DNA from: an uncultured Chloroflexia bacterium
Lineage (GTDB): Bacteria; Chloroflexota; Limnocylindria; Limnocylindrales; CSP1-4
DNA: 64,000 bases
Assembly: GCA_963780425.1 (NCBI GenBank)
Contig: CAWABZ010000013.1
Coordinates: 68,644 to 132,643, forward strand
Direction of reading: 5' to 3'
Part shown: one piece after another, positions 1 through 64,000 of the stretch
Numbering within the stretch: position 1 is the stretch's first letter
Layout: the number at the start of each line of letters is the position of its first letter
The notes under the pieces: generated by a model
Databases searched by the model: none
Seen by the model: the letters and a program-made list of their open reading frames with translations, nothing else
Told to the model about the DNA's origin: nothing
Translations under genes and position numbers: made by a program

Positions 1-945
1 CCGGTCCCTCGGTCGTCCTGGGAGCTCGGCGCGGTCGTCGGGGCGGCCTCGTGGACGGCGGATGCGGCACGGCGGGCCGACCCGGGACTGCCTGGGCGGA
101 CGGTCCGCCATGCGCCGGCATCGCCCCTGGAGGTTCGCGTCGCCGCCGCGTTCCGGGACCAGGGGCCGGTGACGGCTTCCGGCTTGCGGCTATCGACGGC
201 CGATCGGTCGTTCGGTGCCGGGCTCACCGGTTCGATCGAGAGGGGCGAGCTGCGCGGACCTGTGCGCCTCGAGCTCCGGGGAGCAGCGGGCCAGTCGTTC
301 GGGGCGTTCGCGTCCCCTTCGATCGACCTCACGCTGGTCGGTCAGGCCAACGACTACGTCGGGAAGGGTCTGTCGGGTGGCCGGCTCGTCGTCCGCCCCG
401 AACCCGATCTGCCTGTCGCGGCTGCCGGTGAGGCGATCGCCGGCAACACCGTGCTGTATGGGGCGACCGCTGGTCGGCTGCATCTCGTCGGTCGGGCTGG
501 CATGCGCTTCGCGGTCCGCAACAGCGGCGCGTCGGCAGTGGTCGAGGGCATCGGCGCGCATGGCTGCGAGTACATGACCGGCGGCGTCGTCGTCGTGTTA
601 GGCCCGGTCGGGGCGAACTTCGGGGCCGGCATGACCGGCGGGCGGGCGTACCTGTTCGACCCGAGTGGCCGCCATGTCGCCGCGCTTCACGCGGACAGCG
701 TCGCGGCCGTCCGTCTGTCTGAGGTCCTGCGCGATCGTGTTGATGGTCGCGAGCGCTTCGACGAGCTGTTCGCGCTGCTCCAGGATCACGCGGCCGCGGG
801 TTCGGTGCTGGCGAGGCGGCTCGCTCTGTCGGAGCGGCTGGCGGGGGAGACGTGGCTCGTCGAGCCGGTCGTGCCGGTCAGCTCGGTCGCGGCCGATGCC
901 GCGCCCCAGACTGTCGCGGAGGTCGCGATCCCGCTGCCTGGCTAG
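1..945 (+). CDS. gltB: glutamate synthase large subunit, C-terminal GXGXG domain (5'-partial, runs off the window start)
   Basis: Frame 1 is open from nt 1. Motifs ADRSFGAGLTG, GAAGQSFGAF, GQANDYVGKGLSGG, GMRFAVRNSGA and GAHGCEYMTGG are typical of the GltB C-terminal domain. Stop at 943-945. Confidence 0.85.
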   Translation, partial: PVPRSSWELGAVVGAASWTADAARRADPGLPGRTVRHAPASPLEVRVAAAFRDQGPVTASGLRLSTADRSFGAGLTGSIERGELRGPVRLELRGAAGQSFGAFASPSIDLTLVGQANDYVGKGLSGGRLVVRPEPDLPVAAAGEAIAGNTVLYGATAGRLHLVGRAGMRFAVRNSGASAVVEGIGAHGCEYMTGGVVVVLGPVGANFGAGMTGGRAYLFDPSGRHVAALHADSVAAVRLSEVLRDRVDGRERFDELFALLQDHAAAGSVLARRLALSERLAGETWLVEPVVPVSSVAADAAPQTVAEVAIPLPG

Positions 946-954
946 GTGGCCGGT

Positions 955-1050
955 CCCGCCCGGCCCACGGTGCTGGCCCGGGCCACGGTGCTTGCCCGGC
1001 CCACGGTGCTTGCCCGGCCCACGGTGGTTGCCCGGCCCCGGCCACGCTCC
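955..1050. repeat. tandem repeat, about 5 copies of an 18-bp GC-rich unit (CCCGGCCCACGGTGCTTG)
   Basis: Read directly: cccggcccacggtgctgg / cccgggccacggtgcttg / cccggcccacggtgcttg / cccggcccacggtggttg. It begins about 10 nt after the gltB stop. Confidence 0.85.
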
Positions 1051-1068
1051 CAGGCCCCCCACTCCTGG

Positions 1069-1445
1069 CTGGAACATCCCGATGTTCCAATCGGCGAACG
1101 AGGGAACCCGCATCCGCGGCTACGGCGCCCTCAGCTCCCCGCTAGCCGCCGCTTGGAACCTTGTGGATGTTCCAAACGGCGAATGAGCCCCCGCTTCCTG
1201 CAACCGCTCCTTCGCCCAGCCCCTGATTGGAACCTCGTCATGTTCCAATGGCAAACGGGGCCTGCGATGAACGCCGATCCATCGCTCTTGGAACATCCCC
1301 ATATTCCGTCGCGCACCTGAGCGCTCGAGCACAGCCACTTCCGGTGCGGATCGGAACTTCCAGGACGGTCCGAACAGCGCGTGAGGTCCGATGCGCGGCA
1401 CATCGCCGCGTGCTCCCGTTGAGTTCGTAACATCGGGATGTTCCA
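1069..1445. repeat. cluster of 5-6 hairpin-forming palindromic units TGGAACAT-N4-6-ATGTTCCA, spaced 60-85 bp
   Basis: Units at 1070-1089 (perfect 8-bp arms), 1154-1174, 1228-1247, 1289-1307, a degenerate one at 1351-1375, and 1427-1445. The first two units plus the sequence between them recur at 10886-11007. Confidence 0.85.
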
Positions 1446-1539
1446 CAGCCCCGAAACGCCATGGCTGGCCCCGCCCAGACACAGGGAAGCCCGGCAGCCC
1501 GCCCCAGCGGACCACCGGGCTCCCACCCGAATGGCAAGC

Positions 1540-1690
1540 GGTTGCGCACCAGGCCCGGTTGCGCACCAGGGTCCGGTTACGTGCCGGGCCCCGATTACGC
1601 GCCGGGCCCGGGCCCTTTGCGTGCCGGGCTCCCATTGCGTGCCGTGCTCCCGTTGCGTGCCGGGTCCCGGTTACGCGCCCGGCTCCCCGA
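1540..1690. repeat. tandem repeat, about 8 degenerate copies of a 17-18-bp unit (CGGTTGCGTGCCGGGCCC)
   Basis: Read directly: ggttgcgcaccaggccc / ggttgcgcaccagggtcc / ggttacgtgccgggcccc / gattacgcgccgggccc and so on. It lies immediately 3' of the minus-strand MFS gene and overlaps its last codons. Confidence 0.75.
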
Positions 1691-3341
1691 CGGCACGAGA
1701 GGTCGCGACCGGGGCGGACCCGGGTGCCGGCGCCTCGGCCCGCATCGGGACCTCCTTCAGCATCGCGACCAAAGCCGCCGCCAGGAGCGACGCCCCGATC
1801 CCGATGACGAACGTGTTCGCCGTCGCGATCGAGAACGCCTGGTGGATCGCATCGACGATCGCCGGTATGAACGGCTCGACCTGGGCGCGGAACGCCGCCG
1901 GCACTTGCGCCAGGATCGCCGCCCCAAGGTCGCCGACCCCCGCAACCGCATCGGGTCGGACCCCGCCACCGGCAAGCGCACTTGCCAGCTCGGGCGGGAC
2001 GTCCGCCGCGGCGAGCTGCCGCGGCGCCTCCTCGACGAGGGAGGTGCTGAAGATCGTCCCGGTGATCGCCAGGCCGACGGTCCCGCCGACCTGTTGGAAG
2101 AACGTCAAGTTGCTGGTCGCGGTCCCGAGCCGCTCGATCGGCACGCTGTTCTGGACGATGAGCGTGAACACCGCGAACGTCGGGCCGACGCCGAGCCCCG
2201 CGACGAACATCCACAGCCACAGCAGCGGGATCGGCGTGTCGGCTCGCAGGTTGCTCAGGAGGAAGAGCCCGACCGCCATCGTCACCAGCGCGCCGGTGAG
2301 CAGCAGCTTGTAGCGACCTGTTCGCGCGACGATCTGGCCGGCGGCTGTGGCGCTCAGGATCAGGCCGCCGAGCAGCGGCAGGATCTGATAGCCCGACTCC
2401 GTCGCGGACGAGCCGTTGACGACCTGGAACCAGCGCGGCAAGAAGACGACCGTCGCGAAGAACCCGAATGCCGCGAGGAAGAACGCGCTGACCGAGATCG
2501 TGAACGAGCGGTTGCGGAACAGGCTGAGCGGCACGATCGGCTCGCGCACCCGTGACTCGACGAAGATGAACACGAGACCGATGACCGCGCCGAGCGCGAT
2601 CAGGCCGCCGACGGACGGATCGGTCCAGTCGGCCGACTGCTTGTTCGTCAGCCCGACCAGGATCGGCACGAGGGCTGCGGTGAACAGCGCTGCACCGGCG
2701 TAATCGATGGAAGGTCGGCCTTCGCCGAGGTGGTAGGACGGCAGGTTGCGCCAGACGACCGCGAAGACGATCGCCCCGATCGGTAGATTGAAGAAGAACA
2801 CGAACGGCCATCCGATCGAATCGGTGATCAGACCGCCGATCGCCGGCCCGATGAGCACCGACAGACCGAATACCGCGCCGAACAAGCCCTGGTACTTTCC
2901 TCGCTCGGACGGTGCGAACAGGTCGCCGATGACCGCGAGCGCGATCGGGAAGAGCGCACCGGCACCGAGACCCTGGATCCCGCGGGCGCCGATGAGCTGC
3001 CACATCTCCTGCGACAGGCCGGCGAGAAGCGAGCCGACCATGAAGATGCCGATGCCGAACAGGAAGATCGGCCGGCGCCCGAACAGGTCGGACAGCTTGC
3101 CGTACAGCGGGCCGCTGATCGTCGAGGTCAGCAGGTAGGCGGTGAACGCCCAGGTGTAGAGATCGTTGCCGCCGAGGTCGGTGATGATGCGCGGCAGCGC
3201 CGTCCCGACCACGGTCTGATCGAGTGCGGCGAGGAAGACGCCGATCATCACCGCGCCCAGGATGCGCATCCGCACGCGGTGCGGGAGCTCGATCGGTGGG
3301 CGATCGACGAACGTCTGTTGTGCTTGGGCAGGTGTCGTCAC
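1671..3341 (-). CDS. MFS transporter, DHA2 (14-TM EmrB/QacA-like) drug:H+ antiporter family
   Basis: 556-aa ORF. N-terminus has LDQTVVGTALPRI, GKLSDLFGRRP and GIQGLGAGALFP; hydrophobic throughout. Confidence 0.9.
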   Translation of the reverse strand: MTTPAQAQQTFVDRPPIELPHRVRMRILGAVMIGVFLAALDQTVVGTALPRIITDLGGNDLYTWAFTAYLLTSTISGPLYGKLSDLFGRRPIFLFGIGIFMVGSLLAGLSQEMWQLIGARGIQGLGAGALFPIALAVIGDLFAPSERGKYQGLFGAVFGLSVLIGPAIGGLITDSIGWPFVFFFNLPIGAIVFAVVWRNLPSYHLGEGRPSIDYAGAALFTAALVPILVGLTNKQSADWTDPSVGGLIALGAVIGLVFIFVESRVREPIVPLSLFRNRSFTISVSAFFLAAFGFFATVVFLPRWFQVVNGSSATESGYQILPLLGGLILSATAAGQIVARTGRYKLLLTGALVTMAVGLFLLSNLRADTPIPLLWLWMFVAGLGVGPTFAVFTLIVQNSVPIERLGTATSNLTFFQQVGGTVGLAITGTIFSTSLVEEAPRQLAAADVPPELASALAGGGVRPDAVAGVGDLGAAILAQVPAAFRAQVEPFIPAIVDAIHQAFSIATANTFVIGIGASLLAAALVAMLKEVPMRAEAPAPGSAPVATSRAVGEPGA

Positions 3342-3387
3342 AAGGGCCTCCAGTGGTCCGTTTCCATCTCTCCGAAGGTAGCAGCCG

Positions 3388-3410
3388 ATTAGGAAGGATT
3401 CGTTCCTAAT
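3388..3410. promoter_or_regulatory. perfect 8-bp inverted repeat ATTAGGAA-N7-TTCCTAAT in the divergent MFS / WYL-regulator intergenic region (candidate operator)
   Basis: attaggaaggattcgttcctaat read directly. It is an AT-rich island in a GC-rich genome, placed between divergent starts at 3341 and 3410/3434. Confidence 0.4.
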
Positions 3411-3433
3411 TGCGTGTTAACGTTTCGTCAGCC

Positions 3434-4390
3434 ATGGATCCATCGGCTCGATTGCTGCGCCTGCTCTCGCTGCTCCAGACGCCGCGCGACTGGACCGGCA
3501 CCGAGCTCGCCGAACGGCTCGAGGTGACCACCCGGACGGTGCGCAACGACATCGACCGTCTGCGGGTGCTCGGCTATCCGGTGCACGCCACGCGCGGCGC
3601 GATCGGTGGATACCGGCTCGAGGCCGGAGCGAACCTGCCGCCGCTCCTGCTCGACGACGAGGAGGCGATCGCGGTCGCGGTCGGGTTGCAGACGGCTGCA
3701 GGCGGCGCGATCGGTGGGATCGAGGAAACCTCGCTCCGGGCCCTGTCGAAGCTCGAGCAGGTCCTGCCGCACCGGCTTCGGCGGCGGGTCAATGCGCTGC
3801 AGGCCTTCACGGTGCTCGTGCCGCGTGACGAGCGCGAGCCGACCGTCGACCCAGGTGTCCTGACGCTGCTCGCCGGGGCGTGTCGCGACCACGAGCGGCT
3901 GCGCTTCTCGTACAAGGATCGCGAAGGTGTCGCGACCCGCCGCGAGGCCGAGCCGTACCACCTCGTGAATTGGGGCCGGCGCTGGTACCTGCTGGCGTGG
4001 GACATCGACCGGGTGGACTGGCGGACCTTCCGGGTCGACCGGCTCGCACCCAGGTTGCCGCTCGGCGCGCGGTTCGAACCGCGCCCGCTGCCGGACGAGG
4101 ACGTCGCCGGGTACGTCGCGCGCGGCGTGGCGTCGGCGTGGAAATTCCGCGCCCGGATCGTCGTCCACGCCCCGGCCGACACCGTTGCCGAGCGGATCGG
4201 CCGATCGGTGGGCACGGTCGAGGCGCTCGACGACCGGACGTGTGTCCTTGAGGCGGGCGCCAACAGCGTCGAGCAGATGGCGGTCTACCTGGGCATGCTC
4301 GATGCCGAATTCTCCGTCACCGAGCCACCCGAGCTCGTGGAGCATCTGCGCCGGCTTGCAAAACGGTACGCCGGGTCGACCGCCGCCTAG
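3434..4390 (+). CDS. YafY/PafBC-like transcriptional regulator (wHTH + WYL domain)
   Basis: LLRLLSLLQTPRDWTGTELAERLEVTTRTVRNDIDRLRVLGYPV forms the HTH. A central WYL-like core reads YHLVNWGRRWYLLAWD. An alternative TTG start lies at 3410. Confidence 0.85.
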   Translation: MDPSARLLRLLSLLQTPRDWTGTELAERLEVTTRTVRNDIDRLRVLGYPVHATRGAIGGYRLEAGANLPPLLLDDEEAIAVAVGLQTAAGGAIGGIEETSLRALSKLEQVLPHRLRRRVNALQAFTVLVPRDEREPTVDPGVLTLLAGACRDHERLRFSYKDREGVATRREAEPYHLVNWGRRWYLLAWDIDRVDWRTFRVDRLAPRLPLGARFEPRPLPDEDVAGYVARGVASAWKFRARIVVHAPADTVAERIGRSVGTVEALDDRTCVLEAGANSVEQMAVYLGMLDAEFSVTEPPELVEHLRRLAKRYAGSTAA

Positions 4391-4917
4391 CGCCGGACCG
4401 CGGCCAGCGCTCGCTCGGCCTGTCCGATGTGAAATCGGTCATGCCCGGCAGCGAGCCGGACGATCAGGCCGTAGCTCTCCGGACCGCGCTCCCGATGGAT
4501 GCCGACGCGCTCCCGATCGGCCGGCGGGCGGGCCTTCCACAGCCGCAGGTTCGCAGTGCGCAGTGCATCGAACAGCGAGATCAGGTCGTCCGGATCGTCG
4601 TCGCGGTGCCGGAGCCCATCGACCCACAGGTCCTGGTCGTAGCCGACGATGTCGGGCCGATCCTCCGACAGGATCCAGCGCACGCGCGCGGCGGTCGTCA
4701 GCTCGGAGTCGACCAGGTGTCCGATGCACTCGACGACCGACCACTCCGTCGGCTCGGGTCGGATGCGGAGCTGGTCGCCCGCATCGCGGACGAGCTCGCG
4801 GAGTCGGGCGACAGTCGCCGCCTGGACGGCCGCCGGATCGTCGTCACCGAGGAGATCGAGGAGCTGGCGCCGATACGCCTCGGGGCTCTGGACAGGGTCG
4901 ATCGCGGCGTCGGACAT
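4387..4917 (-). CDS. DinB-family (DinB_2 four-helix bundle) protein
   Basis: The sequence from MSDAAIDP... contains WSVVECIGHLVDSE and ends in AAGHDRFHIGQAE, the His-rich DinB pattern. The upstream part of the 292-aa ORF looks non-coding. Confidence 0.8.
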   Translation of the reverse strand: MSDAAIDPVQSPEAYRRQLLDLLGDDDPAAVQAATVARLRELVRDAGDQLRIRPEPTEWSVVECIGHLVDSELTTAARVRWILSEDRPDIVGYDQDLWVDGLRHRDDDPDDLISLFDALRTANLRLWKARPPADRERVGIHRERGPESYGLIVRLAAGHDRFHIGQAERALAAVRR

Positions 4918-5065
4918 GGGTGCGATGGTGCCCCACACGACGCCGGACCGATAGACCCAGCGATCCGGATTCCGATGGGGCCAGCCCGTGCGATACCGAC
5001 CCGCAACCGAGCCGGTCCCGACTCGGTGCCGAAGTCGCGGTCTCCTGAGCCCTACGCTCCGCTCC

Positions 5066-5359
5066 ATGATGGGGAAGCGTCTCCCTGGAACGACCGTGGG
5101 CGGCTCCGCCGCCACGACGAGCGACGAGGTGATCGCGATGCTCCACCGGTCCGGATCGGACATCCACCGCCCGCTCGCGGTGCGCGACGGCGCGGGCGCG
5201 CCGGTCACCTGCGCGTCGTGCGGCTGTCGTCTGTCCCAGACCGGCGAGGCGTGGTTCCATTTCAACCCGCTCGGTGGTCGCGATGCCCGCGGCTGTCGGG
5301 TCGCCTGCGCCGACTCCGCGCACGACGCGACCGGTCGCCCGGTGTCGATCGCCGTCTAG
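5066..5359 (+). CDS. hypothetical small Cys-rich protein (CxxC ... CxxxC)
   Basis: Strong GC3 bias. VTCASCGCRLSQTGEAWFHFNPLGGRDARGCRVAC is present. No family was recognised, and the start is uncertain with a weak RBS. Confidence 0.35.
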   Translation: MMGKRLPGTTVGGSAATTSDEVIAMLHRSGSDIHRPLAVRDGAGAPVTCASCGCRLSQTGEAWFHFNPLGGRDARGCRVACADSAHDATGRPVSIAV

Positions 5360-5379
5360 AGCCGCCCGCATCCGGGCAT

Positions 5380-6105
5380 CTACTCGGCGCCGGGCGCCTC
5401 ATCAACGACGATCCGATAGCCCACGCCCCGGACCGCCACGACGTGCGGGCCGTGCGCGGCGTCGACCTTCGCCCGCAACCGTGCGAGATGCGGCTTCAGC
5501 CACAAAAGGTCGGGGTCGGTCTCGGCCGGCCAGCCGGCACGGGCCAGCTGCAGGTGCGGGACGATGTCGCCCTGTGCCCGGACGAGCGCCTCGAGCAGGC
5601 GGAACTCGGTCGGCGTGAGCGACAGTGGCTCGTCGCCGACCCGCGCCTCGTGCCTCCCGGGCTCAAGAACCAGATCGCCCGCCTCCAGCGGCCCCGCCGG
5701 CCCACCGGTTCCGGCCGAGGACCGGTCGACCCGGCGCATGATCGCCGCGATCCGTGCCAGCAGCTCGGCCTTGCCGAACGGCTTCGTCAGATAGTCGTCC
5801 GCCCCGATCCCCAGCGCGCGGACCTTGGCGGCCTCGCCGCTCTCACCGGACACGACGAGGATCGGCGCCTGCCCGACCGCGCGCATCTGCCCGGCGACGG
5901 AGAACCCGTCCGGACCCGGCATCGCGAGGTCGAGCAACACCAGGTCCGGGTGCTCCTCGCGGAACCGCTTGACGGCGGTCAGGCCGTCGTACGCGGTGAT
6001 GACCTGGTGGCCTTCGGTGCCCACGAGCGCGGTGATCGCCCCGACCATGGCCGGGTCGTCGTCCACGACGAGGATGCGAAGCGGTCGGCTGCTCACGGTC
6101 GGCAT
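5380..6105 (-). CDS. response regulator, OmpR/PhoB family (receiver + winged helix)
   Basis: ILVVDDDP, LVLLDLAMPGPDG and DDYLTKPF mark the receiver. The C-terminus is winged-helix-like (LTPTEFRLLEAL ... AVRGVGYR). Confidence 0.9.
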   Translation of the reverse strand: MPTVSSRPLRILVVDDDPAMVGAITALVGTEGHQVITAYDGLTAVKRFREEHPDLVLLDLAMPGPDGFSVAGQMRAVGQAPILVVSGESGEAAKVRALGIGADDYLTKPFGKAELLARIAAIMRRVDRSSAGTGGPAGPLEAGDLVLEPGRHEARVGDEPLSLTPTEFRLLEALVRAQGDIVPHLQLARAGWPAETDPDLLWLKPHLARLRAKVDAAHGPHVVAVRGVGYRIVVDEAPGAE

Positions 6106-6108
6106 CGC

Positions 6109-7437
6109 TCAGATCGCCACCGCTGCCGGGACGGCCACGACGAAACGCGCGCCGTGCGGTCGGGCCGGCTCGCACCACAAGTGCGCTCCCATCAATTCGC
6201 CGAGGCGCTTGGCGGCATACAGGCCGATGCCCGAGCCGCGGGCCGTATGCGTGTCGCGCCGCGCGTACGGCTCGAAGATCCGTTCCCGCCACTCGTCCGG
6301 GATGCCCGGGCCCTCGTCGGTGACGCCGAGGTGGACGATCCCCTCGACGAGGTTCCAGTCGATCCGGATGGTCGTGTCGGAGGGGGCGTACTTCACCGCG
6401 TTCTCGACGAGGTGCTCGACGATCTGACGGAGGCGGGACGGATCGGCCAGGCCGTGGAGCCGCGGCGTCCCGGCGGTGACGACGTGATGTCGGCCGAGCA
6501 ACGGTTTGAGCGACTGGAGCACCTCGCCGACCAGCGTCTCGACATCGACCGGCTCGACGGCGGCCGCATCCTCGGGCACGACCCGGACCGAGGCAAGGAT
6601 GGAATCGACCAGCCGGTCGAGTCGCTCGATCTGCTCGAGCGTCGCGTCGTGCCAGGCGGCGCGCGTCTGCCGGCGCTCCACGTCGCGCGACTCGCGCCCG
6701 TCGAGTTTCGGTTCGTCCGCCAGGAGGTCGGTGTAGGCACGCACGACCGCCAGCGGCGTCCGCAGCTCATGGGTCACGAGCGCGATCAGCTCGCTGCGCG
6801 CCTCATCGATCGCCTTGAGCGACTCGACGCGGGCCTCGGCCTCCGACTGCTGGCGGCCCTTCTCGACGATCCCTGCAAGCAGGTCGGCGACTGCGCTGAG
6901 CTGGGCCACGTCCGAGGCGCTGAAGACCCGCGGGTGCTCGGTCTGGACGTTGAGGACGCCGATCGTCTGATCGTGCCACGTCAGCGGCACGCTCAGCATC
7001 GAGCTCACGAACCGGCGCTGGTCGATACCGCGGACCCACAGGAACCGGGGGTCGGCCTTGACGTCCGGGATGACCAGCGGCTGCTGGCTTGCGGCCACCG
7101 ACCCGGTCACGCCTTCGCCGAATGGGACGCGGGCGCGGCCGATCTGGAACCGGTCGAGGCCGTTGGTGGCGGCGAGGGTCAGGTACGCTCCATCGCGGTC
7201 GAGGAGATAGAGCGAGGAGACATCGGCATGGAGGGCGTCCCGTGTCCCGTCGACGACGGTCTCCAGCAGCTCGTCCCACGTGCGCGCGGTCGTCGCGAGG
7301 CGAGCGACGTCGTGGATGAAGCGCAGCTGGTCGAGCTGGGCGCCATCGGTGACGTCGGCGCCGACCTTGGCCGGGGCCACGGTTCGTCCCCGCCCTGGTC
7401 CGTCATGTACGGTCGCTCGTCGCTGGGCCACGCTCAT
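6109..7437 (-). CDS. sensor histidine kinase with N-terminal GAF domain (no TM segment seen)
   Basis: The GAF-like region includes GEGVTGSVAASQQPLVIPDV. The H-box is LVTHELRTPLAV and the ATPase G-boxes are DEGPGIP and GSGIGL. The ATG at 7437 is preferred over 7539, which would overlap ppc. Confidence 0.85.
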   Translation of the reverse strand: MSVAQRRATVHDGPGRGRTVAPAKVGADVTDGAQLDQLRFIHDVARLATTARTWDELLETVVDGTRDALHADVSSLYLLDRDGAYLTLAATNGLDRFQIGRARVPFGEGVTGSVAASQQPLVIPDVKADPRFLWVRGIDQRRFVSSMLSVPLTWHDQTIGVLNVQTEHPRVFSASDVAQLSAVADLLAGIVEKGRQQSEAEARVESLKAIDEARSELIALVTHELRTPLAVVRAYTDLLADEPKLDGRESRDVERRQTRAAWHDATLEQIERLDRLVDSILASVRVVPEDAAAVEPVDVETLVGEVLQSLKPLLGRHHVVTAGTPRLHGLADPSRLRQIVEHLVENAVKYAPSDTTIRIDWNLVEGIVHLGVTDEGPGIPDEWRERIFEPYARRDTHTARGSGIGLYAAKRLGELMGAHLWCEPARPHGARFVVAVPAAVAI

Positions 7438-7526
7438 CACGATACAAGGGTAGGAACGGTCGCACCGCTGGATGGTTGCGGTCCGGTCGTGGCTCGGTTG
7501 CGGTACCGGGAGGCGGGCAGGGCGGC

Positions 7527-10287
7527 ATGACCTCGACATCGCGAGCTCCGCGGGCGTCGCGATCCGCCCGCGCCGCCGAGCCGGCCGGCATCGGGTCGGC
7601 CCGAGCGCGCGATCCTCTCGCCCTCGAGGTCCGCCTGCTGGGTGCCCTGCTCGGGCAGGTGATCACCGAACAGGCCGGGCGAGGGGATCTATGACCTCGT
7701 CGAGCGGCTGCGGCTGGCGGCCATCGCCTTCCGGCAGGACGAGCAGCCGGCGGTCCGCGAGCGGCTCGAGGCCGAGCTCGATGCGCTCGAGCTGGAGGAT
7801 GCCGAGGCCGTCATCACGGCGTTCTCCCTGTACTTCCAGCTGGTCAACCTGGCGGAAGCGCGGGCACGCGTCCGGACGCTGCGAAGGCGCGAGCGCGCCG
7901 CACGCGACGGGCTCCTCGACGATTCTGTTGCGGAAGCCGTCGCGCGGCTGCGACGAGCCGGCCGGAGCGATGCGGACCTCGACGCCATCCTCGCTCGACT
8001 GCGGATCATGCCGGTCCTCACCGCGCACCCGACCGAAGCCCGCCGACGCACGACGCTCGTCGCCCTGCGGCGCTGTGCGGTGCTGCTCGAGCGGCTCGAC
8101 GACACCAGGCTGACCCCCTCCGACGATCGCGAGATCCGCCGTCGGCTGCGTGAGGAGATCACGCTGCTGTGGCGCACGTCGGACCTTCGCGCGGTGACGC
8201 CCGAGCCGCTGGACGAGGTCCGGACGGCGATGGCGATGTTCGATGCGACGCTCTTCACGCTCGCACCGCGGCTGTACCGGACGGTCGACGCGGTCCTCGA
8301 CGCCGAGACCGGGACGCGCCCGCCGCGCGCGCCGGCGTTCCTGCGGTTCGGATCGTGGATCGGTGGCGATCGCGACGGCAACCCGGCTGTCACCTCGGAC
8401 ATGACGCTGCGAACGCTCCGGATCCAGTCCGATCACGTCTTGCACGGCTACGAGGCGGTCGCGATGCGGCTGATGCAGACCGTGTCTGCGACGACCCCGC
8501 ACGAACGGGTCTCTCGGGCGCTCGCCACACGCCTCGCCCGCGATGCCGAGGACCTCCCCGAGACCGACCGCCAACTCCGTCGACGTTTCCCGGACGAACC
8601 GTACCGGCAGCGGTTCGGGTTCATCGCCGAACGATTGCGACGCACGCGGGCGATTCTGACCGGGGAGGCCGGCGCCCGCACCGGGCACTACGAGGATGCC
8701 GACAGCTTCGACGCCGAGCTGCACGAGATCCAGGAGTCGCTCGTCGATGACGGTCTTGAGCGGATCGCCTGGGGCGAGGTCGCCGAGCTGCGCTGGCAGG
8801 TGGCGACGTTCGGGTTCCACCTGGCGTCGCTCGAGATCCGGCAGCACAGCGCGGTCCATCAGGCGGCGCTCGACGCGCTGGCGCGCTCGGCCGAGGAGGC
8901 CACCGAGGCCGCGCCCGGCGTGACCGTCGGGGAGGTGCTGGCGACGTTCCGATCCATCTCCGAGGTGCAGGCGCGCTTCGGTGGGGAGGCGTGCCGGCGG
9001 GTCGTGGTGTCCTTCACGGCCACGCCACGGGACGTCCTGAACGTGCTCGATCTGGCGGCCCGCGCGGGCGGCGAGCCCGCGATCGACGTCGTCCCCCTGT
9101 TCGAGTCGTCGGAGGCGCTGACCGACGCCGGCGAGATCCTCGATGCGTTGCTCCGCGACGCGGTGTACCGCCGCCACGTCGCATCCCGCGGTGACCGACA
9201 GGAAGTGATGCTCGGCTACTCCGACTCGAACAAGGAGTCGGGGTTCCTCGCGGCGGCCTGGATGCTCCACCAGGCACAGGCCGCGCTGGTGGAGGCGGCC
9301 CGCGCGCACGGCGTCGAGTTGACGTTGTTCCACGGTCGAGGTGGCGCGATCGGTCGCGGCGGCGGACCGGCCAACCGCGCCATCGTCGGGGGCGCGCCGG
9401 GGTCGGTCGATGGGCGGCTGAAGCTCACCGAGCAAGGGGAGGTGATCGCCGCCAACTACGGCGATCCCGCGATCGCCCGCCGCCACCTCGAGCAACTGAC
9501 GGGCGCCGTGCTCATCGCCTCGACGCCTGAGCACGACTCCGCCGCCGCGGCGGCGGCAAAGGCCGGCGGCCCGCTCCTGAACGAGCTGTCCGAGACCGCT
9601 CGGTCCGCGTACCGCGCGCTGGTCCACGAGGATCCCGGGTTCGCCGCCTTCTTCCGGTCGATCACGCCGATCGCCGAGCTGTCCGACCTTCGCCTGGGAT
9701 CCCGCCCCGCCGCCCGCGGTCGGGCGGGCGCCGCGCCCGACGAGGCGCCACCCATCGATGCGCTGCGTGCCATCCCGTGGACCTTCGCCTGGTCGCAGTC
9801 GCGGATCAACCTGCCCGGCTGGTACGGCCTCGGGTCGGCGCTCGACGCGTACGGCGCAGCACACGGCGAGGCGGGCATCCGCGAGATCGCACGGCTGTAC
9901 CGCTCATGGCCGTTCCTGGCGTCCGTCATCGACAACGCGGAGATGATCCTGGCCAAGGCGGATATGGGTATCGGCCGACGCTATGCGTCGCTCGCCCAGG
10001 GTGACGACGCGGATCGCCGCTGGACGGCGATCGAGGCCGAGTACCACCGGACCGTGACTTTGCTGCTGCGCGTCACGGGACGTGACCGGCTCCTGGACGG
10101 AGCGCCGGTCCTGCAGCGGTCGATCGGTCTTCGGAACCCCTATGTCGACGCTCTCTCGGAGGTCCAGGTGCGCCTGCTCCGACGCCTGCGTGCCCTGCCG
10201 CCGGACGATCCCGCCCGCGCCATGCACCTGCGGCTGGTGCAACTCTCCGTGAACGGCGTCGCGGCCGGGCTCCAGAACACCGGGTAG
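7527..10287 (+). pseudogene. ppc: phosphoenolpyruvate carboxylase, frame broken near 7672-7682 as assembled
   Basis: The N-terminal ~50 aa (DPLALEVRLLGALLGQVITEQAG) are in frame 3. The rest (EGIYDLVERLR ... TAHPTE ... GRGGAIGRGGGP ... LQNTG) is in frame 1. Frame 1 has a TGA at 7660-7662 and no start before 8008. Confidence 0.85.
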
Positions 10288-10291
10288 CGCG

Positions 10292-10827
10292 ATGGATCAT
10301 CGGGATCACGTCGCCCTGATCCAGGAAGGGGTCGCTGGCGCGGGGCCCGTCTGGGCGGACATCGGCGCCGGCACGGGCGCCTTCACGCTCGCGCTCGCCG
10401 ACCTGCTGGGCGACGACGGGCGCATCATCGCGGTCGACCGGGATGGAGCGGCGCTGGCCGAGAACGCCCGGGAGGTCGCCGCGCGCTTTCCGGCCACCAC
10501 GCTGACGACGCTCGTCGGGGACCTGCAGGAGCCGCTCGACCTGCCCCGCTCGACGGCCTGCTCGCCGCGAACAGCCTCCACTTCGTGAGCAGGGATCGAC
10601 AGGTGTCCGTGGTCGCCGCACTCGCCGGTCACCTCCGCCCTGGCGCGCCGTTCATCGTCGTGGAGTACGACGCCGACCGTGGTAACCCCTGGGTGCCCCA
10701 CCCGTTCTCGATCGGACGATGGCGCGAGCTCGCCTCGGAGGCAGGCCTGGGCGACACGGTCGAGATCGGCCGCGTGCCGAGCCGGTTCCTCGGATCGATC
10801 TACGCGGCGGTCAGCCGGAAGCCCTGA
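10292..10827 (+). pseudogene. class I SAM-dependent methyltransferase, frame broken near 10545-10555 as assembled
   Basis: Motif I (ADIGAGTGAFTLAL) lies in the 98-aa ORF. The continuation LDGLLAANSLHFV...PGAPFIVVEYD is in the next frame (ORF 10585..10827). Confidence 0.75.
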
Positions 10828-10885
10828 CGAGCCGATCGCACCTCAGCCGCGCTCTGGCGGCCCTATACCGCGGCCGATCCCGCGG

Positions 10886-11007
10886 CTGGAACATCCCCAT
10901 GTTCCGATCGGCGAACGATGGCACCCTCAGCCGCTGACCACGGCGCCCTCGGCCCGGGCTAGCCGCCATCTGGAACGCCATCGATGTTCCAGTTGGCGAA
11001 GGAGTTG
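10886..11007. repeat. second copy of the ~120-bp element carrying two TGGAAC...GTTCCA palindromes
   Basis: The first 41 nt match 1069-1109 at 37/41 positions (counted by eye). The shared internal blocks are acggcgccctc, gctagccgcc, tggaac, gatgttcca and ggcgaa. It lies between convergent stops at 10827 and 11013. Confidence 0.85.
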
Positions 11008-11012
11008 CCGCG

Positions 11013-11337
11013 TCAGCCCCGCCCTGGCGGCGGCGAGGGTGGGTCCGGTGGCGTGACGTTCTTGATCGGCGGTGGCGGCGGCCGGCGCCGCAAGACTCGA
11101 CCGAGCACGTCCGGCCCGGCGATGAACGGCGCGAGATACGCCAGCAGCAACAGCGGGATCACGATCCGGGTCGCGCCTGGGTCGGACGGCCACGAACATC
11201 GCCAGGCACCAGATGACGAGGACATACAGCCCGACCGAGCCCCGTGACAGACCGGCGGCGCGCAATCGGCGCGCCGGGATGAGCACGAGCAGCGCGAGCC
11301 CCAGCGCCAACGCGAGGAGCCAAGGCGGGGCGATCAT
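11013..11337 (-). pseudogene. small membrane protein with Pro-rich tail, frame broken near 11170-11185 as assembled
   Basis: The N-terminal TM segments MIAPPWLLALALGLALLVLI and LYVLVIWCLAMFVAV are in one frame. The continuation IVIPLLLLAYLAPFIAG...RRRPPPPPIK is in another. No family was recognised. Confidence 0.45.
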
Positions 11338-11341
11338 CCGG

Positions 11342-12190
11342 TCAGCGGCTCATCGATCGGTAGCGGCGGATCCCCAGCGGCGCGAAGACCACGATGAAGA
11401 CGACCACCCAGATCAGCGTGACCAGGACCGGGTTTTGCGATGGGAAACTGTCGGTCGTGTAGGGGTTCGGATTGCCCCACAGCTGGCGAAGGGAACTGGT
11501 GAGCGTGCTCGTCGGGTTCCATTCGGCGACGAACTGGAGCCACGAGGGCAGCGTTCCGGGCGGCACGAAGACGTTCGAGATGAAGGTGATCGGGAACAGC
11601 ACGGTGAAGATGGCCTGCTGGGCGACCTCGACGGTCGGCACGCTGAGACCGAGGAAGATCCCCAGCCAGGCCATCGCGAAGGCGAACAACAGGAGCAGTC
11701 CGATCCCGGCGAGGAGCGCGCCGAGGCCGGTATGGACGGTCCAGCCGACGGCGAGGCCCGAGACCATCAGCACGATGAGGATCCCACCGTTGTAGATGAC
11801 GTCGGCGAGTGATCGTCCAGACAGCACGGCAGAGCGAGCCATCGGCAGCGAGCGGAACCGATCGATGATCCCCTTGCCGATGTCGTCCGCCATGCCGATC
11901 GCCGTCGTTCCGGCGGCGAAGACGATGGTCTGGGCGAAGATCCCCGGCATCAGGTACTCGCGGTAGTACTTCGGATCGGGCGGATAGCCAGGCAGCGGGA
12001 TCGCGCCGCCGAAGACGTAGGCGAACAGCACCACGAACATGATCGACTGGAGCACCGCGAAGATCGCGAGCTCCGGGATCCGCGGGATCCGCTTCAGGTT
12101 GCGCCACATGATGACCAGCCCGTCCCGGGCAGCCGAGGAGAGGGTCCCTGCGGCAGGAGCGGGTCGGCTGGTCGTCGCGGTGGCGCTCAT
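11342..12190 (-). CDS. ABC-2 type exporter permease (DrrB-like)
   Basis: 282 aa with 6 predicted TM segments and the typical N-terminus MWRNLKRIPRIPELAIF. It overlaps the upstream ATPase gene by 4 nt. Confidence 0.9.
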   Translation of the reverse strand: MSATATTSRPAPAAGTLSSAARDGLVIMWRNLKRIPRIPELAIFAVLQSIMFVVLFAYVFGGAIPLPGYPPDPKYYREYLMPGIFAQTIVFAAGTTAIGMADDIGKGIIDRFRSLPMARSAVLSGRSLADVIYNGGILIVLMVSGLAVGWTVHTGLGALLAGIGLLLLFAFAMAWLGIFLGLSVPTVEVAQQAIFTVLFPITFISNVFVPPGTLPSWLQFVAEWNPTSTLTSSLRQLWGNPNPYTTDSFPSQNPVLVTLIWVVVFIVVFAPLGIRRYRSMSR

Positions 12191-13173
12191 GCGGCGGCCT
12201 CCGCGGGCTCCTCGACTGCGGCGTGGCCGGTCAGGCTCAGGAACACATCGTCCAGGGTCGGGCGGCGAAGTCCGATGTCATCGATCGCGATGCCGACCTC
12301 GTCGAAGTCGCGGATGACGGTCGCGAGGCGCTTCGCCCCACCGTCCGAGGGAACGGTGACCCGCCGTGTGTGTTCGTCGATGGTCGACCCGCCGAGCCCG
12401 ATCCCGTCGAGGATGCGACGGGCGTCGTCGACCCGCGTGCGATCGTGGACGACGACCTCGATGCGCTCACCGCCGACCTGGGCCTTCAGATCGTCGGACG
12501 TGCCGCGCGCGATGATCTTGCCGTGGTCGACGACGGCGATGGTGTCGGCCAGCTCGTCTGCCTCCTCGAGGTACTGGGTCGTCAGGAGGAGCGTCACGCC
12601 CTCGCGGACGAGCGACCGGATGACCTCCCACATCCCGAGCCGGCTTCTCGGGTCGAGACCGGTCGTCGGCTCGTCCAGGAAGAGCAGCTTGGGACGGCCG
12701 ATCAGCGCGCTCGCGAGGTCGAGCCTGCGGCGCATGCCGCCCGAGTACGTCTTGACGACGCGGTCAGCGGCATCGGCCAGCTCGAACTGGTCGAGCAGCT
12801 CGCCGGCGCGTGCCCGCGCGGTGTCGCTCGAGAGCTGGTAGAGCCGGCCGAACATCCACAGGTTCTCGCGCCCCGTGAGGTTCTCGTCGACGGCCGCGTA
12901 CTGGCCGGACAGCCCGATCAGGGTCCGGATCTGCTGTGCGTCGCGGATCACGTCGAGCCCCGCGATCGTGGCATGACCCGCGTCGGGTCGGAGCAGCGTC
13001 GCCAGGATGCGCACGGTCGTCGTCTTGCCGGCACCGTTCGGTCCGAGCAGCCCGAGGATGGTGCCCCGGGCGACCGTGAGGTCGACGCCGTCCAGTGCGC
13101 GGACCTCGTGCTTCCTTGTCTTGTAGATCTTGACGAGCCCTTCGGCGGTGATTTCGTCCATGCGGCGGCGCAC
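12187..13173 (-). CDS. ABC transporter ATP-binding protein (DrrA-like, daunorubicin-resistance family)
   Basis: Walker A is GPNGAGKTT, the signature is YSGGMRRRL and Walker B is LLFLDEPTTGLD. Confidence 0.9.
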   Translation of the reverse strand: MRRRMDEITAEGLVKIYKTRKHEVRALDGVDLTVARGTILGLLGPNGAGKTTTVRILATLLRPDAGHATIAGLDVIRDAQQIRTLIGLSGQYAAVDENLTGRENLWMFGRLYQLSSDTARARAGELLDQFELADAADRVVKTYSGGMRRRLDLASALIGRPKLLFLDEPTTGLDPRSRLGMWEVIRSLVREGVTLLLTTQYLEEADELADTIAVVDHGKIIARGTSDDLKAQVGGERIEVVVHDRTRVDDARRILDGIGLGGSTIDEHTRRVTVPSDGGAKRLATVIRDFDEVGIAIDDIGLRRPTLDDVFLSLTGHAAVEEPAEAAA

Positions 13174-13305
13174 CTCTGGATCAGGATGGAGAACGGCAAG
13201 TATAGGCGGTCGACATCATCGGCCCGTTATCGCGTGGCGGCCGGCAATGCATCCCGAGCAACACGCCGGCACGGACCACCATGCGGCCGGTACGCTCGCC
13301 GCTCG

Positions 13306-14628
13306 ATGTATGACCGACTCCGGGCCTGGCTCGACCGCTGGGGCCCCATCCTCCCGCTGCTCGTCGCCGAGTTCATCGTCTGGCTGGGCTTCGGTAGCCT
13401 GCTGCCCGTCCTGCCGATCTACTTCCACGAGCAGGGCCTCGATCTGGCGACGCTCGGGCTGGTGATCGCGGCGTGGCCGGCTGCCCGACTGGTCAGCGAG
13501 CCGATCTTCGGGTGGCTGGCCGATCGCACAGCCCGGGTTCCCCTGATGGTCATCGGGCTGGTCGCGACAGGCGTGTTCGGCGCGTTGCCGTTGGTCTGGA
13601 CCGGCCCGGTCGCGTTCCTCGTGCTCCGCGCCGGCGCCGGTTTGGGGTCGGCGATGTACGACCCCGCCGCGCGCGGTTTCCTGACCGATGCCACGCCGCC
13701 CGAGCGTCGTGGCGAGGCGTTCGGCCTGTACGGCGCCGCCCAGATGGGCGGGCTGCTGATCGGCCCGTCGATCGGCGCATTCGGGGCGGGGCAGTTCGGC
13801 GGCATCGGCTTCGTGTTCGTGTTCAGCGCCGTCGCCGCGATCGTCGCGGCGGTGGCGATCGCGCTCCGTGTCCGCGAGGAGGGTCCAGCCCACAAGGCCG
13901 GCGCATCGCCCTGGTCCGACCGGACCACGCTGCCGCCCGACTCACCCTACGTCGAGGGCCGGGCCGCCGCGGCATTGGCGGCCGACGCCACGTCAACCGC
14001 GGACCGGAGCCCCTCCGATGGCCGTGCGATGCGGCTCCTGAACCGCGGCCTGATCGCCGCGATCATCCTGAACGTCGGCGGCTACTACGGCGGCGGCACG
14101 TACGAGGTGATCTGGAGCCTCTTCCTCCAGGGACTCGGCGCGGATCTGGCGCTCATCGGCCTGACATTCGCGATGTTCGGCCTGCCGGTGCTGGTCCTCT
14201 CGCCGTTCGCGGGGCGCCTGGTCGACCGGCGCGGCTCTTTTGCGTTCATCGTCCTCGGGATGGTCCTGCCGGCGGTGACCGGCATCCTGTACACGTTCAT
14301 GCGGGACCCATCCTTTGCCGTGCCGTTGATCCTGATCGAGGCGACCGGGTTCGCATTCCTGAACCCCGCGCTGTACGCGGTCGTCGCGGCGAGCTCGCCG
14401 CCCGGCCGTTCGTCGACGGCACAGGGACTGTTCGGCGCGGCCGGCACGCTCGGGTTCATCGTGGCGTCGGTGACGGCGGGCCTGCTCGCGGAGCGGAACA
14501 TCCTGTTCCCGTTCTATGCGTTCAGTGGGGTGATGCTGGTGACGCTGCTCATCGCGGTCGTCGTGGGCGGGCCGGCGCTCCACGGACGGGTCGCCCAGCC
14601 GTCCCAGGCACCGGCCACCGCGGGCTGA
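13306..14628 (+). CDS. MFS transporter (12 TM)
   Basis: The ATG at 13306 lies inside the 801-aa composite ORF. Motifs GWLADRTARVPLMVIG and GAGLGSAMYDPAARGF are present; hydrophobic throughout. Confidence 0.9.
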   Translation: MYDRLRAWLDRWGPILPLLVAEFIVWLGFGSLLPVLPIYFHEQGLDLATLGLVIAAWPAARLVSEPIFGWLADRTARVPLMVIGLVATGVFGALPLVWTGPVAFLVLRAGAGLGSAMYDPAARGFLTDATPPERRGEAFGLYGAAQMGGLLIGPSIGAFGAGQFGGIGFVFVFSAVAAIVAAVAIALRVREEGPAHKAGASPWSDRTTLPPDSPYVEGRAAAALAADATSTADRSPSDGRAMRLLNRGLIAAIILNVGGYYGGGTYEVIWSLFLQGLGADLALIGLTFAMFGLPVLVLSPFAGRLVDRRGSFAFIVLGMVLPAVTGILYTFMRDPSFAVPLILIEATGFAFLNPALYAVVAASSPPGRSSTAQGLFGAAGTLGFIVASVTAGLLAERNILFPFYAFSGVMLVTLLIAVVVGGPALHGRVAQPSQAPATAG

Positions 14629-14679
14629 GGCGCGCCGAGCGCATTTGACCGATTCCGGGCCCGCCCCTATCATTCGCGG

Positions 14680-14755
14680 TCGCGGGGTGGAGCAGCGGCA
14701 GCTCGTCGGGCTCATAACCCGAAGGTCAAGGGTTCGAATCCCTTCCCCGCAACCA
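14680..14755 (+). tRNA. initiator tRNA-Met (anticodon CAT), CCA encoded
   Basis: Folded by hand. The acceptor stem cgcgggg/ccccgca has a C1:A72 mismatch. D stem is gagc/gctc. The anticodon stem tcggg/cccga contains three G:C pairs, and the loop is ctCATaa. T stem is aaggg/ccctt with loop ttcgaat. Confidence 0.9.
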
Positions 14756-14767
14756 AGCTTTCTTCCT

Positions 14768-14808
14768 GAACCCCGGGTCCCGACCAACCCGGGGTTCAAC
14801 CTTTCTGC
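14768..14808 (+). terminator. stem-loop downstream of the tRNA (10-bp perfect stem GAACCCCGGG / CCCGGGGTTC)
   Basis: Arms at 14768-14777 and 14788-14797 with a 10-nt loop, followed by aacctttctg. It sits between the tRNA and the convergent gene end at 14825. Confidence 0.5.
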
Positions 14809-14824
14809 CTGCCATCCGGACGGA

Positions 14825-16126
14825 TCAGGGCGCCAGTCGTTGCCACGCCGGTTGGCCATTATCCCCAGGCCATGGCGCGACGGCAGTCGCGCCGGTGAGC
14901 GGATCGACGGTCAGGCGGTTGGCGGCCCGACCCTTCTGCGTCGAAGTACACGCCGAATATCGACCCATCGTCGGGCGCCCAGACCCAGCGGGCGCACAGG
15001 TCGCCGAGGGAATCGCTTGGCCCGCTCGGACACTGGATCTCGACGTCGGGACCGACCCCGTCGACCGGGATCACCGCGGCACGATGGTCCGAGCCGTCTG
15101 GCGAGAAGATCCTCGTGATGATCAGGCGTGTCCCATCGTTCGACCAGACCGCGTCGCCGTCGGAGACCGCATCCGGGTGGTGGTCCACAGCGAACGTCGC
15201 CCGTGCCGTCCGCCGAGATGACGTGGGTTCGCCAGACGTCCTCGGCATCCATCGATACATACAGGATGCGAGAGCCATCCGGCGACCACGATCCGCCCCC
15301 GATCGCTACCAGTCGTCGGCTCGACGATCGTTCGAACGACGGACGTCGCGATGTCGACTGCAAACAGGCCTGTCACCCCGTCGTCGGCTCGATGGCCGGT
15401 GAAGAGGATCTCAGATCCGTTTGGCGGGCGGAACGACGGCGCCTCGACACTCATCCCGACGTCGATCGTTCGTATGGCCCCCGAGCCATCAGTCGGGATG
15501 AGGAGCATGGAAAAGGTGTTGTCGACCAAAGCCGTCGCCAGGATCGAGCGCCCGTCTGGCGAGAAGCTCCACGCGTCGTGGTACGGGCCGAATTCATCGA
15601 GCAGCTCTGGCGTGACCTGGATCATGTTCGTGCCGTCGGCATTCGCAACGAACAGCAGGGCGTTGCGACCCTCGCCCGTGCGGGCGAACGCAAAGCGCGT
15701 TCCATCCCTGGAGAAGATCGGACGCGCATCGAATGTGGACCCCGTGACCAGGGCCGCCGTCTGGCCGGTCACTGGATCCATCGAGTAGATGTCGCCCTCG
15801 GCGTCGTACGCGATCAACCCGTTGGCCGCCCGCCCGTATGGCGCGGGCAGACGCGGTCGTGAGCCGACGTACGCGGCGACCATCGCCGCAAGCAGGACGA
15901 CGAGCAGCGCGAAGACAGCGAGCCGGCGCCATGGCAACCGAGTCGTCGGGGTCCGCGCAGTCACAAGTTCCATGGGGAGCCACCTTTCGATGGATGCCCA
16001 GGCGGGTCGCTGACGCGTGCCGGCGGTCCGCCCGAGGATGTCTGTGAGGTAATCGGGCGTTCGCGGGTCAGCCAGGTCGGTCAGGGCGACGGGCAACTGA
16101 CGTTCGAAGGTATCGATCGGCATCAT
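14825..16126 (-). pseudogene. sigma-partner membrane protein (putative anti-sigma N-terminus + TM + PD40/TolB-like beta-propeller), 3 frame breaks as assembled
   Basis: The protein is spread over ORFs 15122..16126, 14911..15363 and 14859..15278, plus a hand-translated tail GRAANRLTVDPLTGATAVAPWPGDNGQPAWQRLAP* ending at 14825. Repeats SFSPDG, SWSPDG and WSNDG are present. It is colinear with the paralogue at 16787-18106. Confidence 0.7.
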
Positions 16127-16686
16127 GCGAACCGCCCTTCCGGCACGGCGATCGGATCCACGGCGTCATCGTTCGCAACGGTCGTGCGGAGCACGCCGAG
16201 CGCGCGGTGCAGCCGGGATTTCGCGGTGCCCAGCGGGATGCCCATGCAGGACGCGACGTCCGGCAGTGGCATGCCGAGGAAGTAGTGCAGGACGACGACC
16301 GCACGCCAGCCGGGCTCGAGGGTCCGGAGCGCGCGATCGAGCAGGTCGCGATCCACGACGCCACCGCTGAAATCGGCGGTCGACGGGACGTGGAGCGGAG
16401 TCAGCTCCACCTCGATCGCACGGCGCTTGCGGCGCCGGATCAGGTCGAGGCAGGCATTGACGAGCAGTCGATGGAGCCAGGCGTCGAACCGGTCCACGTC
16501 GCGCAACGTGGGGAGGTCGCGCCAGCTCCGGACGAGAGCCTCCTGGACAGCGTCCCGCGCAAGGTCGGTATCCCGGAGGATCAGGCGTGCGGCCGCGTCC
16601 AGGCGCGCGACGGCCGCGCCGGCCAGCATCGCGAAGGCGTCATGATCGCCTCGCTGCGCTCGCTCGACGAGACCTCGCTGGTCCAC
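16123..16686 (-). CDS. ECF (group 4) RNA polymerase sigma factor
   Basis: Region 2 reads DAVQEALVRSWRDL...FDAWLHRLLVNACLDLIRRR. Region 4 reads VVVLHYFLGMPLPDVASCMGIPLGTAKSRLHRAL. GTG start; the stop overlaps the partner start (ATGA). Confidence 0.9.
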   Translation of the reverse strand: MDQRGLVERAQRGDHDAFAMLAGAAVARLDAAARLILRDTDLARDAVQEALVRSWRDLPTLRDVDRFDAWLHRLLVNACLDLIRRRKRRAIEVELTPLHVPSTADFSGGVVDRDLLDRALRTLEPGWRAVVVLHYFLGMPLPDVASCMGIPLGTAKSRLHRALGVLRTTVANDDAVDPIAVPEGRFA

Positions 16687-16734
16687 GGTCGCCTCAGGGT
16701 GTCGGCACGACCGAGGTGGCCGTGCTCGACATCC

Positions 16735-16766
16735 TAGGGCGTCATCGATGCCGGAATTCGTTCCCG
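16735..16766 (-). promoter_or_regulatory. candidate ECF-type promoter, GGGAAC-N18-CGCC
   Basis: The minus strand reads cacGGGAACgaattccggcatcgatgaCGCCctagg, about 50 nt upstream of the sigma GTG. The same GAAC-N17-CGCC..ctag arrangement occurs upstream of the paralogous sigma gene. Confidence 0.3.
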
Positions 16767-16786
16767 TGTATCGATGGGTCAGTGAG

Positions 16787-18106
16787 TCACGGGGCTCGGC
16801 GCTGCCAGGTGGGAGTGCCAGTCGCCGTCCAGGGAGCCGGCCGGACCTTGCCGGTCAGTGGGTCGGCCAGGAACTGCGGTAAGGGCCGGCCGCTTGCGTC
16901 CGACGTGGTACCGAGGAGGACCGAGTCGTCGGGTGACCAGATCCAGTCGGCATTGCAAGCGTCTGGCGAAGCGAACGAAGCGCATTCGATGTCGATGCCG
17001 ACGCTACTGCCATCGGCCGGGACGATGGCGGACCGGATGATGTCGCCGTCTGCGCCGACGTACCACCGATTGACGATCAATCGGGTTCCGTCATTCGACC
17101 AGCCGCCGCCACCTCCGTCCGCGAAGCTGTCCGGATGAGCGTCGACCAGGACGTCGCCGGTCCCGTCGGCTGACATGACGTGGGTCCGCAACGATATCCT
17201 CGTCGTCGTTGGGATCGAAGACGGCATACGCGATCCGCGTCCCGTCGGGGGACCACGCCGCGACGGAGACGTCTGCCGTGGCCGACGGGGCGATGATCGT
17301 CCGGACATCACCGGTCGCGGGGTCGAATGCGTACAGGCCACGAGTCGTCGGCTCCGGGTTCGATCCCCTGGAACATGATCTCGGAGCCGTCCGGGCGGTA
17401 TCGCGGTGGTTCGTCATTCAACGTTGCCCCGACATCGAAGAACACCGGTGGGCCGCTGCCGTCGCTCGCCACGACCATGATCGTGGGTCCTGTTGGCGAG
17501 TGGCCAACGCGACGATCGAGCGGCCGTCGGGCGAGAAGCTCCAGGCGGCGAGACCGCTGAGCGGCTCGGGCGTGACCTGGACGAGCCCACGTCCGTCGTC
17601 CCTGGACGACGAACAGGAACCCGGGCCGGACGCCGCCATCGCCCTCGACCTTGCGTTCGAAGGCGACTCGAGTGCCGTCCAGCGAGTAGACGGGTTGACC
17701 GTCGACCTCCGGGCCGGCCACGATCCCGGTCGCCTTGCCGGTCACTGGGATCTGCGGTGTAGATGTCGCCGTCCTGGCCAAAGGCGATCGACCCGTTCGC
17801 TGCCGGACCGAACGGGACCGCCGGAACCGCCGCTGCGAGCCCGCGTAGAACGCGAGCATCGCCGCGAGCAGGGCTGCCAGGAGCGCGAAGCACACCGACG
17901 ATCCGCCATGGGACGCGCGGTGCGCCAGGCAACGCCTTGGTCGCGAGGTCCATCGGAAGCCACCTTTCAGGGAACGTCCAGGCGGGTCGCTGCCGCACGC
18001 GGGCGATCTGCTGGACGAGGTCATCTCGATAGTCGGGCGTCCCCTGCAGGTACAGGTCGGCGAGGAGCGCCGGCAGGTCATGCTCGAAGCGTCGCGGCGA
18101 GGTCAT
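16787..18106 (-). pseudogene. paralogous sigma-partner membrane beta-propeller protein, about 7 frame breaks as assembled
   Basis: A colinear protein can be traced only by hopping between ORFs 17414..18106, 17308..18081, 17418..17639, 17091..17417 and 16787..17341. Examples along the path are ...ERWLPM..., CFALLAALLAAML, VTGKATGIVAGPEV, AAWSFSPDGRS, VAAWSPDGTR and GGWSNDGTRL. Confidence 0.7.
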
Positions 18107-18667
18107 GCCAGCTGTCCTCCTGCGACGGCGACCGGGACGGGTTCGGGCTCGGCGGTCACGGTCGTCCGCATCGCGGCGAGCGCGTAGTGCAGGCGTGACT
18201 TGGCCGTCCCGTGCGGGATGCCCAGGGATGCCGCCACTTCTGGTAACGGCATCCCCAGGAGGTAGTGCAATGCGACGACCGCGCGGTGCCCGGGTGCGAG
18301 ACCCGCGAGGGCCTTGTCGAGCAGCTCACGGTCGGCGAGCGGCGCCTGCGACGTCGTCTGCCATCGGCGCGTCGATCGGCGTGAGCTCGACCTCGATGAC
18401 CCGACGCTTGCGACGCCGGACGAGATCGAGACAGGCATTGACGAGCAGGCGATGGAGCCAGGCGTCGAAACGGTCGGGATCGCGGAGACCCGGCAGGTCG
18501 CGCCACGCTCGGATGAGTGTCTCCTGGACCGCGTCGCGCGCGAGCTCCGAGTCCCGGAGGATCAGGCGGGCGGCCGCGTCCAGCCGCGCGAGGTGGACGT
18601 CGATGAGCGAGGTGAAGGCGTCATGCTCGCCCCGCCTCGCTCGTTCGACGAGTCCTCGCTGGTCCAC
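18103..18667 (-). pseudogene. ECF sigma factor paralogue, one frame break near 18345-18360 as assembled
   Basis: The first 97 aa are 79/97 identical to the sigma at 16123-16686 (counted by eye). Region 4 (VVALHYLLGMPLPEVAASLGIPHGTAKSRLHYAL) is in the other frame (ORF 18103..18438). Confidence 0.75.
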
Positions 18668-18711
18668 GGTCGCCTCTGATGCGGCACGGCCTTGGCGGTC
18701 GTGCTCGCTAG

Positions 18712-18743
18712 GGTATGGCGTCCGCGTCCAGGGAAAGGTTCAG
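18712..18743 (-). promoter_or_regulatory. candidate ECF-type promoter, TGAAC-N17-CGCC
   Basis: The minus strand reads cgacTGAACctttccctggacgcggaCGCCataccctag, about 50 nt upstream of the sigma GTG at 18667. Confidence 0.3.
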
Positions 18744-18781
18744 TCGTTCGACGACCCGATCGACGCCGGTGATAAGCAGGA

Positions 18782-19534
18782 TCACTCCCAGCGGAAGGTG
18801 CGTGCGGCGCCGACCAGGGCCGCCACGCCCCACGCGGCGACGATCCCGAGGTTGATCGCGAGGCTCCCACCAGACCCGAGTGATGCGCGGAACGCTTCGG
18901 CGAGAGCACCGACCGGCAGCAGACCGGCGATCGACGCCAGCGGCCCCGGCAGGTCCTCGATCGGGACCAGCACGCCGCCGACCATGAGGGCGACGAGGAA
19001 CAACGCGTTCGCGAGCACGAGCGCGGCCTCGGGCCGGACCGTGCCGGCGATCAGCAGGCCGAGACCCGCGAAAGCCGTGGCGCCGACCAGCGTCGTCATG
19101 CCGACCGCCACGACCAGGCCGATGACAGAGCCGTCCGGACCGGGCCGCCAGCCGAGCACGACCCACGCGAGGGCGACGAGCGCCACGACCTGCGCAGCGG
19201 CGATGGAGGCGACCACGGCCAGCTTCGCGACCAGGAGACCCGCGCGACCGAGCGGCGATCCGCCCAGCCGCTTGAGCACGCCGTACCCGCGCTCATACGC
19301 GGTCGCGACCCCGAGGTTCACCAGCCCACTCGCGACGATCGCGAGTGCGAGCACCGCCGGTAGAAGGTCCGTCGCATCCCGCCGAGCCGGGGTCGCGACC
19401 AGTCCGAAGAAGACCAGGGCCGCCGCCGGGAGCCCGATCATCGCCAGCAGGTTCTCGCCGCGGCGTGCGGTCAGCCGCGCTTCCATCGTCGCCTGGGCGC
19501 GGACGGCTTGGCCGAACCTCGCGGGTTGACTCAT
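18782..19534 (-). CDS. ABC-2 type transporter permease
   Basis: The 250 aa from MSQPARFGQ have about 6 TM segments. The ATG overlaps the stop of the upstream ATPase frame (ATGA at 19531-19534). Confidence 0.85.
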   Translation of the reverse strand: MSQPARFGQAVRAQATMEARLTARRGENLLAMIGLPAAALVFFGLVATPARRDATDLLPAVLALAIVASGLVNLGVATAYERGYGVLKRLGGSPLGRAGLLVAKLAVVASIAAAQVVALVALAWVVLGWRPGPDGSVIGLVVAVGMTTLVGATAFAGLGLLIAGTVRPEAALVLANALFLVALMVGGVLVPIEDLPGPLASIAGLLPVGALAEAFRASLGSGGSLAINLGIVAAWGVAALVGAARTFRWE

Positions 19535-20485
19535 GCCGCCGCTTCGTCTCGACCATCTCCCGCCGTGGCCGTGCCAACGAGCGCGAGGTACGTGTCCTCG
19601 AGCGTCCCGCCGGTCGCCCGCGCGTCGGTGATCAGGCGACCCTCCGACGCGCACCACGACGCAAGCGCGGCGATCAGGGCGGGGCTCGGTGGGAGGTCCT
19701 CGACGATGTAGCGGCTCGCCCCGTCGATCGCGTGGACCGTCGCGCCGAGAGCCACGCCCAGCGCTCGGAGTGAGCCGTGGTCGAGTGGGGCCGCCAGGCC
19801 GAACCGCAGTCGCGCGGGCAGGCGCGCGGCCAGCTCCAGCGCGCTTCCGGCCGCCACGATCCGCCCTCCGACGAGGATCGCGATCCGGTCGGCGAGGCGC
19901 TCGGCGTCCCCGAGCTCGTGGGTCGTCGACGAGGACCGCCGTCCCGCGCGCGCGTTCCGCCTCGATCCGTGCCCGGACGACGGCGCGCACCTGGGGATCC
20001 ATCCCCGCGGTCGGTTCATCGAGGACCAGCACATCGGGCCGGCCGACGAGCGCGAGGGCGAACCCGAGTCGCTGGCGCTCCCCACCCGACAGGCGGCGGA
20101 ACGGGGTGGTCGCCACGTCCCGCAGGCCGAGCTCATCGAGAAGCGCATCCGGATCCGATGGATCCCGGTGGAACGCTGCGTACTGACGCAGGGTTTCGGC
20201 GGGGCGCGCCCGCGGATCGATACCGCCGCCCTGGAGCATCAGACCGACGCGCGCCCGGTGGGCCCGCCCCGCGCCCCACGGGTCGACGCCGAGGACGCGG
20301 ACGGTGCCCCCATCCGCGCGCCGATACCCCTCGGCGATCTCGACGGTCGTGGTCTTGCCGGCCCCGTTCGGCCCCAGCAACACGACGATCTCGCTCGGCC
20401 GAACCTCCAGCGATACGTCGTCGACGACCGTCCGGTCGCCGTAGCGCTTGGTCAGCCCATCGATCGCGACGGCCGGCTCAGCCAT
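19531..20485 (-). pseudogene. ABC transporter ATP-binding protein, frame broken near 19915-19930 as assembled
   Basis: Walker A (GPNGAGKTT), LSGGERQRL and VLVLDEPTAGMD are in the frame starting at 20485. The H-loop and C-terminus (THELGDAERLADRIAILVGGRIV...) are in ORF 19531..20148. Confidence 0.8.
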
Positions 20486-20497
20486 GCCGCGCCGCCC

Positions 20498-20902
20498 TCA
20501 CCGTATGCGTGCGTAGTGGCGCTCGAACTCGACGTCGGTCATCGGGCCGCCGATCTGCAGCGACCGGAGGACGCCCGCTCGATCGACGAACCACGTATGC
20601 GGACGGGCCACGACGCGATACGCGCGCTTGATCGACTCGCCCGGGTCGATGACGGTCGGCCACGACGCACCGTACTCAGCCACGAATCGGCGGGCGGGCT
20701 CCGGTGGGTCGTCGGTCAGGACGCCGACGATCGCCAGGCCATCGGCCGCGTGCTCGTCGAGCTCGTGGAGGAACTGCGGGAACTCGTCCCGACAGGGGAT
20801 GCATGACGGACCCCAGAAGTTGACGATCACCGGTCGACCTCGATAGCTCGCGAGGTCGAATGCCGTGCCATCGAGGGTCGTCCCCACGATCGGCGGCGCC
20901 AT
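20498..20902 (-). CDS. TlpA/ResA-like thiol:disulfide oxidoreductase (thioredoxin fold, CxxC)
   Basis: VIVNFWGPSCIPCRDEFP is the active-site motif. A signal-anchor-like segment (RRRRDFVTPRRPILVALAIATLTAVGVWWFV) is encoded in frame upstream at 20903-21037, with no ATG, GTG or TTG. Confidence 0.8.
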   Translation of the reverse strand: MAPPIVGTTLDGTAFDLASYRGRPVIVNFWGPSCIPCRDEFPQFLHELDEHAADGLAIVGVLTDDPPEPARRFVAEYGASWPTVIDPGESIKRAYRVVARPHTWFVDRAGVLRSLQIGGPMTDVEFERHYARIR

Positions 20903-21037
20903 GACGCCGATCTCGGCCCGCGGTTCGGCGTAGTCGGTGTTGACGAACCACCAGACCCCGACCGCTGTCAGCGTGGCGATGGCCAGGGCGACGAGGATCG
21001 GTCGACGCGGCGTGACGAAGTCCCTTCGGCGACGACC

Positions 21038-22135
21038 CTACTGGATCGTTGCGGACCCGGTCATGTTCGGGTGGACCGAGCAGACGTAACCGTACGTCCC
21101 CGCGCCGAGCGCCGGGACGTCGTAGACCTTGGTCGCGACGCCGGCAAAGATCTCGCCCTTGAACACGCTCGTACCGCCGCCATCCTTGATCTCGACGTTG
21201 TGCAGGATGCCGGGATCGTCGTTGACGAACTCGAGCTTGAACGGGACGTCGGCCGGCGCAGTGATGGTGCTTTCGACGAAGGCGACGTCTTTCGCGTGGA
21301 TGACCGGCTCGCCGGGTGGACCTCCGCTGGCCCCCGGCGAGGCCCCGGGCTCCCCCGGCCCGCCCGGTTCGACCGGGGCCCCCGACGGCCCCGCCGCCTC
21401 ACCACCGCTGGCGCGCGGCGGGATCCAGCCGACCTGGATCACGAAGCCGGCAACGAGCAGCAGTCCGAGTGAGGTCAGCAGCCACTTCGGGGTCGGCGGA
21501 TCCGGCATCGTCTCGAGGTGGCCGGTCGTGTCGGCCTCTTCGGTCTTGACGAACTCCTGGCGGGCCGCCGACATCCAGCCGAGCAGCGACAGGATGAATG
21601 CGATGACGCCGACTGCCAGGAGCCACTCTCCGAAGACGAGGCCCAGCAGGAGCATCGCCATCCCGATCGCGGCCAGGAACGGCAGGAACGACGGGCCCGG
21701 CATGTGCACACCCGCCGGCGGCCCGTCGTGGACGACTGCCGGCAACGGGGGAGCTGTCGCGCCCAGGTCGCGGTCGTACAGCCGGAGAGACTCGGCCAGC
21801 CAGTAGAGCAGCGTCAGCGCGAAACCGATCGCTCCGAGGACGAGCACCGCTCCCCCGAAGACGAGACCGAGGAACAACATGAACGCGCCGATCGCGGCGA
21901 AGACCGGGGCCCACGAGGGGCCCGGCATGTGAACGCCGGGCGGCGGGATGGGCTCGATCCTTTGCTTGCCGCGGCGAGGTTTCGGCGCCCGGAGGAGCTT
22001 CCACAGCGTGGCGACGATGACGAGGACCGATGCTGCGAAGATGAGGACCGGCAGCGCCGCGACGACCGAGCCCCAGTCCGGGATGACGAACTTCGCCGTC
22101 AGCTCCAGGATCCCGTTCCAAAAGTCCTCGAACAT
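21038..22135 (-). CDS. membrane protein: two tandem CtaF-C-terminal-like 2-TM modules fused to a C-terminal type-1 copper (cupredoxin) domain
   Basis: The internal repeat is GVHMPGPSWAPVFAAIGAFMLFLGLVFG / GVHMPGPSFLPFLAAIGMAMLLLGLVFG. The C-terminal domain has HNVEI ... YVCSVHPNM (His, Cys-x2-His-Pro-x-Met). Confidence 0.75.
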   Translation of the reverse strand: MFEDFWNGILELTAKFVIPDWGSVVAALPVLIFAASVLVIVATLWKLLRAPKPRRGKQRIEPIPPPGVHMPGPSWAPVFAAIGAFMLFLGLVFGGAVLVLGAIGFALTLLYWLAESLRLYDRDLGATAPPLPAVVHDGPPAGVHMPGPSFLPFLAAIGMAMLLLGLVFGEWLLAVGVIAFILSLLGWMSAARQEFVKTEEADTTGHLETMPDPPTPKWLLTSLGLLLVAGFVIQVGWIPPRASGGEAAGPSGAPVEPGGPGEPGASPGASGGPPGEPVIHAKDVAFVESTITAPADVPFKLEFVNDDPGILHNVEIKDGGGTSVFKGEIFAGVATKVYDVPALGAGTYGYVCSVHPNMTGSATIQ

Positions 22136-22145
22136 GGGATCCAGG

Positions 22146-22340
22146 TCAGTCGTTCGGGGAACCGGCGATCAGCACGTACGCCAGGATGCTCACTGCCACG
22201 CCGAGCAGGATCAGCATCGTGACGCCGGCGTAGTCGACATGCCAGCCGGCGATCGACTGGACGGCCCAGTACACGGCGCCGGTCGCCGAGAACACGAGAC
22301 CCACGACGATCGCGTTGCGCGGATGGCGAAGCGGATGCAT
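22146..22340 (-). CDS. small 2-TM membrane protein, resembles the N-terminal half of actinobacterial cytochrome oxidase subunit IV (CtaF)
   Basis: 64 aa located between ctaE and the CtaF-like/cupredoxin gene. VDYAGVTMLILLGVAVSILAYVL is recalled as similar to the CtaF TM2 region; this family assignment is from memory only. Confidence 0.5.
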   Translation of the reverse strand: MHPLRHPRNAIVVGLVFSATGAVYWAVQSIAGWHVDYAGVTMLILLGVAVSILAYVLIAGSPND

Positions 22341-22345
22341 GACGC

Positions 22346-22999
22346 TTACGCCTTGCCCGGCAGCAGGTACAGCAGCGAGAACAGCAGGATCCAGACGACG
22401 TCGACGAAGTGCCAGTACAACGACACGGCCTCGACGGCATCGTGGTGGCGCGCCGAGAACTGCCCGGCCAAGCCGCGATACAGGACGACCGCGAGCATGA
22501 TCGCGCCACCGAACACGTGCGCCCCGTGGAACCCCGTGAGCGTGAAGTAGGTCGTGCCGAACGTGCCCGACGACAGCGTGATGCCCTCATTGCCGAGGGC
22601 GACGTAGTCGGTCGCCTGCAGGAGCAGGAACACGACGCCGATGAGGAACGTGACCGCGATGTTGCGGATGAACGCCGTCCGGTCGCCGCGGCGGATGCCC
22701 CACACGGCGAACTGGCACGTGAACGACGACAGGATCAGCAGGACCGTGGCCGGGCCGACCAGTGGCAGGATCTCGAGGTGGAATGCCTCACCCGTCTCGA
22801 CGTTGACCGGCGGCCAGGCAGGGGCGTTCGCGCGGACGTTGAAGTAGGCCGCGAAGAGACCGGCGAAGAACATCACCTCGGAGGTGATGAACAGCAGCAT
22901 CCCGAGGACGACGTTGCTGATCCCGCCACGTGCGTCGTGCGCCAGCCCGGCGACCGGGCTGTGCTCGGTGGTCGTCAGGGCGTGATCGTCGATGGCCAT
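22346..22999 (-). CDS. ctaE: cytochrome c oxidase subunit III
   Basis: The sequence from MAIDDHAL contains FITSEVMFFAGLFAAYF, YFTLTGFHGAHV and LYWHFVDVVWI. Confidence 0.9.
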   Translation of the reverse strand: MAIDDHALTTTEHSPVAGLAHDARGGISNVVLGMLLFITSEVMFFAGLFAAYFNVRANAPAWPPVNVETGEAFHLEILPLVGPATVLLILSSFTCQFAVWGIRRGDRTAFIRNIAVTFLIGVVFLLLQATDYVALGNEGITLSSGTFGTTYFTLTGFHGAHVFGGAIMLAVVLYRGLAGQFSARHHDAVEAVSLYWHFVDVVWILLFSLLYLLPGKA

Positions 23000-23003
23000 G
23001 GCG

Positions 23004-24665
23004 TCAGCTCTCGCTCGCCGACTGGGGCAGCGGCGCGATCGTCCGGTGCGTCGATCCGTGGCGGACGTCGAACACCGGCCGCTCGGACCGGATCTCGGGC
23101 AGGCGGTCGAAGTTATACGGCGGCGGCGGCGAGCTCGTTGCCCACTCGAGGGTGTTGCCCTCCCACGGGTCGTCGCCGGCGGGCTTCCCGCTGCGCAGCG
23201 AGACGAACACATTCCAGAGCAGCGGGACCATGCTCGTCGCGATGAGGAACCCGCCGATGGTCGCCGCGATGTTGAGGTCGTTCCAGCCTGCGCCCGACGC
23301 GTAGTCGGCGATCCGCCGCGGCATGCCGGCCAGGCCGAGCTGGTGCATCGGGAAGAACGTCAGGTTGAAACCGATGAACATCAGCACGAACTGGACCTTG
23401 CCCAGCCCTTCATTGAGCATCCGCCCGGTCATCTTCGGGAACCAGTAGTAGAGGCCGGCCATCACCCCGAACACCGACCCGCCGAACAGGACGTAATGCA
23501 GGTGGGCGACGACCCAGTACGTGTCGTGGAGGGCGAAGTCGACCGGGACGGCGGCGCTGAACGCGCCGTTGATGCCGCCGATCAGGAACATGCTCAGGAA
23601 GCCGAGTGCGAAGAGCAGCGGCGTCGACAGGCTGAGCTGGCCGCGCCACATGGTGAAGATCCAGTTGAACATCTTCACGCCGGTCGGGACCGCGATGAGG
23701 AACGTCATCAGGCTGAAGAACGGCAGGTAGACCGCGCCTGTCGTGAACATGTGGTGCGCCCACACGGAGAACCCGAGCGCACCGATGCCGGCCGTCGCGA
23801 AAACGAACGCCTTGTACCCGAACAGCGGTTTGCGGCTGAACACCGGCAGGATCTCGCTGATCATGCCCATCGCCGGCAGGACCATGATGTACACAGCCGG
23901 GTGCGAGTAGAACCAGAAGATGTTCTGGTAGAGGATCGCGTCACCGCCGTTGCGTGGATCGAAGAAGCTGCCGCCGTAGTTCCTGTCGATGAACAGCATG
24001 ATCAGGGCGCTGGTGATGACCGGCGTGGCGAGCAGACCCAGGACCGACGTGGTCAGCACCGTCCAGACCATGATCGGCATGCGGAACAGCGTCATGCCCG
24101 GCGCCCGCATCTTGAAGATCGTCACGAGGAAGTTGACCGCCCCGAGGATCGAGCTCGTGCCGATCAGCACGATCGCCACGATCCACAGGTCCTGCCCCGG
24201 CCCGACCGATGACAGCGGGCGATCCTCGGTCAAGGGGGCGTAGCTCGTCCACCCGGCCGCTGCCGATCCGCCGGTGAAGAAGCTCAGGATGAGCAGGATG
24301 CCCGCGAGCGGCAGCATCCACAGCGAGAGCGCATTGATGCGCGGGAACGCGACGTCCGGGGCGCCGATCTGGAGCGGGACGATGTAGTTCCCGAAGCCCG
24401 CCAGGATCGGGATGATGAACAGGAAGATCATGAACGTGGCGTGCATCGTGAACAGCTCGTTGTAGGTCTGGTCCGCCACGAACTGCAGCCCCGGCTGGGC
24501 CAGCTCCGAGCGCACGCCCAGCGCCAGCAGGCCGCCGATGAAGAAGAACAGGAACGAGTTGATCAGGTACATGATCCCGATCTTCTTGTGATCGGTCGTC
24601 GTCACCCAGTCGTACAGGGTGCTGCGGTAGGCGCGGGCGGCCGGGTGTAGCGCGGTTGTCGCCAC
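23004..24665 (-). CDS. ctaD: cytochrome c oxidase subunit I (heme-copper oxidase, aa3 type)
   Basis: 553 aa with [28 protein letters not shown] and [11 protein letters not shown]. Confidence 0.95.
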
Positions 24666-24674
24666 GGCGTGCTC

Positions 24675-25832
24675 CTACTCGACCGTGAGGGTGCCGGCCA
24701 TCGTGGGATGGACCGAACAGATGAAGCCATACGTGCCGGCCTTTAGGGCAGGCACGTCATACGTCTTCTTGGCTGGTCCCGGGAAGACTTCGCCCTTGAA
24801 GACCTCGGGCCCCGCCGGCGAGCCCTCGTGGATCGCGACGTTATGAGGGATCGAGGCATCGCGATTGTCGAAGTCGATCTTGAACGGCGTGTCGGCCGGC
24901 GCGCTGAGGGCCGCCGTGTCGAACTGGACGTTCTGGGCGGCGATCTGGAGGGCCGGCCCGGCCGGCTGTCCCGATGGGGGCGGTGGCGGGCTGGCGTTCG
25001 CTTCGGCGATCTTGCCCTCCAACCAGGTGTCGAAGTCGGCGCCGGTCATCGCGTGGACGTCGAAGTGCATCGCGTTGTGGCTGACGCCGCACAACTCGGC
25101 GCATTGACCGTGGAACGTCCCGCCGGCATCCGACTCCTTGAGCGTGAACTCGAAGCTGTTCACCCGGCCTGGCACGACGTCCCGCTTGAACAGGAATTGC
25201 GGGACGTAGAACGCGTGGATGACGTCGGGGCTTTGGAGATAGAGGTGGATGGTCCGTCCGGTCGGCAGCACCAATCCGCCGTCGGGTCCCTCGGGCGTCG
25301 TGACCGTGTAGAGCGGCGTGGTCTCCTGGCCAGCCTGATAGTCGGCCGGCAGGTAATCGAACGTCCAAAGGAACTGTGCCGCGAACGCGCGCACCTTCAT
25401 CTGCGGCTGCGGGGAGACCGCCTCGACCGTATTCAGCGTCTGCCAGGAGATGACGAACATGAAGGCGACGATGAGGGTCGGGACGACAGTCCACACCACC
25501 TCGGCGATCGCGTTGCCGTGCGTCTGGGCCGGCAGCTCGTTGTCGCCCGGCTTGCGCCGGTAGCGGATCACCGTCCAGACGATCAGGCCCTCGACCACGA
25601 AGAAGATGACCGCGGCGATCGCAAAGATGATGTCGTACAGGTTGCGGATGCTCTCTCCGCGATCGGTGATCGCGCGCGGCGGGAAGAAGCTCGAGAGGAT
25701 CCCCTGACTGGTCTTCAGCGGGTCGAATCCCTGGCTGATGACGACCGCGACGACGCCGACGATCAGCAGCGCTCCCACCAGGAGGGCGGCGATCGCGGTG
25801 GATGAGCGGCCGGTCCTGGGGGAACTCGCCAT
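24675..25832 (-). CDS. ctaC: cytochrome c oxidase subunit II with an extra C-terminal cupredoxin (type-1 copper) domain
   Basis: The CuA site is HAFYVP...CAELCGVSHNAM. A Pro-rich linker (PPPPPSGQP) follows. The second domain has PHNVAI ... FICSVHPTM. Start taken as MASSPRT at 25832. Confidence 0.9.
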   Translation of the reverse strand: MASSPRTGRSSTAIAALLVGALLIVGVVAVVISQGFDPLKTSQGILSSFFPPRAITDRGESIRNLYDIIFAIAAVIFFVVEGLIVWTVIRYRRKPGDNELPAQTHGNAIAEVVWTVVPTLIVAFMFVISWQTLNTVEAVSPQPQMKVRAFAAQFLWTFDYLPADYQAGQETTPLYTVTTPEGPDGGLVLPTGRTIHLYLQSPDVIHAFYVPQFLFKRDVVPGRVNSFEFTLKESDAGGTFHGQCAELCGVSHNAMHFDVHAMTGADFDTWLEGKIAEANASPPPPPSGQPAGPALQIAAQNVQFDTAALSAPADTPFKIDFDNRDASIPHNVAIHEGSPAGPEVFKGEVFPGPAKKTYDVPALKAGTYGFICSVHPTMAGTLTVE

Positions 25833-26031
25833 GCAGCTCCTCGGTGCAGGGGCAGACGGGCACGTCCTAACCCGCCCGGGCCGGACGGCGGCCATGATAC
25901 CGCGGAGGGTCGGCGTCTCGTGCGCCCGACCGCGCTGGGTCGTGGGACCATGCCGTCGATGCACCACCGAGCGGTCCCTGCGCGCCACCCCAGCCACCGA
26001 TCCACGTCGCTGGCGGTCCTGAGCGCCATTC

Positions 26032-27053
26032 GTGGCGACCGCGCTCATCGCGACGCCTGCGGGGGCGCACGGCCCGACGCCTGCCGAACCACCCGACGCC
26101 TCCACACTCCTCTTCGGCTGGACGTTCGAGCCGTTGCCGACGATCGCGATCCTCGCGCGCCTTGATCTGGTGGCGTTGGGCTGTCGGCCGGGTGAACGCG
26201 GCACACCCCGCCAATCCTGTGCCGCGACGTCGGACCGTCGCCTTCGTGGGGGGCATGGCCGCCCTGGCATTCGCGCTGCTGTCCGGGATCGACCGCTACG
26301 ACACGAGCCTGTTCTCGGTCCACATGGTCCAGCACGTCCTGCTGACCCTTGTCGCGGCGCCACTCATCGCGCTCTCCGCGCCGATCACCGTGCTGCTCCG
26401 GGTCGCCTCGCCGGGCACCCGCCGGCGCGTGCATCCTGCCGCTGCTCCACGCGCGGATCACGCGCGTCCTGGCGTTCCCGGTCGTGGCCTGGCTGATCTT
26501 CGCCGCGGTCATGTGGGTGAGCCACTTCTCGCCGCTGTTCGATGCGGCGCTCGAGGATCCGCTCATCCATGACCTCGAGCACGTCATCTTTTTCGCCGCC
26601 GCATTGCTGTTCTGGTGGCCGGCCGTCGCGCTCGACCCCGCACCGTGGCGGATGCCGCATCCGGTCCGTGCCCTGTACGTGTTCCTGCAGATGACGCAGA
26701 ACACGCTCCTTGCGGTCGTCATCGTGAACGCGCAGACCGTCCTGTATCCCCACTACGCGACGGTCCAGCGTGCCTGGGGACCGACGCCGCTGGCCGACCA
26801 GCAGATGGCCGGAGCGTTCATGTGGGTCGCCGGCGACCTTCTGTTCCTGACCGCGACGATGGCGATCCTTGTCGGCTGGTCGCGGGCCGAGGGACGGGAC
26901 GCGGCGCGCGAGGACCGTCGGGCGGCGGCGGAGCTGGCCGAGATCCGGATCCGCGAGGACCGTCTGGCCGACCGCCTCGCGCGCGAACGCGAGGACGCCC
27001 CGAGCGACGAGCGCGCTCTCGACGCTCAGCCCGGGAGGGGCGCCTCGAGGTAA
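26032..27053 (+). pseudogene. ctaG: cytochrome c oxidase assembly factor CtaG (caa3_CtaG family membrane protein), 2 frame breaks as assembled
   Basis: The protein is traced over ORFs 26032.., 26162.. and 26349... The segments are LLFGWTFEPLPTIAIL, then IWWRWAVGRV...SVHMVQHVLLTLVAAPLIAL, then ILPLLHARITRVLAFPVVAW...HDLEHVIFF...WWP. Confidence 0.75.
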
Positions 27054-28012
27054 GCGCGGTAGGCGACCGGGTCGACGTTGCCACCGCTCACGACGGCCAC
27101 GATGTCACCACCGCCGTCGCCGCCCAACTCCGCGCGATGGAACGTGAGCGCCGCGATCGCCAGCGCGCCCGACGGCTCCACGACCAGCCGCGACCGTTCC
27201 GCCGCGAGCCGGACGCCGGCCGCGATCTCCGCCTCACTGACCGTGACGATCCCGTCGAGGTACGCGCGCAGGTGGGCAAAGGTCAGGGCGCCAAGTGCCT
27301 GGGTCCGCGTGCCGTCGGCGATCGTCCGCGCAACGTCAGCGGCCGACCAACGGACGATCGATCCGGTTGCCAGCGAATCGCGCGCATCAGCCGCGAGCTC
27401 GGGCTCGACGCCGACCACCCGAACGTCCGGGCGCAGGCTCTTGATCGCGGTCGCGACACCGCTCGCCAACCCGCCGCCGCCGACCGGCACCAGCACGAGA
27501 CCCGTCGTCGGCAGGTCCTGGACGATCTCGAGGCCGATCGTGCCCTGGCCGGCGATGATCCGGTCGTCATCGAACGGCGGGATGATCGCCAGACCGCGCT
27601 CCGCCGCGATCGACTCCGCGCGTGCCTGGCGCTCGTCCGACGCGGGACCGACGATCACGATCTCTGCGCCATCGGCGGCCACGCGATCGCGCTTGATCAT
27701 CGGCGCGTCGTCCGGCATGACGATCACTGCGGTCGTGCCCAGCAGACGGGCTGCTCGGGCGACGCCCTGGGCATGGTTACCCGACGAGTAGGTGATGACG
27801 CCCCGGCTGCGATCCTCCGGCGAGAGCGCGGCGATCGCGACATACGCGCCGCGGATCTTGAACGCCCCGATCGCCTGGAGGCTCTCCGCCTTGAGAAACA
27901 CGCGCTCGTCGGGCGATCCGTACGGGACCAGGGGCGTCCGGAGCACGACGCCATCGAGGAGCGCCGCCGCCGCCTCGATCGCCGGCGGACCGACGAGGTC
28001 CTGGCTGATCAC
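27026..28012 (-). CDS. PLP-dependent threonine/serine dehydratase (threonine ammonia-lyase family)
   Basis: The PLP lysine motif is SLQAIGAFKIRGA; also SSGNHAQGVA and the GGGGL loop. The GTG start at 28012 overlaps the upstream stop (GTGA). Confidence 0.85.
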   Translation of the reverse strand: MISQDLVGPPAIEAAAALLDGVVLRTPLVPYGSPDERVFLKAESLQAIGAFKIRGAYVAIAALSPEDRSRGVITYSSGNHAQGVARAARLLGTTAVIVMPDDAPMIKRDRVAADGAEIVIVGPASDERQARAESIAAERGLAIIPPFDDDRIIAGQGTIGLEIVQDLPTTGLVLVPVGGGGLASGVATAIKSLRPDVRVVGVEPELAADARDSLATGSIVRWSAADVARTIADGTRTQALGALTFAHLRAYLDGIVTVSEAEIAAGVRLAAERSRLVVEPSGALAIAALTFHRAELGGDGGGDIVAVVSGGNVDPVAYRAYLEAPLPG

Positions 28013-28353
28013 CGCCTCGCCTTGTCGACGGCGCTCTGGCAGCCGATGCAATGCGCGGCCCACGGCAGCGCCTCGAGGCGCTCCGGAGCGATCGGCTCGC
28101 CGCAGCGCACGCATGTCCCGAATGACCCGTCGGCCAGCCGCGCGAGCGCGGAATCGACGAGCTCGAGCTGCTGCACCGCGCGGTCGCGCAGGGCCAGGTC
28201 GCGCTGCTGTTCGAAGACCTGGCTGGCGGCGGCGGCCTGCGACCCATACGTCATCTGGCCGGGTGCTTGGATCGCCTCGCCGAGCTCGGCGAGCAGGCGC
28301 TTGCGCTCGGCCTCGAGCGCGGAGCGCATCTGGGCGGGATCGATGGTCGCCAT
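28009..28353 (-). CDS. DksA/TraR-family C4 zinc-finger protein
   Basis: 114 aa from MATIDPAQ, with a coiled-coil N-terminus followed by CVRCGEPIAPERLEALPWAAHCIGC. Confidence 0.8.
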   Translation of the reverse strand: MATIDPAQMRSALEAERKRLLAELGEAIQAPGQMTYGSQAAAASQVFEQQRDLALRDRAVQQLELVDSALARLADGSFGTCVRCGEPIAPERLEALPWAAHCIGCQSAVDKARR

Positions 28354-28394
28354 CGAGCGACTGTACCGCCCGGACACGGGAGCCCGTAACGACC

Positions 28395-28413
28395 GTATAC
28401 TCCTGGGGAGTAC
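28395..28413. promoter_or_regulatory. inverted repeat GTATACTCC-TGG-GGAGTAC upstream of the YHS gene (candidate metal-responsive operator)
   Basis: Read directly. The core arms TACTCC/GGAGTA are separated by 3 nt, 16 nt upstream of the YHS ATG and within the divergent promoter region. Confidence 0.3.
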
Positions 28414-28428
28414 CGGAGAGGAGTGCCG

Positions 28429-28599
28429 ATGGACATCGAGATCGATCCCGTGTGCGGGATGGAGGTCGACATGACCACCTCCCTGCTGTCCTTTGACCAT
28501 GAGGGGAAGACATACTGGTTCTGCGGCAAGGGCTGCCTGCTCGACTTCCGTGACGACCCCGAGAAGTACCTGGATCCGGAATACACGCCCTCGATGTGA
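28429..28599 (+). CDS. YHS-domain metal-binding protein (56 aa; below the ORF-track cutoff)
   Basis: Hand translation gives MDIEIDPVCGMEVDMTTSLLSFDHEGKTYWFCGKGCLLDFRDDPEKYLDPEYTPSM*. An RBS (ggagaggag) lies 6 nt upstream. DPVCGM...YWFC..GC..F..DP.KY is the YHS/TRASH pattern. Confidence 0.75.
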   Translation: MDIEIDPVCGMEVDMTTSLLSFDHEGKTYWFCGKGCLLDFRDDPEKYLDPEYTPSM

Positions 28600-28643
28600 G
28601 GGCCGAGCGCGCAACAGACTAGACGGGGGCGCGTCTCCTCGGC

Positions 28644-29282
28644 ATGCGACACACGGTGAAGGGTCCGAGACCCACGATCCTCCTGGGGCTCGTGCTCGCA
28701 ACCAGCGCAGCGTGCACGTCATTGCCTGCGACCTCGACGGTCCCGGCACCCTCGACTGCTGGTGCATCCGCATCTTCGGTCGGGGCGGCTTGTCCGACGC
28801 CTCCGATCACGCTCGATGCGCTGATCCAGCTGGACGCGGAGCGCGGGCCGCTCGCCGTGAGATTTGATGAGGGCGCGACGGTCTATCACGAGCGGGCGCG
28901 TGCCTGCTTCGCCGATACGGAGATCCAGTTCGCTGGCTTCGTGGCATCCCCGGAAGGCAAGGGCGGAGTGATGACTTTCAGTCTTGGCCCCGAGTGGCTG
29001 ACCTACCCGTCGTTCCACGTGCAGCCAAGCGAGGAGGTCCTGTCGCCACCGGCCTTCGGGGCTGGCCCGTTCTTCTCCATCGCGGTCGAGCCAGGACAGG
29101 GAGACCCGACCGCAGCCTTCGTCGGCGGCTGGGTGCGCGTCACGGGCCATTTCGCCGACGCGGCGGCGGCGACGTGCAGCGCTTCCGGTCCCGCGGGATC
29201 GACCCCGACCGTCGAGGAGGCCGTCGCGATCTGCGAGACGACATTCGTGGCGACCGATATCGAGCCGATCACCGCACCCTGA
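28644..29282 (+). CDS. hypothetical lipoprotein
   Basis: The signal peptide has a lipobox-like LATSAAC, followed by a Ser/Thr/Pro/Ala linker. No family was recognised. Confidence 0.6.
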   Translation: MRHTVKGPRPTILLGLVLATSAACTSLPATSTVPAPSTAGASASSVGAACPTPPITLDALIQLDAERGPLAVRFDEGATVYHERARACFADTEIQFAGFVASPEGKGGVMTFSLGPEWLTYPSFHVQPSEEVLSPPAFGAGPFFSIAVEPGQGDPTAAFVGGWVRVTGHFADAAAATCSASGPAGSTPTVEEAVAICETTFVATDIEPITAP

Positions 29283-29500
29283 GCATCCGGCAGATAAGTC
29301 GCAGCTAAGCGGCGATCGCGATACTCGCGGCGGCGGGATCGACCGGGCACTCCTCTGGTGGGGTCGGCCGTCGAGATTGCCGGTCCGGGACCCGGCGGAG
29401 GTCGAGCGTCATGTCGCAGCGCATCCGTCAGTCCCTCGTCGCCCTTCTACCCGTCGTGGCCGCCCTCGTCGGTGACCTCGCGCGTCGCTGGTGACGCCGG

Positions 29501-30331
29501 TCAGGTCCGGCCGCCGGCGACGCCACCCGCCCTGGCACTCACCAACTGGGCGAGGTAGACCGGGATGACCGAGAGGGCGAGGACGATCACGGCCGCGACG
29601 TTCACCAACGGCACCTGTCCCGTTCGTTGGTAGTTACTGAAGATCCAGATCGGCAGTGTCTGGGTGCCCGCCCCTGACGTGAACGTGGTCACGATGATCT
29701 CGTCGAACGACAGGGCGAATGCAAGGAGGGACCCGGCCACGAGCGAGGTCCCGATCGCTGGAAGCGTCACGTGACGGAACGTCTGTCCCGTGTCTCCGCC
29801 GAGGTCCATCGACGCCTCCTCGGTCGATCGCGCGGTGCGGCGTAGCCGCGCGATCACGTTGTTGTAGACGACCACGATGCAGAAGGTGGCGTGGCCGATG
29901 ATGATCGTCGTGAGTCCGAGATCGAAGCCGATCGTCCGGAAGGCGGTGTTGAGGGCGATGCCGGTGACGATGCCCGGAAGGGCGATCGGGAGGATGACGA
30001 CGAATGAGATCGTGTCCCGACCGAAGAAGCGAAATCGATGGACGGCGAAGGACAGCAATGAACCGAGCACGAGCGCGACGATCGTCGCGCCGACTGCCGC
30101 CTGCAGGGACGTCAACAACGACGATCGAACCCCTTGGTCGTCGAGTGCCTTCACGTACCAGTCGATGGTCAGACCGTCCGGAGGCCATCTCGGCACCAGC
30201 CCAGCATTGAACGAGTAGAGGACGATCACGCCGATCGGGATGTAGATGAAGGCGAGCGTCATCGCCGTGGCGATCCGGAGCGCGATCCGCGAGCCGAGGG
30301 AGTTCACCTCAGAGTGCCTCGAACGCGCCAA
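29501..30331 (-). CDS. ABC transporter permease (PotC-like, spermidine/putrescine type)
   Basis: 276 aa with 6 TM segments and an EAA-type loop (EEASMDLGGDTGQTFRHVTLP). Confidence 0.9.
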   Translation of the reverse strand: MARSRHSEVNSLGSRIALRIATAMTLAFIYIPIGVIVLYSFNAGLVPRWPPDGLTIDWYVKALDDQGVRSSLLTSLQAAVGATIVALVLGSLLSFAVHRFRFFGRDTISFVVILPIALPGIVTGIALNTAFRTIGFDLGLTTIIIGHATFCIVVVYNNVIARLRRTARSTEEASMDLGGDTGQTFRHVTLPAIGTSLVAGSLLAFALSFDEIIVTTFTSGAGTQTLPIWIFSNYQRTGQVPLVNVAAVIVLALSVIPVYLAQLVSARAGGVAGGRT

Positions 30332-31160
30332 GGCGCCGGGCGACGGCGAGGTAGATGATCATGATCGCGACCGGGACGAGGGCGTACGCCGCGGCCAGTG
30401 GTTGGTTGACCGAGATGTTGCTGTAGACGACGTTCCCGATGAACTGGCTGCTCGACATGAGTGACGGCACGATGTAGTCGCCGAGGGTGAGCGAGAACGT
30501 GAAGATCGAGCCCGCCACGACCGCCGGCAGAGCGAGCGGCAGGATGACCTTCCGGAACGTGTGTCCACTTCGGGCCCCCAGATCGGCGGACGCCTCGAGC
30601 AGCGAGCTCGGGATGCGCTCGAGCCCGGCGTAGATCGGCAGGATCATGTATGGCAGCCAGAGGTACGAGAAGACGAGCCAGACGGCAACGTCGCCATAGC
30701 CGGGACCCTTGAGGCCCACCGGATCGAGGATCCAGTTGAGGATCCCACCCTCGCTCAGGATGATCCGCCAGGCATAGGCCTTGACGAGATAGCCGGACCA
30801 GAGCGGGAGAAGGATCGAGACGATCAGGATCCCCCGGGTCCGGGGTGAAGCCACCCTGGCCATGTAGTAGGCGATCGGGAAGGCGAGGAGGATGTCCGTC
30901 AGGGTGACCAGCGCGGCAGTGACCACCGTTCGCACCGTGATCGTCCGGTAGACGGGTTCATTCAGCAGGGTCCCGAAGTTGTCCAAGGACGGCTCGGTGA
31001 CGACCTTGCCGCTGAACGGCTCGATGGTCCAGAAGGCCGAGATGAAGAGCAGCGCCAGCGACCCGAGGTAGGCGACGACGAGCCACCCGAGGGGCGCGCC
31101 GAGGAGCGCGCCCAGCTGGACACGCGGATAGCGATACAGCGTGCGCCAGAATCCGCGCAT
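30309..31160 (-). CDS. ABC transporter permease (PotB-like)
   Basis: 283 aa with the EAA loop LLEASADLGARSGHTFRKVILP. Confidence 0.9.
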   Translation of the reverse strand: MRGFWRTLYRYPRVQLGALLGAPLGWLVVAYLGSLALLFISAFWTIEPFSGKVVTEPSLDNFGTLLNEPVYRTITVRTVVTAALVTLTDILLAFPIAYYMARVASPRTRGILIVSILLPLWSGYLVKAYAWRIILSEGGILNWILDPVGLKGPGYGDVAVWLVFSYLWLPYMILPIYAGLERIPSSLLEASADLGARSGHTFRKVILPLALPAVVAGSIFTFSLTLGDYIVPSLMSSSQFIGNVVYSNISVNQPLAAAYALVPVAIMIIYLAVARRLGAFEAL

Positions 31161-31255
31161 CTAGCGTGCGATCACGATCGTGCGCGTGGTCGAGTCTGCG
31201 TCCGATCGGCTTGGGGACCAACGACCGAATGCCGCGATCCCCAAGCCGGCGTCGC

Positions 31256-32503
31256 CTAGCCCTTGATCTCGGTCCAGGCCTGGGTCCACTGCGCGAAGTC
31301 CGTGCAGATGGGGCCCCTGCCGTCGATGCACTCCTTGGACGGCGTGTTCCAGTAGTAGACATCCTCCCAGTACGATTCGTCGGTCGCGTGGAAGGTGTCG
31401 CAGTGGCCCGCGCTCTGCTTCTCGGCTTCAGCGCAGCCCGCCTCGCTGACCGGAGCCTCGCCGAAGAACACGGTCGCCGTTGCGTTCGCGACGGGCGAGA
31501 TGATGTAGTCCATCCACATGTACATGCAGTTGGGGTGCTTGGCTGTCGATGAGATCATCCAGGTGTCCGACCAGCCCGTGCTCCCTTCCTTCGGCTTGGT
31601 CGACTTCACCGGCACCTTGGCCGCCGTCAGCAGATTTGATTGCAGCTGCCACGTGGTCGCGGCGACCATGTCGCCGTTGGTGAACGCATCGACCTGTGCC
31701 TGGACCGCGCTCCAGTACGTCGTGATGTTCTTCCGCTGCTCCTTGAGCAGGTCGACCGCGGCCTGGAACTGCGTCGCGTCGAGCGAATAGGGGTCGGTGA
31801 TCCCCAGTTCGGGCTTGGTGGCCATCAGGTAGACGGCAGCATCAGCGATATAGATCTCGTAGTCGTAGGCGGAGATCTTGCCGGCGTACTTGCTGCCGCC
31901 CTCCCAGACGACGCTCCAGCTATCCGGGTCCGGCTGCACGACGTCGGTCCGCCACATGAGCAGATTGGCTCCACGACCGTGGGGCACTCCGTAGGCGACC
32001 CCATCGACCGTGTTGTGCTTCTGGCCCTTGAGACCGTCGAACACACCCGCATAACTGGGGATGAGGTCGGTGTTCACGGCCGCCACGTCACCGCCGGCGA
32101 CCAGGCGCAGCGTGGCGTCGCCCGAGAAGGCGCCGCCGTCATACTCGCCGGTCTGCATGAGGGCGACCCCGTCGGACGACCCACCGTAGACCTTCGCATA
32201 GACCTTGCAGCCCGTCTGCTCCTCGAACGGCGTGACCCAGTCGGCACCCAGGCCCTGCTCCCCGCCGGTGCCGCCGACCACGTAGTACGGCCACACGGCA
32301 AGGTCGAGGCGGCCTTCACCCGCGCCGACCTCGGTCGGCAGGACCGGTCCGGCACTGGCGGACTCGCTGGGGACCCCGCTCGCCGCCGCACTCGGCTCCG
32401 CTGACGTCGCGGCCGAGGGGGCGCCCGTCGCTCCGCCGCCGCTACATGCTGCTGCGATCAGGGCCAGCGTCGCCAGCCCGACCGAGATCTTCCGTGCGCG
32501 CAT
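31256..32503 (-). CDS. ABC transporter substrate-binding lipoprotein (PotD/PotF-like family 1 solute-binding protein)
   Basis: The lipobox is LIAAACSGG, followed by a low-complexity linker and then a solute-binding fold of typical size. The polyamine assignment rests on operon context. Confidence 0.85.
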   Translation of the reverse strand: MRARKISVGLATLALIAAACSGGGATGAPSAATSAEPSAAASGVPSESASAGPVLPTEVGAGEGRLDLAVWPYYVVGGTGGEQGLGADWVTPFEEQTGCKVYAKVYGGSSDGVALMQTGEYDGGAFSGDATLRLVAGGDVAAVNTDLIPSYAGVFDGLKGQKHNTVDGVAYGVPHGRGANLLMWRTDVVQPDPDSWSVVWEGGSKYAGKISAYDYEIYIADAAVYLMATKPELGITDPYSLDATQFQAAVDLLKEQRKNITTYWSAVQAQVDAFTNGDMVAATTWQLQSNLLTAAKVPVKSTKPKEGSTGWSDTWMISSTAKHPNCMYMWMDYIISPVANATATVFFGEAPVSEAGCAEAEKQSAGHCDTFHATDESYWEDVYYWNTPSKECIDGRGPICTDFAQWTQAWTEIKG

Positions 32504-32539
32504 GCTCGTCCTCCTCCTCGTGCCGATCCGACGGCTCGG

Positions 32540-33586
32540 TCAATCGGCCCCATCCGCGATGGGAAGCTCGTGCTGTCGCTTCCATATCAGGCGGACAGCC
32601 TTGCCTTGCTGCTCGAGCACCTCGGTCGATGTGGTCGTCAGGTTCTGCTCGGTGACGACCAGCCGGGCCCCGGCCTCCAGCTCGACGATGTACCTGGTAT
32701 CGGGGCCGAGATACACGACGCTGGCGATGCGGCCCAGCGCCGATGCCTCGTCCGGCCCGGGAGCGGCGTCGGCCGCGGCGAGCCGGATCTTCTCGGGCCG
32801 GATGGTGAATGTCCCGGTGCGGCCGAGGATCGTTCGAGCGACTTCGGCGGTCAGCAGGTTCGATGTCCCGACGAACCCCGCCACGAACCTGGTGGCGGGC
32901 CGCTCGTAGACATCGGCTGGGGAGCCCAGCTGCTCGATCCTGCCGGCGTTGAACACCGCCAGCCGGTCGCTCATCGTGAGCGCCTCTTCCTGGTCGTGCG
33001 TCACGTAGATGAACGTGATGCCGACCTGCTGCTGGATCGCTTTGAGCTCGATCTGCATCTCCTCGCGAAGCTTGAGATCGAGCGCGCCGAGCGGCTCGTC
33101 GAGCAGGAGCACCCGCGGTCGATTGACCAGCGCACGCGCGAGCGCGACCCGCTGTCGCTGGCCGCCCGACAGCTGGGCGGGCTTGCGCCCCTCGTAGCCT
33201 TCGAGCCGGACCATCCGCAGCGCGTCGGTGACGCGGGCGGTGCGCTCGTTGCGGGGTACCTTCCGGACCATGAGGCCATACGCGACGTTGTCACCCACCG
33301 ACAGGTGCGGGAACAGCGCGTAGTCCTGGAAGACCGTATTGACGTCGCGATCGAACGGCGGCACGCCGGTGACGTCGCGACCGTGGAGCTCGATACGCCC
33401 GACTGTGGGTTGCTCGAAGCCGGCGATCATCCGCAGGGTCGTCGTCTTGCCCGAGCCGGATGGTCCCAGCAACGAGAAGAACTCGCCATCGCGCACGTCG
33501 AGGTCGATGCCTGCCACAGCCACGACGTCGCCATAGCGTTTCTCGACCCCATCCAGGTGGACCGCGGGTGCAGCTCGACGCGGCAT
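32540..33586 (-). CDS. potA: ABC transporter ATP-binding protein (PotA-like, with C-terminal TOBE-type domain)
   Basis: The sequence from MPRRAAP has [35 protein letters not shown] and [11 protein letters not shown]. Confidence 0.9.
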
Positions 33587-33775
33587 CGGGCATGGCTCGA
33601 CCCGCGTCCGCGTTCGCCGGGTCACGGGTCTCGGTCGGGATGGCCAAACGCCCTCACTCCCGCACGCGCGTTTCAGCCTGGCGTGACGGTGCGCGAACGA
33701 TGCGGCGCGGCCTTGGCGCGTGTCAAGGGTGGGCGCGAGGCGCGACACACGCCCAGCCGGTCATAGACTCGCGCC

Positions 33776-34273
33776 GTGCCGATCCGACGACTTTGGGTGC
33801 TCATGACGACCTTCGTGACCGCGACAGCCTGCGCGTCGGGAGCCCCGGCGGGGACCCCGCCGATCGTGCCCGGCACTGGCGCCGCGCCGCGAGACCTGAA
33901 CCTCATCGCCCGCGACTACGTGTTCAACCCGTCGGTCCTCGATGTCGTGCCTGGCGAGACCGTGAACCTGCATGTGATCAACGGTGGCCTTGACGTCCAC
34001 GAGGCGATCATCGGCGACGCGACGGTGCAGGACGCATGGGAGGTCGCCGAGGCCGCGGCCGCCGATGCGCCACCCGGCCCGACGCCGGCCGTCAGCGTGG
34101 CGCCTGAGCATGCCGGCCTGCGGGTCGTGGTCGCGTCCGGCCAGCGTCTCGACGTGACCTGGACCGTCCCGCTGGCGTCGGAGCCGCTCGTCGTCGGCTG
34201 CCACATCCCCGGCCATTGGGAGAAGGGCATGCACATCCCGGTGCGGTTCGTCGGCCCCACGCCGGCCCCGTGA
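33776..34273 (+). CDS. cupredoxin-domain lipoprotein (putative copper-binding)
   Basis: The lipobox is TATACASG. Candidate ligands are LDVHEAII and [18 protein letters not shown] (Cys-x4-His-x4-Met). Confidence 0.7.
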
Positions 34274-34364
34274 GTCCGCCTCTCCCGATTCACGCACGGT
34301 GGTACGCTCTTGCCCCGCCCGGAGCGGCCGCCACCGACCTTGCACAGCCCACAGGAGGAACCGG

Positions 34365-34685
34365 ATGACCTACGTGATCGCCGAGCCGTGCATCGACGTG
34401 CTCGACATCTCGTGCGTGTCGGTCTGTCCGGTCGATTGCATCCACTACGAGGAAGGCACGGATCGGAAGCTGTTCATCGATCCGAACGAATGCATCGACT
34501 GCGGCGCGTGCGAGCCCGAGTGCCCCGTGAACGCGATCTTCCCCGAGGAATCGCTGCCGCCCGAGTGGGCCGACTACACCGTCATCGACGCCACCTGGTA
34601 CACGGACAAGGCCGCCGCCCGCGCCGCCGTGGACGCGGCTAAACCCCGGGCTGAGGCCCGCGGCGGCAGGCCTCGACGCGCGTGA
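34365..34685 (+). CDS. fdxA: ferredoxin, 7Fe type ([3Fe-4S][4Fe-4S], FdxA-like)
   Basis: [27 protein letters not shown] ... [16 protein letters not shown]. An RBS (aggagga) lies upstream. Confidence 0.9.
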
Positions 34686-34700
34686 CTCGCCGCTGACGGA

Positions 34701-35633
34701 ATGCGCATCGCGTCCCTTCTTCCGTCGGCTACCGAGATCGTCTGCGCGATCGGGCTCGAGGACGAGCTCGTCGCCGTCACACATGAGTGCGACTGGCCAC
34801 CGGGCGTCGTCGGCAAGCCCGTCGTCACGCGCAGCGTCCACGACCTCAGCGCCATCGGCTCGCGCGACATCCACGCCCGCGTCACCGCCTCGATGCACGG
34901 CGGATCTTCGCTGTACGAGCTCGATGAGGAGGCGCTCGCGGCGGTCGAACCCGACCTGATCCTGACCCAGGAGCTGTGCCACGTGTGCGCGGTCAGCTAT
35001 CGCGAGGTCAACGAGGTCGCCCGCCGGATCGACGCCGACATCACGGTCGTGTCGCTCGAGCCGACATCGATCGAGGGGATCCTGCACACGATCACGACCG
35101 TTGGCGCGATGGCGGAGGTCGAGGACGCGGCGATCGACCTCGTCGAAGGGTTGCGTGCGCGCCTCGGCGCGGTCGAGCAACGGGTCGCGACGCGACGCGA
35201 GGAAGGCCGGCAGTCGCCGCGGGTGGTCGGACTCGAGTGGCTCGATCCGCCGTTCGCGGTCGGTCACTGGGTGCCCGAGCAGATCCGCCGAGCGGGCGGC
35301 TGGGACTTGCTCGGCTCCGACGGCGACACGGCGCACCAGACGACGTGGGACGCCGTCGCCGAGGTCGACCCCGAGATGCTGTTCCTCATGCCGTGCGGGT
35401 TCCACCTCGCCGAGACGATCCACGAGTGGACCGGGACGCCGGTCCCGCCCTGGGTCGCGGAGCTGACGGCGGCTCGGCGCGGCGCCGTCTTCGCGCTCGA
35501 TGGCTCGGCGTACTTCTCGCGGCCGGGTCCGCGCGTCATCGACGGCATCGAGATGCTGGCCGAGATCATGGATCCTGCGGCATTCGTCAACATCGCGCCG
35601 CCCGGCGGCTGGTCGCCTGTCGAGGTGCACTAG
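34701..35633 (+). CDS. periplasmic-binding-protein fold (BtuF/FecB-like, PF01497-type) protein without a signal peptide
   Basis: MRIASLLPSATEIVCAIGLEDELVAVTHECDWP and DPEMLFLMPCG are typical of cobalamin/siderophore-binding-like proteins. No N-terminal signal is seen. Confidence 0.7.
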   Translation: MRIASLLPSATEIVCAIGLEDELVAVTHECDWPPGVVGKPVVTRSVHDLSAIGSRDIHARVTASMHGGSSLYELDEEALAAVEPDLILTQELCHVCAVSYREVNEVARRIDADITVVSLEPTSIEGILHTITTVGAMAEVEDAAIDLVEGLRARLGAVEQRVATRREEGRQSPRVVGLEWLDPPFAVGHWVPEQIRRAGGWDLLGSDGDTAHQTTWDAVAEVDPEMLFLMPCGFHLAETIHEWTGTPVPPWVAELTAARRGAVFALDGSAYFSRPGPRVIDGIEMLAEIMDPAAFVNIAPPGGWSPVEVH

Positions 35634-36591
35634 GTGCCTTTCCGGGCGACCTTCTCGTGCCTGTGGTGTGGCACCGCACATGAGACGCGCTCGACCGACG
35701 ACCTCGAGGGCTGGGCGCAGCTGTGCCCCGCCTGCGTCGGCAAGGCCGGCGACAACCAGTTCCTCCGGTTCCGGTTGCGCCAGGCGCTGAGCGAGCGCTC
35801 GGCGGCGGCGCGGACAGACCCACCCGCGCCCGGTGCCGTGGCTGCAGTCGCGGAGGCGCCGGTGGCTGCTTCGGCGCCACCGTCTCCGGCATCCGTGGCA
35901 CCTGCCGCCACGAACCTCGACCAGGACATGGTGGACTACTACGAAGCGCGCGCCCCGGAATACGACGACTGGTACCTCCGTCGAGGCCGTTACGCACGAG
36001 GTGCGATCCACGACGCGGCCTGGAACGCCGAGCTGGACGCGGCCGGTCGCTGGCTCGATGCCCTGCCGTGGACCGGCGAGATCGTCGACCTTGCTGCGGG
36101 GACGGGTTGGTGGTCTCCGCTCCTGGCATCGCGCGGCGAGCTGTCGCTGTACGACGCATCCCCGACCGCGCTCGATCGCGCGCGCGAGCGGCTGGTCGCA
36201 CATGGCCTGCGCGCCCACCTCCATGTCCGCGACGCGTGGGCAGAGCCGGATCGGCCGATCGACGGCCTGTTCATGGGCTTCTGGCTCAGCCACGTTCCGC
36301 CCGAGCGGCTCACCGACTTCCTGGCGCTGGGACGGCGCTGGCTCAAGCCGGGCGCGCAGCTCGCGTTCATCGATTCGCTGCCGGACCCGGCATCGGGCGC
36401 GGCCGACCATCCCGAACCGGCGCATGAGCGCGCCGTGCGTCGCCTCGACGACGGTCGCGAGTTCACGATCGTCAAGGTCTTCCACGCGACAAGATCAGCT
36501 CGCCGACGCGCTCGCGACGGCCGGCTTCGACGGGATCGAGATCACGACGACCGGCCGCTTCTTCCTGCTCGGCTCGGCTCGGGCTGCCTGA
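35634..36591 (+). pseudogene. zinc-ribbon + class I SAM-dependent methyltransferase, frame broken near 36485-36495 as assembled
   Basis: The N-terminus is CLWCG...CPAC and motif I is IVDLAAGTGWW. The C-terminal ~35 aa (DQLADALATAGFDGIEITTTGRFFLLGSARAA*) are in the frame of ORF 35833..36591. Confidence 0.7.
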
Positions 36592-36639
36592 CGGGCCGGA
36601 CGCCCGGGCGCTCCGGACCCCGTCGCTATACTCCGGCCG

Positions 36640-37509
36640 ATGTCCCCCCTCGCGAATGTCACGATCGCGACAGTCGGCTCGGGCGTGATGGCCGAGGCGA
36701 TGATCGCCGGCCTGCTGCGCGACGGCCTGGTCACCCCGGACAAGGTGGTCGCCAGCCACCCGCGCCCCGAGCGGCGCGAGGCGCTCGAGCGCGAGTACGG
36801 CATCCGGACCGTCGCCGCGAACGCGGATGCCGTCCGCGAGGCGGACGTGATCCTGCTCGGCATCAAGCCCCAGATGCTCGACAAGGTCGGCCACGATATC
36901 CGGCCGCACCTCCGCCGCGGCCAGCTCGTTCTGAGCGTGCTGGCGGGGGCCACGACCGCGGCTCTCACCGGCATCCTCGGCCACGACCAGGTGGTGCGCA
37001 GCATGCCGAACACGCCGGCTCGCCTCGGCAAGGGCGTGACGGTCTGGTATGCCACTCCCGAGACCACCGACGAGCAGCGGGCACAGGCCGCCACCCTCCT
37101 CGGTGCGCTCGGCCTCCAGCTCGAGGTCGACGACGAGAAGATGGTTGCTATGGCGACCGCCGTGAGCGGCACCGGCCCGACATATGTGTTCCTCGTGATG
37201 GAGGCGCTCATCGACGCGGCCGTCCATCTCGGCTTCCCCCGCCACATCGCGCACGACCTCGTCATCGAGACGCTCGAGGGCTCGACTCTGTTCGCCCGCC
37301 AGTCCGGGATGCACCCGGCCGAGCTCCGGAACATGGTGACGTCCCCGGGCGGGACATCGGCCGCGGCGCTCCACGAGCTGGAGAGCGGCCGGCTGCGCAC
37401 CGTGCTGTCCGAGGCGGTCTGGGCGGCGTTCCGACGGACGGTCGAGCTCGGCGACCAGCTCGAAGCCCAGCTCGAGACATCCGACGGCAAGGGCCGGCCG
37501 ACGCCTTGA
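36640..37509 (+). CDS. proC: pyrroline-5-carboxylate reductase
   Basis: IATVGSGVMAEAMIAGL, VILLGIKPQ, RSMPNTPA and VTSPGGTSAAAL. Confidence 0.9.
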   Translation: MSPLANVTIATVGSGVMAEAMIAGLLRDGLVTPDKVVASHPRPERREALEREYGIRTVAANADAVREADVILLGIKPQMLDKVGHDIRPHLRRGQLVLSVLAGATTAALTGILGHDQVVRSMPNTPARLGKGVTVWYATPETTDEQRAQAATLLGALGLQLEVDDEKMVAMATAVSGTGPTYVFLVMEALIDAAVHLGFPRHIAHDLVIETLEGSTLFARQSGMHPAELRNMVTSPGGTSAAALHELESGRLRTVLSEAVWAAFRRTVELGDQLEAQLETSDGKGRPTP

Positions 37510-38579
37510 TGGCGCCGAGCCCGGCCGCCGACGCGGCGATCCCCATCGTCGACCTCAGGCGGGCACCGCTTGGCGATGTGCGCGGTCTCGACCTCCGGTC
37601 GCAGTCCCGCCACCCCTGGGTCGACGAAGCCGCGATCTGGGACCGCCTCGTCAGTTCGTGGGCCGGCCTCGACGAGGCGGCCTGGCACCTGCCGGGTGCC
37701 GCGCCGTCGGACGCGGGTGGACCGGACTGGTCGCTGGCCGAGCATGTCGGCCACGTCGCGGACTGGCAGGAGCTCGCCATCGACTACGTCGGGACCGCGA
37801 TCCAGACCGGACGCTGGCCATCGGACGATGACTACGACGGCGGCGACTTCGACCGCTACAACGAACGCCGTCGCGCGCCCTGGACGACGATGCCGGCCGC
37901 GACGATCGTCGGTCGCCTGGGGGCGGCACGCCCCCGCCTGCTCGAGGCCGCTGCGCGTCTCCCGCTCGACACGCTCCGCAGCGATGACGCGTGGGGCTGG
38001 GTGTACTTCACGCTCCACGGCCACTACCTGGACCACCTCGCCGTCATCGAGCCGTGGACCGACCGGCTGCGCGATCGGCAGACCGACGGCGATCCGTTCA
38101 TCGCCGATCCGCGTGCCGCGGACTACGCCGGCTTCGTGGCGGACGCGACGGCGCTCGACGAGAGCTTCGACGCGCTGATCCGGCGCGTCCCGCTCGAGCG
38201 ATGGGACGAGGGCGAGATCACGCCCGGCTGGACGTTGCGGGACCACGTCGGCCACCTCGCCGACTGGATGGACGAAGGCGCCCGGGCGATCGCCGTGTAC
38301 CGGGACAAGGGCATCTGGCTGTCCGATCCGGAGGAGGGGATCGATGCCTGGAACGAGCGCCACGTCGACGCGGCCCGGACCGAGTCGCCTGCTGTGACGC
38401 TCGCTCGCTACGACGCGGGCCGGGCGCGTCTGCTCGACGCCGTCGCGTCGATGACCGTCGAGGAGCTGCGCTCGCCCGACGGCTGGAGCTGGGCGTACGA
38501 CTGCCAGCACGGCCACGTGCGCAAGCACCTCGCGATGGTCGGACGGTGGTGCGTCATGAGCGGCTGGCCCGGAGCCTGA
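37509..38579 (+). CDS. tandem DinB-fold protein (two DinB_2 / MDMPI_N-like domains)
   Basis: The two halves carry WSLAEHVGHVADW...HGHYLDHL and WTLRDHVGHLADW...HGHVRKHL. The ATG overlaps the proC stop (TGATG), and its own stop overlaps the next start in the same way. Confidence 0.75.
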   Translation: MAPSPAADAAIPIVDLRRAPLGDVRGLDLRSQSRHPWVDEAAIWDRLVSSWAGLDEAAWHLPGAAPSDAGGPDWSLAEHVGHVADWQELAIDYVGTAIQTGRWPSDDDYDGGDFDRYNERRRAPWTTMPAATIVGRLGAARPRLLEAAARLPLDTLRSDDAWGWVYFTLHGHYLDHLAVIEPWTDRLRDRQTDGDPFIADPRAADYAGFVADATALDESFDALIRRVPLERWDEGEITPGWTLRDHVGHLADWMDEGARAIAVYRDKGIWLSDPEEGIDAWNERHVDAARTESPAVTLARYDAGRARLLDAVASMTVEELRSPDGWSWAYDCQHGHVRKHLAMVGRWCVMSGWPGA

Positions 38580-40603
38580 TGGCCGGGGAGGAGGGCGCGC
38601 CGGCCACGGGCGGATCCGGGCTGACGATCGAGGCGATCGTCGCGGTCGACTCGCCCCGGGAGTTCCGGATCCACCCGCGCGACCGGGTGGTCGCGTTCAC
38701 GGCGGAGGCCGCAGGCGCCCGACAGGTCTTCACGCTGTCACTCCGTGGCACGGGCGCGCCTGCGACCCAGATCACGGCCTCGGAAAAGGCGGTGAGCGAC
38801 CCGCACTGGTCGCCCGACGGGCGGCGCCTTGCTTTCGTGCGCGACGACGAGATCTGGATCGTCGAAGCGGATGGCTCGCGCCTGACCCGTGTCGTCGCGA
38901 AGCCCGGTGGCGGTCGCGATCCGCGCTGGTCACCGGATGGTCGACGCCTCGCGTTCCTCTCCCGGCGGCGCGGCTGGAGCCAGGTCTGGCTCGTCGACGC
39001 GCCGGTCCCGCGCCGCGGTCGACCGCAGCGCGACCCACGGCCGCCGCAGGCGACACCGTTGACGCAGCCGGGTTTCGACGTGGACGCGCTGGCGTGGTCA
39101 CCCGATGGTGCGCGTATCGCGGTCACCGGGCAGCAGGCGCCCGACGACCTCACGACGTGGCAGGTCGCGATCGTCGATGTCGCGAGTCGGGCGAGCGAGA
39201 TCGTGGCGGGTGCGCGCAGCCACGACACCGGCGCGCAGTGGCTGCCCGACGGATCCCTCGTCTACGTCAGCGACGCGGACGGCTGGTTCCAGGTCATCCG
39301 GCGCACCGCCGACGGTCGGGATCGGATCGTCCTGACCGATGGGAAGCGCGAGCACGGGGAGCCGTCGGGCGGGTACGGCTACGCGCCACTGCCCTCACCC
39401 GATGGCGAGCGCGTGGTCCACATCGAAGTCCACGACGGCCTCATCGATCTCGTCGTCCGCAGCCTGGGCGTCGGCTCTCCGCCGAAGCGTGGCCGAGGCC
39501 GGCCCCCGAAGGCGCCGCGCACGGTCGCCGCGGCGACGACCGCCACCAAGGTCTCGCCCTGGGACGGCGTGTGGCGTGCGATCGGCTGGCTGCCTGACGG
39601 GGCGTGGGTCGCGGCGATCGGCGAGAGCGAGACGCGACCGCAGGACCTGTGGCTGCTGCCGGTCCCGGGTGTGGCGCCCGACGGAGCGCGACCGCGCCAG
39701 GTCACCGACTCGCGGCCGGCCGTCCTCGCGTCCGCGATGGCCACGAGCCGCGTGCCCGCGGGCGAACGCGTGGTGATCACGGCCCGCGACGGGCTCAGAC
39801 TGGAAGGGACGCTCTGGCGTCCGGCCGGTGCGACCGGCAAGCGCGGCGGCCGCCGCGTCCCGACGATCGTCCACCCGCACGGCGGCCCGACGTGGCAGTC
39901 GTACCGCAGCTTCCAGCCGTTCAAGCTCGTGCTCGCGGACGCGGGCTACGCGTTCCTCGACGTGGACTTCCGCGGCTCGACTGGGTACGGGCGCACGTTC
40001 CGCCACGCCAACCACGGGGAGTGGGGCCACGCCGACACCCACGACCTCATCGACGCCACGCGCTGGGCGGGCGAGCAGCCCTGGTCCGACGGCCGGTTCG
40101 CGATCTACGGCGGGTCGTACGGTGGCTACCTGGTCCTCAGCGCGCTGGTCGAGGAGCCGTCGCTGTGGGCGGCCGGTATCGATCTGTACGGGGACTCGGA
40201 GATCGCCGAGAGCTTCCGCCACGGCGACCGACCCGGCCGGCTCGACCTGCTCAAGATGATGGGGGCACCCGATGACCCGACCCGTGCCGAGGCATATCGC
40301 CGCGGGTCACCGGTGTACCGCGCCGAGCGGATCGAGGCACCGCTGCTCCTCCTCCATGGCCGGAAGGACAAGCGGGTCGTGCCGCTGATGACGGAGCGGA
40401 TGGTCGAGGCGCTGGAGATCGAGGACAAGGTCCACGAGGTCCACTGGTACGACGACGAGGCCCATGGCTGGGAGCGCCGCGAGAACCGGCGCGACGCGTT
40501 CGAGCGGATCCTTTCCTTCCTCAGGCTTCAGTTGCCGTCCGACGAGGCGGCTCGGGTTTCGCCTTCTCGGGATCGTCCCCGTTCGACCGACCGATCACGC
40601 TGA
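38579..40603 (+). CDS. S9 family serine peptidase (prolyl oligopeptidase / acylaminoacyl-peptidase type) with N-terminal beta-propeller
   Basis: PD40-like repeats are HWSPDGRRLAF, RWSPDGRRLAF and AWSPDGARIAV. The catalytic motifs are GGSYGG, HGRKDKRV and DEAHGW. Confidence 0.85.
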   Translation: MAGEEGAPATGGSGLTIEAIVAVDSPREFRIHPRDRVVAFTAEAAGARQVFTLSLRGTGAPATQITASEKAVSDPHWSPDGRRLAFVRDDEIWIVEADGSRLTRVVAKPGGGRDPRWSPDGRRLAFLSRRRGWSQVWLVDAPVPRRGRPQRDPRPPQATPLTQPGFDVDALAWSPDGARIAVTGQQAPDDLTTWQVAIVDVASRASEIVAGARSHDTGAQWLPDGSLVYVSDADGWFQVIRRTADGRDRIVLTDGKREHGEPSGGYGYAPLPSPDGERVVHIEVHDGLIDLVVRSLGVGSPPKRGRGRPPKAPRTVAAATTATKVSPWDGVWRAIGWLPDGAWVAAIGESETRPQDLWLLPVPGVAPDGARPRQVTDSRPAVLASAMATSRVPAGERVVITARDGLRLEGTLWRPAGATGKRGGRRVPTIVHPHGGPTWQSYRSFQPFKLVLADAGYAFLDVDFRGSTGYGRTFRHANHGEWGHADTHDLIDATRWAGEQPWSDGRFAIYGGSYGGYLVLSALVEEPSLWAAGIDLYGDSEIAESFRHGDRPGRLDLLKMMGAPDDPTRAEAYRRGSPVYRAERIEAPLLLLHGRKDKRVVPLMTERMVEALEIEDKVHEVHWYDDEAHGWERRENRRDAFERILSFLRLQLPSDEAARVSPSRDRPRSTDRSR

Positions 40604-41054
40604 TCGAACCGTCCGTCTCGAGGACGGCCATCCGGACGTCCTCGATCCGGGCGAGGCCATGTGCCCGGATCGCGGTCAGGATGTCGTCGATCTCGAGCCC
40701 CTCCTCCTGCACGGCGCGTTTGAGCAGCCGACCGTCGCGGACCAGCAGGCGAGGCTCGCCTTCGAGGGCCTTGCGCGCCTGCTTCGATCGCCTCGAGATC
40801 TCGCGCAGGACGAAGTCGAGCCCGAGCAGGACCACGACGGCGACGATGCCGCCCCAGATCGACGTGTTGTCGCCGATCATCGAGTTCTGGACCGCGTCGC
40901 TGATGACCAGGATGACGATGAGCTCCAGGACCGACATCTGGCCGACCTCGCGCTTGCCCGAAACGCGGATCGCGATGACCAGGAAGAGATAGACGATGGC
41001 GGTCCGGAGCGCGACCTCGGGTAGGCCCGAACCGATCTCGGGAAGCGAGGGCAT
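40521..41054 (-). CDS. DUF421 (YetF-like) membrane protein
   Basis: RTAIVYLFLVIAIRVSGKREVGQMSVLELIVILVISDAV is the typical DUF421 N-terminus. The gene overlaps the peptidase 3' end convergently by 83 nt. Confidence 0.75.
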   Translation of the reverse strand: MPSLPEIGSGLPEVALRTAIVYLFLVIAIRVSGKREVGQMSVLELIVILVISDAVQNSMIGDNTSIWGGIVAVVVLLGLDFVLREISRRSKQARKALEGEPRLLVRDGRLLKRAVQEEGLEIDDILTAIRAHGLARIEDVRMAVLETDGSISVIGRSNGDDPEKAKPEPPRRTATEA

Positions 41055-41097
41055 CGCGCCGACTGTATCCGCTGCGCGGCGCCTGCGACCAGCCGGG

Positions 41098-41129
41098 AAT
41101 CGAAACGGCCGTCCTGATCGGACGGCCGT
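41098..41129 (-). terminator. rho-independent-type terminator (10-bp perfect stem ACGGCCGTCC / GGACGGCCGT)
   Basis: Arms at 41105-41114 and 41120-41129 with a 5-nt loop. On the minus strand the hairpin is followed by tttcgatt. It lies downstream of the 32-aa ORF. Confidence 0.5.
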
Positions 41130-41185
41130 CGAGCGGTGACGGTGCCGGCGCGGGGCGCCGGCGGTGCGTTACATCCCGGAGATCA

Positions 41186-41284
41186 CTACCAGCGGCGCGC
41201 CGCCTCCAGCACGAGGCCAGAGCTGGCGAGCGCGGACAGGAGCATGAGCGTCCGGAAGGCCCCCGACTTGATGATCTTCTTCAT
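41186..41284 (-). CDS. hypothetical 32-aa hydrophobic peptide (MKKIIKSGAFRTLMLLSALASSGLVLEAARRW)
   Basis: The ATG is preceded by agaagaggga, and the first codons are locally AT-rich. It is followed by the terminator hairpin. It is too short for any family call. Confidence 0.35.
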   Translation of the reverse strand: MKKIIKSGAFRTLMLLSALASSGLVLEAARRW

Positions 41285-41457
41285 CGCGGTCCCTCTTCTT
41301 TCTTGATGGAGCGGCGGATCTTCGATGAGTGCTGGGGACGGAAGGTGTCCCCGGATGCACCGTACGAGGGGTCCGCGGGCGCGGCCATAGGCCATCCGTA
41401 CCGGCGCGCGGATGACCAGCGGCGTCTCCGGTGCGCGCCGCCACCGGCGCGACAGCG

Positions 41458-42003
41458 TCAGGCGGGGTGGCTGGCGGGCTCGCCGCGAGTCATGCCGACG
41501 GCGATCACGACGACGATGCCGAGCGCGATCAGCACATCGCCGATGCTGAACACGTTCGCGAATGGCAGCCAGGGCGGCAACGCGAAGATGTCCGTAAGCG
41601 GAGCAAGGGCAGGATCCTCGAGGACCGCGCTGTTGGAGAACCCGTCGAGCGGATCGAGGCCAGCCGCCGCCAGAGCCCCCGGCGTCGTGGGCATCACCCC
41701 GTCGTTGGCCACGATCGCCGCGAGATTTGAGATCGCTCCGAGCGCGACCAGCGCCAACCCGGGGACCCGTAGATTGCGCCAGACCGCGACGAGCACGAGC
41801 CCGGTCGAGGCGACGTAGATGGCCTCGCCGACCCCGCCTCGGAACGAGCCGCCGATCGGGGTCGAGAACAGAAGCACCTGCACGGCCAGCCCGACAACGG
41901 CCAGCCACGCCCATTCGAACCGGATCTCCGACAGGCGATCGAGTCGTCCGCCCATCAGGAAGCCCAGGACGAGACCGATCGGGACGGCGAGGACGATGAA
42001 CAC
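41458..42003 (-). CDS. DUF5317-like integral membrane protein
   Basis: MFIVLAVPIGLVLGFLMGGRL...FEWAWLAVVGLAVQVLLF and the C-terminal ANDGVMP...FSIGDVLIALG pattern. The family name is from memory. Confidence 0.65.
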   Translation of the reverse strand: MFIVLAVPIGLVLGFLMGGRLDRLSEIRFEWAWLAVVGLAVQVLLFSTPIGGSFRGGVGEAIYVASTGLVLVAVWRNLRVPGLALVALGAISNLAAIVANDGVMPTTPGALAAAGLDPLDGFSNSAVLEDPALAPLTDIFALPPWLPFANVFSIGDVLIALGIVVVIAVGMTRGEPASHPA

Positions 42004-42012
42004 CGCGCTTGA

Positions 42013-42510
42013 TCAGTCGGTGCGGGTCGCCAGGATGTCCGTCAGCTGCGCGATGTGGTCCTCGGCGTGGCCGAGCACGAACCGCTCGAGGATCTCCGGG
42101 GCAGGCATCTCCCCGAGCCGGGGGTGCGCGCCGATGCGGGACCGCTCTGCCGCGGTCGTGGTCGCCAGCCGATCAGCCCAGGCGGCCAGCCCTGCGTCGA
42201 TCCGGGTGAACAGCACCCGCAGCGGCAGCGACCGGTCCCGATCGATGACCCCGAGCCGGAGGCTGTCGTCGGCCGTCCGCCCGAATGGCACGGGGTCGGA
42301 GCCGGTCCCGTCGACGACGCGCTCCATCTCGCCCAGCCAGAAGGGCAACATCTCCTCGACGTGCGCCAGCACCTCGCGCGGGCCCCACGACGCTTCGGGC
42401 CCCGTGCCGTAGTCCTCGGCCAGCGGCCAGGGCTCCCCGGCCATGACACGTGGGGCGAGCTCGGCATAGCCGCGTCGCGCGGCCGCGATCCGATCGGCGT
42501 CGCTCGTCAT
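42013..42510 (-). CDS. DinB-family protein
   Basis: The sequence from MTSDADRI has REVLAHVEEMLPFW and LGHAEDHIAQL. It is divergent from hppD. Confidence 0.8.
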   Translation of the reverse strand: MTSDADRIAAARRGYAELAPRVMAGEPWPLAEDYGTGPEASWGPREVLAHVEEMLPFWLGEMERVVDGTGSDPVPFGRTADDSLRLGVIDRDRSLPLRVLFTRIDAGLAAWADRLATTTAAERSRIGAHPRLGEMPAPEILERFVLGHAEDHIAQLTDILATRTD

Positions 42511-42616
42511 GACGGCCAGTGTGGCACGCGCGGCGTACGATGGTGGCACTGACCAACGCCTCGGACGCGGCGCGAGCCGAATCGAGGCCGGACCCGCCTG
42601 CAGCGGAGATCGCGCG

Positions 42617-43786
42617 ATGACCGAGACGCTCCCGCGTGGCGCGGCCAATCAGGCCGGCGCCCGGGTCGATGCGGACGCCTACGCCAAGGCGGCCGATTTC
42701 CTGCCGCTCGACGGCATCGATCATGTCGAGTTCTGGGTCGGCAACGCCCGCCAGGCGTCGGCGTATTACCGCGCCCTGTGGGGCTTCACACCCGTCGCGT
42801 TCAGCGGCCTCGAGACCAAGGTCCGTGATCGAGCGAGCTACGTCATGGTCCAGAACGACATCCGGTTCGTGTTCACGGCGCCGCTGACACCGGACGGCGA
42901 GATCGCCGAGCACGTCCGGGCGCACGGTGACGGGGTCCACGACATCGCCTTCCGCGTCGCGGACGTGGAAGCGGCCTGGCGCGAGACGACGTCGCGTGGC
43001 GCTGCGTCCACTCTTGGCCCGACGGAGCTCGACGGTGGCGAGGACGGTGTCCTCCGCAAGGCCTCGATCCGCACGTACGGCGAGACGCTTCATTCGTTCG
43101 TCGACCGACGCGACTACCACGGGGCATTCGCGCCCGGCTATCGCAAGGTCAAGACGCCACCGCGTGCGGCCCAGGGCCTCAGCCTGCTCGAGGTCGATCA
43201 CTGCGTCGGCAACGTCGAGACCGGCCAGATGGACGCCTTCGTCGACTTCTATCGCGACGTGCTCGGCTTCGCCCAGCTGATCCACTACGACGACAAGGTC
43301 ATCCACACCGACTACAGCGCGCTGATGTCGAAGGTCATGACCAACGGCAACGGTCGCATCAAGTTCCCGATCAACGAGCCTGCGACCGGCAAGAAGAAGA
43401 GCCAGATCCAGGAGTACCTCGACTGGTATCGATCGCCCGGCTGCCAGCACATCGCGCTGCGCACCGAGGACATCGTCGGGACGGTCCGTCGGCTGCGTGA
43501 GAACGGGGTCGAGTTCCTCGGCCTGCCGCACGAGTACTACGCGACCTTGGCCGACCGCGTCGGCGACGTCGGCGTGCCGATGGAGACGCTGGAGGAGCTG
43601 GGCATCGAGGCCGACCGCGACGAGGAGGGCTACCTGCTCCAGATCTTCACGCGGCCCATCCAGGATCGCCCGACGTTCTTCTTCGAGATCATCGAGCGGC
43701 ACGGGTCACGCGGCTTCGGCGTCGGCAACTTCAAGGCCCTGTTCGAGGCGATCGAGCGCGAGCAGGAGAAGCGCGGGAACCTGTAG
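42617..43786 (+). CDS. hppD: 4-hydroxyphenylpyruvate dioxygenase
   Basis: GIDHVEFWVGNARQA, VDHCVGNVE, GCQHIALRT and QIFTRPIQDRPTFFFEIIERHG. Confidence 0.9.
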   Translation: MTETLPRGAANQAGARVDADAYAKAADFLPLDGIDHVEFWVGNARQASAYYRALWGFTPVAFSGLETKVRDRASYVMVQNDIRFVFTAPLTPDGEIAEHVRAHGDGVHDIAFRVADVEAAWRETTSRGAASTLGPTELDGGEDGVLRKASIRTYGETLHSFVDRRDYHGAFAPGYRKVKTPPRAAQGLSLLEVDHCVGNVETGQMDAFVDFYRDVLGFAQLIHYDDKVIHTDYSALMSKVMTNGNGRIKFPINEPATGKKKSQIQEYLDWYRSPGCQHIALRTEDIVGTVRRLRENGVEFLGLPHEYYATLADRVGDVGVPMETLEELGIEADRDEEGYLLQIFTRPIQDRPTFFFEIIERHGSRGFGVGNFKALFEAIEREQEKRGNL

Positions 43787-44213
43787 TCCTGACCCCCGTC
43801 GACGAAGTGGTCGAGCCAGGGGTCCTGCGCGAGAATGCCGGCGAGGGCCTCGATCGGGGCTGACCTTCTGCTGCCACCAGACATTTGGGCGGTTGGGGAG
43901 GCACAAGGCACGACCTGCGCCCCGGACCACGCACGAGGTGTGCGTGTTTGCGGCGGCCGGGACCCGCTAGGGGGCCCTCAAGCCCGGATTCGTATGCTCC
44001 CAGCAGAATCCCGCCGCCTACCGAGGGCGTTTTCGCCCGGGATCGCCGAGGGCCGGGGCCCCCCGCCGTCCGAACCGGCGGAGGGACTTGCCGGCACGAG
44101 CTGGGACCTCGTCGACATCGCGCGCCGCTGACCCGTCCGAGCCGACCGCGGCGGCGTACCATCGGGGCGCTTGCCACAGCACGCGGCGCCGTCGTCGGAG
44201 GGAGGTGTTTCCG

Positions 44214-44701
44214 ATGGACCTGTACCCCTGGATCGTGATCGCGCATGTGTTCTTCGTGATCATCGCGTTCGGAGCGCATGGGGTCTCGGCGTTCGCGAGC
44301 TTCCGGGTCAAGGCCTCGTCGGACCGAGCCGAGCTCAAGACGCTGCTCGACCTCTCGCAGACCTCGCTCGTGGCGGCCGGCGTCGCCCTCCTCGTGGCGA
44401 TCCTGCTGGGGATCTGGGCCGCGATCATGGGCGGGCATTTCTCGCGCACGTGGCCGTGGGCGGCGATCGTGGTCCTGGTCGTGGTGGTCATCACGATGAC
44501 CCCGCTGGCTGCCGAACCCGATGCGCGAGCTCCGGGCCGCCCTGGGGATCGGCACGGACAAGTCGGGGGCGTCGCTGGCCCCCGGCTCCGACGCTGCCAT
44601 CGCCGCCGCGAATGCCAAGCTGCGGCCCGAGTTGACGATGGTGGTCGGCATCGTCGGGCTCGCGGTGCTCGTCTGGCTGATGGAGCTGAAGCCGTTCTGA
44701 A
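44214..44701 (+). pseudogene. integral membrane protein (4 TM; possibly DUF2269-like), frame broken near 44505-44522 as assembled
   Basis: MDLYPWIVIAHVFFVIIAFGAHG...ITMTPLAA is in one frame. By hand translation, MRELRAALGIG...LTMVVGIVGLAVLVWLMELKPF* is in the next. Confidence 0.5.
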
Positions 44702-44716
44702 CTGCCGGACGCGCCG

Positions 44717-45718
44717 GTGAGGCTGGCGCACGTCCGCGAGCGCCGCGCGCCCGCCGGCGCTCCATGGCGGGTCGTGGCTGCCCTGGATGAGGGCCGCTGG
44801 CTCGACCTGGAGCACGCCCGGCGTCGCGCGATCGCGGCTCGACCGACGCTCGAGCACGATTCCGCGCTGCATCGGCGGCCGATCTCGACCCTCGACGAGG
44901 CCCTCGCGCACGGCCTCCGTGTGGCCGCATTCGGCGACCTGGTCGATGGGTTCGCGGCCCGCGACGAGGACGACGATGCCGTCCTCGATGCGGGCGAACT
45001 CGCATTCGGCAAGCCGCTGCTGCAACCCCTGTCTTTGCGCGACGGCTACGGGTTCGAAGGTCATGTCCGGACCGTCTGGGGCCGCCGGGACGCGGACATC
45101 CCGGAGAACTGGTATCGACTCGCGATCTTCTATTTCTCGAATGTGTCCGAGATGCGCGGGCCGGACGACCCGATCTGGGCGCCTGCCGGCTCGGACGAGC
45201 TCGACTACGAGCTCGAGATCGCAGCGTTGATCGACACGCCGGCTCGCGATCTGCACCCCGAGCGCGCCGAGGAGGCGATCGGCGGCTACACGATCTTCAA
45301 CGACTGGTCGGCCCGCGACCTGCAACGGGACGAGACCGCGGTGCGCCTGGGTCCGGCCAAGGGCAAGGACTTCGCGAGCTCGATCGGACCGTACCTGGTG
45401 ACGCCAGACGAGCTCGAGGACGCACGGTCGGGTCGCGGCTTCGACCTCACGATGACCGCGACCGTGAACGGTGCCGAGACGTCGCGCGGCCGCTGGTCCG
45501 ACATCTTCCACGGGTTCGCCGAGCTCGCGGCCCGTGCCTCGGCCGACGTCCGGTTGCGACCCGGCGAGCTTCTCGGTTCCGGCACCGTGGGTGGCGGTTG
45601 TCTGCTCGAGATCCGGGAGCAGACCCTCGGCCGTTACCTCACGCCGGGCGACGAGGTCACGCTTACCATCGAGCGGCTGGGATCGTTGAGTGCCCCCATC
45701 GTCGCCCGGCCGGCATGA
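44717..45718 (+). CDS. fumarylacetoacetate hydrolase (FAH) family protein
   Basis: LDYELEIAALI, FNDWSARDLQ, GPAKGKDF and GELLGSGTVGGGC. GTG start. Confidence 0.85.
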   Translation: MRLAHVRERRAPAGAPWRVVAALDEGRWLDLEHARRRAIAARPTLEHDSALHRRPISTLDEALAHGLRVAAFGDLVDGFAARDEDDDAVLDAGELAFGKPLLQPLSLRDGYGFEGHVRTVWGRRDADIPENWYRLAIFYFSNVSEMRGPDDPIWAPAGSDELDYELEIAALIDTPARDLHPERAEEAIGGYTIFNDWSARDLQRDETAVRLGPAKGKDFASSIGPYLVTPDELEDARSGRGFDLTMTATVNGAETSRGRWSDIFHGFAELAARASADVRLRPGELLGSGTVGGGCLLEIREQTLGRYLTPGDEVTLTIERLGSLSAPIVARPA

Positions 45719-45821
45719 AGCGCACGGATCCGCCCGTCAAATCCGAAATGGACGTAACACCGACGAACGCAAGGGCTATGCTCCCAGTCGTCCATACGTC
45801 TCGGTTGGAGGGAGATCCCAA

Positions 45822-46229
45822 ATGCGAAACCCGCCGATCCTCATCTCGGTCATCGGTTTCTTCGGAGCCCTGGCTGGCTTCTACTGGCTGTACCTGGGCC
45901 TACGGCTCCTTGGCTTCGACTGGTTCGGGGTCCTCGGAGACCTTCCGGCCTTCGAGCAGAGCGGGCTTTGGGCATGGCTCGCCATCGGCGCGGGTGTCGC
46001 TTGGCTCGCCGCTGCGGCAGGCCTCTGGTCGCTCCGGGAGTGGGCGTGGCAGTTCGCGATCATCGTCGCCGGGTTCGCGCTCTTCGAGGCGTTCCTGTGG
46101 TTCCTCGAAGCACCCGGCAGCGGGGTCGGATTCAGTGCCGCGATCATGCCGCTGATCATCATCTGGTACCTCAACTCGCAGGAGGTTCGGGCAGCCTTCG
46201 GCAAGGTCGACGCCGCCAGCGCTTCCTGA
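45822..46229 (+). CDS. hypothetical 4-TM membrane protein
   Basis: An RBS (ggagggag) precedes the ATG at 45822. The protein is hydrophobic and Trp-rich. No family was recognised. Confidence 0.6.
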   Translation: MRNPPILISVIGFFGALAGFYWLYLGLRLLGFDWFGVLGDLPAFEQSGLWAWLAIGAGVAWLAAAAGLWSLREWAWQFAIIVAGFALFEAFLWFLEAPGSGVGFSAAIMPLIIIWYLNSQEVRAAFGKVDAASAS

Positions 46230-46253
46230 CACCAGAAGACGGGCGTCGAACCT

Positions 46254-46306
46254 GGCGCGGCGATCGGCATCGACCTGATCGCCGCGCCACGGGCAGTTTC
46301 GTTTCG
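46254..46306 (+). terminator. stem-loop terminator (12-bp perfect stem GGCGCGGCGATC / GATCGCCGCGCC)
   Basis: Arms at 46254-46265 and 46277-46288, followed by agtttcgtttcgg. It lies between convergent genes. Confidence 0.55.
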
Positions 46307-46343
46307 GCTCGGCCTCACGGGGCTCGGTGTCGCGCGGCCCCGC

Positions 46344-46862
46344 TCAGCGATGAACCAGGAGCTCCACGACGACGATCGCGATGCCGATCGACGCCGTCAG
46401 CACGGTGGAACTGACCAGGCCAGCGAGGTCCTCGCCGGCCGCCCGCCCCGCCAGATATCCCACTCCCGCCAGGACTGCGATCCCGGCGCCGTTCGAGAAG
46501 CCCATCGCGATCCCCGATGACCACCAGCCGAGTGACGCCCCGCCGAAGGCAAGGACTGACGGGATCGCGGCCAGGACGATCGGCCAGGCGTGGCGCAGCG
46601 CCTGAATGATCTGCGCGGGCGACGCCGTATGCCCCAGGGCCGCACGCCGACCCAGCAGGGCGGAGTAGGCGTGCGCGAACCATGTCGCCGCCGCACCCAC
46701 GACGATGATCGCGCCCGCACCCGTTGGGCTCGCGCCACCGGCCACTTCGATGCCGGCCATCGCGATCAGCGCCGCCAGCGTCCCGTACACGAGTTCGCTC
46801 ATCCAGGTGGCGCGCTCGATCGGGTCTGCAGGTTGACGCAGCATGCCGTCCATTGTCACCAC
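46344..46862 (-). CDS. hypothetical integral membrane protein
   Basis: 172 aa with about 5 Gly/Ala-rich TM segments. No family was recognised. Confidence 0.55.
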   Translation of the reverse strand: MVTMDGMLRQPADPIERATWMSELVYGTLAALIAMAGIEVAGGASPTGAGAIIVVGAAATWFAHAYSALLGRRAALGHTASPAQIIQALRHAWPIVLAAIPSVLAFGGASLGWWSSGIAMGFSNGAGIAVLAGVGYLAGRAAGEDLAGLVSSTVLTASIGIAIVVVELLVHR

Positions 46863-47025
46863 GAGACCGCGCGTTCGTGGCGGCGCCCGGCGCCCGAGGG
46901 TCAGGCCGTGAGCGACAAGCCGACCAGGGGCACGCTGAGATTCGGGCTGAGCGCCGTCGTCAGCGATCCGACGCCATGAACGCGGCCATCACCAGGTGTA
47001 CGCCGCTGATCGCCGGGTCAGGCGG

Positions 47026-47808
47026 TCATGCAGGGCTGCTTTTAAGCACCTTGGAGAAATGCTCGAGCGCCGTCCGCGTCTTGGTCTCCTGCTGACCGGA
47101 GAGGTCTACCCCGCTTTCGGAGAGGAAGGCCCGCGTCTCGGCCGCGACCTGGAACGCTTCCCCGGGCTGGCATTTCGTCGAGAGTTCGAGGATGCGTGTC
47201 CCGTTCGGGTAGAACCACAGCTCCGCCACCATCTTTCGCGGAAATGCCTTTGGGACGAATCTCAACTTGAGGACGTTGATGGGGCCCAGCGGCACGAGGT
47301 CGTCCAGGGTGTGGCCCTTGGGGGCGTTCGCTGCGAAGAAGTCGCGTTGCTCGCGCGAGAACACCTTGCGGATCGACCGGTCGCCAGCAAGGACGGGCTT
47401 CACGGAGCCTGCGCCCCATTGCGCCTTGAGTGACGCCGAGCACACGAACCCACCCGGCATGGCATCGACTTCGACGCCGAAGTTCGGCGACTTGCGAAGC
47501 TTCGGGGAGAGCTCGCTGGGAACCACCGGACGCAGCTTGACGACCGAGTCGTCGCCCTTGCCCTGGACTCGTCGTGCGCGGACGACGAGTCCGTTCCGGC
47601 TCAGCGTGAGATCAGGGGTGTCGAAGAACACGACCTGGCGGATCTGTGAGTCCAGCACGTCCAGTTCGAGCGAGGCCGCCGCGGAGCGGTGGTCGGTTTC
47701 GGGGACCGTGAGCTTCAGCTCCACGGTGTCAGCGCCCTTGAGCAGCCCGAGCAGCTCCGAAAGCTGTGCGCCCGACAGGGCGGGCGCTGGGCGTGTTGCC
47801 TTGGCCAC
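47026..47808 (-). CDS. CYTH-like (triphosphate tunnel metalloenzyme fold) protein
   Basis: The alternating charged beta-strand pattern is VELKLTV, LVVRARR, VVKLRP, VEVDA and ILELSTK. The locus is noticeably less GC-rich than its flanks. Confidence 0.55.
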   Translation of the reverse strand: MAKATRPAPALSGAQLSELLGLLKGADTVELKLTVPETDHRSAAASLELDVLDSQIRQVVFFDTPDLTLSRNGLVVRARRVQGKGDDSVVKLRPVVPSELSPKLRKSPNFGVEVDAMPGGFVCSASLKAQWGAGSVKPVLAGDRSIRKVFSREQRDFFAANAPKGHTLDDLVPLGPINVLKLRFVPKAFPRKMVAELWFYPNGTRILELSTKCQPGEAFQVAAETRAFLSESGVDLSGQQETKTRTALEHFSKVLKSSPA

Positions 47809-48032
47809 GGGTCATCCTCCTCGAGGGCGGGACCGGTTGGACCGAGATGATCCCTGGCGCGTCCCTGTGAAAGGACACGTCGCCGAACCGCCGCCGCCAC
47901 TCTACGAGGCGCCACGGATGGGGCCATCACCCGAAGTTGATGAGGACGCCTGGACGCCGGCGACGGGCATCATCCCGCGTGGAGCGCTTGTCCCGGCAGC
48001 GTGGCAGGCCGGGCGCGTGGGATGATTCGATC

Positions 48033-48548
48033 GTGGCTCGCAGTCACGCCGTCCGCATCGACCCGATGGCTCCGGCCGATTGGCCGGCCGTCCATCGCAT
48101 CTACGCCGAGGGCATCGCCACGGGCGACGCGACGCTCGAACGCGATGCGCCCGACTGGGACCATTTCGACCGGTCGCATCGGCGCGACTGCCGGCTGGTC
48201 GCGCGGGCCGTTCGCGGGGGCCCGGCCGTCGGCTGGGTCGCGCTGACCGCCTATTCGGCTCGTCGCGTCTATAGCGGTGTGGCCTGGGAGAGCGTCTACG
48301 TCGCCGCCGATCAGCGCGGTCGCGGCGTCGGCCGAACGCTGCTCGAGGCTCTTATTCCAGCTTCGGAGGCAGCCGGATTCTGGACCCTTCTCGCCGGGAT
48401 CATGGTCGAGAACGAAGCGAGTCTTGCGCTGCACGAGGGCTGCGGGTTCGAACCGGTCGGTGTCATGCGCTCCATGGGCCGCGACGGCACCGGCCGCTGG
48501 CGTGACGTGGTCCTGATGCAGCGGCGGAGTCAGCTTATCGGGACCTGA
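48033..48548 (+). CDS. GNAT N-acetyltransferase (phosphinothricin acetyltransferase-like)
   Basis: VRIDPMAPADWPAVHRIYAEGIATGDATLE and the acetyl-CoA motif QRGRGVGRTLLEAL. The GTG start at 48033 was chosen; an alternative ATG lies at 48066. Confidence 0.8.
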   Translation: MARSHAVRIDPMAPADWPAVHRIYAEGIATGDATLERDAPDWDHFDRSHRRDCRLVARAVRGGPAVGWVALTAYSARRVYSGVAWESVYVAADQRGRGVGRTLLEALIPASEAAGFWTLLAGIMVENEASLALHEGCGFEPVGVMRSMGRDGTGRWRDVVLMQRRSQLIGT

Positions 48549-48554
48549 CCGGCC

Positions 48555-51500
48555 TCACTCGACCAGGCCGAGCCGTGCGGCCACCGTCGCGGCCTCCGTT
48601 CGCGTCGCCACACCGAGCTTGCCGAGGATGTTCGAGACGTGGACGCCGGCCGTGCTCTCGCTGATGAACAGCTCCTCAGCGATGCGCCGGTTCGTATGGC
48701 CCTCGACGAGCAGCGCGAGGACCTCGCGCTCGCGGGCGGTGAGGCCGTGGTCGTCGTCGCCGGCACCGTGGGCTGACTCCGGCTCCTCGAGCGTCGTCGC
48801 CGGACCGATCGCGATACGCGACCGGCGCGCGAGGGCCTCGATCCAGCCCACCAGCGGAGCCGCGCCCAGCCCGGCCGCCTTGGCGTGCGCGTCGCCGAGG
48901 ACAGCCGCTGCCTCGCGACGTGGTGTCCGTACCGTCAGGAGCGCCTCGCCCAGGCGATAGCGGGCATACGCCATCGGCCAGGCCATGCCGACGCGATCGA
49001 TATCGTCCACGGCTCGGCGCCAGGCGTCGGGGTTCGCGATGCCCTCGGCACGCCAGGCCTCGGCGGCGCTCAGCGAGACCGCGGCAATGAGCTGCCCTCC
49101 GTACATCGATGGCCCCGGCGCTTCGGTGAGCCAGCTGTCGAGCGTCTCGAGATAGCGGCGGGCGGCTTCCGCCGCGTTCGTGGCGGTCGTGCTGTCACGC
49201 GCGGCACGCGCGACCTCGGCACGGTCGGCTTCCGCGCGGGCGGCGATCGTCAGGACATCCATGAGGTAGTAGCGGTCGGCCGTGCGACGGATCATGTCGA
49301 CACCGTCGGCTGCCGATGCCGCCGCCTGATCGGCACGTCCGGTCGTCAATGCGAGCTCGACGAGGCCGACGTACACCTGCCCGGTGAACTGTGCCTCGTG
49401 CAACGGTGCGACCGTGGCGCGTCCCTCCTCGAGCAGTCGCTCAGCTTCACCCGTGTCACCACGACGTGCGTAGAACACCCCGAGCACGGTGATCATGCCG
49501 AGCCGGTTCACCCCGATGACATCACTCGCCATGAGGTCGTCGGCGAGCTCCGCGGCCACATCCCAGCGGCCGACCCTGACCGCGGCATCGACGGCGTTGC
49601 CGGCGAGGAAGCGCCCGTACCCGTTGCTCGCGCCAACTCCGCGCGCCCAGGCGACGCCATCCATCGATACGCGGAGACTCTCCTCGCCCGATCCGCAGAT
49701 GAGCAGCGTGGAACTCAGGTTGGCGTAGGAGCGGCCACGGTCGTCCACGTCGTTCAGCTCGCGCGTCAGGTCGAAGGCATCCCGCAGGATGCGCAGGCCC
49801 TCGCCGCAATCGCCGAGCAGGGACGTGCTCGTGCCGAGCGTGTTGAGCGCGTGCGCTTCCGAGAGGCGTGCGCCGGTCGCGCGCGCCTCCTCGATCGCGG
49901 CCTTTGCCGCCTCGATCGCCTGCGGGTGGTCGCCGCGCAGCATGTGGGAACCCGCGATGCCGGCCAAGACCCTAGCCCGCACCGGCGAGTGGCCCGTGCG
50001 TTCCAGGGCCTCCGCTGTCGCCTCCAGCCGTTCGAGGCCCTCGTCCGTCCCGCCCGAGATCCACATCGCTCGGGCGAGGCGCTCATTGGCGTCCGCCCAC
50101 CGCTCGAGCTGATCCGCGGGATCGAGCCGTTCGACCGCGGCGCGCGCGAGGTCGACGGCGCGGTCATTGCTCCCGCTGACCATCGCCGCAAGCGCCCCTT
50201 CGTGATAGAGCGCCGCGGCGTCCGTGTCGGTCGGTCGATCGTCGGCCGGAACTGCGTCCCAGAGGTCGATCGCACGTTCGTATGCCCGAGCCGCCTCGCC
50301 GAACGCATGCGCCGCCCCAGCCGCCCGGGCTGCCCTGACCCAGGCTCGGAGCGCCCGCTCGGACTCATGCGCGGCGGTCGCGTGGTGGGCCAACGTGGCG
50401 AGGTGACTGGCGCCCTCCGCGCCGGGCGGCACCGGGCGCGCATCAAGAGCGGCTGCATAGGCGGCGTGGAGGCGACGTCGCTCGCTCGGGAGCAGGTCGT
50501 CGTAGACGGCCTCGGCGAGCAGAGCGTGTCGGAACCGGTAGGAGCCGCGAGTGGCCTGTGGGTCGACGGTCAGGATCTGCGCCGCGACGGCCTCCCTGAG
50601 GGGACCCTCGATGTCGGTCTCGGCGGAACCGGCGACATCGGCGAGCAGGTCGGCCTCGACCGCCCTGCCCGCCACTGCGGCAACCCCGAGGATCCGTTGG
50701 GCATCCTCGGACAGGGACGTCACGCGAGTCATCAGAACGTCGCGCAGGGTCGGCGGCAGGTGGTCGGCGGCCGTATCCGCACCGGACGCCAGGAGTTCCT
50801 CGGCGAAGAACGGATTGCCCTCCGCTCGGCGCTCGATCGCGTCGAGCAGGTCCGCACCCGGCCGATGGCCGAGGATGGCCGTGATCTGCGCATCCAACTC
50901 GGCCCGCCCGAACCGGCCGACCTCGATCCGCACGACCCGCTGCAGGCGGTCCATCTCCGACAACCAGGGTCGGAGCGGATGGCGCCGGTTCAGCTCATCG
51001 GTGCGATACGTCCCGATGACGGCCAACCGCTCGGTCCGCGCGTTGCGCGCCAGGAACGACAGGACGTCGCGCGTCGAGCTGTCCGCCCAGTGCAGATCCT
51101 CGACGACGAGGACCACCGGGATACGCTCGCTCAGCGATCGCAGGAGGACGAGCAGGCCCTCGAAGATCCGTCCCTGGACCCAGCCGGGCCGATCGAACGC
51201 ATCGGGCTCCGAGGTCGCCGCGGGTCCGAGCTCGGGCAGCAGGCGGCCGAGGTCATTCGTCTCGGGCAGGCGCAGCTCGTCGATGTCGCGGATCGTGCCT
51301 GCCTCACCGGCGGCGATGATCGCGGGCAGACGGCGCAACGCCTCGACGATCGGAGCGAACGGTAGCCCCTCGCCGCTGCCGAGCGACACGCAGCCACCCT
51401 CGAGCACCAGGGATCCGCTCTCGCGTGCCACTCCGGCGGCTTCCGCGACGAGACGGGTCTTGCCGATGCCGGCATCTCCGCCCACGAGCACGACGACGGC

Positions 51501-51644
51501 GTCGCCGGCGCGCCCGCGCACGAGCGCGTCGCTGAGAGATCCGAGCTCTCGCTTGCGACCGATGAAGTCAGGGCTCGCGACCCGCGTGGCCACGGCCCCA
51601 TGGTACGGGGCCTGGCCCGCAGGCCGTGGCCCGACGATCGTCAC
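48555..51644 (-). CDS. LAL-type regulator (N-terminal P-loop ATPase + TPR-like middle + C-terminal LuxR HTH)
   Basis: Walker A is GGDAGIGKT and Walker B-like is VVLVVEDLHWAD. The C-terminus is LTAREREVLALLVEGHTNRRIAEELFISESTAGVHVSNILGKLGV. Confidence 0.9.
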   Translation of the reverse strand: MTIVGPRPAGQAPYHGAVATRVASPDFIGRKRELGSLSDALVRGRAGDAVVVLVGGDAGIGKTRLVAEAAGVARESGSLVLEGGCVSLGSGEGLPFAPIVEALRRLPAIIAAGEAGTIRDIDELRLPETNDLGRLLPELGPAATSEPDAFDRPGWVQGRIFEGLLVLLRSLSERIPVVLVVEDLHWADSSTRDVLSFLARNARTERLAVIGTYRTDELNRRHPLRPWLSEMDRLQRVVRIEVGRFGRAELDAQITAILGHRPGADLLDAIERRAEGNPFFAEELLASGADTAADHLPPTLRDVLMTRVTSLSEDAQRILGVAAVAGRAVEADLLADVAGSAETDIEGPLREAVAAQILTVDPQATRGSYRFRHALLAEAVYDDLLPSERRRLHAAYAAALDARPVPPGAEGASHLATLAHHATAAHESERALRAWVRAARAAGAAHAFGEAARAYERAIDLWDAVPADDRPTDTDAAALYHEGALAAMVSGSNDRAVDLARAAVERLDPADQLERWADANERLARAMWISGGTDEGLERLEATAEALERTGHSPVRARVLAGIAGSHMLRGDHPQAIEAAKAAIEEARATGARLSEAHALNTLGTSTSLLGDCGEGLRILRDAFDLTRELNDVDDRGRSYANLSSTLLICGSGEESLRVSMDGVAWARGVGASNGYGRFLAGNAVDAAVRVGRWDVAAELADDLMASDVIGVNRLGMITVLGVFYARRGDTGEAERLLEEGRATVAPLHEAQFTGQVYVGLVELALTTGRADQAAASAADGVDMIRRTADRYYLMDVLTIAARAEADRAEVARAARDSTTATNAAEAARRYLETLDSWLTEAPGPSMYGGQLIAAVSLSAAEAWRAEGIANPDAWRRAVDDIDRVGMAWPMAYARYRLGEALLTVRTPRREAAAVLGDAHAKAAGLGAAPLVGWIEALARRSRIAIGPATTLEEPESAHGAGDDDHGLTAREREVLALLVEGHTNRRIAEELFISESTAGVHVSNILGKLGVATRTEAATVAARLGLVE

Positions 51645-51823
51645 GCCGTCGCGGCCGTCCCGGCGATCCGCCGCAGGAGGGCCGACAGCGGCCCCTTCTT
51701 CGGCTGGTCGACTGTTCGGGCGGGGCGCTCGGGCGTCAGGGCTGCCATCAGCTGGTAGTTCGCCTCGGCTCGGCGGATCGTCGCGTCGTGCTGGTCGAAC
51801 CTGGTTTCGAAGTCGGCGAGCAT
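51641..51823 (-). CDS. hypothetical 60-aa protein translationally coupled to the LAL regulator
   Basis: MLADFETRFDQHDATIRRAEANYQLMAAL... An RBS (gaaaggaa) lies 7 nt upstream. The stop overlaps the LAL start (4-nt overlap at 51641-51644). Confidence 0.5.
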   Translation of the reverse strand: MLADFETRFDQHDATIRRAEANYQLMAALTPERPARTVDQPKKGPLSALLRRIAGTAATA

Positions 51824-52058
51824 CGCGGGTTCCTTTCTGGTCCTGCCATCGCTTTTTCGATGGTGTTCCTGTGCGATGCCATCACCGTACGGGGCGGCGC
51901 TCCGCTCGCCATCTGGAGACTGACCGATGTTTGGAGGGCCGCTGCCTTTATTTCCGGGCAGCTCGGTTCGGTCGCCTTTAGTCCCGAACATCGGTGCCCG
52001 CTCCATAGGCCCGGCCGCCACTAGACTGGTCTTCTCAGCCGAGGAGGCCAGTCGCTCC

Positions 52059-53282
52059 ATGTACTACGTCCAGCGCGGCACCGTCCCTCGCCAGCGCCAC
52101 ACGCAGCATCGAGCGGCGGATGGCTCGCTCTACGCGGAGGAACTGTTCGGCGTCGAGGGCTTTACAGGGCGCTCATCCCTGCTCTACCACCTGACGCCGC
52201 CGACGCGCACGCACCGCATAGAGCCGGGCAGCAGCATCCGGCTCGAGCCGGCCGATGACGGTCTCCATCGGCATCGACTGACGAAGACCGGTGGGATCGA
52301 ACCGTCCGGCGACGTGATCACCGGTCGCATCCCGCTCTACTTCAACCACGACGTCGTGTTCGGGGTCGTCCGCCCGGCGCAGTCGATGCCGGAGGGCGCT
52401 TTCTACCGCAACGGCATAGCCGACGAGATGCTGTTCGTCCACGAGGGGACCGGTGTCTGCGACACGATCTTCGGGCCGCTGCGCTACGGGCCGGGCGATT
52501 ACCTCGTGCTGCCGATCGGGACGACGTGGCGGCTCGACCCGGACGCCGGATCCGCCCAACGCATCCTCTACCTCGAAGCGCCGTCGGAGATCGAGCCGCC
52601 CAAGCGGTATCGCAACGACTACGGCCAGCTGCTCGAGCACGCTCCGTACTCCCAGCGCGACCTGCATGCCCCCGACGAGGCCGCGCCGCGCGACGACGAG
52701 GGTGACTTCGTCATCCATGTCCGATCCGCCGACCGGGCGACGGCCTACCACTACCGGCACCATCCGTTCGACCTGGTCGGCTGGGACGGCTACCTGTGGC
52801 CGTTCCGCTTCAACATCGGCGACTTCCAGCCCATCACGGGACGCGTCCACCAGCCGCCGCCGGTCCACCAGACGTTCCAGGCGCGGAACTTCGTGGTCTG
52901 CTCCTTCGTGCCCCGCAAGTTCGACTATCACCCGCTGGCGATCCCGGCGCCGTACAACCACTCGAACATCAACTCGGACGAGGTCATCTACTACGTGGCT
53001 GGCAACTTCATGAGTCGCCGAGGTGTGGAGATCGCGTCGTTCACGCTGCATCCGGCGGGGATCCCGCACGGACCGCATCCCGGCACGGTCGAGGCGTCGA
53101 TCGGCAAGGAGGCGACCGAGGAGCTGGCGGTGATGGTCGACACGTTCCACCCGCTCCAGATCACGCAGGCGGCGATGGACCTCGACGACGGGAAGTACCC
53201 GTTCAGCTGGCTGCCACCCGAGGATGCCTCCGGCGAGGCCCGCGAACTGAGCGAACGCGGCCCGGAGGCGTTCCCGGACTGA
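52059..53282 (+). CDS. hmgA: homogentisate 1,2-dioxygenase
   Basis: The sequence from MYYVQRG has an RBS (gaggagg) upstream. Motifs are GDYLVLPIGTTWR, FRFNIGDFQPITGRVHQPPPVH and TLHPAGIPHGPHPG. Confidence 0.9.
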   Translation: MYYVQRGTVPRQRHTQHRAADGSLYAEELFGVEGFTGRSSLLYHLTPPTRTHRIEPGSSIRLEPADDGLHRHRLTKTGGIEPSGDVITGRIPLYFNHDVVFGVVRPAQSMPEGAFYRNGIADEMLFVHEGTGVCDTIFGPLRYGPGDYLVLPIGTTWRLDPDAGSAQRILYLEAPSEIEPPKRYRNDYGQLLEHAPYSQRDLHAPDEAAPRDDEGDFVIHVRSADRATAYHYRHHPFDLVGWDGYLWPFRFNIGDFQPITGRVHQPPPVHQTFQARNFVVCSFVPRKFDYHPLAIPAPYNHSNINSDEVIYYVAGNFMSRRGVEIASFTLHPAGIPHGPHPGTVEASIGKEATEELAVMVDTFHPLQITQAAMDLDDGKYPFSWLPPEDASGEARELSERGPEAFPD

Positions 53283-53390
53283 ACCTCGACTCGGATCCTA
53301 GGCGACCCGTCGCCGCTCCGGCCGGGCCCTCGCCGATGGGCCGCGCGCGGCCGGTCCACACCGGACGTCGGGACCCGGCATCATCTGGCC

Positions 53391-54161
53391 ATGCCCGACC
53401 TGCGCACGCGCATCCGCAGCGGCGAGACGCTGATCGGCGTCTTCTCGGACCTGGCTTCGCCGCTGGCGGTCGAGCTGTGCGGCCAGGCCGGCTTCGATTG
53501 GGCCGTGCTCGACCTGGAGCACGGGGCGGCGACCGAGGCAGACCTCCTGGCCATGCTGTACGCCGCGGGGACGACACCGATGGCTCCGCTCGTCCGGCCA
53601 CAGTCCGCCGAGCGCTTGCGGATCGGCCGGGCGCTGGATCTCGGGGCCGCGGGGATCGTGCTCCCGCAGCTCCAGTCGCTCGACGAGGTCCGGTCGGCGC
53701 TGCGCTACCTGCGGTATCCGCCGGTCGGCCAGCGTGGCGTGGCGCTTCGAACCCGCGGTGCCGGTATGGGCACCATCGGCCATGGGGACGTCGCGCGGGT
53801 GGTCAACGAGCGGGTGGTCGGCATCGTCCAGATCGAATCGGCCGGGCTCATCGCGGACGCCGACGCGATCGCGGCCCTCGAGGAGGTCGACGTCCTGTTC
53901 GTCGGCCCGGCCGACCTGTCGCACAGTCTGGGCATCCCCGGCCGCTTCGAAGAAAGCGCCTATCAGGACGCGCTGCGCTCGGTCGTCGCGGCGTGTCAGG
54001 CCCACGGCAAGGCGGCAGGCATCCTGATCTACGACGCGGCAGGCCTCCCGCCGTTGCTCGATCTCGGCTTCAGGTTCATCGGGCTCGGCTCGGAGGGCTC
54101 GTTCGTGTCGGCCGGCGCCCGAGCGATGCTCGCTGCGGCCGGTCGGACGGCGTCGGCGTAG
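53391..54161 (+). CDS. HpcH/HpaI-family aldolase
   Basis: GFDWAVLDLEHG, LVRP, LDLGAAGIVLPQ, YPPVGQRG, VQIES and GPADLS. Confidence 0.85.
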   Translation: MPDLRTRIRSGETLIGVFSDLASPLAVELCGQAGFDWAVLDLEHGAATEADLLAMLYAAGTTPMAPLVRPQSAERLRIGRALDLGAAGIVLPQLQSLDEVRSALRYLRYPPVGQRGVALRTRGAGMGTIGHGDVARVVNERVVGIVQIESAGLIADADAIAALEEVDVLFVGPADLSHSLGIPGRFEESAYQDALRSVVAACQAHGKAAGILIYDAAGLPPLLDLGFRFIGLGSEGSFVSAGARAMLAAAGRTASA

Positions 54162-54169
54162 TTCGCGTA

Positions 54170-54902
54170 GCGCAGGCGCGATCGGCGCCCGTCGACCGAT
54201 GTCCGGAATCAGCCAGTCGCGACGCCGACTCGACGGGTCGATCAGCGCGAAGCCACGCCCTGCGATCGACCCACTCGGGTCGACAAACGCCGCCTGCAAT
54301 GCCGGGGGCCGCACGGGGAAGGCGATCGACAGCAGATCCCTGTGCGCTCGCACCACGCGCTCGACCTCGTCGCTGGCGAGGGCCAGAACGCAGGCTCCGA
54401 TGCGGGTCGGCTGCCAGCCGAGGCGACGCGCCGTGGGGAGAGCCATTCGCTCGTACCAGGTGATCTGGCGCTCCAGGGCGCCGAGATCATCCAGCCTCGT
54501 CTTGACCTCGATGACCATGAGCATCCCCGTTCTCCTGTCGAAGGCGAGCAGGTCGATCCAACCATGTGTCCGCCCGTGGACGATCTCGACCTCGCGTGCG
54601 GTTGCCCAGCCGAGCGCCCGGAGTCGGCGGTCGACGTAGGCCGAGCACCTGGCGTGGACCGAGTCCTGGAGGTGCGGTCCGGCCGGGAATATCGGCGGCC
54701 TGATCGATAGTGCGATGTCCAGACCAAGCGCATCGGCGATCGCCTCGACAAGACGCAACGATGGGTTCGCATGGCCTCGTTCGATGAGCGCGATGTACCT
54801 CGCCGTGACGCCGACTCGATCCCCAAGCGCTTGGCGGCTGACATCGAGCGCGATCCGCGTGTCGAGGCACGCGCGCCCGAACGTCAGCCGCACAGTGGCC
54901 AT
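54170..54902 (-). CDS. XRE-family HTH fused to a PD-(D/E)xK nuclease-like domain; 3' end unresolved
   Basis: The HTH is LDVSRQALGDRVGVTARYIALIERGHANPSL and the nuclease-like core is GWIDLLAFD...LMVIEVKT. As assembled, the ORF runs on to 53298, antisense through the aldolase gene. The real stop is therefore probably lost or shifted. Confidence 0.6.
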
Positions 54903-55134
54903 GCCTCGATTTCAGCAGAGGGCGCTCATCACCGGCTTACCTCGGACTCAACGGAACTGGCAGTTCCGACGGACGCCGACGAACCTGCAGAGGTGCATCG
55001 CAGATTTGACGATCGGCGTTGTCCTGGGTCAGCAGCCCTCCACGTTCGTTGAGGCAACTGGAACTCCGAGTTCCGACTCGGCGGGTCGTTGGTTCTAGGC
55101 CGCGGGGCGCGGGTCGGGCCCGATCGCGGCGCCC

Positions 55135-56119
55135 TTAGACCTCCGCCTCGAGCGGGGTCGCGGGTTCCGGGGCGCCACGCGGACGTGGCGAGGTCTGCGC
55201 CACGACGACAGCGATCACGATCAGCGCGGCCCCGGCAAGCTGGATCGGCGCGAGCGTCTGGCCGAGCACGAGCCAGGCCAGCACCACGATGATCGGCGGC
55301 TCGACGGTAGCCACCAATGCCGCCTTGGCCGCGCCGATGCGACGAGCCCCGGCATAGAACGTCTGGATCGCCAGGAACGAGGCCACCAGCCCCACGGCGA
55401 CGAGGAGCGGCCAGGCCTCGCCCGGCACGGTCCGCGGATCCAGCGGACGCCCGACCGCCAGCGCGCCGATCCCGTAGACGGCCGCCGTCGCGCTCATCAT
55501 CAACGCGGTCGTGACCGCCGCGTCGCCGGGCCGGCTCGGTCGCCGGCGGCGCATCGCTCCCCAACCGATCGCGGCGCTCGCCCGACAGCCGCGCCGAGAG
55601 GATGATCCACACCGAGTAGATCAGGGCCGACGCCCAGACCAGGACAAGGCCGGACACGGGCGGCGCCGTGGCGACGTCGATCCCGCCGAGTGCCAGCGCC
55701 GATCCCACGACCGCCAGGCCCAGCGCGACCCACGGCCGCCTCCCTGGCAGGCGGGTGGCGAACCGCAGCGAGAGCACCGCGACGATGACCGGGTAGGTAT
55801 AGACGAGCACACCGGCGAGCGCGGCCGGGACCGTCTCCAGGCCTGCGTAGTACGTCCCGGCATTGCCGGTGAACAGAGCTCCCAACCCGAGTGCCACGGC
55901 TACCTGGCGACCCGGCATGCGCCGAGCCGCCGCCCGTCGCTCGCTCGAGGCAAGCACCCACAACCACCCGAGCGCAGCACCGAAGAGGAAGCGCCAACCG
56001 ACGAGCGTCAACCAGTCGATGCCGGTCTCATAGATCGGTTGCGCCAGCACGGATCCCGACCCGTATCCGATGGCCGAGACCACCACCAAACCGATGCCTA
56101 CCGCGGTGCGTCGATCCAT
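55135..56119 (-). pseudogene. EamA/DMT-family transporter, frame broken near 55527-55537 as assembled
   Basis: The first 5 TM segments are in the frame starting at 56119. The second EamA half (AAVTTALMMSATAAVYG...EPPIIVVLAWLVLGQTL) is in ORF 55135..55554. Confidence 0.75.
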
Positions 56120-56152
56120 GGGCGGCGAGGCTAGCAGCCTGCGGCGTCACGG

Positions 56153-56701
56153 ATGATGTCCGCGGGCCCGCCTCACGCAGGGACGCACTACACTTCGAGC
56201 GTGACCGACCTCACCGAGGGCGCGGTCGCCCGTCGCGTCCCAACCCTGACCGACGAGCGGCTGCGCGTCCTGAGCCGCCGACAGCCTGTGACCGTGCCGC
56301 CCGGCACGAGTCTCGCGGAATGCCTGCGCGCCATCCAGCGGACCGGCACCGGCGATTCGGTCTTCGTGTGCGAGCCGTCGGGGCGGCTGGTCGGCGTGCT
56401 GACCGAGCGCGACATCTTCGCGCGGATCGTCGTCGGCCATGTCGATCTGGCGCAGCCGGTCGAGACGTTGATGACGACCGATCCGCGGACCCTCGATCTC
56501 GACCAGACCATCCGTGACGCGATCGAGCTGATGCAGACCGGGCGATACCGCAACGTGCCGATCGTCGACGCGGATCGCCGGCTGGTCGGTGTCGTCCGCC
56601 AGGTCGACATCATCAAGTACCTCGCCGAGTCGTTCCCGGAGGAGCTGCTCAACCTCCCACCGCGTCCGCATCAGCGCATGAGGCAGCCCGAAGGCGGATG
56701 A
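56153..56701 (+). CDS. CBS-pair domain protein
   Basis: The two CBS motifs are [11 protein letters not shown] and [14 protein letters not shown]. The stop overlaps the korA start (ATGA). An alternative GTG start lies at 56201. Confidence 0.8.
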
Positions 56702-58557
56702 CGACGACCAGGGAGCCGGAGCTCCCGATCCAGGAGCTCGAACGGGTCACGATCCGATTCGCTGGCGATTCCGGCGACGGCATGCAGCTCACCGGGACGC
56801 AGTTCACGCGTACAGCTGCCGTGTTCGGCAACGACATCAGCACACTGCCCGACTTCCCGGCCGAGATCCGAGCGCCGGCGGGGTCCTTGCCGGGCGTCAG
56901 CGGGTTCCAGATCAGCTTCAGCTCGACTGACATCCACACGCCGGGCGATCAGCCGGACGTCCTCGTCGCGATGAACCCTGCGGCACTCAAGACGAACATC
57001 GGCGACCTGCCTCCGGGCGGCGCTCTGATCGTCAACAGCGATGCGTTCACGCAGGCCAATCTCAACAAGGCGGCCTATGCCGCGAACCCCTTGACCGACG
57101 ACTCCCTGAAGGCCTTCACGACCTTCGAGATCCCCATCTCATCGCTCAACGAACGGTCGCTCGACGGGCTCGAGATGACCAGCAAGCAGAAGGACCTGAC
57201 CAAGAACTTCTTCGCCCTGGGCCTGATGTTCTGGCTGTATGAGCGGAGCATGGACGGGACGCTCCACTGGATCGACTCGAAGTTCTCCGCCCGGCCGGTC
57301 ATCGCCGAGGCCAACAAGCGCGCACTCAAGGCCGGCTACGCGTACGGCGAGACGACCGAGATGTTCCACACGCACTACCGCGTCCGGCCCGCGAAGCTGC
57401 CGCCGGGCACGTACCGGAACATCACCGGCAACGAGGCGACCGCCCTCGGTTTCCTGGCCGCCTCGAAACTGGCCGACCGCCAGCTGTTCTACGGCTCGTA
57501 TCCGATCACCCCGGCCTCGGACATCCTCCACCAGCTGTCGGGCTACAAATCGTTCGGGGTCAAGACGTTCCAGGCCGAGGACGAGATCGCGGCGATCGGC
57601 GCCGCGATCGGCGCGAGCTACGGTGGTGCGCTCGGGCTGACGGCAAGCTCGGGTCCAGGCATCGCCCTCAAGAGCGAGGCTCTCGGCCTGGCAGTGATGG
57701 TCGAGCTGCCGCTCGTCGTCATCGATGTCCAGCGGGCCGGACCCTCGACCGGGATGCCGACCAAGAACGAGCAGGCGGACCTGCTCCAGGTGATGTTCGG
57801 GCGGAACTCCGACTCGCCGCTGCCGGTGATCGCGCCGGCGACGCCGGGCGAGTGCTTCGACTACGCGATCGAGGCAGTGCGGCTCGCCCTCAAGTACATG
57901 ACACCGGTCGTCTACCTGTCCGACGCCTTCCTCGCCACCGGCTCCGAGCCCTGGCGCATCCCGTCCGTCGCCGATCTGCCGTCGATCGCGGTCCCCAACG
58001 CCGCCAAGGGCGATGGCCCGTTCCAGCCCTACCTCCGCGACCCGGACACGCTCGCCCGCCCGTGGGCCGTGCCGGGGACCGCCGGGCTCGAGCACCGGAT
58101 CGGCGGACTCGAGAAGGCGGACATCACGGGAAACGTCAGCTACGACCCGGACAACCACCACAGGATGCAGTTGCTCCGGCAGGCCAAGGTCGCCGGGATC
58201 GCGTCGGACATCCCGCCGCTCGAGGTGTTCGGCCCGTCAGAGGGAGATCTGCTCATCCTCGGCTGGGGCTCGACATACGGCGCGATCCGCTCGGCGGTGG
58301 AGCGCCTGCAGGCCGATGGGCGCTCCGTGGCGCACGCGCACATCCGCCACCTCAACCCGTTCCCCGCGAACACCGAGGCGGTCCTGCGGAGCTATGGCAA
58401 GGTCCTCATCCCGGAAGTGAACCTCGGCCAGCTTCTGCTGCTCGTCCGGGCCCGCTACCTCATCGACGCCATCGGCTACGACCGCGTGCGTGGCAAGCCC
58501 TTCCGGATCGCCGAGATCGTGGAAGAGGCGGAGAGGATCATGGGACTGCCGGCATGA
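56698..58557 (+). CDS. korA: 2-oxoacid:ferredoxin oxidoreductase, alpha subunit (KorA-type)
   Basis: 619 aa with [24 protein letters not shown] and GPSTGMPTK. Confidence 0.9.
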
Positions 58558-59681
58558 CCGAGGAGACCGTGGGCACGAACGGCGCCGGCACCAACGGCGC
58601 TGGCACGAACGGCGATGTCACGACCGGCGACGGCAACGGCGCCCAGCCCGCGCTGAGTCCTGAGAACGCGCAGGTCATCGCGCTGACCCGCAAGGACTTC
58701 GTGTCCGACCAGGAGGTCCGCTGGTGTCCCGGCTGCGGGGACTATTCGATCCTTGCCCAGACCCAGAAGGTGATGCCCGACTTCGGCTACAAGAAGGAGG
58801 ACATCGTCTTCATCTCGGGCATCGGCTGCTCGGGACGGCTGCCGTACTACATGAACACGTTCGGGTTCCACACGATCCACGGCCGTGCCCCGACGCTCGC
58901 AACCGGGCTCAAGGCGGCGCGCCCGGACCTGATGGTGTGGGTCATCACCGGCGACGGCGACGCGCTGTCGATCGGCGGCAACCACGTCATCCACTCGATG
59001 CGGCGCAACGTCGACCTCAAGATGGTCATGTTCAACAACCGGATCTACGGGTTGACCAAGGGCCAGGCCTCGCCGACGTCTGAGTTCGGCAAGCGCACGA
59101 AGTCGACCCCGGCCGGCACCATCGACACCCCGATCCAGCCGTTGACGCTCGCCCTCGCCGCAGAGGCGTCGTTCGTCGCCCGTTCCGTGGATACGCACAC
59201 CGAGCACCTGCAGCAGACGCTCGAACGTGCCGGCCGCCACAAGGGCAGCGCCTTCGTCGAGGTCCTGCAGAACTGCAACATCTTCAACGACGGCGCGTGG
59301 CGCGACTTCACCGACCGCGAGGTCCGCGAAGATCGCATGCTCACGCTCGAGCACGGCAAGCCCATGATCTTCGGCAAGGACCGCGACAAGGGCATCCGGC
59401 TGCGCGGTCTCCACCCGGAGGTCGTGACGATCGGCCACGATGGCGTGACGGAAGCGGACCTGCTCGTGCACGACGAGGCGTCCGACGATCCCTACCTGGC
59501 GCTCGTCCTGTCGCGCTTGTTCTGGCCGGACTTCCCGGTCCCGGTCGGCGTGTTGCGCGCGACCAGCCGGCCGACGCACGACCGGCTCATCGAGGACCAG
59601 CTGACCGCGGCCGTTGCTCGATCCGGCGAGGGCGACCTGGCCAACGTCCTCAACGGCGGTGAGACGTGGACGGTCGAGTAG
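58554..59681 (+). CDS. korB: 2-oxoacid:ferredoxin oxidoreductase, beta subunit (KorB-type, TPP-binding)
   Basis: The sequence from MTEETVG has [18 protein letters not shown] and [12 protein letters not shown]. There is an ATGA overlap with korA. The N-terminus carries a GTNGA x3 low-complexity repeat. Confidence 0.9.
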
Positions 59682-59734
59682 TCACCGGCGGCGACGACGG
59701 CATCGTCGCGGGGCAGGAGGGCGGCGACGACGGG

Positions 59735-60235
59735 ATGCGCTGTCCCGTGTGCGGCTTCGTCAATCTCGCCGGCGCCGACATCTGCGACAACTGCGGGGCC
59801 GACATCTTCGGCCACGACACACCCACGCAGGCCCCGGCGTTCAAGGGTCAGCTCCTGGGGGAGCACCTGGACGAGCTCGGCGCGCCCCCGCCCATCTCGG
59901 TCACCGCGGACACGCCGATCGACGTGGCGATCGCTCGCATGTACGAGGCCGAGACCGATTGCGTCCTGGTCATGGCTGGCGACCGGCTGGTCGGGATCTT
60001 CACCGATCGCGATGCGGTCGTGAAGGCCGCCGGCAAACGGCTGTCGTCGTTCCACGTGCGCGATTTCATGACGCCGGATCCGGTGGTGCTCCGGCACGAC
60101 GACCCGATCGCGGTCGCGATCCACAAGATGGCGGTCGGTGGTTTCCGCCACATCCCGATCGTCGAGGACGGCCGCCCCACGGGTGTGGTGACCGCCCGCG
60201 ACATCTTCCACCACCTCGCCCAGACCATCGACTGA
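59735..60235 (+). CDS. zinc-ribbon + CBS-pair domain protein
   Basis: MRCPVCGFVNLAGADICDNCG is followed by two CBS motifs (LVGIFTDRDAV and PTGVVTARDIFHHL). An alternative GTG start lies at 59666. Confidence 0.8.
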   Translation: MRCPVCGFVNLAGADICDNCGADIFGHDTPTQAPAFKGQLLGEHLDELGAPPPISVTADTPIDVAIARMYEAETDCVLVMAGDRLVGIFTDRDAVVKAAGKRLSSFHVRDFMTPDPVVLRHDDPIAVAIHKMAVGGFRHIPIVEDGRPTGVVTARDIFHHLAQTID

Positions 60236-60242
60236 CCGGCCC

Positions 60243-60617
60243 GTGGCCTCGCGGATCGCGATCCTCGCCCAAGACCTGATCTGGTCGGATCGACTGGCCC
60301 GAGCTGTGCAGGCGGCCGGTGGCGTGCCCATCCCCGCGAAGACCGCGCCGGAGTTCGACCAGGCCCTGCTCGACGCGGACCTCGCGATCATCGACATGAC
60401 GGCACGCGCGTACGACCCGCTCGCGGCTATCGAGCGGGCTCGGTCGGCCGGAGCCCGGGTGGTGGCGGTCGGACAGCATGACGACCACGAGCTGCGCAAG
60501 CGAGCCATCGCCCGCGGGGCCGAACGTGTCTACGCCTACCGCAAGCTGTTCGAGGACGGCCCGGCCACGATCACGGCATTCCTGGAGCGGGGCCAGGTGG
60601 CCCGGACGAACTCATGA
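60243..60617 (+). CDS. hypothetical protein with receiver-like (CheY-fold) pattern
   Basis: IAILAQD, LAIIDMT and VVAVGQH have beta-strand/acidic spacing reminiscent of a receiver domain. The stop overlaps the next start (ATGA). Weak call. Confidence 0.4.
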   Translation: MASRIAILAQDLIWSDRLARAVQAAGGVPIPAKTAPEFDQALLDADLAIIDMTARAYDPLAAIERARSAGARVVAVGQHDDHELRKRAIARGAERVYAYRKLFEDGPATITAFLERGQVARTNS

Positions 60618-61760
60618 TGCCGGCCGTCCGCCTGAGCATCCCCGAGGAGCGCTTCACGGATCGGCTGGCCAGGGCGGTCGCGGCCACGGAGGCAGCCGGG
60701 CTGGACGCGCTGCTCGTCGGGGTCGGGTCCGACTTGCGGTACCTCACGGGGTACGAGGCGATGCCGCTCGAGCGGCTGACGATGCTGATCCTTCGCCCCG
60801 GCACGGAGCCCGTCATCGTCGTCCCGCGGCTCGAACGTCCCGCCGCGGAGGACGGACTGCGGACACCGGTCAGGATCGTGACGTGGGAGGAGACAGACGA
60901 TCCCTACAGGATCGGTGTCGCCGGCATCCCGGCGGCCGGGCGTGTGGCCGTGTCGGACACGATGCTGGCGATGCACCTCCTCCGCCTCCAGGCGGCCGTC
61001 GGCCGGTCGGCGACCTACTCACTGGCGTCGACGGTCCTGCGCGACCTGCGCATGATCAAGGACGCGGACGAGATCGCGCTGCTGACCGCCGCCGCCCACG
61101 CCGCCGACCGCGTCGTCGAGCGGATCGCGGCTGGCCGGCTCATTGGCCGCACCGAGGCCGACGTGGCACGCGAGGTCCGTGACGCACTCATCGAGGAAGG
61201 GTCACGAGACGGCCCAATTCGCGATCGTCGCCTCGGGCCCGAACTCCGCCTCCCCGCACCACGAGGCGTCGGACCGCGTCATCGGCCCCGGGGAGCCGAT
61301 CGTCCTCGATATCGGCGGCACGCTCGGCGGCTACGGTTCGGACATCACCCGAACGCTGTGGGTCAACGGCGGAGACGCGACGGCGGGTCCGGACGAGCGT
61401 TTCCGGGATCTGTTCGAGGTCCTGTACGAGGCGCAGGCCAGCGGGACGCGGGCCGTCCGACCGGGCGTCGCGTGCGAGGACGTCGACACCGCCGCGCGCT
61501 CGGTGATCGACACGGCCGGCCACGGTGAGGCGTTCTTCCACCGGACAGGCCACGGCATCGGCCTCGACGGACACGAGGATCCGTACCTCGTCGCCGGCAA
61601 CGACATGCCACTCGCGGCCGGCATGGCGTTCAGCGTCGAGCCGGGGATCTACTACGCCGGTGAATACGGGGCCCGCATCGAGGACATCGTCGTGTGCGGC
61701 GAGGATGGCCCGATCGTGCTCAACGAGGCACCCCGCGAAGTGGCGGTCGTCCCGGGCTGA
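60614..61760 (+). pseudogene. M24-family Xaa-Pro aminopeptidase/dipeptidase, frame broken near 61195-61205 as assembled
   Basis: The creatinase-like N-domain is in ORF 60614... The catalytic half (FAIVASGPNSASPHH, VLDIGG, HRTGHGIGL, SVEPGIY, ARIED) is in ORF 61143..61760. Confidence 0.8.
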
Positions 61761-61936
61761 GCCGCCCGAGCCGAGCGACGCCGCGGGAGTCGAGCGGCGC
61801 CCTGGGGTATCATCGGCCGACGGTCGTATCCGAGCGGCCGCCGCCCAACTGATCGAGATCCGATGCCCACCATCCGACGGCGACGACCCATCGCCGAGCA
61901 TGATCGCCGGGAGACCGGCCGCCATCGGGATAGCCG

Positions 61937-62566
61937 ATGAGCCGACGCCACCACGGCCGACCGCACCACGGCCGACACCGCAACGACGGACCACGTCCCG
62001 ACGCGACCGCAAATCGGCCGGTCGCCCCCGCACCGATCGAGACCGCGCCGTCCGATCCGGTCACGTCAGCGCCGCGTCCGCCCGCGCCCGAGCCTGCCGC
62101 CGAACGACCGGTCGCCCCCGCCACATCCCAGCCCATGTCTGCCAGCCAGCCAGGCCCCCCGCCTGTCTCGCCGGCACCTGCGACCGCTCCCGTTGCGACG
62201 AACGGCTCGGGCGGCCACGTGCCCACACCCGCGATCCACGTCAACGGGAATGGCGCGGCCGAGACCGGGCCACGCAACGACCGACCGAATGGCTGCACGG
62301 CGCCGCAGCTCCGGCGCTTCATCAAGAGCCGCCCGTACGTGCCCATGCACGAGCTCAGGCGCCGTTTCGCGATCGACGGCACGGATGACGACGTGACCCA
62401 GGTCGAGCTCGACGGCGGACACGTGTATGTCGGCCTGCCGAGCCGCGAGGGATCGCTCCTCGGCGAGCTGCTGCGCGGCGGCGAGATCGGCTATGAGCTC
62501 TCGTTCGACCCGCTCGCGCCGATCGTCGTCGGCGTCTATCCGATGCGTCCCGTCCCACGCACCTAG
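61937..62566 (+). CDS. hypothetical protein (Pro/Ala-rich N-terminal half, compact ~95-aa C-terminal domain)
   Basis: The C-terminus LRRFIKSRPYVPMHELRRRFAIDG...VYVGLPSREGSLLGELL looks globular. The start is uncertain and no family was recognised. Confidence 0.45.
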   Translation: MSRRHHGRPHHGRHRNDGPRPDATANRPVAPAPIETAPSDPVTSAPRPPAPEPAAERPVAPATSQPMSASQPGPPPVSPAPATAPVATNGSGGHVPTPAIHVNGNGAAETGPRNDRPNGCTAPQLRRFIKSRPYVPMHELRRRFAIDGTDDDVTQVELDGGHVYVGLPSREGSLLGELLRGGEIGYELSFDPLAPIVVGVYPMRPVPRT

Positions 62567-64000
62567 GCCGGGGACGCCGCCCGACCTGACCGGCTGACGC
62601 CCGCGACCGACAGCAGCTCGTCGATCCGCGCCGCAGAGACGACGTTGCCCTTCAGCTCGAACAGCGCGCGCGCCTCTGCCGCGGACTCGGCCGCATCCTC
62701 GACCCGGCCCGCCGCGGCCTGGGCCTCCGCCAGGAAGACGAGCGCATTCCCTTGGCCCTCGATATCGTCGGAGGCACGGGTCTCGACCACGCCGGAGCGT
62801 GCCAGCTCGATGCCCTCGTCGTGGGAACCGTCACGGGCCAGCAGCTTGCCCCGGATCCCCCGCCACAGGTACTGCGAATACACGTCGGAGGCGGCTGCGA
62901 CGTCCTCGCAGACCGACGCATACGTCCCTGCTTCCTCGAACCTGCCCTGCCGATAAAGGGCCTCTGCCAGCAGCCCGGCGATCGTCGAGATGTAGTTGCG
63001 CTCGCCCATCGCATCGAGCGCCTGGTAGTCCTTGCGGAGCTCGACCTCCGCCGCCGACGGATCGCCCGCGAGCAGCTCGACCGGCCCTGAATCGATCGAG
63101 ATCGTGTGCGCGTCGAATAGCAGCCCGAGCTCCTCCAGCGTCGCGCGACCGACCCGGTAGTCCTCGCGGGCGCGCTCGAAATCGCCGACCATCGCCCGGA
63201 GATGGGCGAGCGCCGCCAGGGTCGTGGCCTGCGCCCGCCGGTCGCCGTCGCCGAGCCGGAGCAGGCCCTCGCACACGGCGATGGCGTCGGAGACCGGCAT
63301 CGGCCCGTAGAACGCGACCATCGCGGACGACGCATGGAGTCGCGCCTCGATGACCCGATCTCCCGCACGTCGCGCGTAGTCGATCGCCTTCTCGTTCGCA
63401 TCACCGGCCTCGCCGTAGCGGCCCGAGACGCCGTACGCCAGCGTCAGCAGGCGCCATGCTCGAGCCAGGGCGTTCGCGTCGTCGGTGCCCTCGAGGTCGC
63501 GGATCCCATCGAGGGTCTGCTGCATGACGTCGTCGATCGACGTCGTCGACTCGGACCGCAGGTGAAGCTGCAGGCGGACCAGGTCGGCCGTGATCGACAC
63601 CGGGCGCTCCCCGAGTGCGTCGGCCTCGGCCGTCGCCTGGACGAGCACTGCGTCGGCTGTGCCGAACTCGCCGATCTCCATGAACGCTTCACCGGCCGAG
63701 ACCAGGAGTTTCGCCCGATCTCGGTCGTGCTCGGCGAGGACGCGCGCGGCCCGCTCCAGGAGGTTCGCCGCGGCCGGGAAGTCGCCACGGGCGAGGGCTC
63801 GCCGCCCGGCGGATGCAAGCCGCTGCGAGGCGCGTGTCCCGAGCGCCACGCCATGCTCGTCGAGCGGGCCGAGGTCCGTCCGGTAGCGGTACGCCTGCTC
63901 CAGGTGATAGCCGAGGATCTCTTCGAACTCCGTCTCGCGGCCGCGTTGCCGGTTCATCTGGTCCGCCCATTCGACGAACCGCTCGTGGAGCTGGACACGC
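62563..64000 (-). CDS. TPR-repeat C-terminal region of a large regulator (5' end beyond the window)
   Basis: The frame stays open to nt 64000. Repeated Ala/Leu-rich helical-pair units such as GDFPAAANLLERA, GRYGEAGDANEKAIDYA and GRFEEAGTYA are typical of ATPase-TPR signalling proteins. Confidence 0.7.
   Translation of the reverse strand, partial: RVQLHERFVEWADQMNRQRGRETEFEEILGYHLEQAYRYRTDLGPLDEHGVALGTRASQRLASAGRRALARGDFPAAANLLERAARVLAEHDRDRAKLLVSAGEAFMEIGEFGTADAVLVQATAEADALGERPVSITADLVRLQLHLRSESTTSIDDVMQQTLDGIRDLEGTDDANALARAWRLLTLAYGVSGRYGEAGDANEKAIDYARRAGDRVIEARLHASSAMVAFYGPMPVSDAIAVCEGLLRLGDGDRRAQATTLAALAHLRAMVGDFERAREDYRVGRATLEELGLLFDAHTISIDSGPVELLAGDPSAAEVELRKDYQALDAMGERNYISTIAGLLAEALYRQGRFEEAGTYASVCEDVAAASDVYSQYLWRGIRGKLLARDGSHDEGIELARSGVVETRASDDIEGQGNALVFLAEAQAAAGRVEDAAESAAEARALFELKGNVVSAARIDELLSVAGVSRSGRAASPA

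Follow-up and report, generated by a model that had tools for sequence, protein, structure and literature searches.

Tandem ECF sigma/membrane β-propeller cassettes in a Limnocylindria-type Chloroflexota bacterium, with frame breaks most likely due to consensus errors

Related systems and organisation of the locus

In the class I anti-sigma/ECF pairs RseA/sigmaE, RsiW/sigmaW and RskA/SigK, the partner gene lies immediately downstream of the ECF sigma gene and is translationally coupled to it. The partner protein starts with a cytoplasmic helical segment, crosses the membrane with one transmembrane (TM) helix and has its sensor domain on the extracytoplasmic side, and the pair is preceded by an ECF-type promoter for autoregulation (GAAC at -35, CG-rich -10). 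The cassette described here resembles these systems in all of these features, its cytoplasmic helices being predicted at low confidence and its sensor domain and promoter putative. Besides these similarities, there are differences, as its partner protein has no sequence or fold match to known anti-sigma domains, a cytoplasmic part of only ~56-65 residues and a PD40 β-propeller as sensor, and its sigma binding is putative. To a specialist the cassette, a stress-signalling pair of the ordinary kind, is unsurprising, because no ECF layout is commoner than a sigma factor paired with a single-pass protein whose sequence is not recognised.

Two other systems are related in part. TolB of the Tol-Pal system shares the PD40 repeats, and TolB structures (E ~1e-12) are the best Foldseek matches of the partner, together with S9-peptidase propellers; however, the partner lacks the TolB N-terminal α/β domain, is anchored by an N-terminal TM helix and is encoded in Chloroflexota, beside a sigma gene. 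Meanwhile, cellulolytic clostridia likewise encode many paralogous pairs of sigma factor and membrane sensor in one genome (SigI/RsgI), and every pair has its own extracellular domain for sensing. SigI is a non-ECF sigma factor and the RsgI sensor domains are carbohydrate-binding modules, whereas all cassette paralogues keep one propeller type and nearly one promoter and leader.

Within the window (the whole 64-kb stretch of DNA analysed), the minus strand at 14825-18743 holds two head-to-tail units, each formed by an ECF sigma gene and a gene for a single-pass membrane TolB-like β-propeller:

16123..16686, minus strand: gene for ECF sigma factor A; intact ORF of 187 aa that starts with GTG
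14825..16126, minus strand: partner A; architecture as partner B, 3 frame breaks, no in-frame stop
18103..18667, minus strand: gene for ECF sigma factor B; starts with GTG, frame broken by one additional base near 18340, where the sigma2-sigma4 linker is encoded
16787..18106, minus strand: partner B; cytoplasmic N-terminus, one TM helix and PD40/TolB-like β-propeller, 7 frame breaks, no in-frame stop

This arrangement of two paralogous units agrees in all coordinates and features with the original prediction, including the ATGA overlap of sigma stop and partner start, present at 16123-16126 (unit A) and 18103-18106 (unit B). The sigma factors are identical at 79 of their first 97 residues, a count made earlier by eye and exact on recount, and 69% identical over their full length, while the partners share 48% of their amino acids. 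It is fairly likely that the two units are tandem paralogues of long standing, representing a two-gene signalling cassette that is typical of Limnocylindria-type Chloroflexota, and that the 11 breaks interrupting them are indel errors of the consensus.

The cassette family

Among 104 checkable partner genes (78 loci), 103 are directly preceded by a sigma gene, with an overlap of exactly 4 nt in 96 of these, and 22 of the 78 loci carry 2-4 tandem cassettes. The cassette forms a large, uncharacterised and unnamed lineage-specific family, for which clustering at 50% identity gives about 1,400 clusters, and is the dominant expanded ECF module of an abundant, uncultured soil lineage. The texts searched gave no description of an ECF group whose anti-sigma factor has PD40 repeats or a propeller.

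Sigma factors and upstream regions

Both sigma factors (187/188 aa) possess PF04542 (Sigma70_r2) and PF08281 (Sigma70_r4_2), as expected for ECF (group IV) proteins, which consist of sigma2 and sigma4 alone in about 170-200 aa. The TIGR02937 (sigma70-ECF) score is 61.3 bits, compared to a cutoff of 42.9, and that of TIGR02983 (SigE-fam_strep) is 109.7 bits, under its cutoff of 141.55. Among solved structures, SigE, SigW, SigH, SigL and sigmaE match best, with E ~1e-14. Upstream of each sigma gene, a promoter-like motif is followed by a leader stem-loop:

18714..18741, minus strand: promoter-like motif of sigma B, GAACC-N17-CGCCATA (GAAC-N17-CGCC)
18681..18708, minus strand: leader stem-loop of sigma B, GCGAGCACGACC...GGCCGTGCCGC, between promoter-like motif and RBS; -16.3 kcal/mol
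16735..16763, minus strand: promoter-like motif of sigma A, GGAACG-N-CGCCCTA (GAAC-N18-CGCC)
16700..16731, minus strand: leader stem-loop of sigma A, UGUCGAGCACGGCC...GGUCGUGCCGACA; -21.8 kcal/mol, z = -2.35

The GAAC-N17/18-CGCC motifs that had been proposed upstream of both sigma genes are present, with the N17 spacer at sigma B and N18 at sigma A, and the strict form occurs in the 64-kb window only at these two sites. Moreover, 85 of 96 homologous upstream segments contain the motif, whereas it occurs in 2.7% of segments drawn at random from these loci. Across the 96 loci, 90% of the core cells of the stem-loop are paired, and one pair covaries between AU and GC; an Rfam search of the leader region left the stem-loop unmatched and returned only tRNA.

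Partner proteins and the anti-sigma question

When 35 sequences of the family are aligned, the four parts earlier attributed to the partners stand out as conserved columns: the RQRPAW..ERWLPM N-terminus, the TM helix, the PD40 repeats and a DP.TG..W..WQR.AP tail. The propeller and the TM helix are confidently predicted by AF2, and PD40 matches partner B at 48 bits. As for TIGR02800 (TolB), the score is 58.4 bits compared to a cutoff of 343, the alignment being limited to the propeller, which is below the level of a TolB assignment. No Peptidase_S9 match was found in the partner, whose chain ends with the closing strand of the propeller at residue ~431, and the C-terminal α/β-hydrolase domain that defines an S9 peptidase is missing. 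The extracytoplasmic PD40 propeller is probably the sensor. The regions preceding it in partner A are as follows:

15929..16126, minus strand: residues 1-66 of partner A, a cytoplasmic and conserved segment that is the candidate sigma-binding module; four short predicted helices
15863..15931, minus strand: TM helix of partner A, about residues 66-88; AF2 helix with pLDDT 72-94, preceded by a basic PWRR motif

The N-terminal segment follows the consensus ..RFER.LP..L.DLA...TPDY.DD.L..TA..RQRPAW.F.ERWLPM, with P12, P24, Y26, Q39, R40, W43, R48, W49 and P51 invariant in the 35-sequence alignment. Class I anti-sigma domains are built of four helices, a bundle of three on sigma4 and a fourth on sigma2. 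In the segment, AF2 places helices at 4-19, 25-36, 42-49 and 52-55 with low confidence (pLDDT 45-62, pTM 0.25), and Foldseek with this model of the segment alone gave no matches. No Cys occurs in residues 1-66 of either partner or in the family consensus, so the Hx3Cx2C zinc motif is absent. The segment matched no anti-sigma family (zf-HC2, RskA, RseA_N and others) in Pfam or NCBIfam at E <= 10, as seen in the profile search that had been proposed as a check, and its profile had 0 matches in the PDB at the same threshold; the "non-ZAS" label given earlier is, then, literally true. Such a non-zinc, unmatched segment is not unusual and is the norm among putative anti-sigma factors, since the class I anti-sigma domains without a zinc motif amount to about 44% (PMC7406223), and among putative anti-sigma factors with a gene at +1 the majority lack a match to any Pfam anti-sigma domain (PMC7826278).

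Regarding gene context, class I anti-sigma domains are encoded beside the ECF gene, usually at +1 and often with one TM helix. The usual test for calling a protein a putative anti-sigma factor is that it crosses the membrane once and is encoded at +1 (PMC7826278), and the partner, with its one TM helix, directly adjoins the ECF gene at +1. This context, together with conservation, indicates that the ~65 cytoplasmic N-terminal residues are probably the sigma-binding (anti-sigma) module. The partner could instead be a co-transcribed, sigma-dependent envelope protein, such as a TolB-like or peptidase-like effector, with the sigma factor controlled otherwise, as suggested by the source annotations (Tol component or dipeptidyl peptidase), by an N-terminal segment unlike any known anti-sigma domain and by the ~56 residues before the TM helix, which are short compared to the class I mean of 101 +/- 33 residues (PMC7406223). 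However, an effector role appears rather unlikely, considering that the partner terminates after the propeller without a catalytic peptidase domain, that its position behind the sigma gene, usually with the 4-nt overlap, is almost invariable and fits the anti-sigma criterion, and that the cytoplasmic segment is conserved at least as well as the propeller (mean pairwise identity of 55% and 49%, respectively, and 78% in the segment core).

With the partner as a probable anti-sigma factor, a mode of action can be proposed, in which the cytoplasmic segment would hold the sigma factor at the membrane in the resting state. A ligand or envelope signal on the propeller would then free it, via conformational change or regulated proteolysis, and the sigma factor, once free, would drive transcription of the operon that encodes it, at the conserved GAAC-N17/18-CGCC(A/G)TA promoter. 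A more far-reaching reading is possible but doubtful: the ~60-residue segment may be an undescribed anti-sigma class, with the leader stem-loop and the near-identical promoters tying the several to many cassettes of a genome into one cross-regulated sensory network specific to Limnocylindria-type Chloroflexota.

Intact relatives and selection

As had been suggested for checking, the orthologous locus was compared in related genomes. Three related Chloroflexota (Limnocylindria-type) assemblies, L001, L002 and L004, carry the tandem pair in the order sigma-partner-sigma-partner with all four genes intact. Sigma A is identical to its L004 ortholog at 179 of 187 residues and sigma B to its intact L004 ortholog at 168 of 187; partner A shares 413 of 431 residues with intact P0001 and 418 of 431 with P0349, and partner B shares 377 of 436 with intact P0095. 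Assemblies from Logan, JGI and ENA also include intact versions of the partners, 431 and 437 aa long, which are 96-97% and 86-87% identical. The broken ORFs are recorded on one NCBI/ENA contig only; an independent assembly from the same strain was sought, and the closest intact partner A, at 97% identity, belongs to a different strain.

Compared to L004, dN/dS is 0.15 for partner A, 0.22 for sigma A, 0.14 for sigma B and 0.31 for partner B, and 0.09-0.23 for the neighbouring genes. The value of partner B (0.39 for residues 130 to end) is the highest of the neighbourhood, an observation that speaks against an artefactual origin of its breaks. When codon changes were assigned to branches with L002 as outgroup, the synonymous:nonsynonymous counts were 9:1, 20:7 and 15:3 on the window branch and 19:7, 13:15 and 19:6 on the intact L004 branch, compared to ~1:2.8 expected under neutrality from N/S site counts. 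Selection on the window branch is not relaxed, its ratios being no worse than those of the intact branch.

Frame breaks and their origin

Aligning the stretch from 6.5 to 28 kb of the window with orthologous proteins in a frameshift-aware manner verified 16 breaks, of which 11 fall within the cassette. In accordance with the earlier counts, sigma B requires one correction (+1 nt at 18340, from alignment to the intact L004 ortholog), partner B seven (~17888, 17822, 17747, 17607, 17494, 17350 and 17201) and partner A three (+4 at ~15305-15308, +1 at 15189 and +1 at 14939), sigma A being intact. A coding-potential HMM gives roughly 5-8 more candidates in the rest of the window, and with these the earlier estimate of 11 of about 21 breaks in 3.9 kb, about half, is right. 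Outside the cassette there are ~10-13 breaks over ~60 kb; since less than one would be expected per 3.9 kb, the clustering in the cassette is not due to chance. Such a local excess, 15-fold, would be equally expected of a dead gene, which counts against an artefact.

Insertions account for about 9 of the 11 breaks in the cassette and lie mostly away from homopolymers, and the same +1 kind of break occurs in the nearby genes for PEP carboxylase (7677), an ABC ATPase (19927) and CtaG (26031, 26158 and 26429). None of the corrected genes, in the cassette or among the neighbours, has an in-frame stop codon. Homopolymer slippage was mostly rejected as a source, a G-run deletion fitting only the 17822 event, and so was programmed frameshifting, as the 11 contexts differ and none is slippery. 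No common sequence or methylation-like motif was evident at the indel sites on inspection. The classic Nanopore error profile consists of homopolymer deletions, and the insertion bias differs from it, again at odds with an artefact.

Most likely the 11 breaks are not biology but indel errors that arose in the consensus when a metagenome was assembled from long reads only; judged from the sequences, they look artefactual, given an insertion-rich spectrum outside homopolymers, affected neighbours and intact orthologs. The nearest relatives are Microflora Danica MAGs, which were assembled from Nanopore data with Flye, followed by a single round of Medaka (PMC12313526). Frame-split copies of the family were counted in 10 of 68 cases in long-read MAGs versus 1 of 38 in short-read MAGs, a difference that is not significant (p = 0.09). 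The concentration of breaks at the cassette would reflect a locally poor consensus, plausibly caused by reads of co-occurring relatives mixed into the polishing pile-up, as the relatives' tract is 90-99% identical over 14.8-17.7 kb.

A real and very recent pseudogenisation, with both partners and sigma B just lost, perhaps as redundant members among many paralogous cassettes, and frameshifts piled up in the dead genes, had been raised as decay in the original prediction and is now disfavoured. It would be in line with the strong clustering of breaks by gene (partner B 7, partner A 3, CtaG 3), the many family paralogues per genome, the local maximum of dN/dS in partner B and the frame-split copies in other MAGs, including a short-read one. 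However, the window-branch ratios indicate purifying selection, seven indels stand against only 7 nonsynonymous codon changes, which is far off known neutral indel:substitution ratios, and the genes are intact in every other assembly. A decaying pseudogene would show dN/dS moving toward 1 and mixed nonsense and deletion lesions, whereas the cassette genes have neither this trend nor nonsense mutations or large deletions. Bacterial pseudogenes have a deletional bias, to which the insertions run opposite, and housekeeping genes carry the same lesions. Decay is, then, distinctly unlikely.

The other option raised earlier, a poor consensus due to collapse or mis-polishing of two similar copies, holds only in its first part. 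The units are paralogous and share a near-identical stretch of ~30 nt around the RBS and start codon, from which a mosaic consensus with indels could be imagined if they had been collapsed or polished with each other's reads. This is nevertheless highly improbable and is refuted in practice by the identity values, because the units are 69% identical in nucleotides over 1.2 kb, their longest exact shared word is 23 nt and the partners are only 48% identical in amino acids. Reads of such divergence do not cross-map, and in L002 and L004 each unit has a separate ortholog with which it is collinear.

As a caution for annotation, the dense frameshifts of long-read-only MAGs can mimic gene decay, and they also yield spurious truncated or "fused" proteins, already present in public protein sets. 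Three sigma-partner fusions considered for single-chain co-folding (P0209, P0247 and P0289) were rejected, as they are themselves frame-shifted artefacts.

Organization of the cassettes and position of the frame breaks

Both cassettes lie in a window of ~70% GC, and the ORF table together with the three-frame translations reproduced exactly what the original prediction had given for them: gene coordinates, number of frame changes, the ATGA at both sigma/partner junctions, and 79 of 97 identical residues at the start of the two sigmas, which are 69% identical overall. The two partners share 48% identity. Break positions come from a purpose-written, frameshift-aware protein-to-DNA alignment against intact homologs, and the frame path of partner B runs 0>1>0>1>2>1>2>0. 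Outside the cassettes, single extra bases interrupt three further genes, with no in-frame stop in any of them.

16123-16686, minus strand: sigma A, uninterrupted, 187 aa
14825-16126, minus strand: partner A, three frame changes, at 15305-15308 (+4), 15189 and 14939
18103-18667, minus strand: sigma B, one frame change, at ~18340
16787-18106, minus strand: partner B, seven frame changes, at ~17888, 17822, 17747, 17607, 17494, 17350 and 17201
7677, plus strand: single extra base in a PEP carboxylase gene (916 aa)
19927, minus strand: single extra base in an ABC-transporter ATPase gene
26031, 26158 and 26429, plus strand: single extra bases, three within 400 bp, in the gene of CtaG (cytochrome oxidase assembly)
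11183, 34369, 36483, 55569, 61196 and 61997 and, less strongly, 40522 and 44508: candidate breaks from the codon-usage HMM

These candidates are same-strand switches of frame, seen by codon usage, at which the upstream frame does not end. Segmentation by the Viterbi path recovered 9 of the 16 breaks that homology confirmed in the 6.5-28 kb region and added ~5-8 candidates elsewhere, so that the earlier estimate of about 21 breaks in the window, half of them in the cassettes, stands. In all three multiply-broken genes (partner A, partner B and CtaG), the shifts add up to a multiple of three, for which the chance is ~1/27, and the last segment is back in the frame of the first.

Sigma factors and their membrane partners

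Sigma70_r2 and Sigma70_r4_2 are present in both sigmas, which also pass the model of the ECF superfamily; their closest solved relatives are generic ECF sigmas (E ~1e-14). PD40 gave the only domain matches in both partners. The partner was modelled with AF2 through an intact ortholog, P0001 (94% identical, 35-sequence alignment), resulting in a confident beta-propeller (pLDDT ~90), a transmembrane helix at residues 66-88 and a low-confidence N-terminal segment of four short helices. Foldseek matched this model to TolB and S9-peptidase propellers; neither the TolB N-terminal domain nor a catalytic domain was found by domain and family-model searches. The conserved tail (..WQR.AP) forms the last beta-strand of the model and thus probably closes the propeller.

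Regarding the N-terminal segment, the candidate anti-sigma module, a search with its 66 residues gave no match to the anti-sigma families of Pfam or NCBIfam, nor to any other entry there, to PDB sequences by profile search or to structures by Foldseek. The zinc anti-sigma signature is absent, as previously noted, and the segment has no cysteine at all.

The layout of the cassette is the commonest one among ECF systems: an ECF sigma, a single-pass membrane protein at position +1 and a promoter of autoregulatory type. Putative anti-sigma factors have been described in 114 of 157 ECF groups, usually at +1 and with one transmembrane helix, and mostly without a match to a Pfam anti-sigma domain (PMC7826278). 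Class I anti-sigma domains are defined by four helices, with a mean of 101 +/- 33 residues, and about 56% of them bear Hx3Cx2C (PMC7406223). Compared with these, the partner segment is shorter, lacks cysteine and has no sequence match; it may belong to class I as a divergent member, be a short class II-like domain or be something new. The cassette itself is real and conserved, an uncharacterised example of a type of system that is well known.

Origin of the frame breaks

The frame breaks of the cassettes are most likely consensus errors, and they are probably not biological, as several independent tests speak against it. The main rival, a real and very recent inactivation of these genes, is unlikely. 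Comparison with the orthologous loci of related assemblies found all four genes intact in L001, L002 and L004, and intact versions also occur in further Logan, JGI and ENA assemblies, where identity reaches 97% for partner A and is 86-87% for partner B; meanwhile, the broken ORFs are on record on a single NCBI/ENA contig. None of the corrected genes contains an in-frame stop, and dN/dS against L004 is 0.15 for partner A, 0.22 for sigma A, 0.14 for sigma B and 0.31 for partner B, compared to 0.09-0.23 for intact neighbours. With codon changes assigned to branches by means of the outgroup L002, synonymous to nonsynonymous ratios on the window branch were 9:1 for partner A, 20:7 for partner B and 15:3 for sigma B, whereas nonsynonymous changes would be in the majority if neutral decay had lasted until seven indels accumulated. 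The intact L004 branch showed 19:7, 13:15 and 19:6, respectively.

The type of break points the same way. Breaks that can be placed exactly by means of the close relatives L004/L003 are for the most part insertions of one base outside homopolymers, whereas bacterial pseudogenes have the opposite bias, towards deletion. PEP carboxylase, the ABC ATPase and CtaG carry +1 events of the same sort. Frame-garbled versions of the family are also common among public predicted proteins, and the apparent sigma-partner fusions or over-long proteins P0209, P0247, P0289 and P0338, from public metagenome gene calls, are frame-shifted read-throughs; therefore, the same type of error is widespread in public protein sets of this lineage. 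Frame-split copies were seen in 10 of 68 cases in long-read MAGs and 1 of 38 in short-read MAGs, which is a trend only (p = 0.09). Long-read MAGs of the Microflora Danica set are the nearest relatives; they were built from Nanopore reads alone with Flye --meta, given one round of Medaka polishing, and checked for Nanopore-associated errors by their own authors (PMC12313526). Thus, of decay and poor consensus, the two readings offered originally, the latter is favoured by intact orthologs, lack of stops, low dN/dS and insertion-type breaks.

The cause proposed for a poor consensus, collapse or mis-polishing of two similar copies, did not hold, because the paralogues share only 69% nucleotide identity and a longest common word of 23 nt. 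Between ~17700 and ~14800, over sigma A, partner A and the C-terminal two-thirds of partner B, the window has 90-99% nucleotide identity with the L004/L003 lineage, compared to ~60-85% in the flanks, with dS of 0.09-0.16 inside and 0.5-1.1 outside. This tract coincides with most of the break cluster, as 7 of 11 breaks lie inside it, in locally divergent patches. It represents either a recent exchange between lineages, by recombination or transfer, or a chimeric consensus with reads of a co-occurring relative; mixed read pile-ups during polishing would account for those seven breaks.

Distribution and genomic context

The partner has more than 1,872 homologs, of ~430 aa each. When only the N-terminal segment served as profile, 1,398 clusters at 50% identity were retrieved; the best 150 all have the architecture of the partner or are fragments thereof. 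Among species-representative genomes, the family occurs almost exclusively in Chloroflexota MAGs that bear the label Limnocylindrales or "uncultured Chloroflexia", and more than one locus is present in several genomes. An ECF sigma gene lies directly upstream in 103 of the 104 copies that could be checked, overlapping by 4 nt in 96.

Tandem arrays of 2-4 cassettes, with a period of ~1.96 kb, occur at 22 of 78 loci (four cassettes in L018 and L028; three in L007, L021, L053, L066 and L076). L001, L002 and L004 keep the sigma-partner-sigma-partner order and the neighbourhood of the window: upstream lie genes of cytochrome oxidase, AhpC and an ABC transporter, and an MFS gene follows downstream. 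Consequently, the tandem pair of the window is an old, conserved arrangement. Between cassette and MFS gene, L004 and L001 have ~0.9 kb of DNA with a PfkB-family kinase gene or fragment; the window has only ~50 bp at this place (14591-14642), adjoining a tRNA-Met gene (14681-14755, plus strand).

Promoter-like motif and leader

The regions upstream of the family sigma genes align well in 96 loci. A -35-like element GAAC(C/G) followed, after 17-18 nt, by a -10-like element CGCC(A/G)TA is present in 85 of these 96, compared to 2.7% of random segments. Downstream, the 96 regions have an inverted repeat, GC(A/G)CG(A/G)CC-N5-GG(C/T)CG(T/C)GC, then the ribosome-binding site GAGGCG and a GTG start (94 of 102). 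Pairing extends to 90% of cells in the core stem, compared to 27-36% in slid controls, and one pair covaries (AU:55 vs GC:23). The stem-loop matched no Rfam family; the repeat may act either as RNA, in the form of a hairpin, or as a DNA operator. The window holds two copies:

18681-18708, minus strand: leader stem-loop, fold of -16.3 kcal/mol
16700-16731, minus strand: leader stem-loop, fold of -21.8 kcal/mol

In the three- and four-cassette arrays, promoter and leader are nearly alike across all cassettes, suggesting possible cross-talk among the paralogous sigmas.

Follow-up and report, generated by a model that had tools for sequence, protein, structure and literature searches.

Genomic locus and conservation

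The window, i.e. the whole 64-kb stretch of DNA that was analysed (70% GC), carries on its (-) strand a group of oxidase genes in the order ctaC-ctaD-ctaE-p64-p365-redoxin. The ctaC gene (24675..25832) encodes subunit II with 385 aa. Its boundaries were taken from the L001 orthologue (98% identical), and its product matches the Pfam models COX2_TM, COX2, Cupredoxin_1 and Copper-bind as well as the NCBIfam model CoxB (168 bits). The CuA site, CAELCGVSHNAM, is located at aa 244, and the C-terminus continues, via a short Pro-rich linker, into a fused type-1-copper cupredoxin (about aa 305-385, nt 24678-24920). The adjacent ctaD open reading frame (23004..24665, (-) strand) encodes subunit I with 553 aa and is 99% identical to the COX1 gene of L001. 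CtaD contains the motif YSHP at aa 253 (nt 23898-23909), has no GHPEV and ends without an extra C-terminal helix pair. YSHP marks the A2 type in the Pereira classification. Since CtaD carries this motif and CtaC, CtaD and p365 are all devoid of a haem-c motif (CxxCH), the enzyme looks like a caa3-type oxidase with copper domains in place of cytochrome c. Subunit III is encoded by ctaE (22346..22999, (-) strand, 217 aa; start fixed by an orthologue) and belongs to a short type with five transmembrane helices (TMs). Its Pfam COX3 match spans only model positions 76-255 of 258 and five hydrophobic cores are found; judged by this alignment, the first two helices of canonical COX3 are missing from CtaE.

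Two less familiar genes follow. p64 (22146..22340, (-) strand) encodes 64 aa with two hydrophobic segments, and p365 (21038-22135, (-) strand) encodes 365 aa. The spacing is tight, with 5 nt between the ctaE stop and the p64 start and 10 nt between the p64 end and the p365 start. Coordinates and motifs given for both genes in the initial annotation were all correct on re-checking. Both open reading frames are gene-like in their third-position GC content (GC3 of 0.89 for p365). The homologue search returned 1546 matches for the p365 family, with full-length homologues, and 929 for the p64 family, nearly all of them 64 aa long and 73-97% identical. p64 and p365 are real, intact and conserved genes.

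To characterize the neighborhood of p365, 83 loci were examined, all of which stem from metagenome-assembled genomes of Chloroflexota/Limnocylindrales. The gene order of the window is kept wherever the locus is long enough, p64 always being located between ctaE and p365. The architecture, for which a survey next to ctaCDE had been suggested, thus lies beside ctaCDE in every locus surveyed (n=83). A relative is encoded in 238 species genomes. Limnocylindria are an uncultured class of Chloroflexota that is abundant in soil and freshwater. The p365 domain pair is already annotated automatically in databases; a published description of the architecture was not found in a literature coverage that is poor for subscription journals.

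Downstream of p365, in every one of the 83 loci that reaches that far, a TlpA/ResA-like thiol-disulfide oxidoreductase with the motif CIPC is encoded (20498..21013, (-) strand; Pfam AhpC-TSA/Redoxin, NCBIfam ResA). Its start codon is probably ACG (21011-21013), which would provide an N-terminal signal anchor; this assignment is based on the conserved anchor and a codon survey. The redoxin is likely a maturation factor for copper sites. The gene of the Caa3_CtaG assembly factor, ctaG (25959..27050, (+) strand; Pfam Caa3_CtaG), is oriented divergently. In the window it is broken by three frameshifts, as tblastn with the 97%-identical L001 orthologue yields four frame pieces. Unless these frameshifts are assembly errors, this copy of the operon may lack active enzyme assembly. 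A YHS-domain protein is also encoded near the operon. Neither a complex III nor an alternative complex III was found among the 20 further genes within the window.

Two features at the end of p365 were considered and dismissed. A TAG stop terminates the gene in 76/83 loci, as it does 12 of 28 genes in the window. Read-through of this stop into the redoxin was rejected because the relative frames 0/1/2 occur 33, 32 and 17 times in the full survey, i.e. without constraint. A first subset had hinted at a shared frame (36/38), which the full survey did not.

Architecture and predicted topology of p365

From the N- to the C-terminus, p365 consists of an outward-facing helix and TM1, two tandem 2-TM hairpins, TM6 and, behind a Gly/Pro linker, a type-1-copper cupredoxin. 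All segments are encoded on the (-) strand. Residues 1-49 (21989..22135) comprise an acidic amphipathic helix, predicted to lie outside, and TM1 (AF2 helices 2-15 and 21-49). Within this region W6, L10, L12 and V17-W21 are invariant in the p365 alignment, and the N-terminal tail has a K+R value of 0.9 and a D+E value of 3.7. Hairpin A (TM2-3) covers aa 62-124 (21764..21952; AF2 helices 76-93 and 95-124) and is delimited by the match to PF12270 (the Pfam model of CtaF), the repeat alignment and matches to COX3 TM1-2. On the cytoplasmic side the helices are preceded by the invariant motif G-V-H-M-P-G-P-S-W-x-P (HMPGPS at aa 69). Hairpin B (TM4-5) covers aa 137-204 (21524..21727; AF2 helices 151-168 and 170-204; PF12270, hhalign). 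It shows the same motif as HMPGPSF.P (HMPGPS at aa 144), followed by a conserved cytoplasmic EADxTGHLE. The invariance of the cytoplasmic motif in both hairpins is not predicted by a model in which one hairpin completes subunit III and the other is ballast.

The chain is returned to the outside by TM6 (aa 217-238, 21422..21487), which is assigned from AF2 helix 217-236, hydropathy and charge distribution. A linker rich in Gly, Pro, Ser and Ala follows (aa 239-277, 21305..21421). It is predicted to be disordered (pLDDT <50 for aa 237-273), and across the 83 loci 26-56 residues separate TM6 from the cupredoxin profile match, with many indels in the alignment. K+R amounts to 12.4 in the predicted inner loops versus 1.9 in the outer segments. 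By the positive-inside rule, p365 is predicted to have six TMs with the N-terminus outside, which would place the cupredoxin outside the cell, as the initial annotation had supposed. This orientation puts the COX3-type motif of the hairpins on the cytoplasmic side, matching solved oxidases. In the AF2 model of the whole chain (pTM 0.31), the packing of the hairpins is not reliable.

The C-terminal domain (aa 278-365, 21041..21304) is recognized by Pfam Cupredoxin_1 (33.4 bits, above the cut-off) as a type-1 (blue) copper cupredoxin. The copper ligands are H312, C352, H355 and M358, contributed by the motifs HNVEI (aa 312) and CSVHPNM (aa 352), and all four are invariant in 44 p365 sequences. 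A short, amicyanin-type ligand loop (Cys-x2-His-x2-4-Met) is present in 83/83 loci. In the PDB, a profile search retrieves amicyanin (E=1.4e-8) and also auracyanin A. AF2 models aa 278-364 with pLDDT >90, and in a Foldseek comparison of the model amicyanin matches with E=3.8e-8 and auracyanin A/B with E values of 2e-7 to 2e-6; the closest structures are amicyanin, auracyanin and plastocyanin. The blue-copper assignment made in the initial annotation is borne out by the full type-1 ligand set and the amicyanin/auracyanin fold, which together suggest a putative copper-binding electron-transfer domain.

The two cupredoxins of the operon, which had been proposed to be paralogues, are indeed 55% identical (E=8e-32). 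They form separate orthologous groups, since for 121 of 122 domains the nearest neighbor shares the type. Because the p365 domain is kept in 83/83 loci while CtaC ends right after its CuA domain in four, the p365 domain appears, from this distribution, to be the indispensable one of the two.

Origin of the hairpins and relation of p64 to CtaF

The duplication of the 2-TM module, which had been noted from the sequence, was evaluated by aligning the repeats with each other. A gap-free alignment of residues 60-124 with 135-199 shows 48% identity, and its score of 152 compares with -11.6 +/- 11.6 for shuffled sequences (z=14). Actinobacterial CtaF (oxidase subunit IV) is represented in Pfam by PF12270 and in the PDB by 6ADQ/6HWH chain H, 8HCR_H and 7Q21_F. 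PF12270 separates the two proteins that had been assigned to CtaF. p365 reaches 31.1 bits (cut-off 26.9) over model positions of about 78-125 of 132, i.e. the C-terminal half; p64 has no match even at E<=10, and neither has any of 35 relatives. Hairpin B alone scores 31.2 bits (positions 78-123/132) and hairpin A alone 15 bits (positions 82-125), so that the two repeats coincide on one C-terminal stretch of the model, in agreement with the initial annotation. No match to CtaF was found over the N-terminal 60 residues of p365.

CtaF was not detected directly in the PDB with p365, its profile or the hairpin profile. A connection is provided by full CtaF-like 4-TM units, which hhalign aligns with the hairpin (98.7%, E=4e-16) and which match mycobacterial CtaF over the full length (84%, E=7.8e-6). 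Linked in this way through the Pfam model and intermediate sequences, the hairpins of p365 and the C-terminal helix pair of CtaF are homologues. Further likenesses are the presence of a 5-TM CtaE alongside and the location of the gene in the cta cluster. In contrast to p365, CtaF is only 139-143 aa long, with four TMs, a single hairpin of this kind and an N-terminal helix pair that is distinct. The larger p365 has six TMs, the hairpin twice, no detectable N-half and a fused cupredoxin.

The likeness to CtaF C-terminal half is not the deepest level that can be reached, and the initial annotation stopped there. In the PDB, all 15 matches of the hairpin profile fall on COX3 residues of about 8-64 or on QoxB 580-623, with the motif in register. 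Taken singly these matches are weak (best E=0.014 for 1m56_C, others 0.04-1), and Pfam COX3 does not match the p365 hairpins at E<=10. It is only because every weak match falls on the same element that the likeness to COX3 is convincing. HMPGPSWAP and HMPGPSFLP of p365 align with HILPPSIWP of R. sphaeroides and YHMVNPSPWP of mouse, and both hairpins follow the pattern of COX3 helices 1-2, namely an N-side H-x-x-x-P-S-x-W-P and then a tight helical hairpin. Judged by motif and register, the p365 hairpins appear to represent helices TM1-2 of canonical subunit III as a module, a deeper identity than that with the CtaF C-terminal half. In Actinobacteria, CtaE and CtaF together correspond to subunit III, the counterparts of helices 1-2 coming from CtaF (PMC8361435). 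COX3 helices 1-2 and the extra C-terminal helices of B. subtilis aa3-600 QoxB share with p365 the N-side motif, the hairpin length and the orientation. There, the module occurs once and is covalently part of subunit III or I, whereas p365 is a separate polypeptide with a duplicated module and a redox domain.

p64 has two TMs in an N-in/C-in arrangement, a conserved outer loop VDYAG(V)T and no Pfam family. It had been read as the N-terminal half of CtaF, which would make subunit IV a split protein, and no reproducible similarity to that half was obtained. A literal split, in which an ancestral 4-TM CtaF was divided so that p64 represents the N-half and p365 carries the C-half twice together with the cupredoxin, is unlikely. 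It draws on the match of p64 to the CtaF N-half in size, topology and loop length, on the resemblance of its loop VDYAGVT to mycobacterial VEWAGTT and on its position directly upstream of p365. A collinear hhalign alignment of p64 14-47 with mycobacterial CtaF 12-46 (P=0.035) points in the same direction, and so do the 11-12 bits of the p64 HMM on the N-halves of Mtb/Msm CtaF, a level that no more than 5-8 of 3000 segment-shuffled decoys attain. However, the hhalign alignment is unstable and is lost once Corynebacterium CtaF is added, the Corynebacterium N-half scores 0.3 bits with the p64 HMM (decoy level), and the reverse search of p64 with a CtaF N-half HMM is likewise at decoy level. In addition to the lack of PF12270 matches (0/36 family members), the p64 profile retrieves no CtaF chain from the PDB and only chance-level matches there and in Pfam. 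Nor is there a match between p64 and the N-halves of those CtaF-like 4-TM units whose hairpin matches p365 at E=4e-16. Finally, the four central TMs of p365 are collinear with a whole 4-TM unit, such that hairpin A may replace the N-half. Apparent p64-p365 fusions (P0276, P0302, P0366, P0299 and P0379) were rejected, as their wrong-frame Arg/Pro-rich stretches reflect gene calls across frameshifts. From its conservation and gene position, p64 is a putative lineage-specific small oxidase subunit with two TMs, unannotated and strongly conserved.

A candidate oxidase with two tethered copper domains

Based on homology and gene order, the locus fairly probably encodes an A2-type aa3 oxidase that has no cytochrome c domain, contains two built-in type-1 copper domains and uses p365 to complete subunit III. 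p365 would be a composite subunit, both of its hairpins being copies of the helix 1-2 module of canonical 7-TM subunit III. This module also makes up the C-terminal half in actinobacterial CtaF and the extra helices at the C-terminus of B. subtilis QoxB. As CtaE has helices 3-7 only, at least one p365 hairpin is proposed to dock, most likely on CtaE and CtaD, thereby completing subunit III. With the subunit completed, the lipid/O2 cleft would be re-established, as would the cytoplasmic loop at the entrance of the D-pathway. The second hairpin, TM1 and TM6 may serve as added anchorage or as a second contact. With TM6 exiting outward, a flexible leash of ~40 residues would hold the cupredoxin as a captive electron carrier. 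This domain would take electrons from a quinol-oxidising complex and pass them to CuA, directly or via its CtaC-fused paralogue, which in turn would fill the place of the caa3 cytochrome c domain. p64 may be an additional 2-TM subunit particular to the lineage. The assembly of p365 and p64 with CtaCDE, the choice of the hairpin that completes subunit III, the role of the cupredoxin in electron transfer with its direction, and the identity of the donor are points that we infer from sequence, no structure of an oxidase from Limnocylindria having been found.

Parts of this arrangement are known from other oxidases. As in the caa3 oxidases (A2) of Thermus and Rhodothermus, subunit I carries YSHP, and subunit II bears a fused electron carrier at its C-terminal end beside CuA. 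Unlike in these enzymes, the fused carrier is a cupredoxin without haem c, a second carrier resides on another subunit, and subunits I and III are unfused. The use of blue copper also has precedents. Sulfocyanin (of the SoxM supercomplex) and halocyanin are blue copper proteins that feed or are found within terminal oxidases, sulfocyanin being encoded together with the oxidase complex and forming an integral part of it (PMC3062577), and membrane-tethered auracyanin B takes part in the respiration of Chloroflexus (PMC3150298). p365 would resemble Sulfolobus sulfocyanin, Natronomonas halocyanin and Chloroflexus auracyanin B in offering membrane-attached type-1 copper, in place of cytochrome c, as the donor to a haem-copper oxidase. 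Those three, however, are small polypeptides in their own right, held by a single anchor or lipid, and lack any fusion to subunit II or to part of subunit III.

A more far-reaching version is speculative and rather unlikely. According to it, Limnocylindria would respire without any cytochrome c between the oxidation of quinol and oxygen, electrons passing from the long-leash copper of p365 to the short-leash copper of CtaC and on to CuA, while the duplicated helix 1-2 module would staple the oxidase either to the partner that donates its electrons or to another oxidase.

It is improbable that the p365 cupredoxin instead delivers or stores copper for the assembly of CuA/CuB, together with the redoxin, CtaG and the YHS protein. 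Maturation genes do cluster nearby, with the redoxin directly downstream, CtaG upstream and the YHS-domain protein, and some Cupredoxin_1 members in the PDB are uncharacterized metal binders (4hcf/4hcg). Yet the complete His-Cys-His-Met electron-transfer set with its amicyanin-type loop in 83/83 loci and the nearest structures (amicyanin, auracyanin and plastocyanin) speak against this role, and the permanent fusion to a piece of subunit III is easier to reconcile with a working subunit than with an assembly factor. The known CuA chaperones, Sco and PCuAC, have other folds and ligands, which also counts against delivery.

Least probable of all is that p365 belongs to another complex or forms a bridge, each hairpin binding a separate 5-TM subunit III so as to staple two oxidases, or an oxidase and a quinol-oxidising partner, with the cupredoxin shuttling between them: the full cytoplasmic motif is invariant in both hairpins as if each docked specifically, proteins with two tandem hairpins and no cupredoxin (P0325, P0357) or with two complete CtaF-like units (P0306, P0355, P0385) exist, and the subunit III face contacts complex III or alternative complex III in solved supercomplexes (PMC8361435), but the operon has a single ctaE, the hairpins are joined by a loop of 25 residues, which is short for spanning two enzymes, and the AF2 model gives no reliable packing.

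With p365 read as the part that completes subunit III, one polypeptide would join three known ideas, namely a mobile helix pair of subunit III, oxidase-fused carriers as in caa3, and blue copper replacing cytochrome c. This combination was not found described and seems, from the surveyed sequences, to be fixed across the widespread, uncultured Limnocylindria (238 species-level genomes). p64 joins the small proteins that are candidate oxidase subunits but are labelled 'hypothetical' by automatic annotation. Should the stapled relay apply, it would amount to a respiratory supercomplex of new design, with a copper wire built in. If the mechanism favoured here is true, the operon would provide a natural tethered copper electron relay in a proton-pumping oxidase, a second, independent case of a split subunit III besides that of Actinobacteria, and a handle on the respiration of the abundant Limnocylindria of soil and freshwater.

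Gene order and conservation of the cta operon

The cta operon is encoded on the minus strand of the window, which has a G+C content of 64-73%. It comprises ctaC (24675-25832), ctaD (23004-24665), ctaE (22346-22999), an ORF of 64 aa (p64, 22146-22340) and an ORF of 365 aa (p365, 21038-22135), all of them intact, followed by a thioredoxin-fold gene (redoxin, 20498-20902 as called from ATG). The intergenic gaps from ctaC through p365 are just 3-10 nt. The assembly factor gene ctaG is located upstream of ctaC and is divergently transcribed.

The p64 and p365 genes are real and conserved. For p365, 1546 database relatives were found, the best 120 of which are all 355-390 aa long and 60-95% identical. 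The 929 relatives of p64 are nearly all exactly 64 aa long (73-97% identical), and no Pfam family was found for this protein. When one genome per species was scanned, p365 relatives were found in 238 genomes; the best 80 of these are without exception Chloroflexota assembled from metagenomes, labelled for the most part as Candidatus Limnocylindrales or Limnocylindria. The gene-position index contains a 95% identical protein, the window p365 sequence itself being absent from it. The association of both genes with ctaCDE extends to other genomes: in 83 loci surveyed by profile searches on six-frame ORFs, the order divergent ctaG, ctaC, ctaD, ctaE, p64, p365, redoxin is found in every sufficiently long locus. 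An apparent operon duplication (L050 and L051 on contig JBCLDE010000003.1) was rejected as a palindromic assembly artefact, as the two loci show 100% identity across 13 kb and, in inverted orientation, mirror each other around the centre of the 76,410-bp contig.

The ATG call of the redoxin is internal (window 20498-21037, minus strand); the sequence ahead of it specifies a conserved N-terminal signal anchor, (T/M)PRRPILVALAIA.... The upstream start position is ATG in 14 genomes, GTG in 3 and ACG in 43 including the window (21011-21013), where it is preceded by AAGGGA. These sequences suggest a conserved non-canonical ACG start codon. Reading frames were compared with L001, a relative that is 93-99% identical. 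The window ctaG (Caa3_CtaG, 25959-27050, plus strand) is in four reading-frame pieces relative to its 97% identical L001 orthologue and therefore contains three frameshifts (near 26030, 26160 and 26430). Downstream of the redoxin, the ABC transporter ATPase gene (19534-20485, minus strand) is in two pieces relative to L001, with a frame change near 19927 that results in a 567-aa chimeric ORF running into the permease gene. Both disruptions could stem from assembly indels or from genuine decay; the family-level conclusions are unaffected.

Beside ctaG (28423-28599, plus strand, and the 28009-28350 region), a 58-aa YHS-domain (metal-binding) protein, a DksA/TraR zinc-finger protein and a PALP-family enzyme are encoded. 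Their position is kept in the relatives L001-L003, and they hint at a copper-related neighbourhood. The downstream TlpA/ResA-like redoxin, ctaG and the nearby YHS protein are consistent with the maturation of several copper sites. Elsewhere in the window (14859-18700, minus strand), ECF sigma factors and PD40/Tricorn-like beta-propeller proteins are encoded as tandem pairs, the second of which is split across several overlapping frames; up to four consecutive pairs occur in relatives (L003).

Architecture of p365 and homology of its hairpins

In the AlphaFold model of p365 (mean pLDDT 72, pTM 0.31), an N-terminal helix (aa 2-15) and TM1 (aa 21-49) are followed by hairpin A (aa 76-93/95-124), hairpin B (aa 151-168/170-204), TM6 (aa 217-236), a disordered stretch (aa 237-273) and a beta-sandwich (aa 278-364, pLDDT >90). 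The motifs initially described are all present, namely HMPGPS at aa 69 and 144, HNVEI at aa 312 and CSVHPNM at aa 352. The tandem repeat is a genuine internal duplication, as aa 60-124 align without gaps to aa 135-199 (48% identity, z=14 against shuffles). Among 44 family members, predicted cytoplasmic loops contain a mean of 12.4 Lys+Arg vs 1.9 in predicted outer segments. This distribution places the N-terminus and the domain after TM6 outside, so that the cupredoxin is predicted to be extracytoplasmic, in line with its proposed role as a tethered domain. Between hairpin B and TM6 lies an invariant cytoplasmic segment, E-A-D-x-T-G-H-L-E (aa 200-208; window 21512-21538, minus strand), whose position and charged residues would be compatible with a role near a proton-uptake site.

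The Pfam model of actinobacterial subunit IV (CtaF, PF12270) scores 31.1 bits on whole p365 (cut-off 26.9), 31.2 bits on repeat 2 alone (model positions 78-123 of 132) and 15 bits on repeat 1 alone (positions 82-125). Because both repeats map to model positions of about 78-125, their counterpart in CtaF is the C-terminal helix pair, as had been suggested in the initial annotation. Searched against all PDB sequences, the repeat profile yields 15 matches at E<=10, all to helices 1-2 of canonical subunit III or to the extra helices at the C-terminal end of subunit I from Bacillus subtilis aa3-600. They include Rhodobacter sphaeroides subunit III (residues 10-63, E=0.014), mouse and bovine subunit III (residues 8-64) and aa3-600 subunit I (residues 580-623, E=0.045). 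The motif HMPGPSF.P of p365 aligns in register with HILPPSIWP and YHMVNPSPWP of subunit III, and its His, which would be on the cytoplasmic side, with His10 of R. sphaeroides subunit III. Both p365 hairpins keep this motif invariant.

Among 1.84 billion representative proteins, an exhaustive profile search found only 541 relatives at E<=0.001, and three of them include complete CtaF-like 4-TM units. Mycobacterial CtaF can be aligned with these units along its entire length (hhalign 84%, E=7.8e-6), and the p365 hairpin with their second halves (hhalign 98.7%, E=4e-16); the CtaF sequences used were checked against PDB chains 8HCR_H, 6ADQ_H and 7Q21_F. Among the proteins of this search, the hairpin is also used in other architectures. 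P0306, P0355 and P0385 (413-423 aa) have two complete CtaF-like 4-TM units with a soluble domain of ~100 aa between them, and P0325 and P0357 (355-382 aa) have a 200-aa N-terminal soluble domain, then two hairpins and no cupredoxin.

According to PMC8361435, actinobacterial CtaF and CtaE jointly make up the counterpart of subunit III, with CtaF providing what corresponds to helices 1-2. In the operon CtaE, the match to the COX3 model is confined to positions 76-255 of 258, and five hydrophobic cores are present. As CtaE is thus without helices 1-2 and CtaD without extra C-terminal helices, the p365 hairpins are the operon's only candidates for the missing subunit III helices.

p64 and the question of a split subunit IV

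In p64, a two-TM protein, the N-terminus is positively charged and carries the invariant HPLRHPRNA; VDYAG(V)T forms the outer loop, and AGSPND lies at the C-terminus. It is better conserved than p365, with a mean column identity of 83% vs 67%. The initial annotation had read p64 as the N-terminal half of CtaF. This identification did not hold up, with PF12270 matching 0 of 36 p64 family members at E<=10. No CtaF was found in the PDB by the p64 family profile, and the N-terminal halves of the CtaF-like 4-TM units do not match p64. Using hhalign, p64 14-47 is collinear with residues 12-46 of 123 mycobacterial CtaF sequences (P=0.035, probability 1.5%), an alignment that is gone once a Corynebacterium sequence is added. 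When 3000 within-segment shuffles served as decoys, only 5-8 of them scored as well with the p64 profile as the CtaF N-halves of M. tuberculosis and M. smegmatis; the Corynebacterium N-half is no better than the decoys, nor is the reverse search of the CtaF N-half against p64. A complete CtaF-like 4-TM unit can be aligned collinearly with the four central p365 helices, so hairpin A may itself substitute for the N-half of CtaF. The split is unproven and rather improbable; p64 is treated as a putative lineage-specific small subunit.

Cupredoxins and the proposed oxidase mechanism

The p365 cupredoxin scores above the cut-off of Pfam Cupredoxin_1. Amicyanin (E=1.4e-8) and auracyanin A are found in the PDB by the family profile, and amicyanin, auracyanin A and B and plastocyanins by Foldseek with the p365 model (E about 1e-7 to 1e-5). 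The copper ligands H312, C352, H355 and M358 are invariant in a 44-sequence alignment, and Cys-x2-His-x2-4-Met is kept in p365 of 83/83 loci. The ligand loop is longer in L041, L045 and L046 (C-S-I/L-H-P-I-P-A/D-M). The domain is indeed a paralogue of the cupredoxin fused to the CtaC C-terminus after the CuA site (55% identical, E=8e-32). Nearest neighbours are of the same type in 121/122 cases; the p365 and CtaC cupredoxins therefore form separate orthologous groups across genomes, and their duplication is older than the radiation of these genomes. Linkers between profile matches span 15-47 residues (median 28) in CtaC and 26-56 (median 35) in p365. In one subclade (L028, L041, L045 and L046), an intact CtaC stops just after the CuA domain and the p365 cupredoxin is retained, which makes the latter the universal copy.

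CtaD has Tyr-Ser (YSHP) at the classifying position and lacks GHPEV; in the established classification of oxidases, Tyr-Ser here is the mark of the A2 subfamily. Studied A2 members are caa3 enzymes, in which cytochrome c is fused to subunit II. The window oxidase, in contrast, has a cupredoxin in that place, and the CxxCH motif is absent from CtaC, CtaD and p365. No electron donor for the oxidase was found within the window. The p365 domain pair is already visible in databases, since its relatives are automatically labelled 'plastocyanin', 'Cytochrome c oxidase subunit IV/Cupredoxin-like domain' or 'aa3-type cytochrome oxidase subunit IV'; no description of the architecture or of Limnocylindria respiration was found in full-text searches of the accessible literature.

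It is proposed that p365 would assemble with CtaD and CtaE, one of its hairpins restoring a canonical subunit III. Subunit III is described as guarding the oxidase against suicide inactivation, as shaping proton uptake where the D-pathway begins and as forming the lipid-filled cleft through which O2 has been proposed to enter (PMC8361435). The leashed cupredoxin could serve as a captive carrier that passes electrons to CuA, directly or via its CtaC-fused paralogue. Precedents are halocyanin, an oxidase substrate, and sulfocyanin, part of the SoxM supercomplex (PMC3062577), as well as membrane-tethered auracyanin B with a proposed respiratory role in Chloroflexus (PMC3150298). The p365 oxidase is rated as a combination of known kinds, namely a split subunit III, a carrier-fused oxidase and a blue copper donor.
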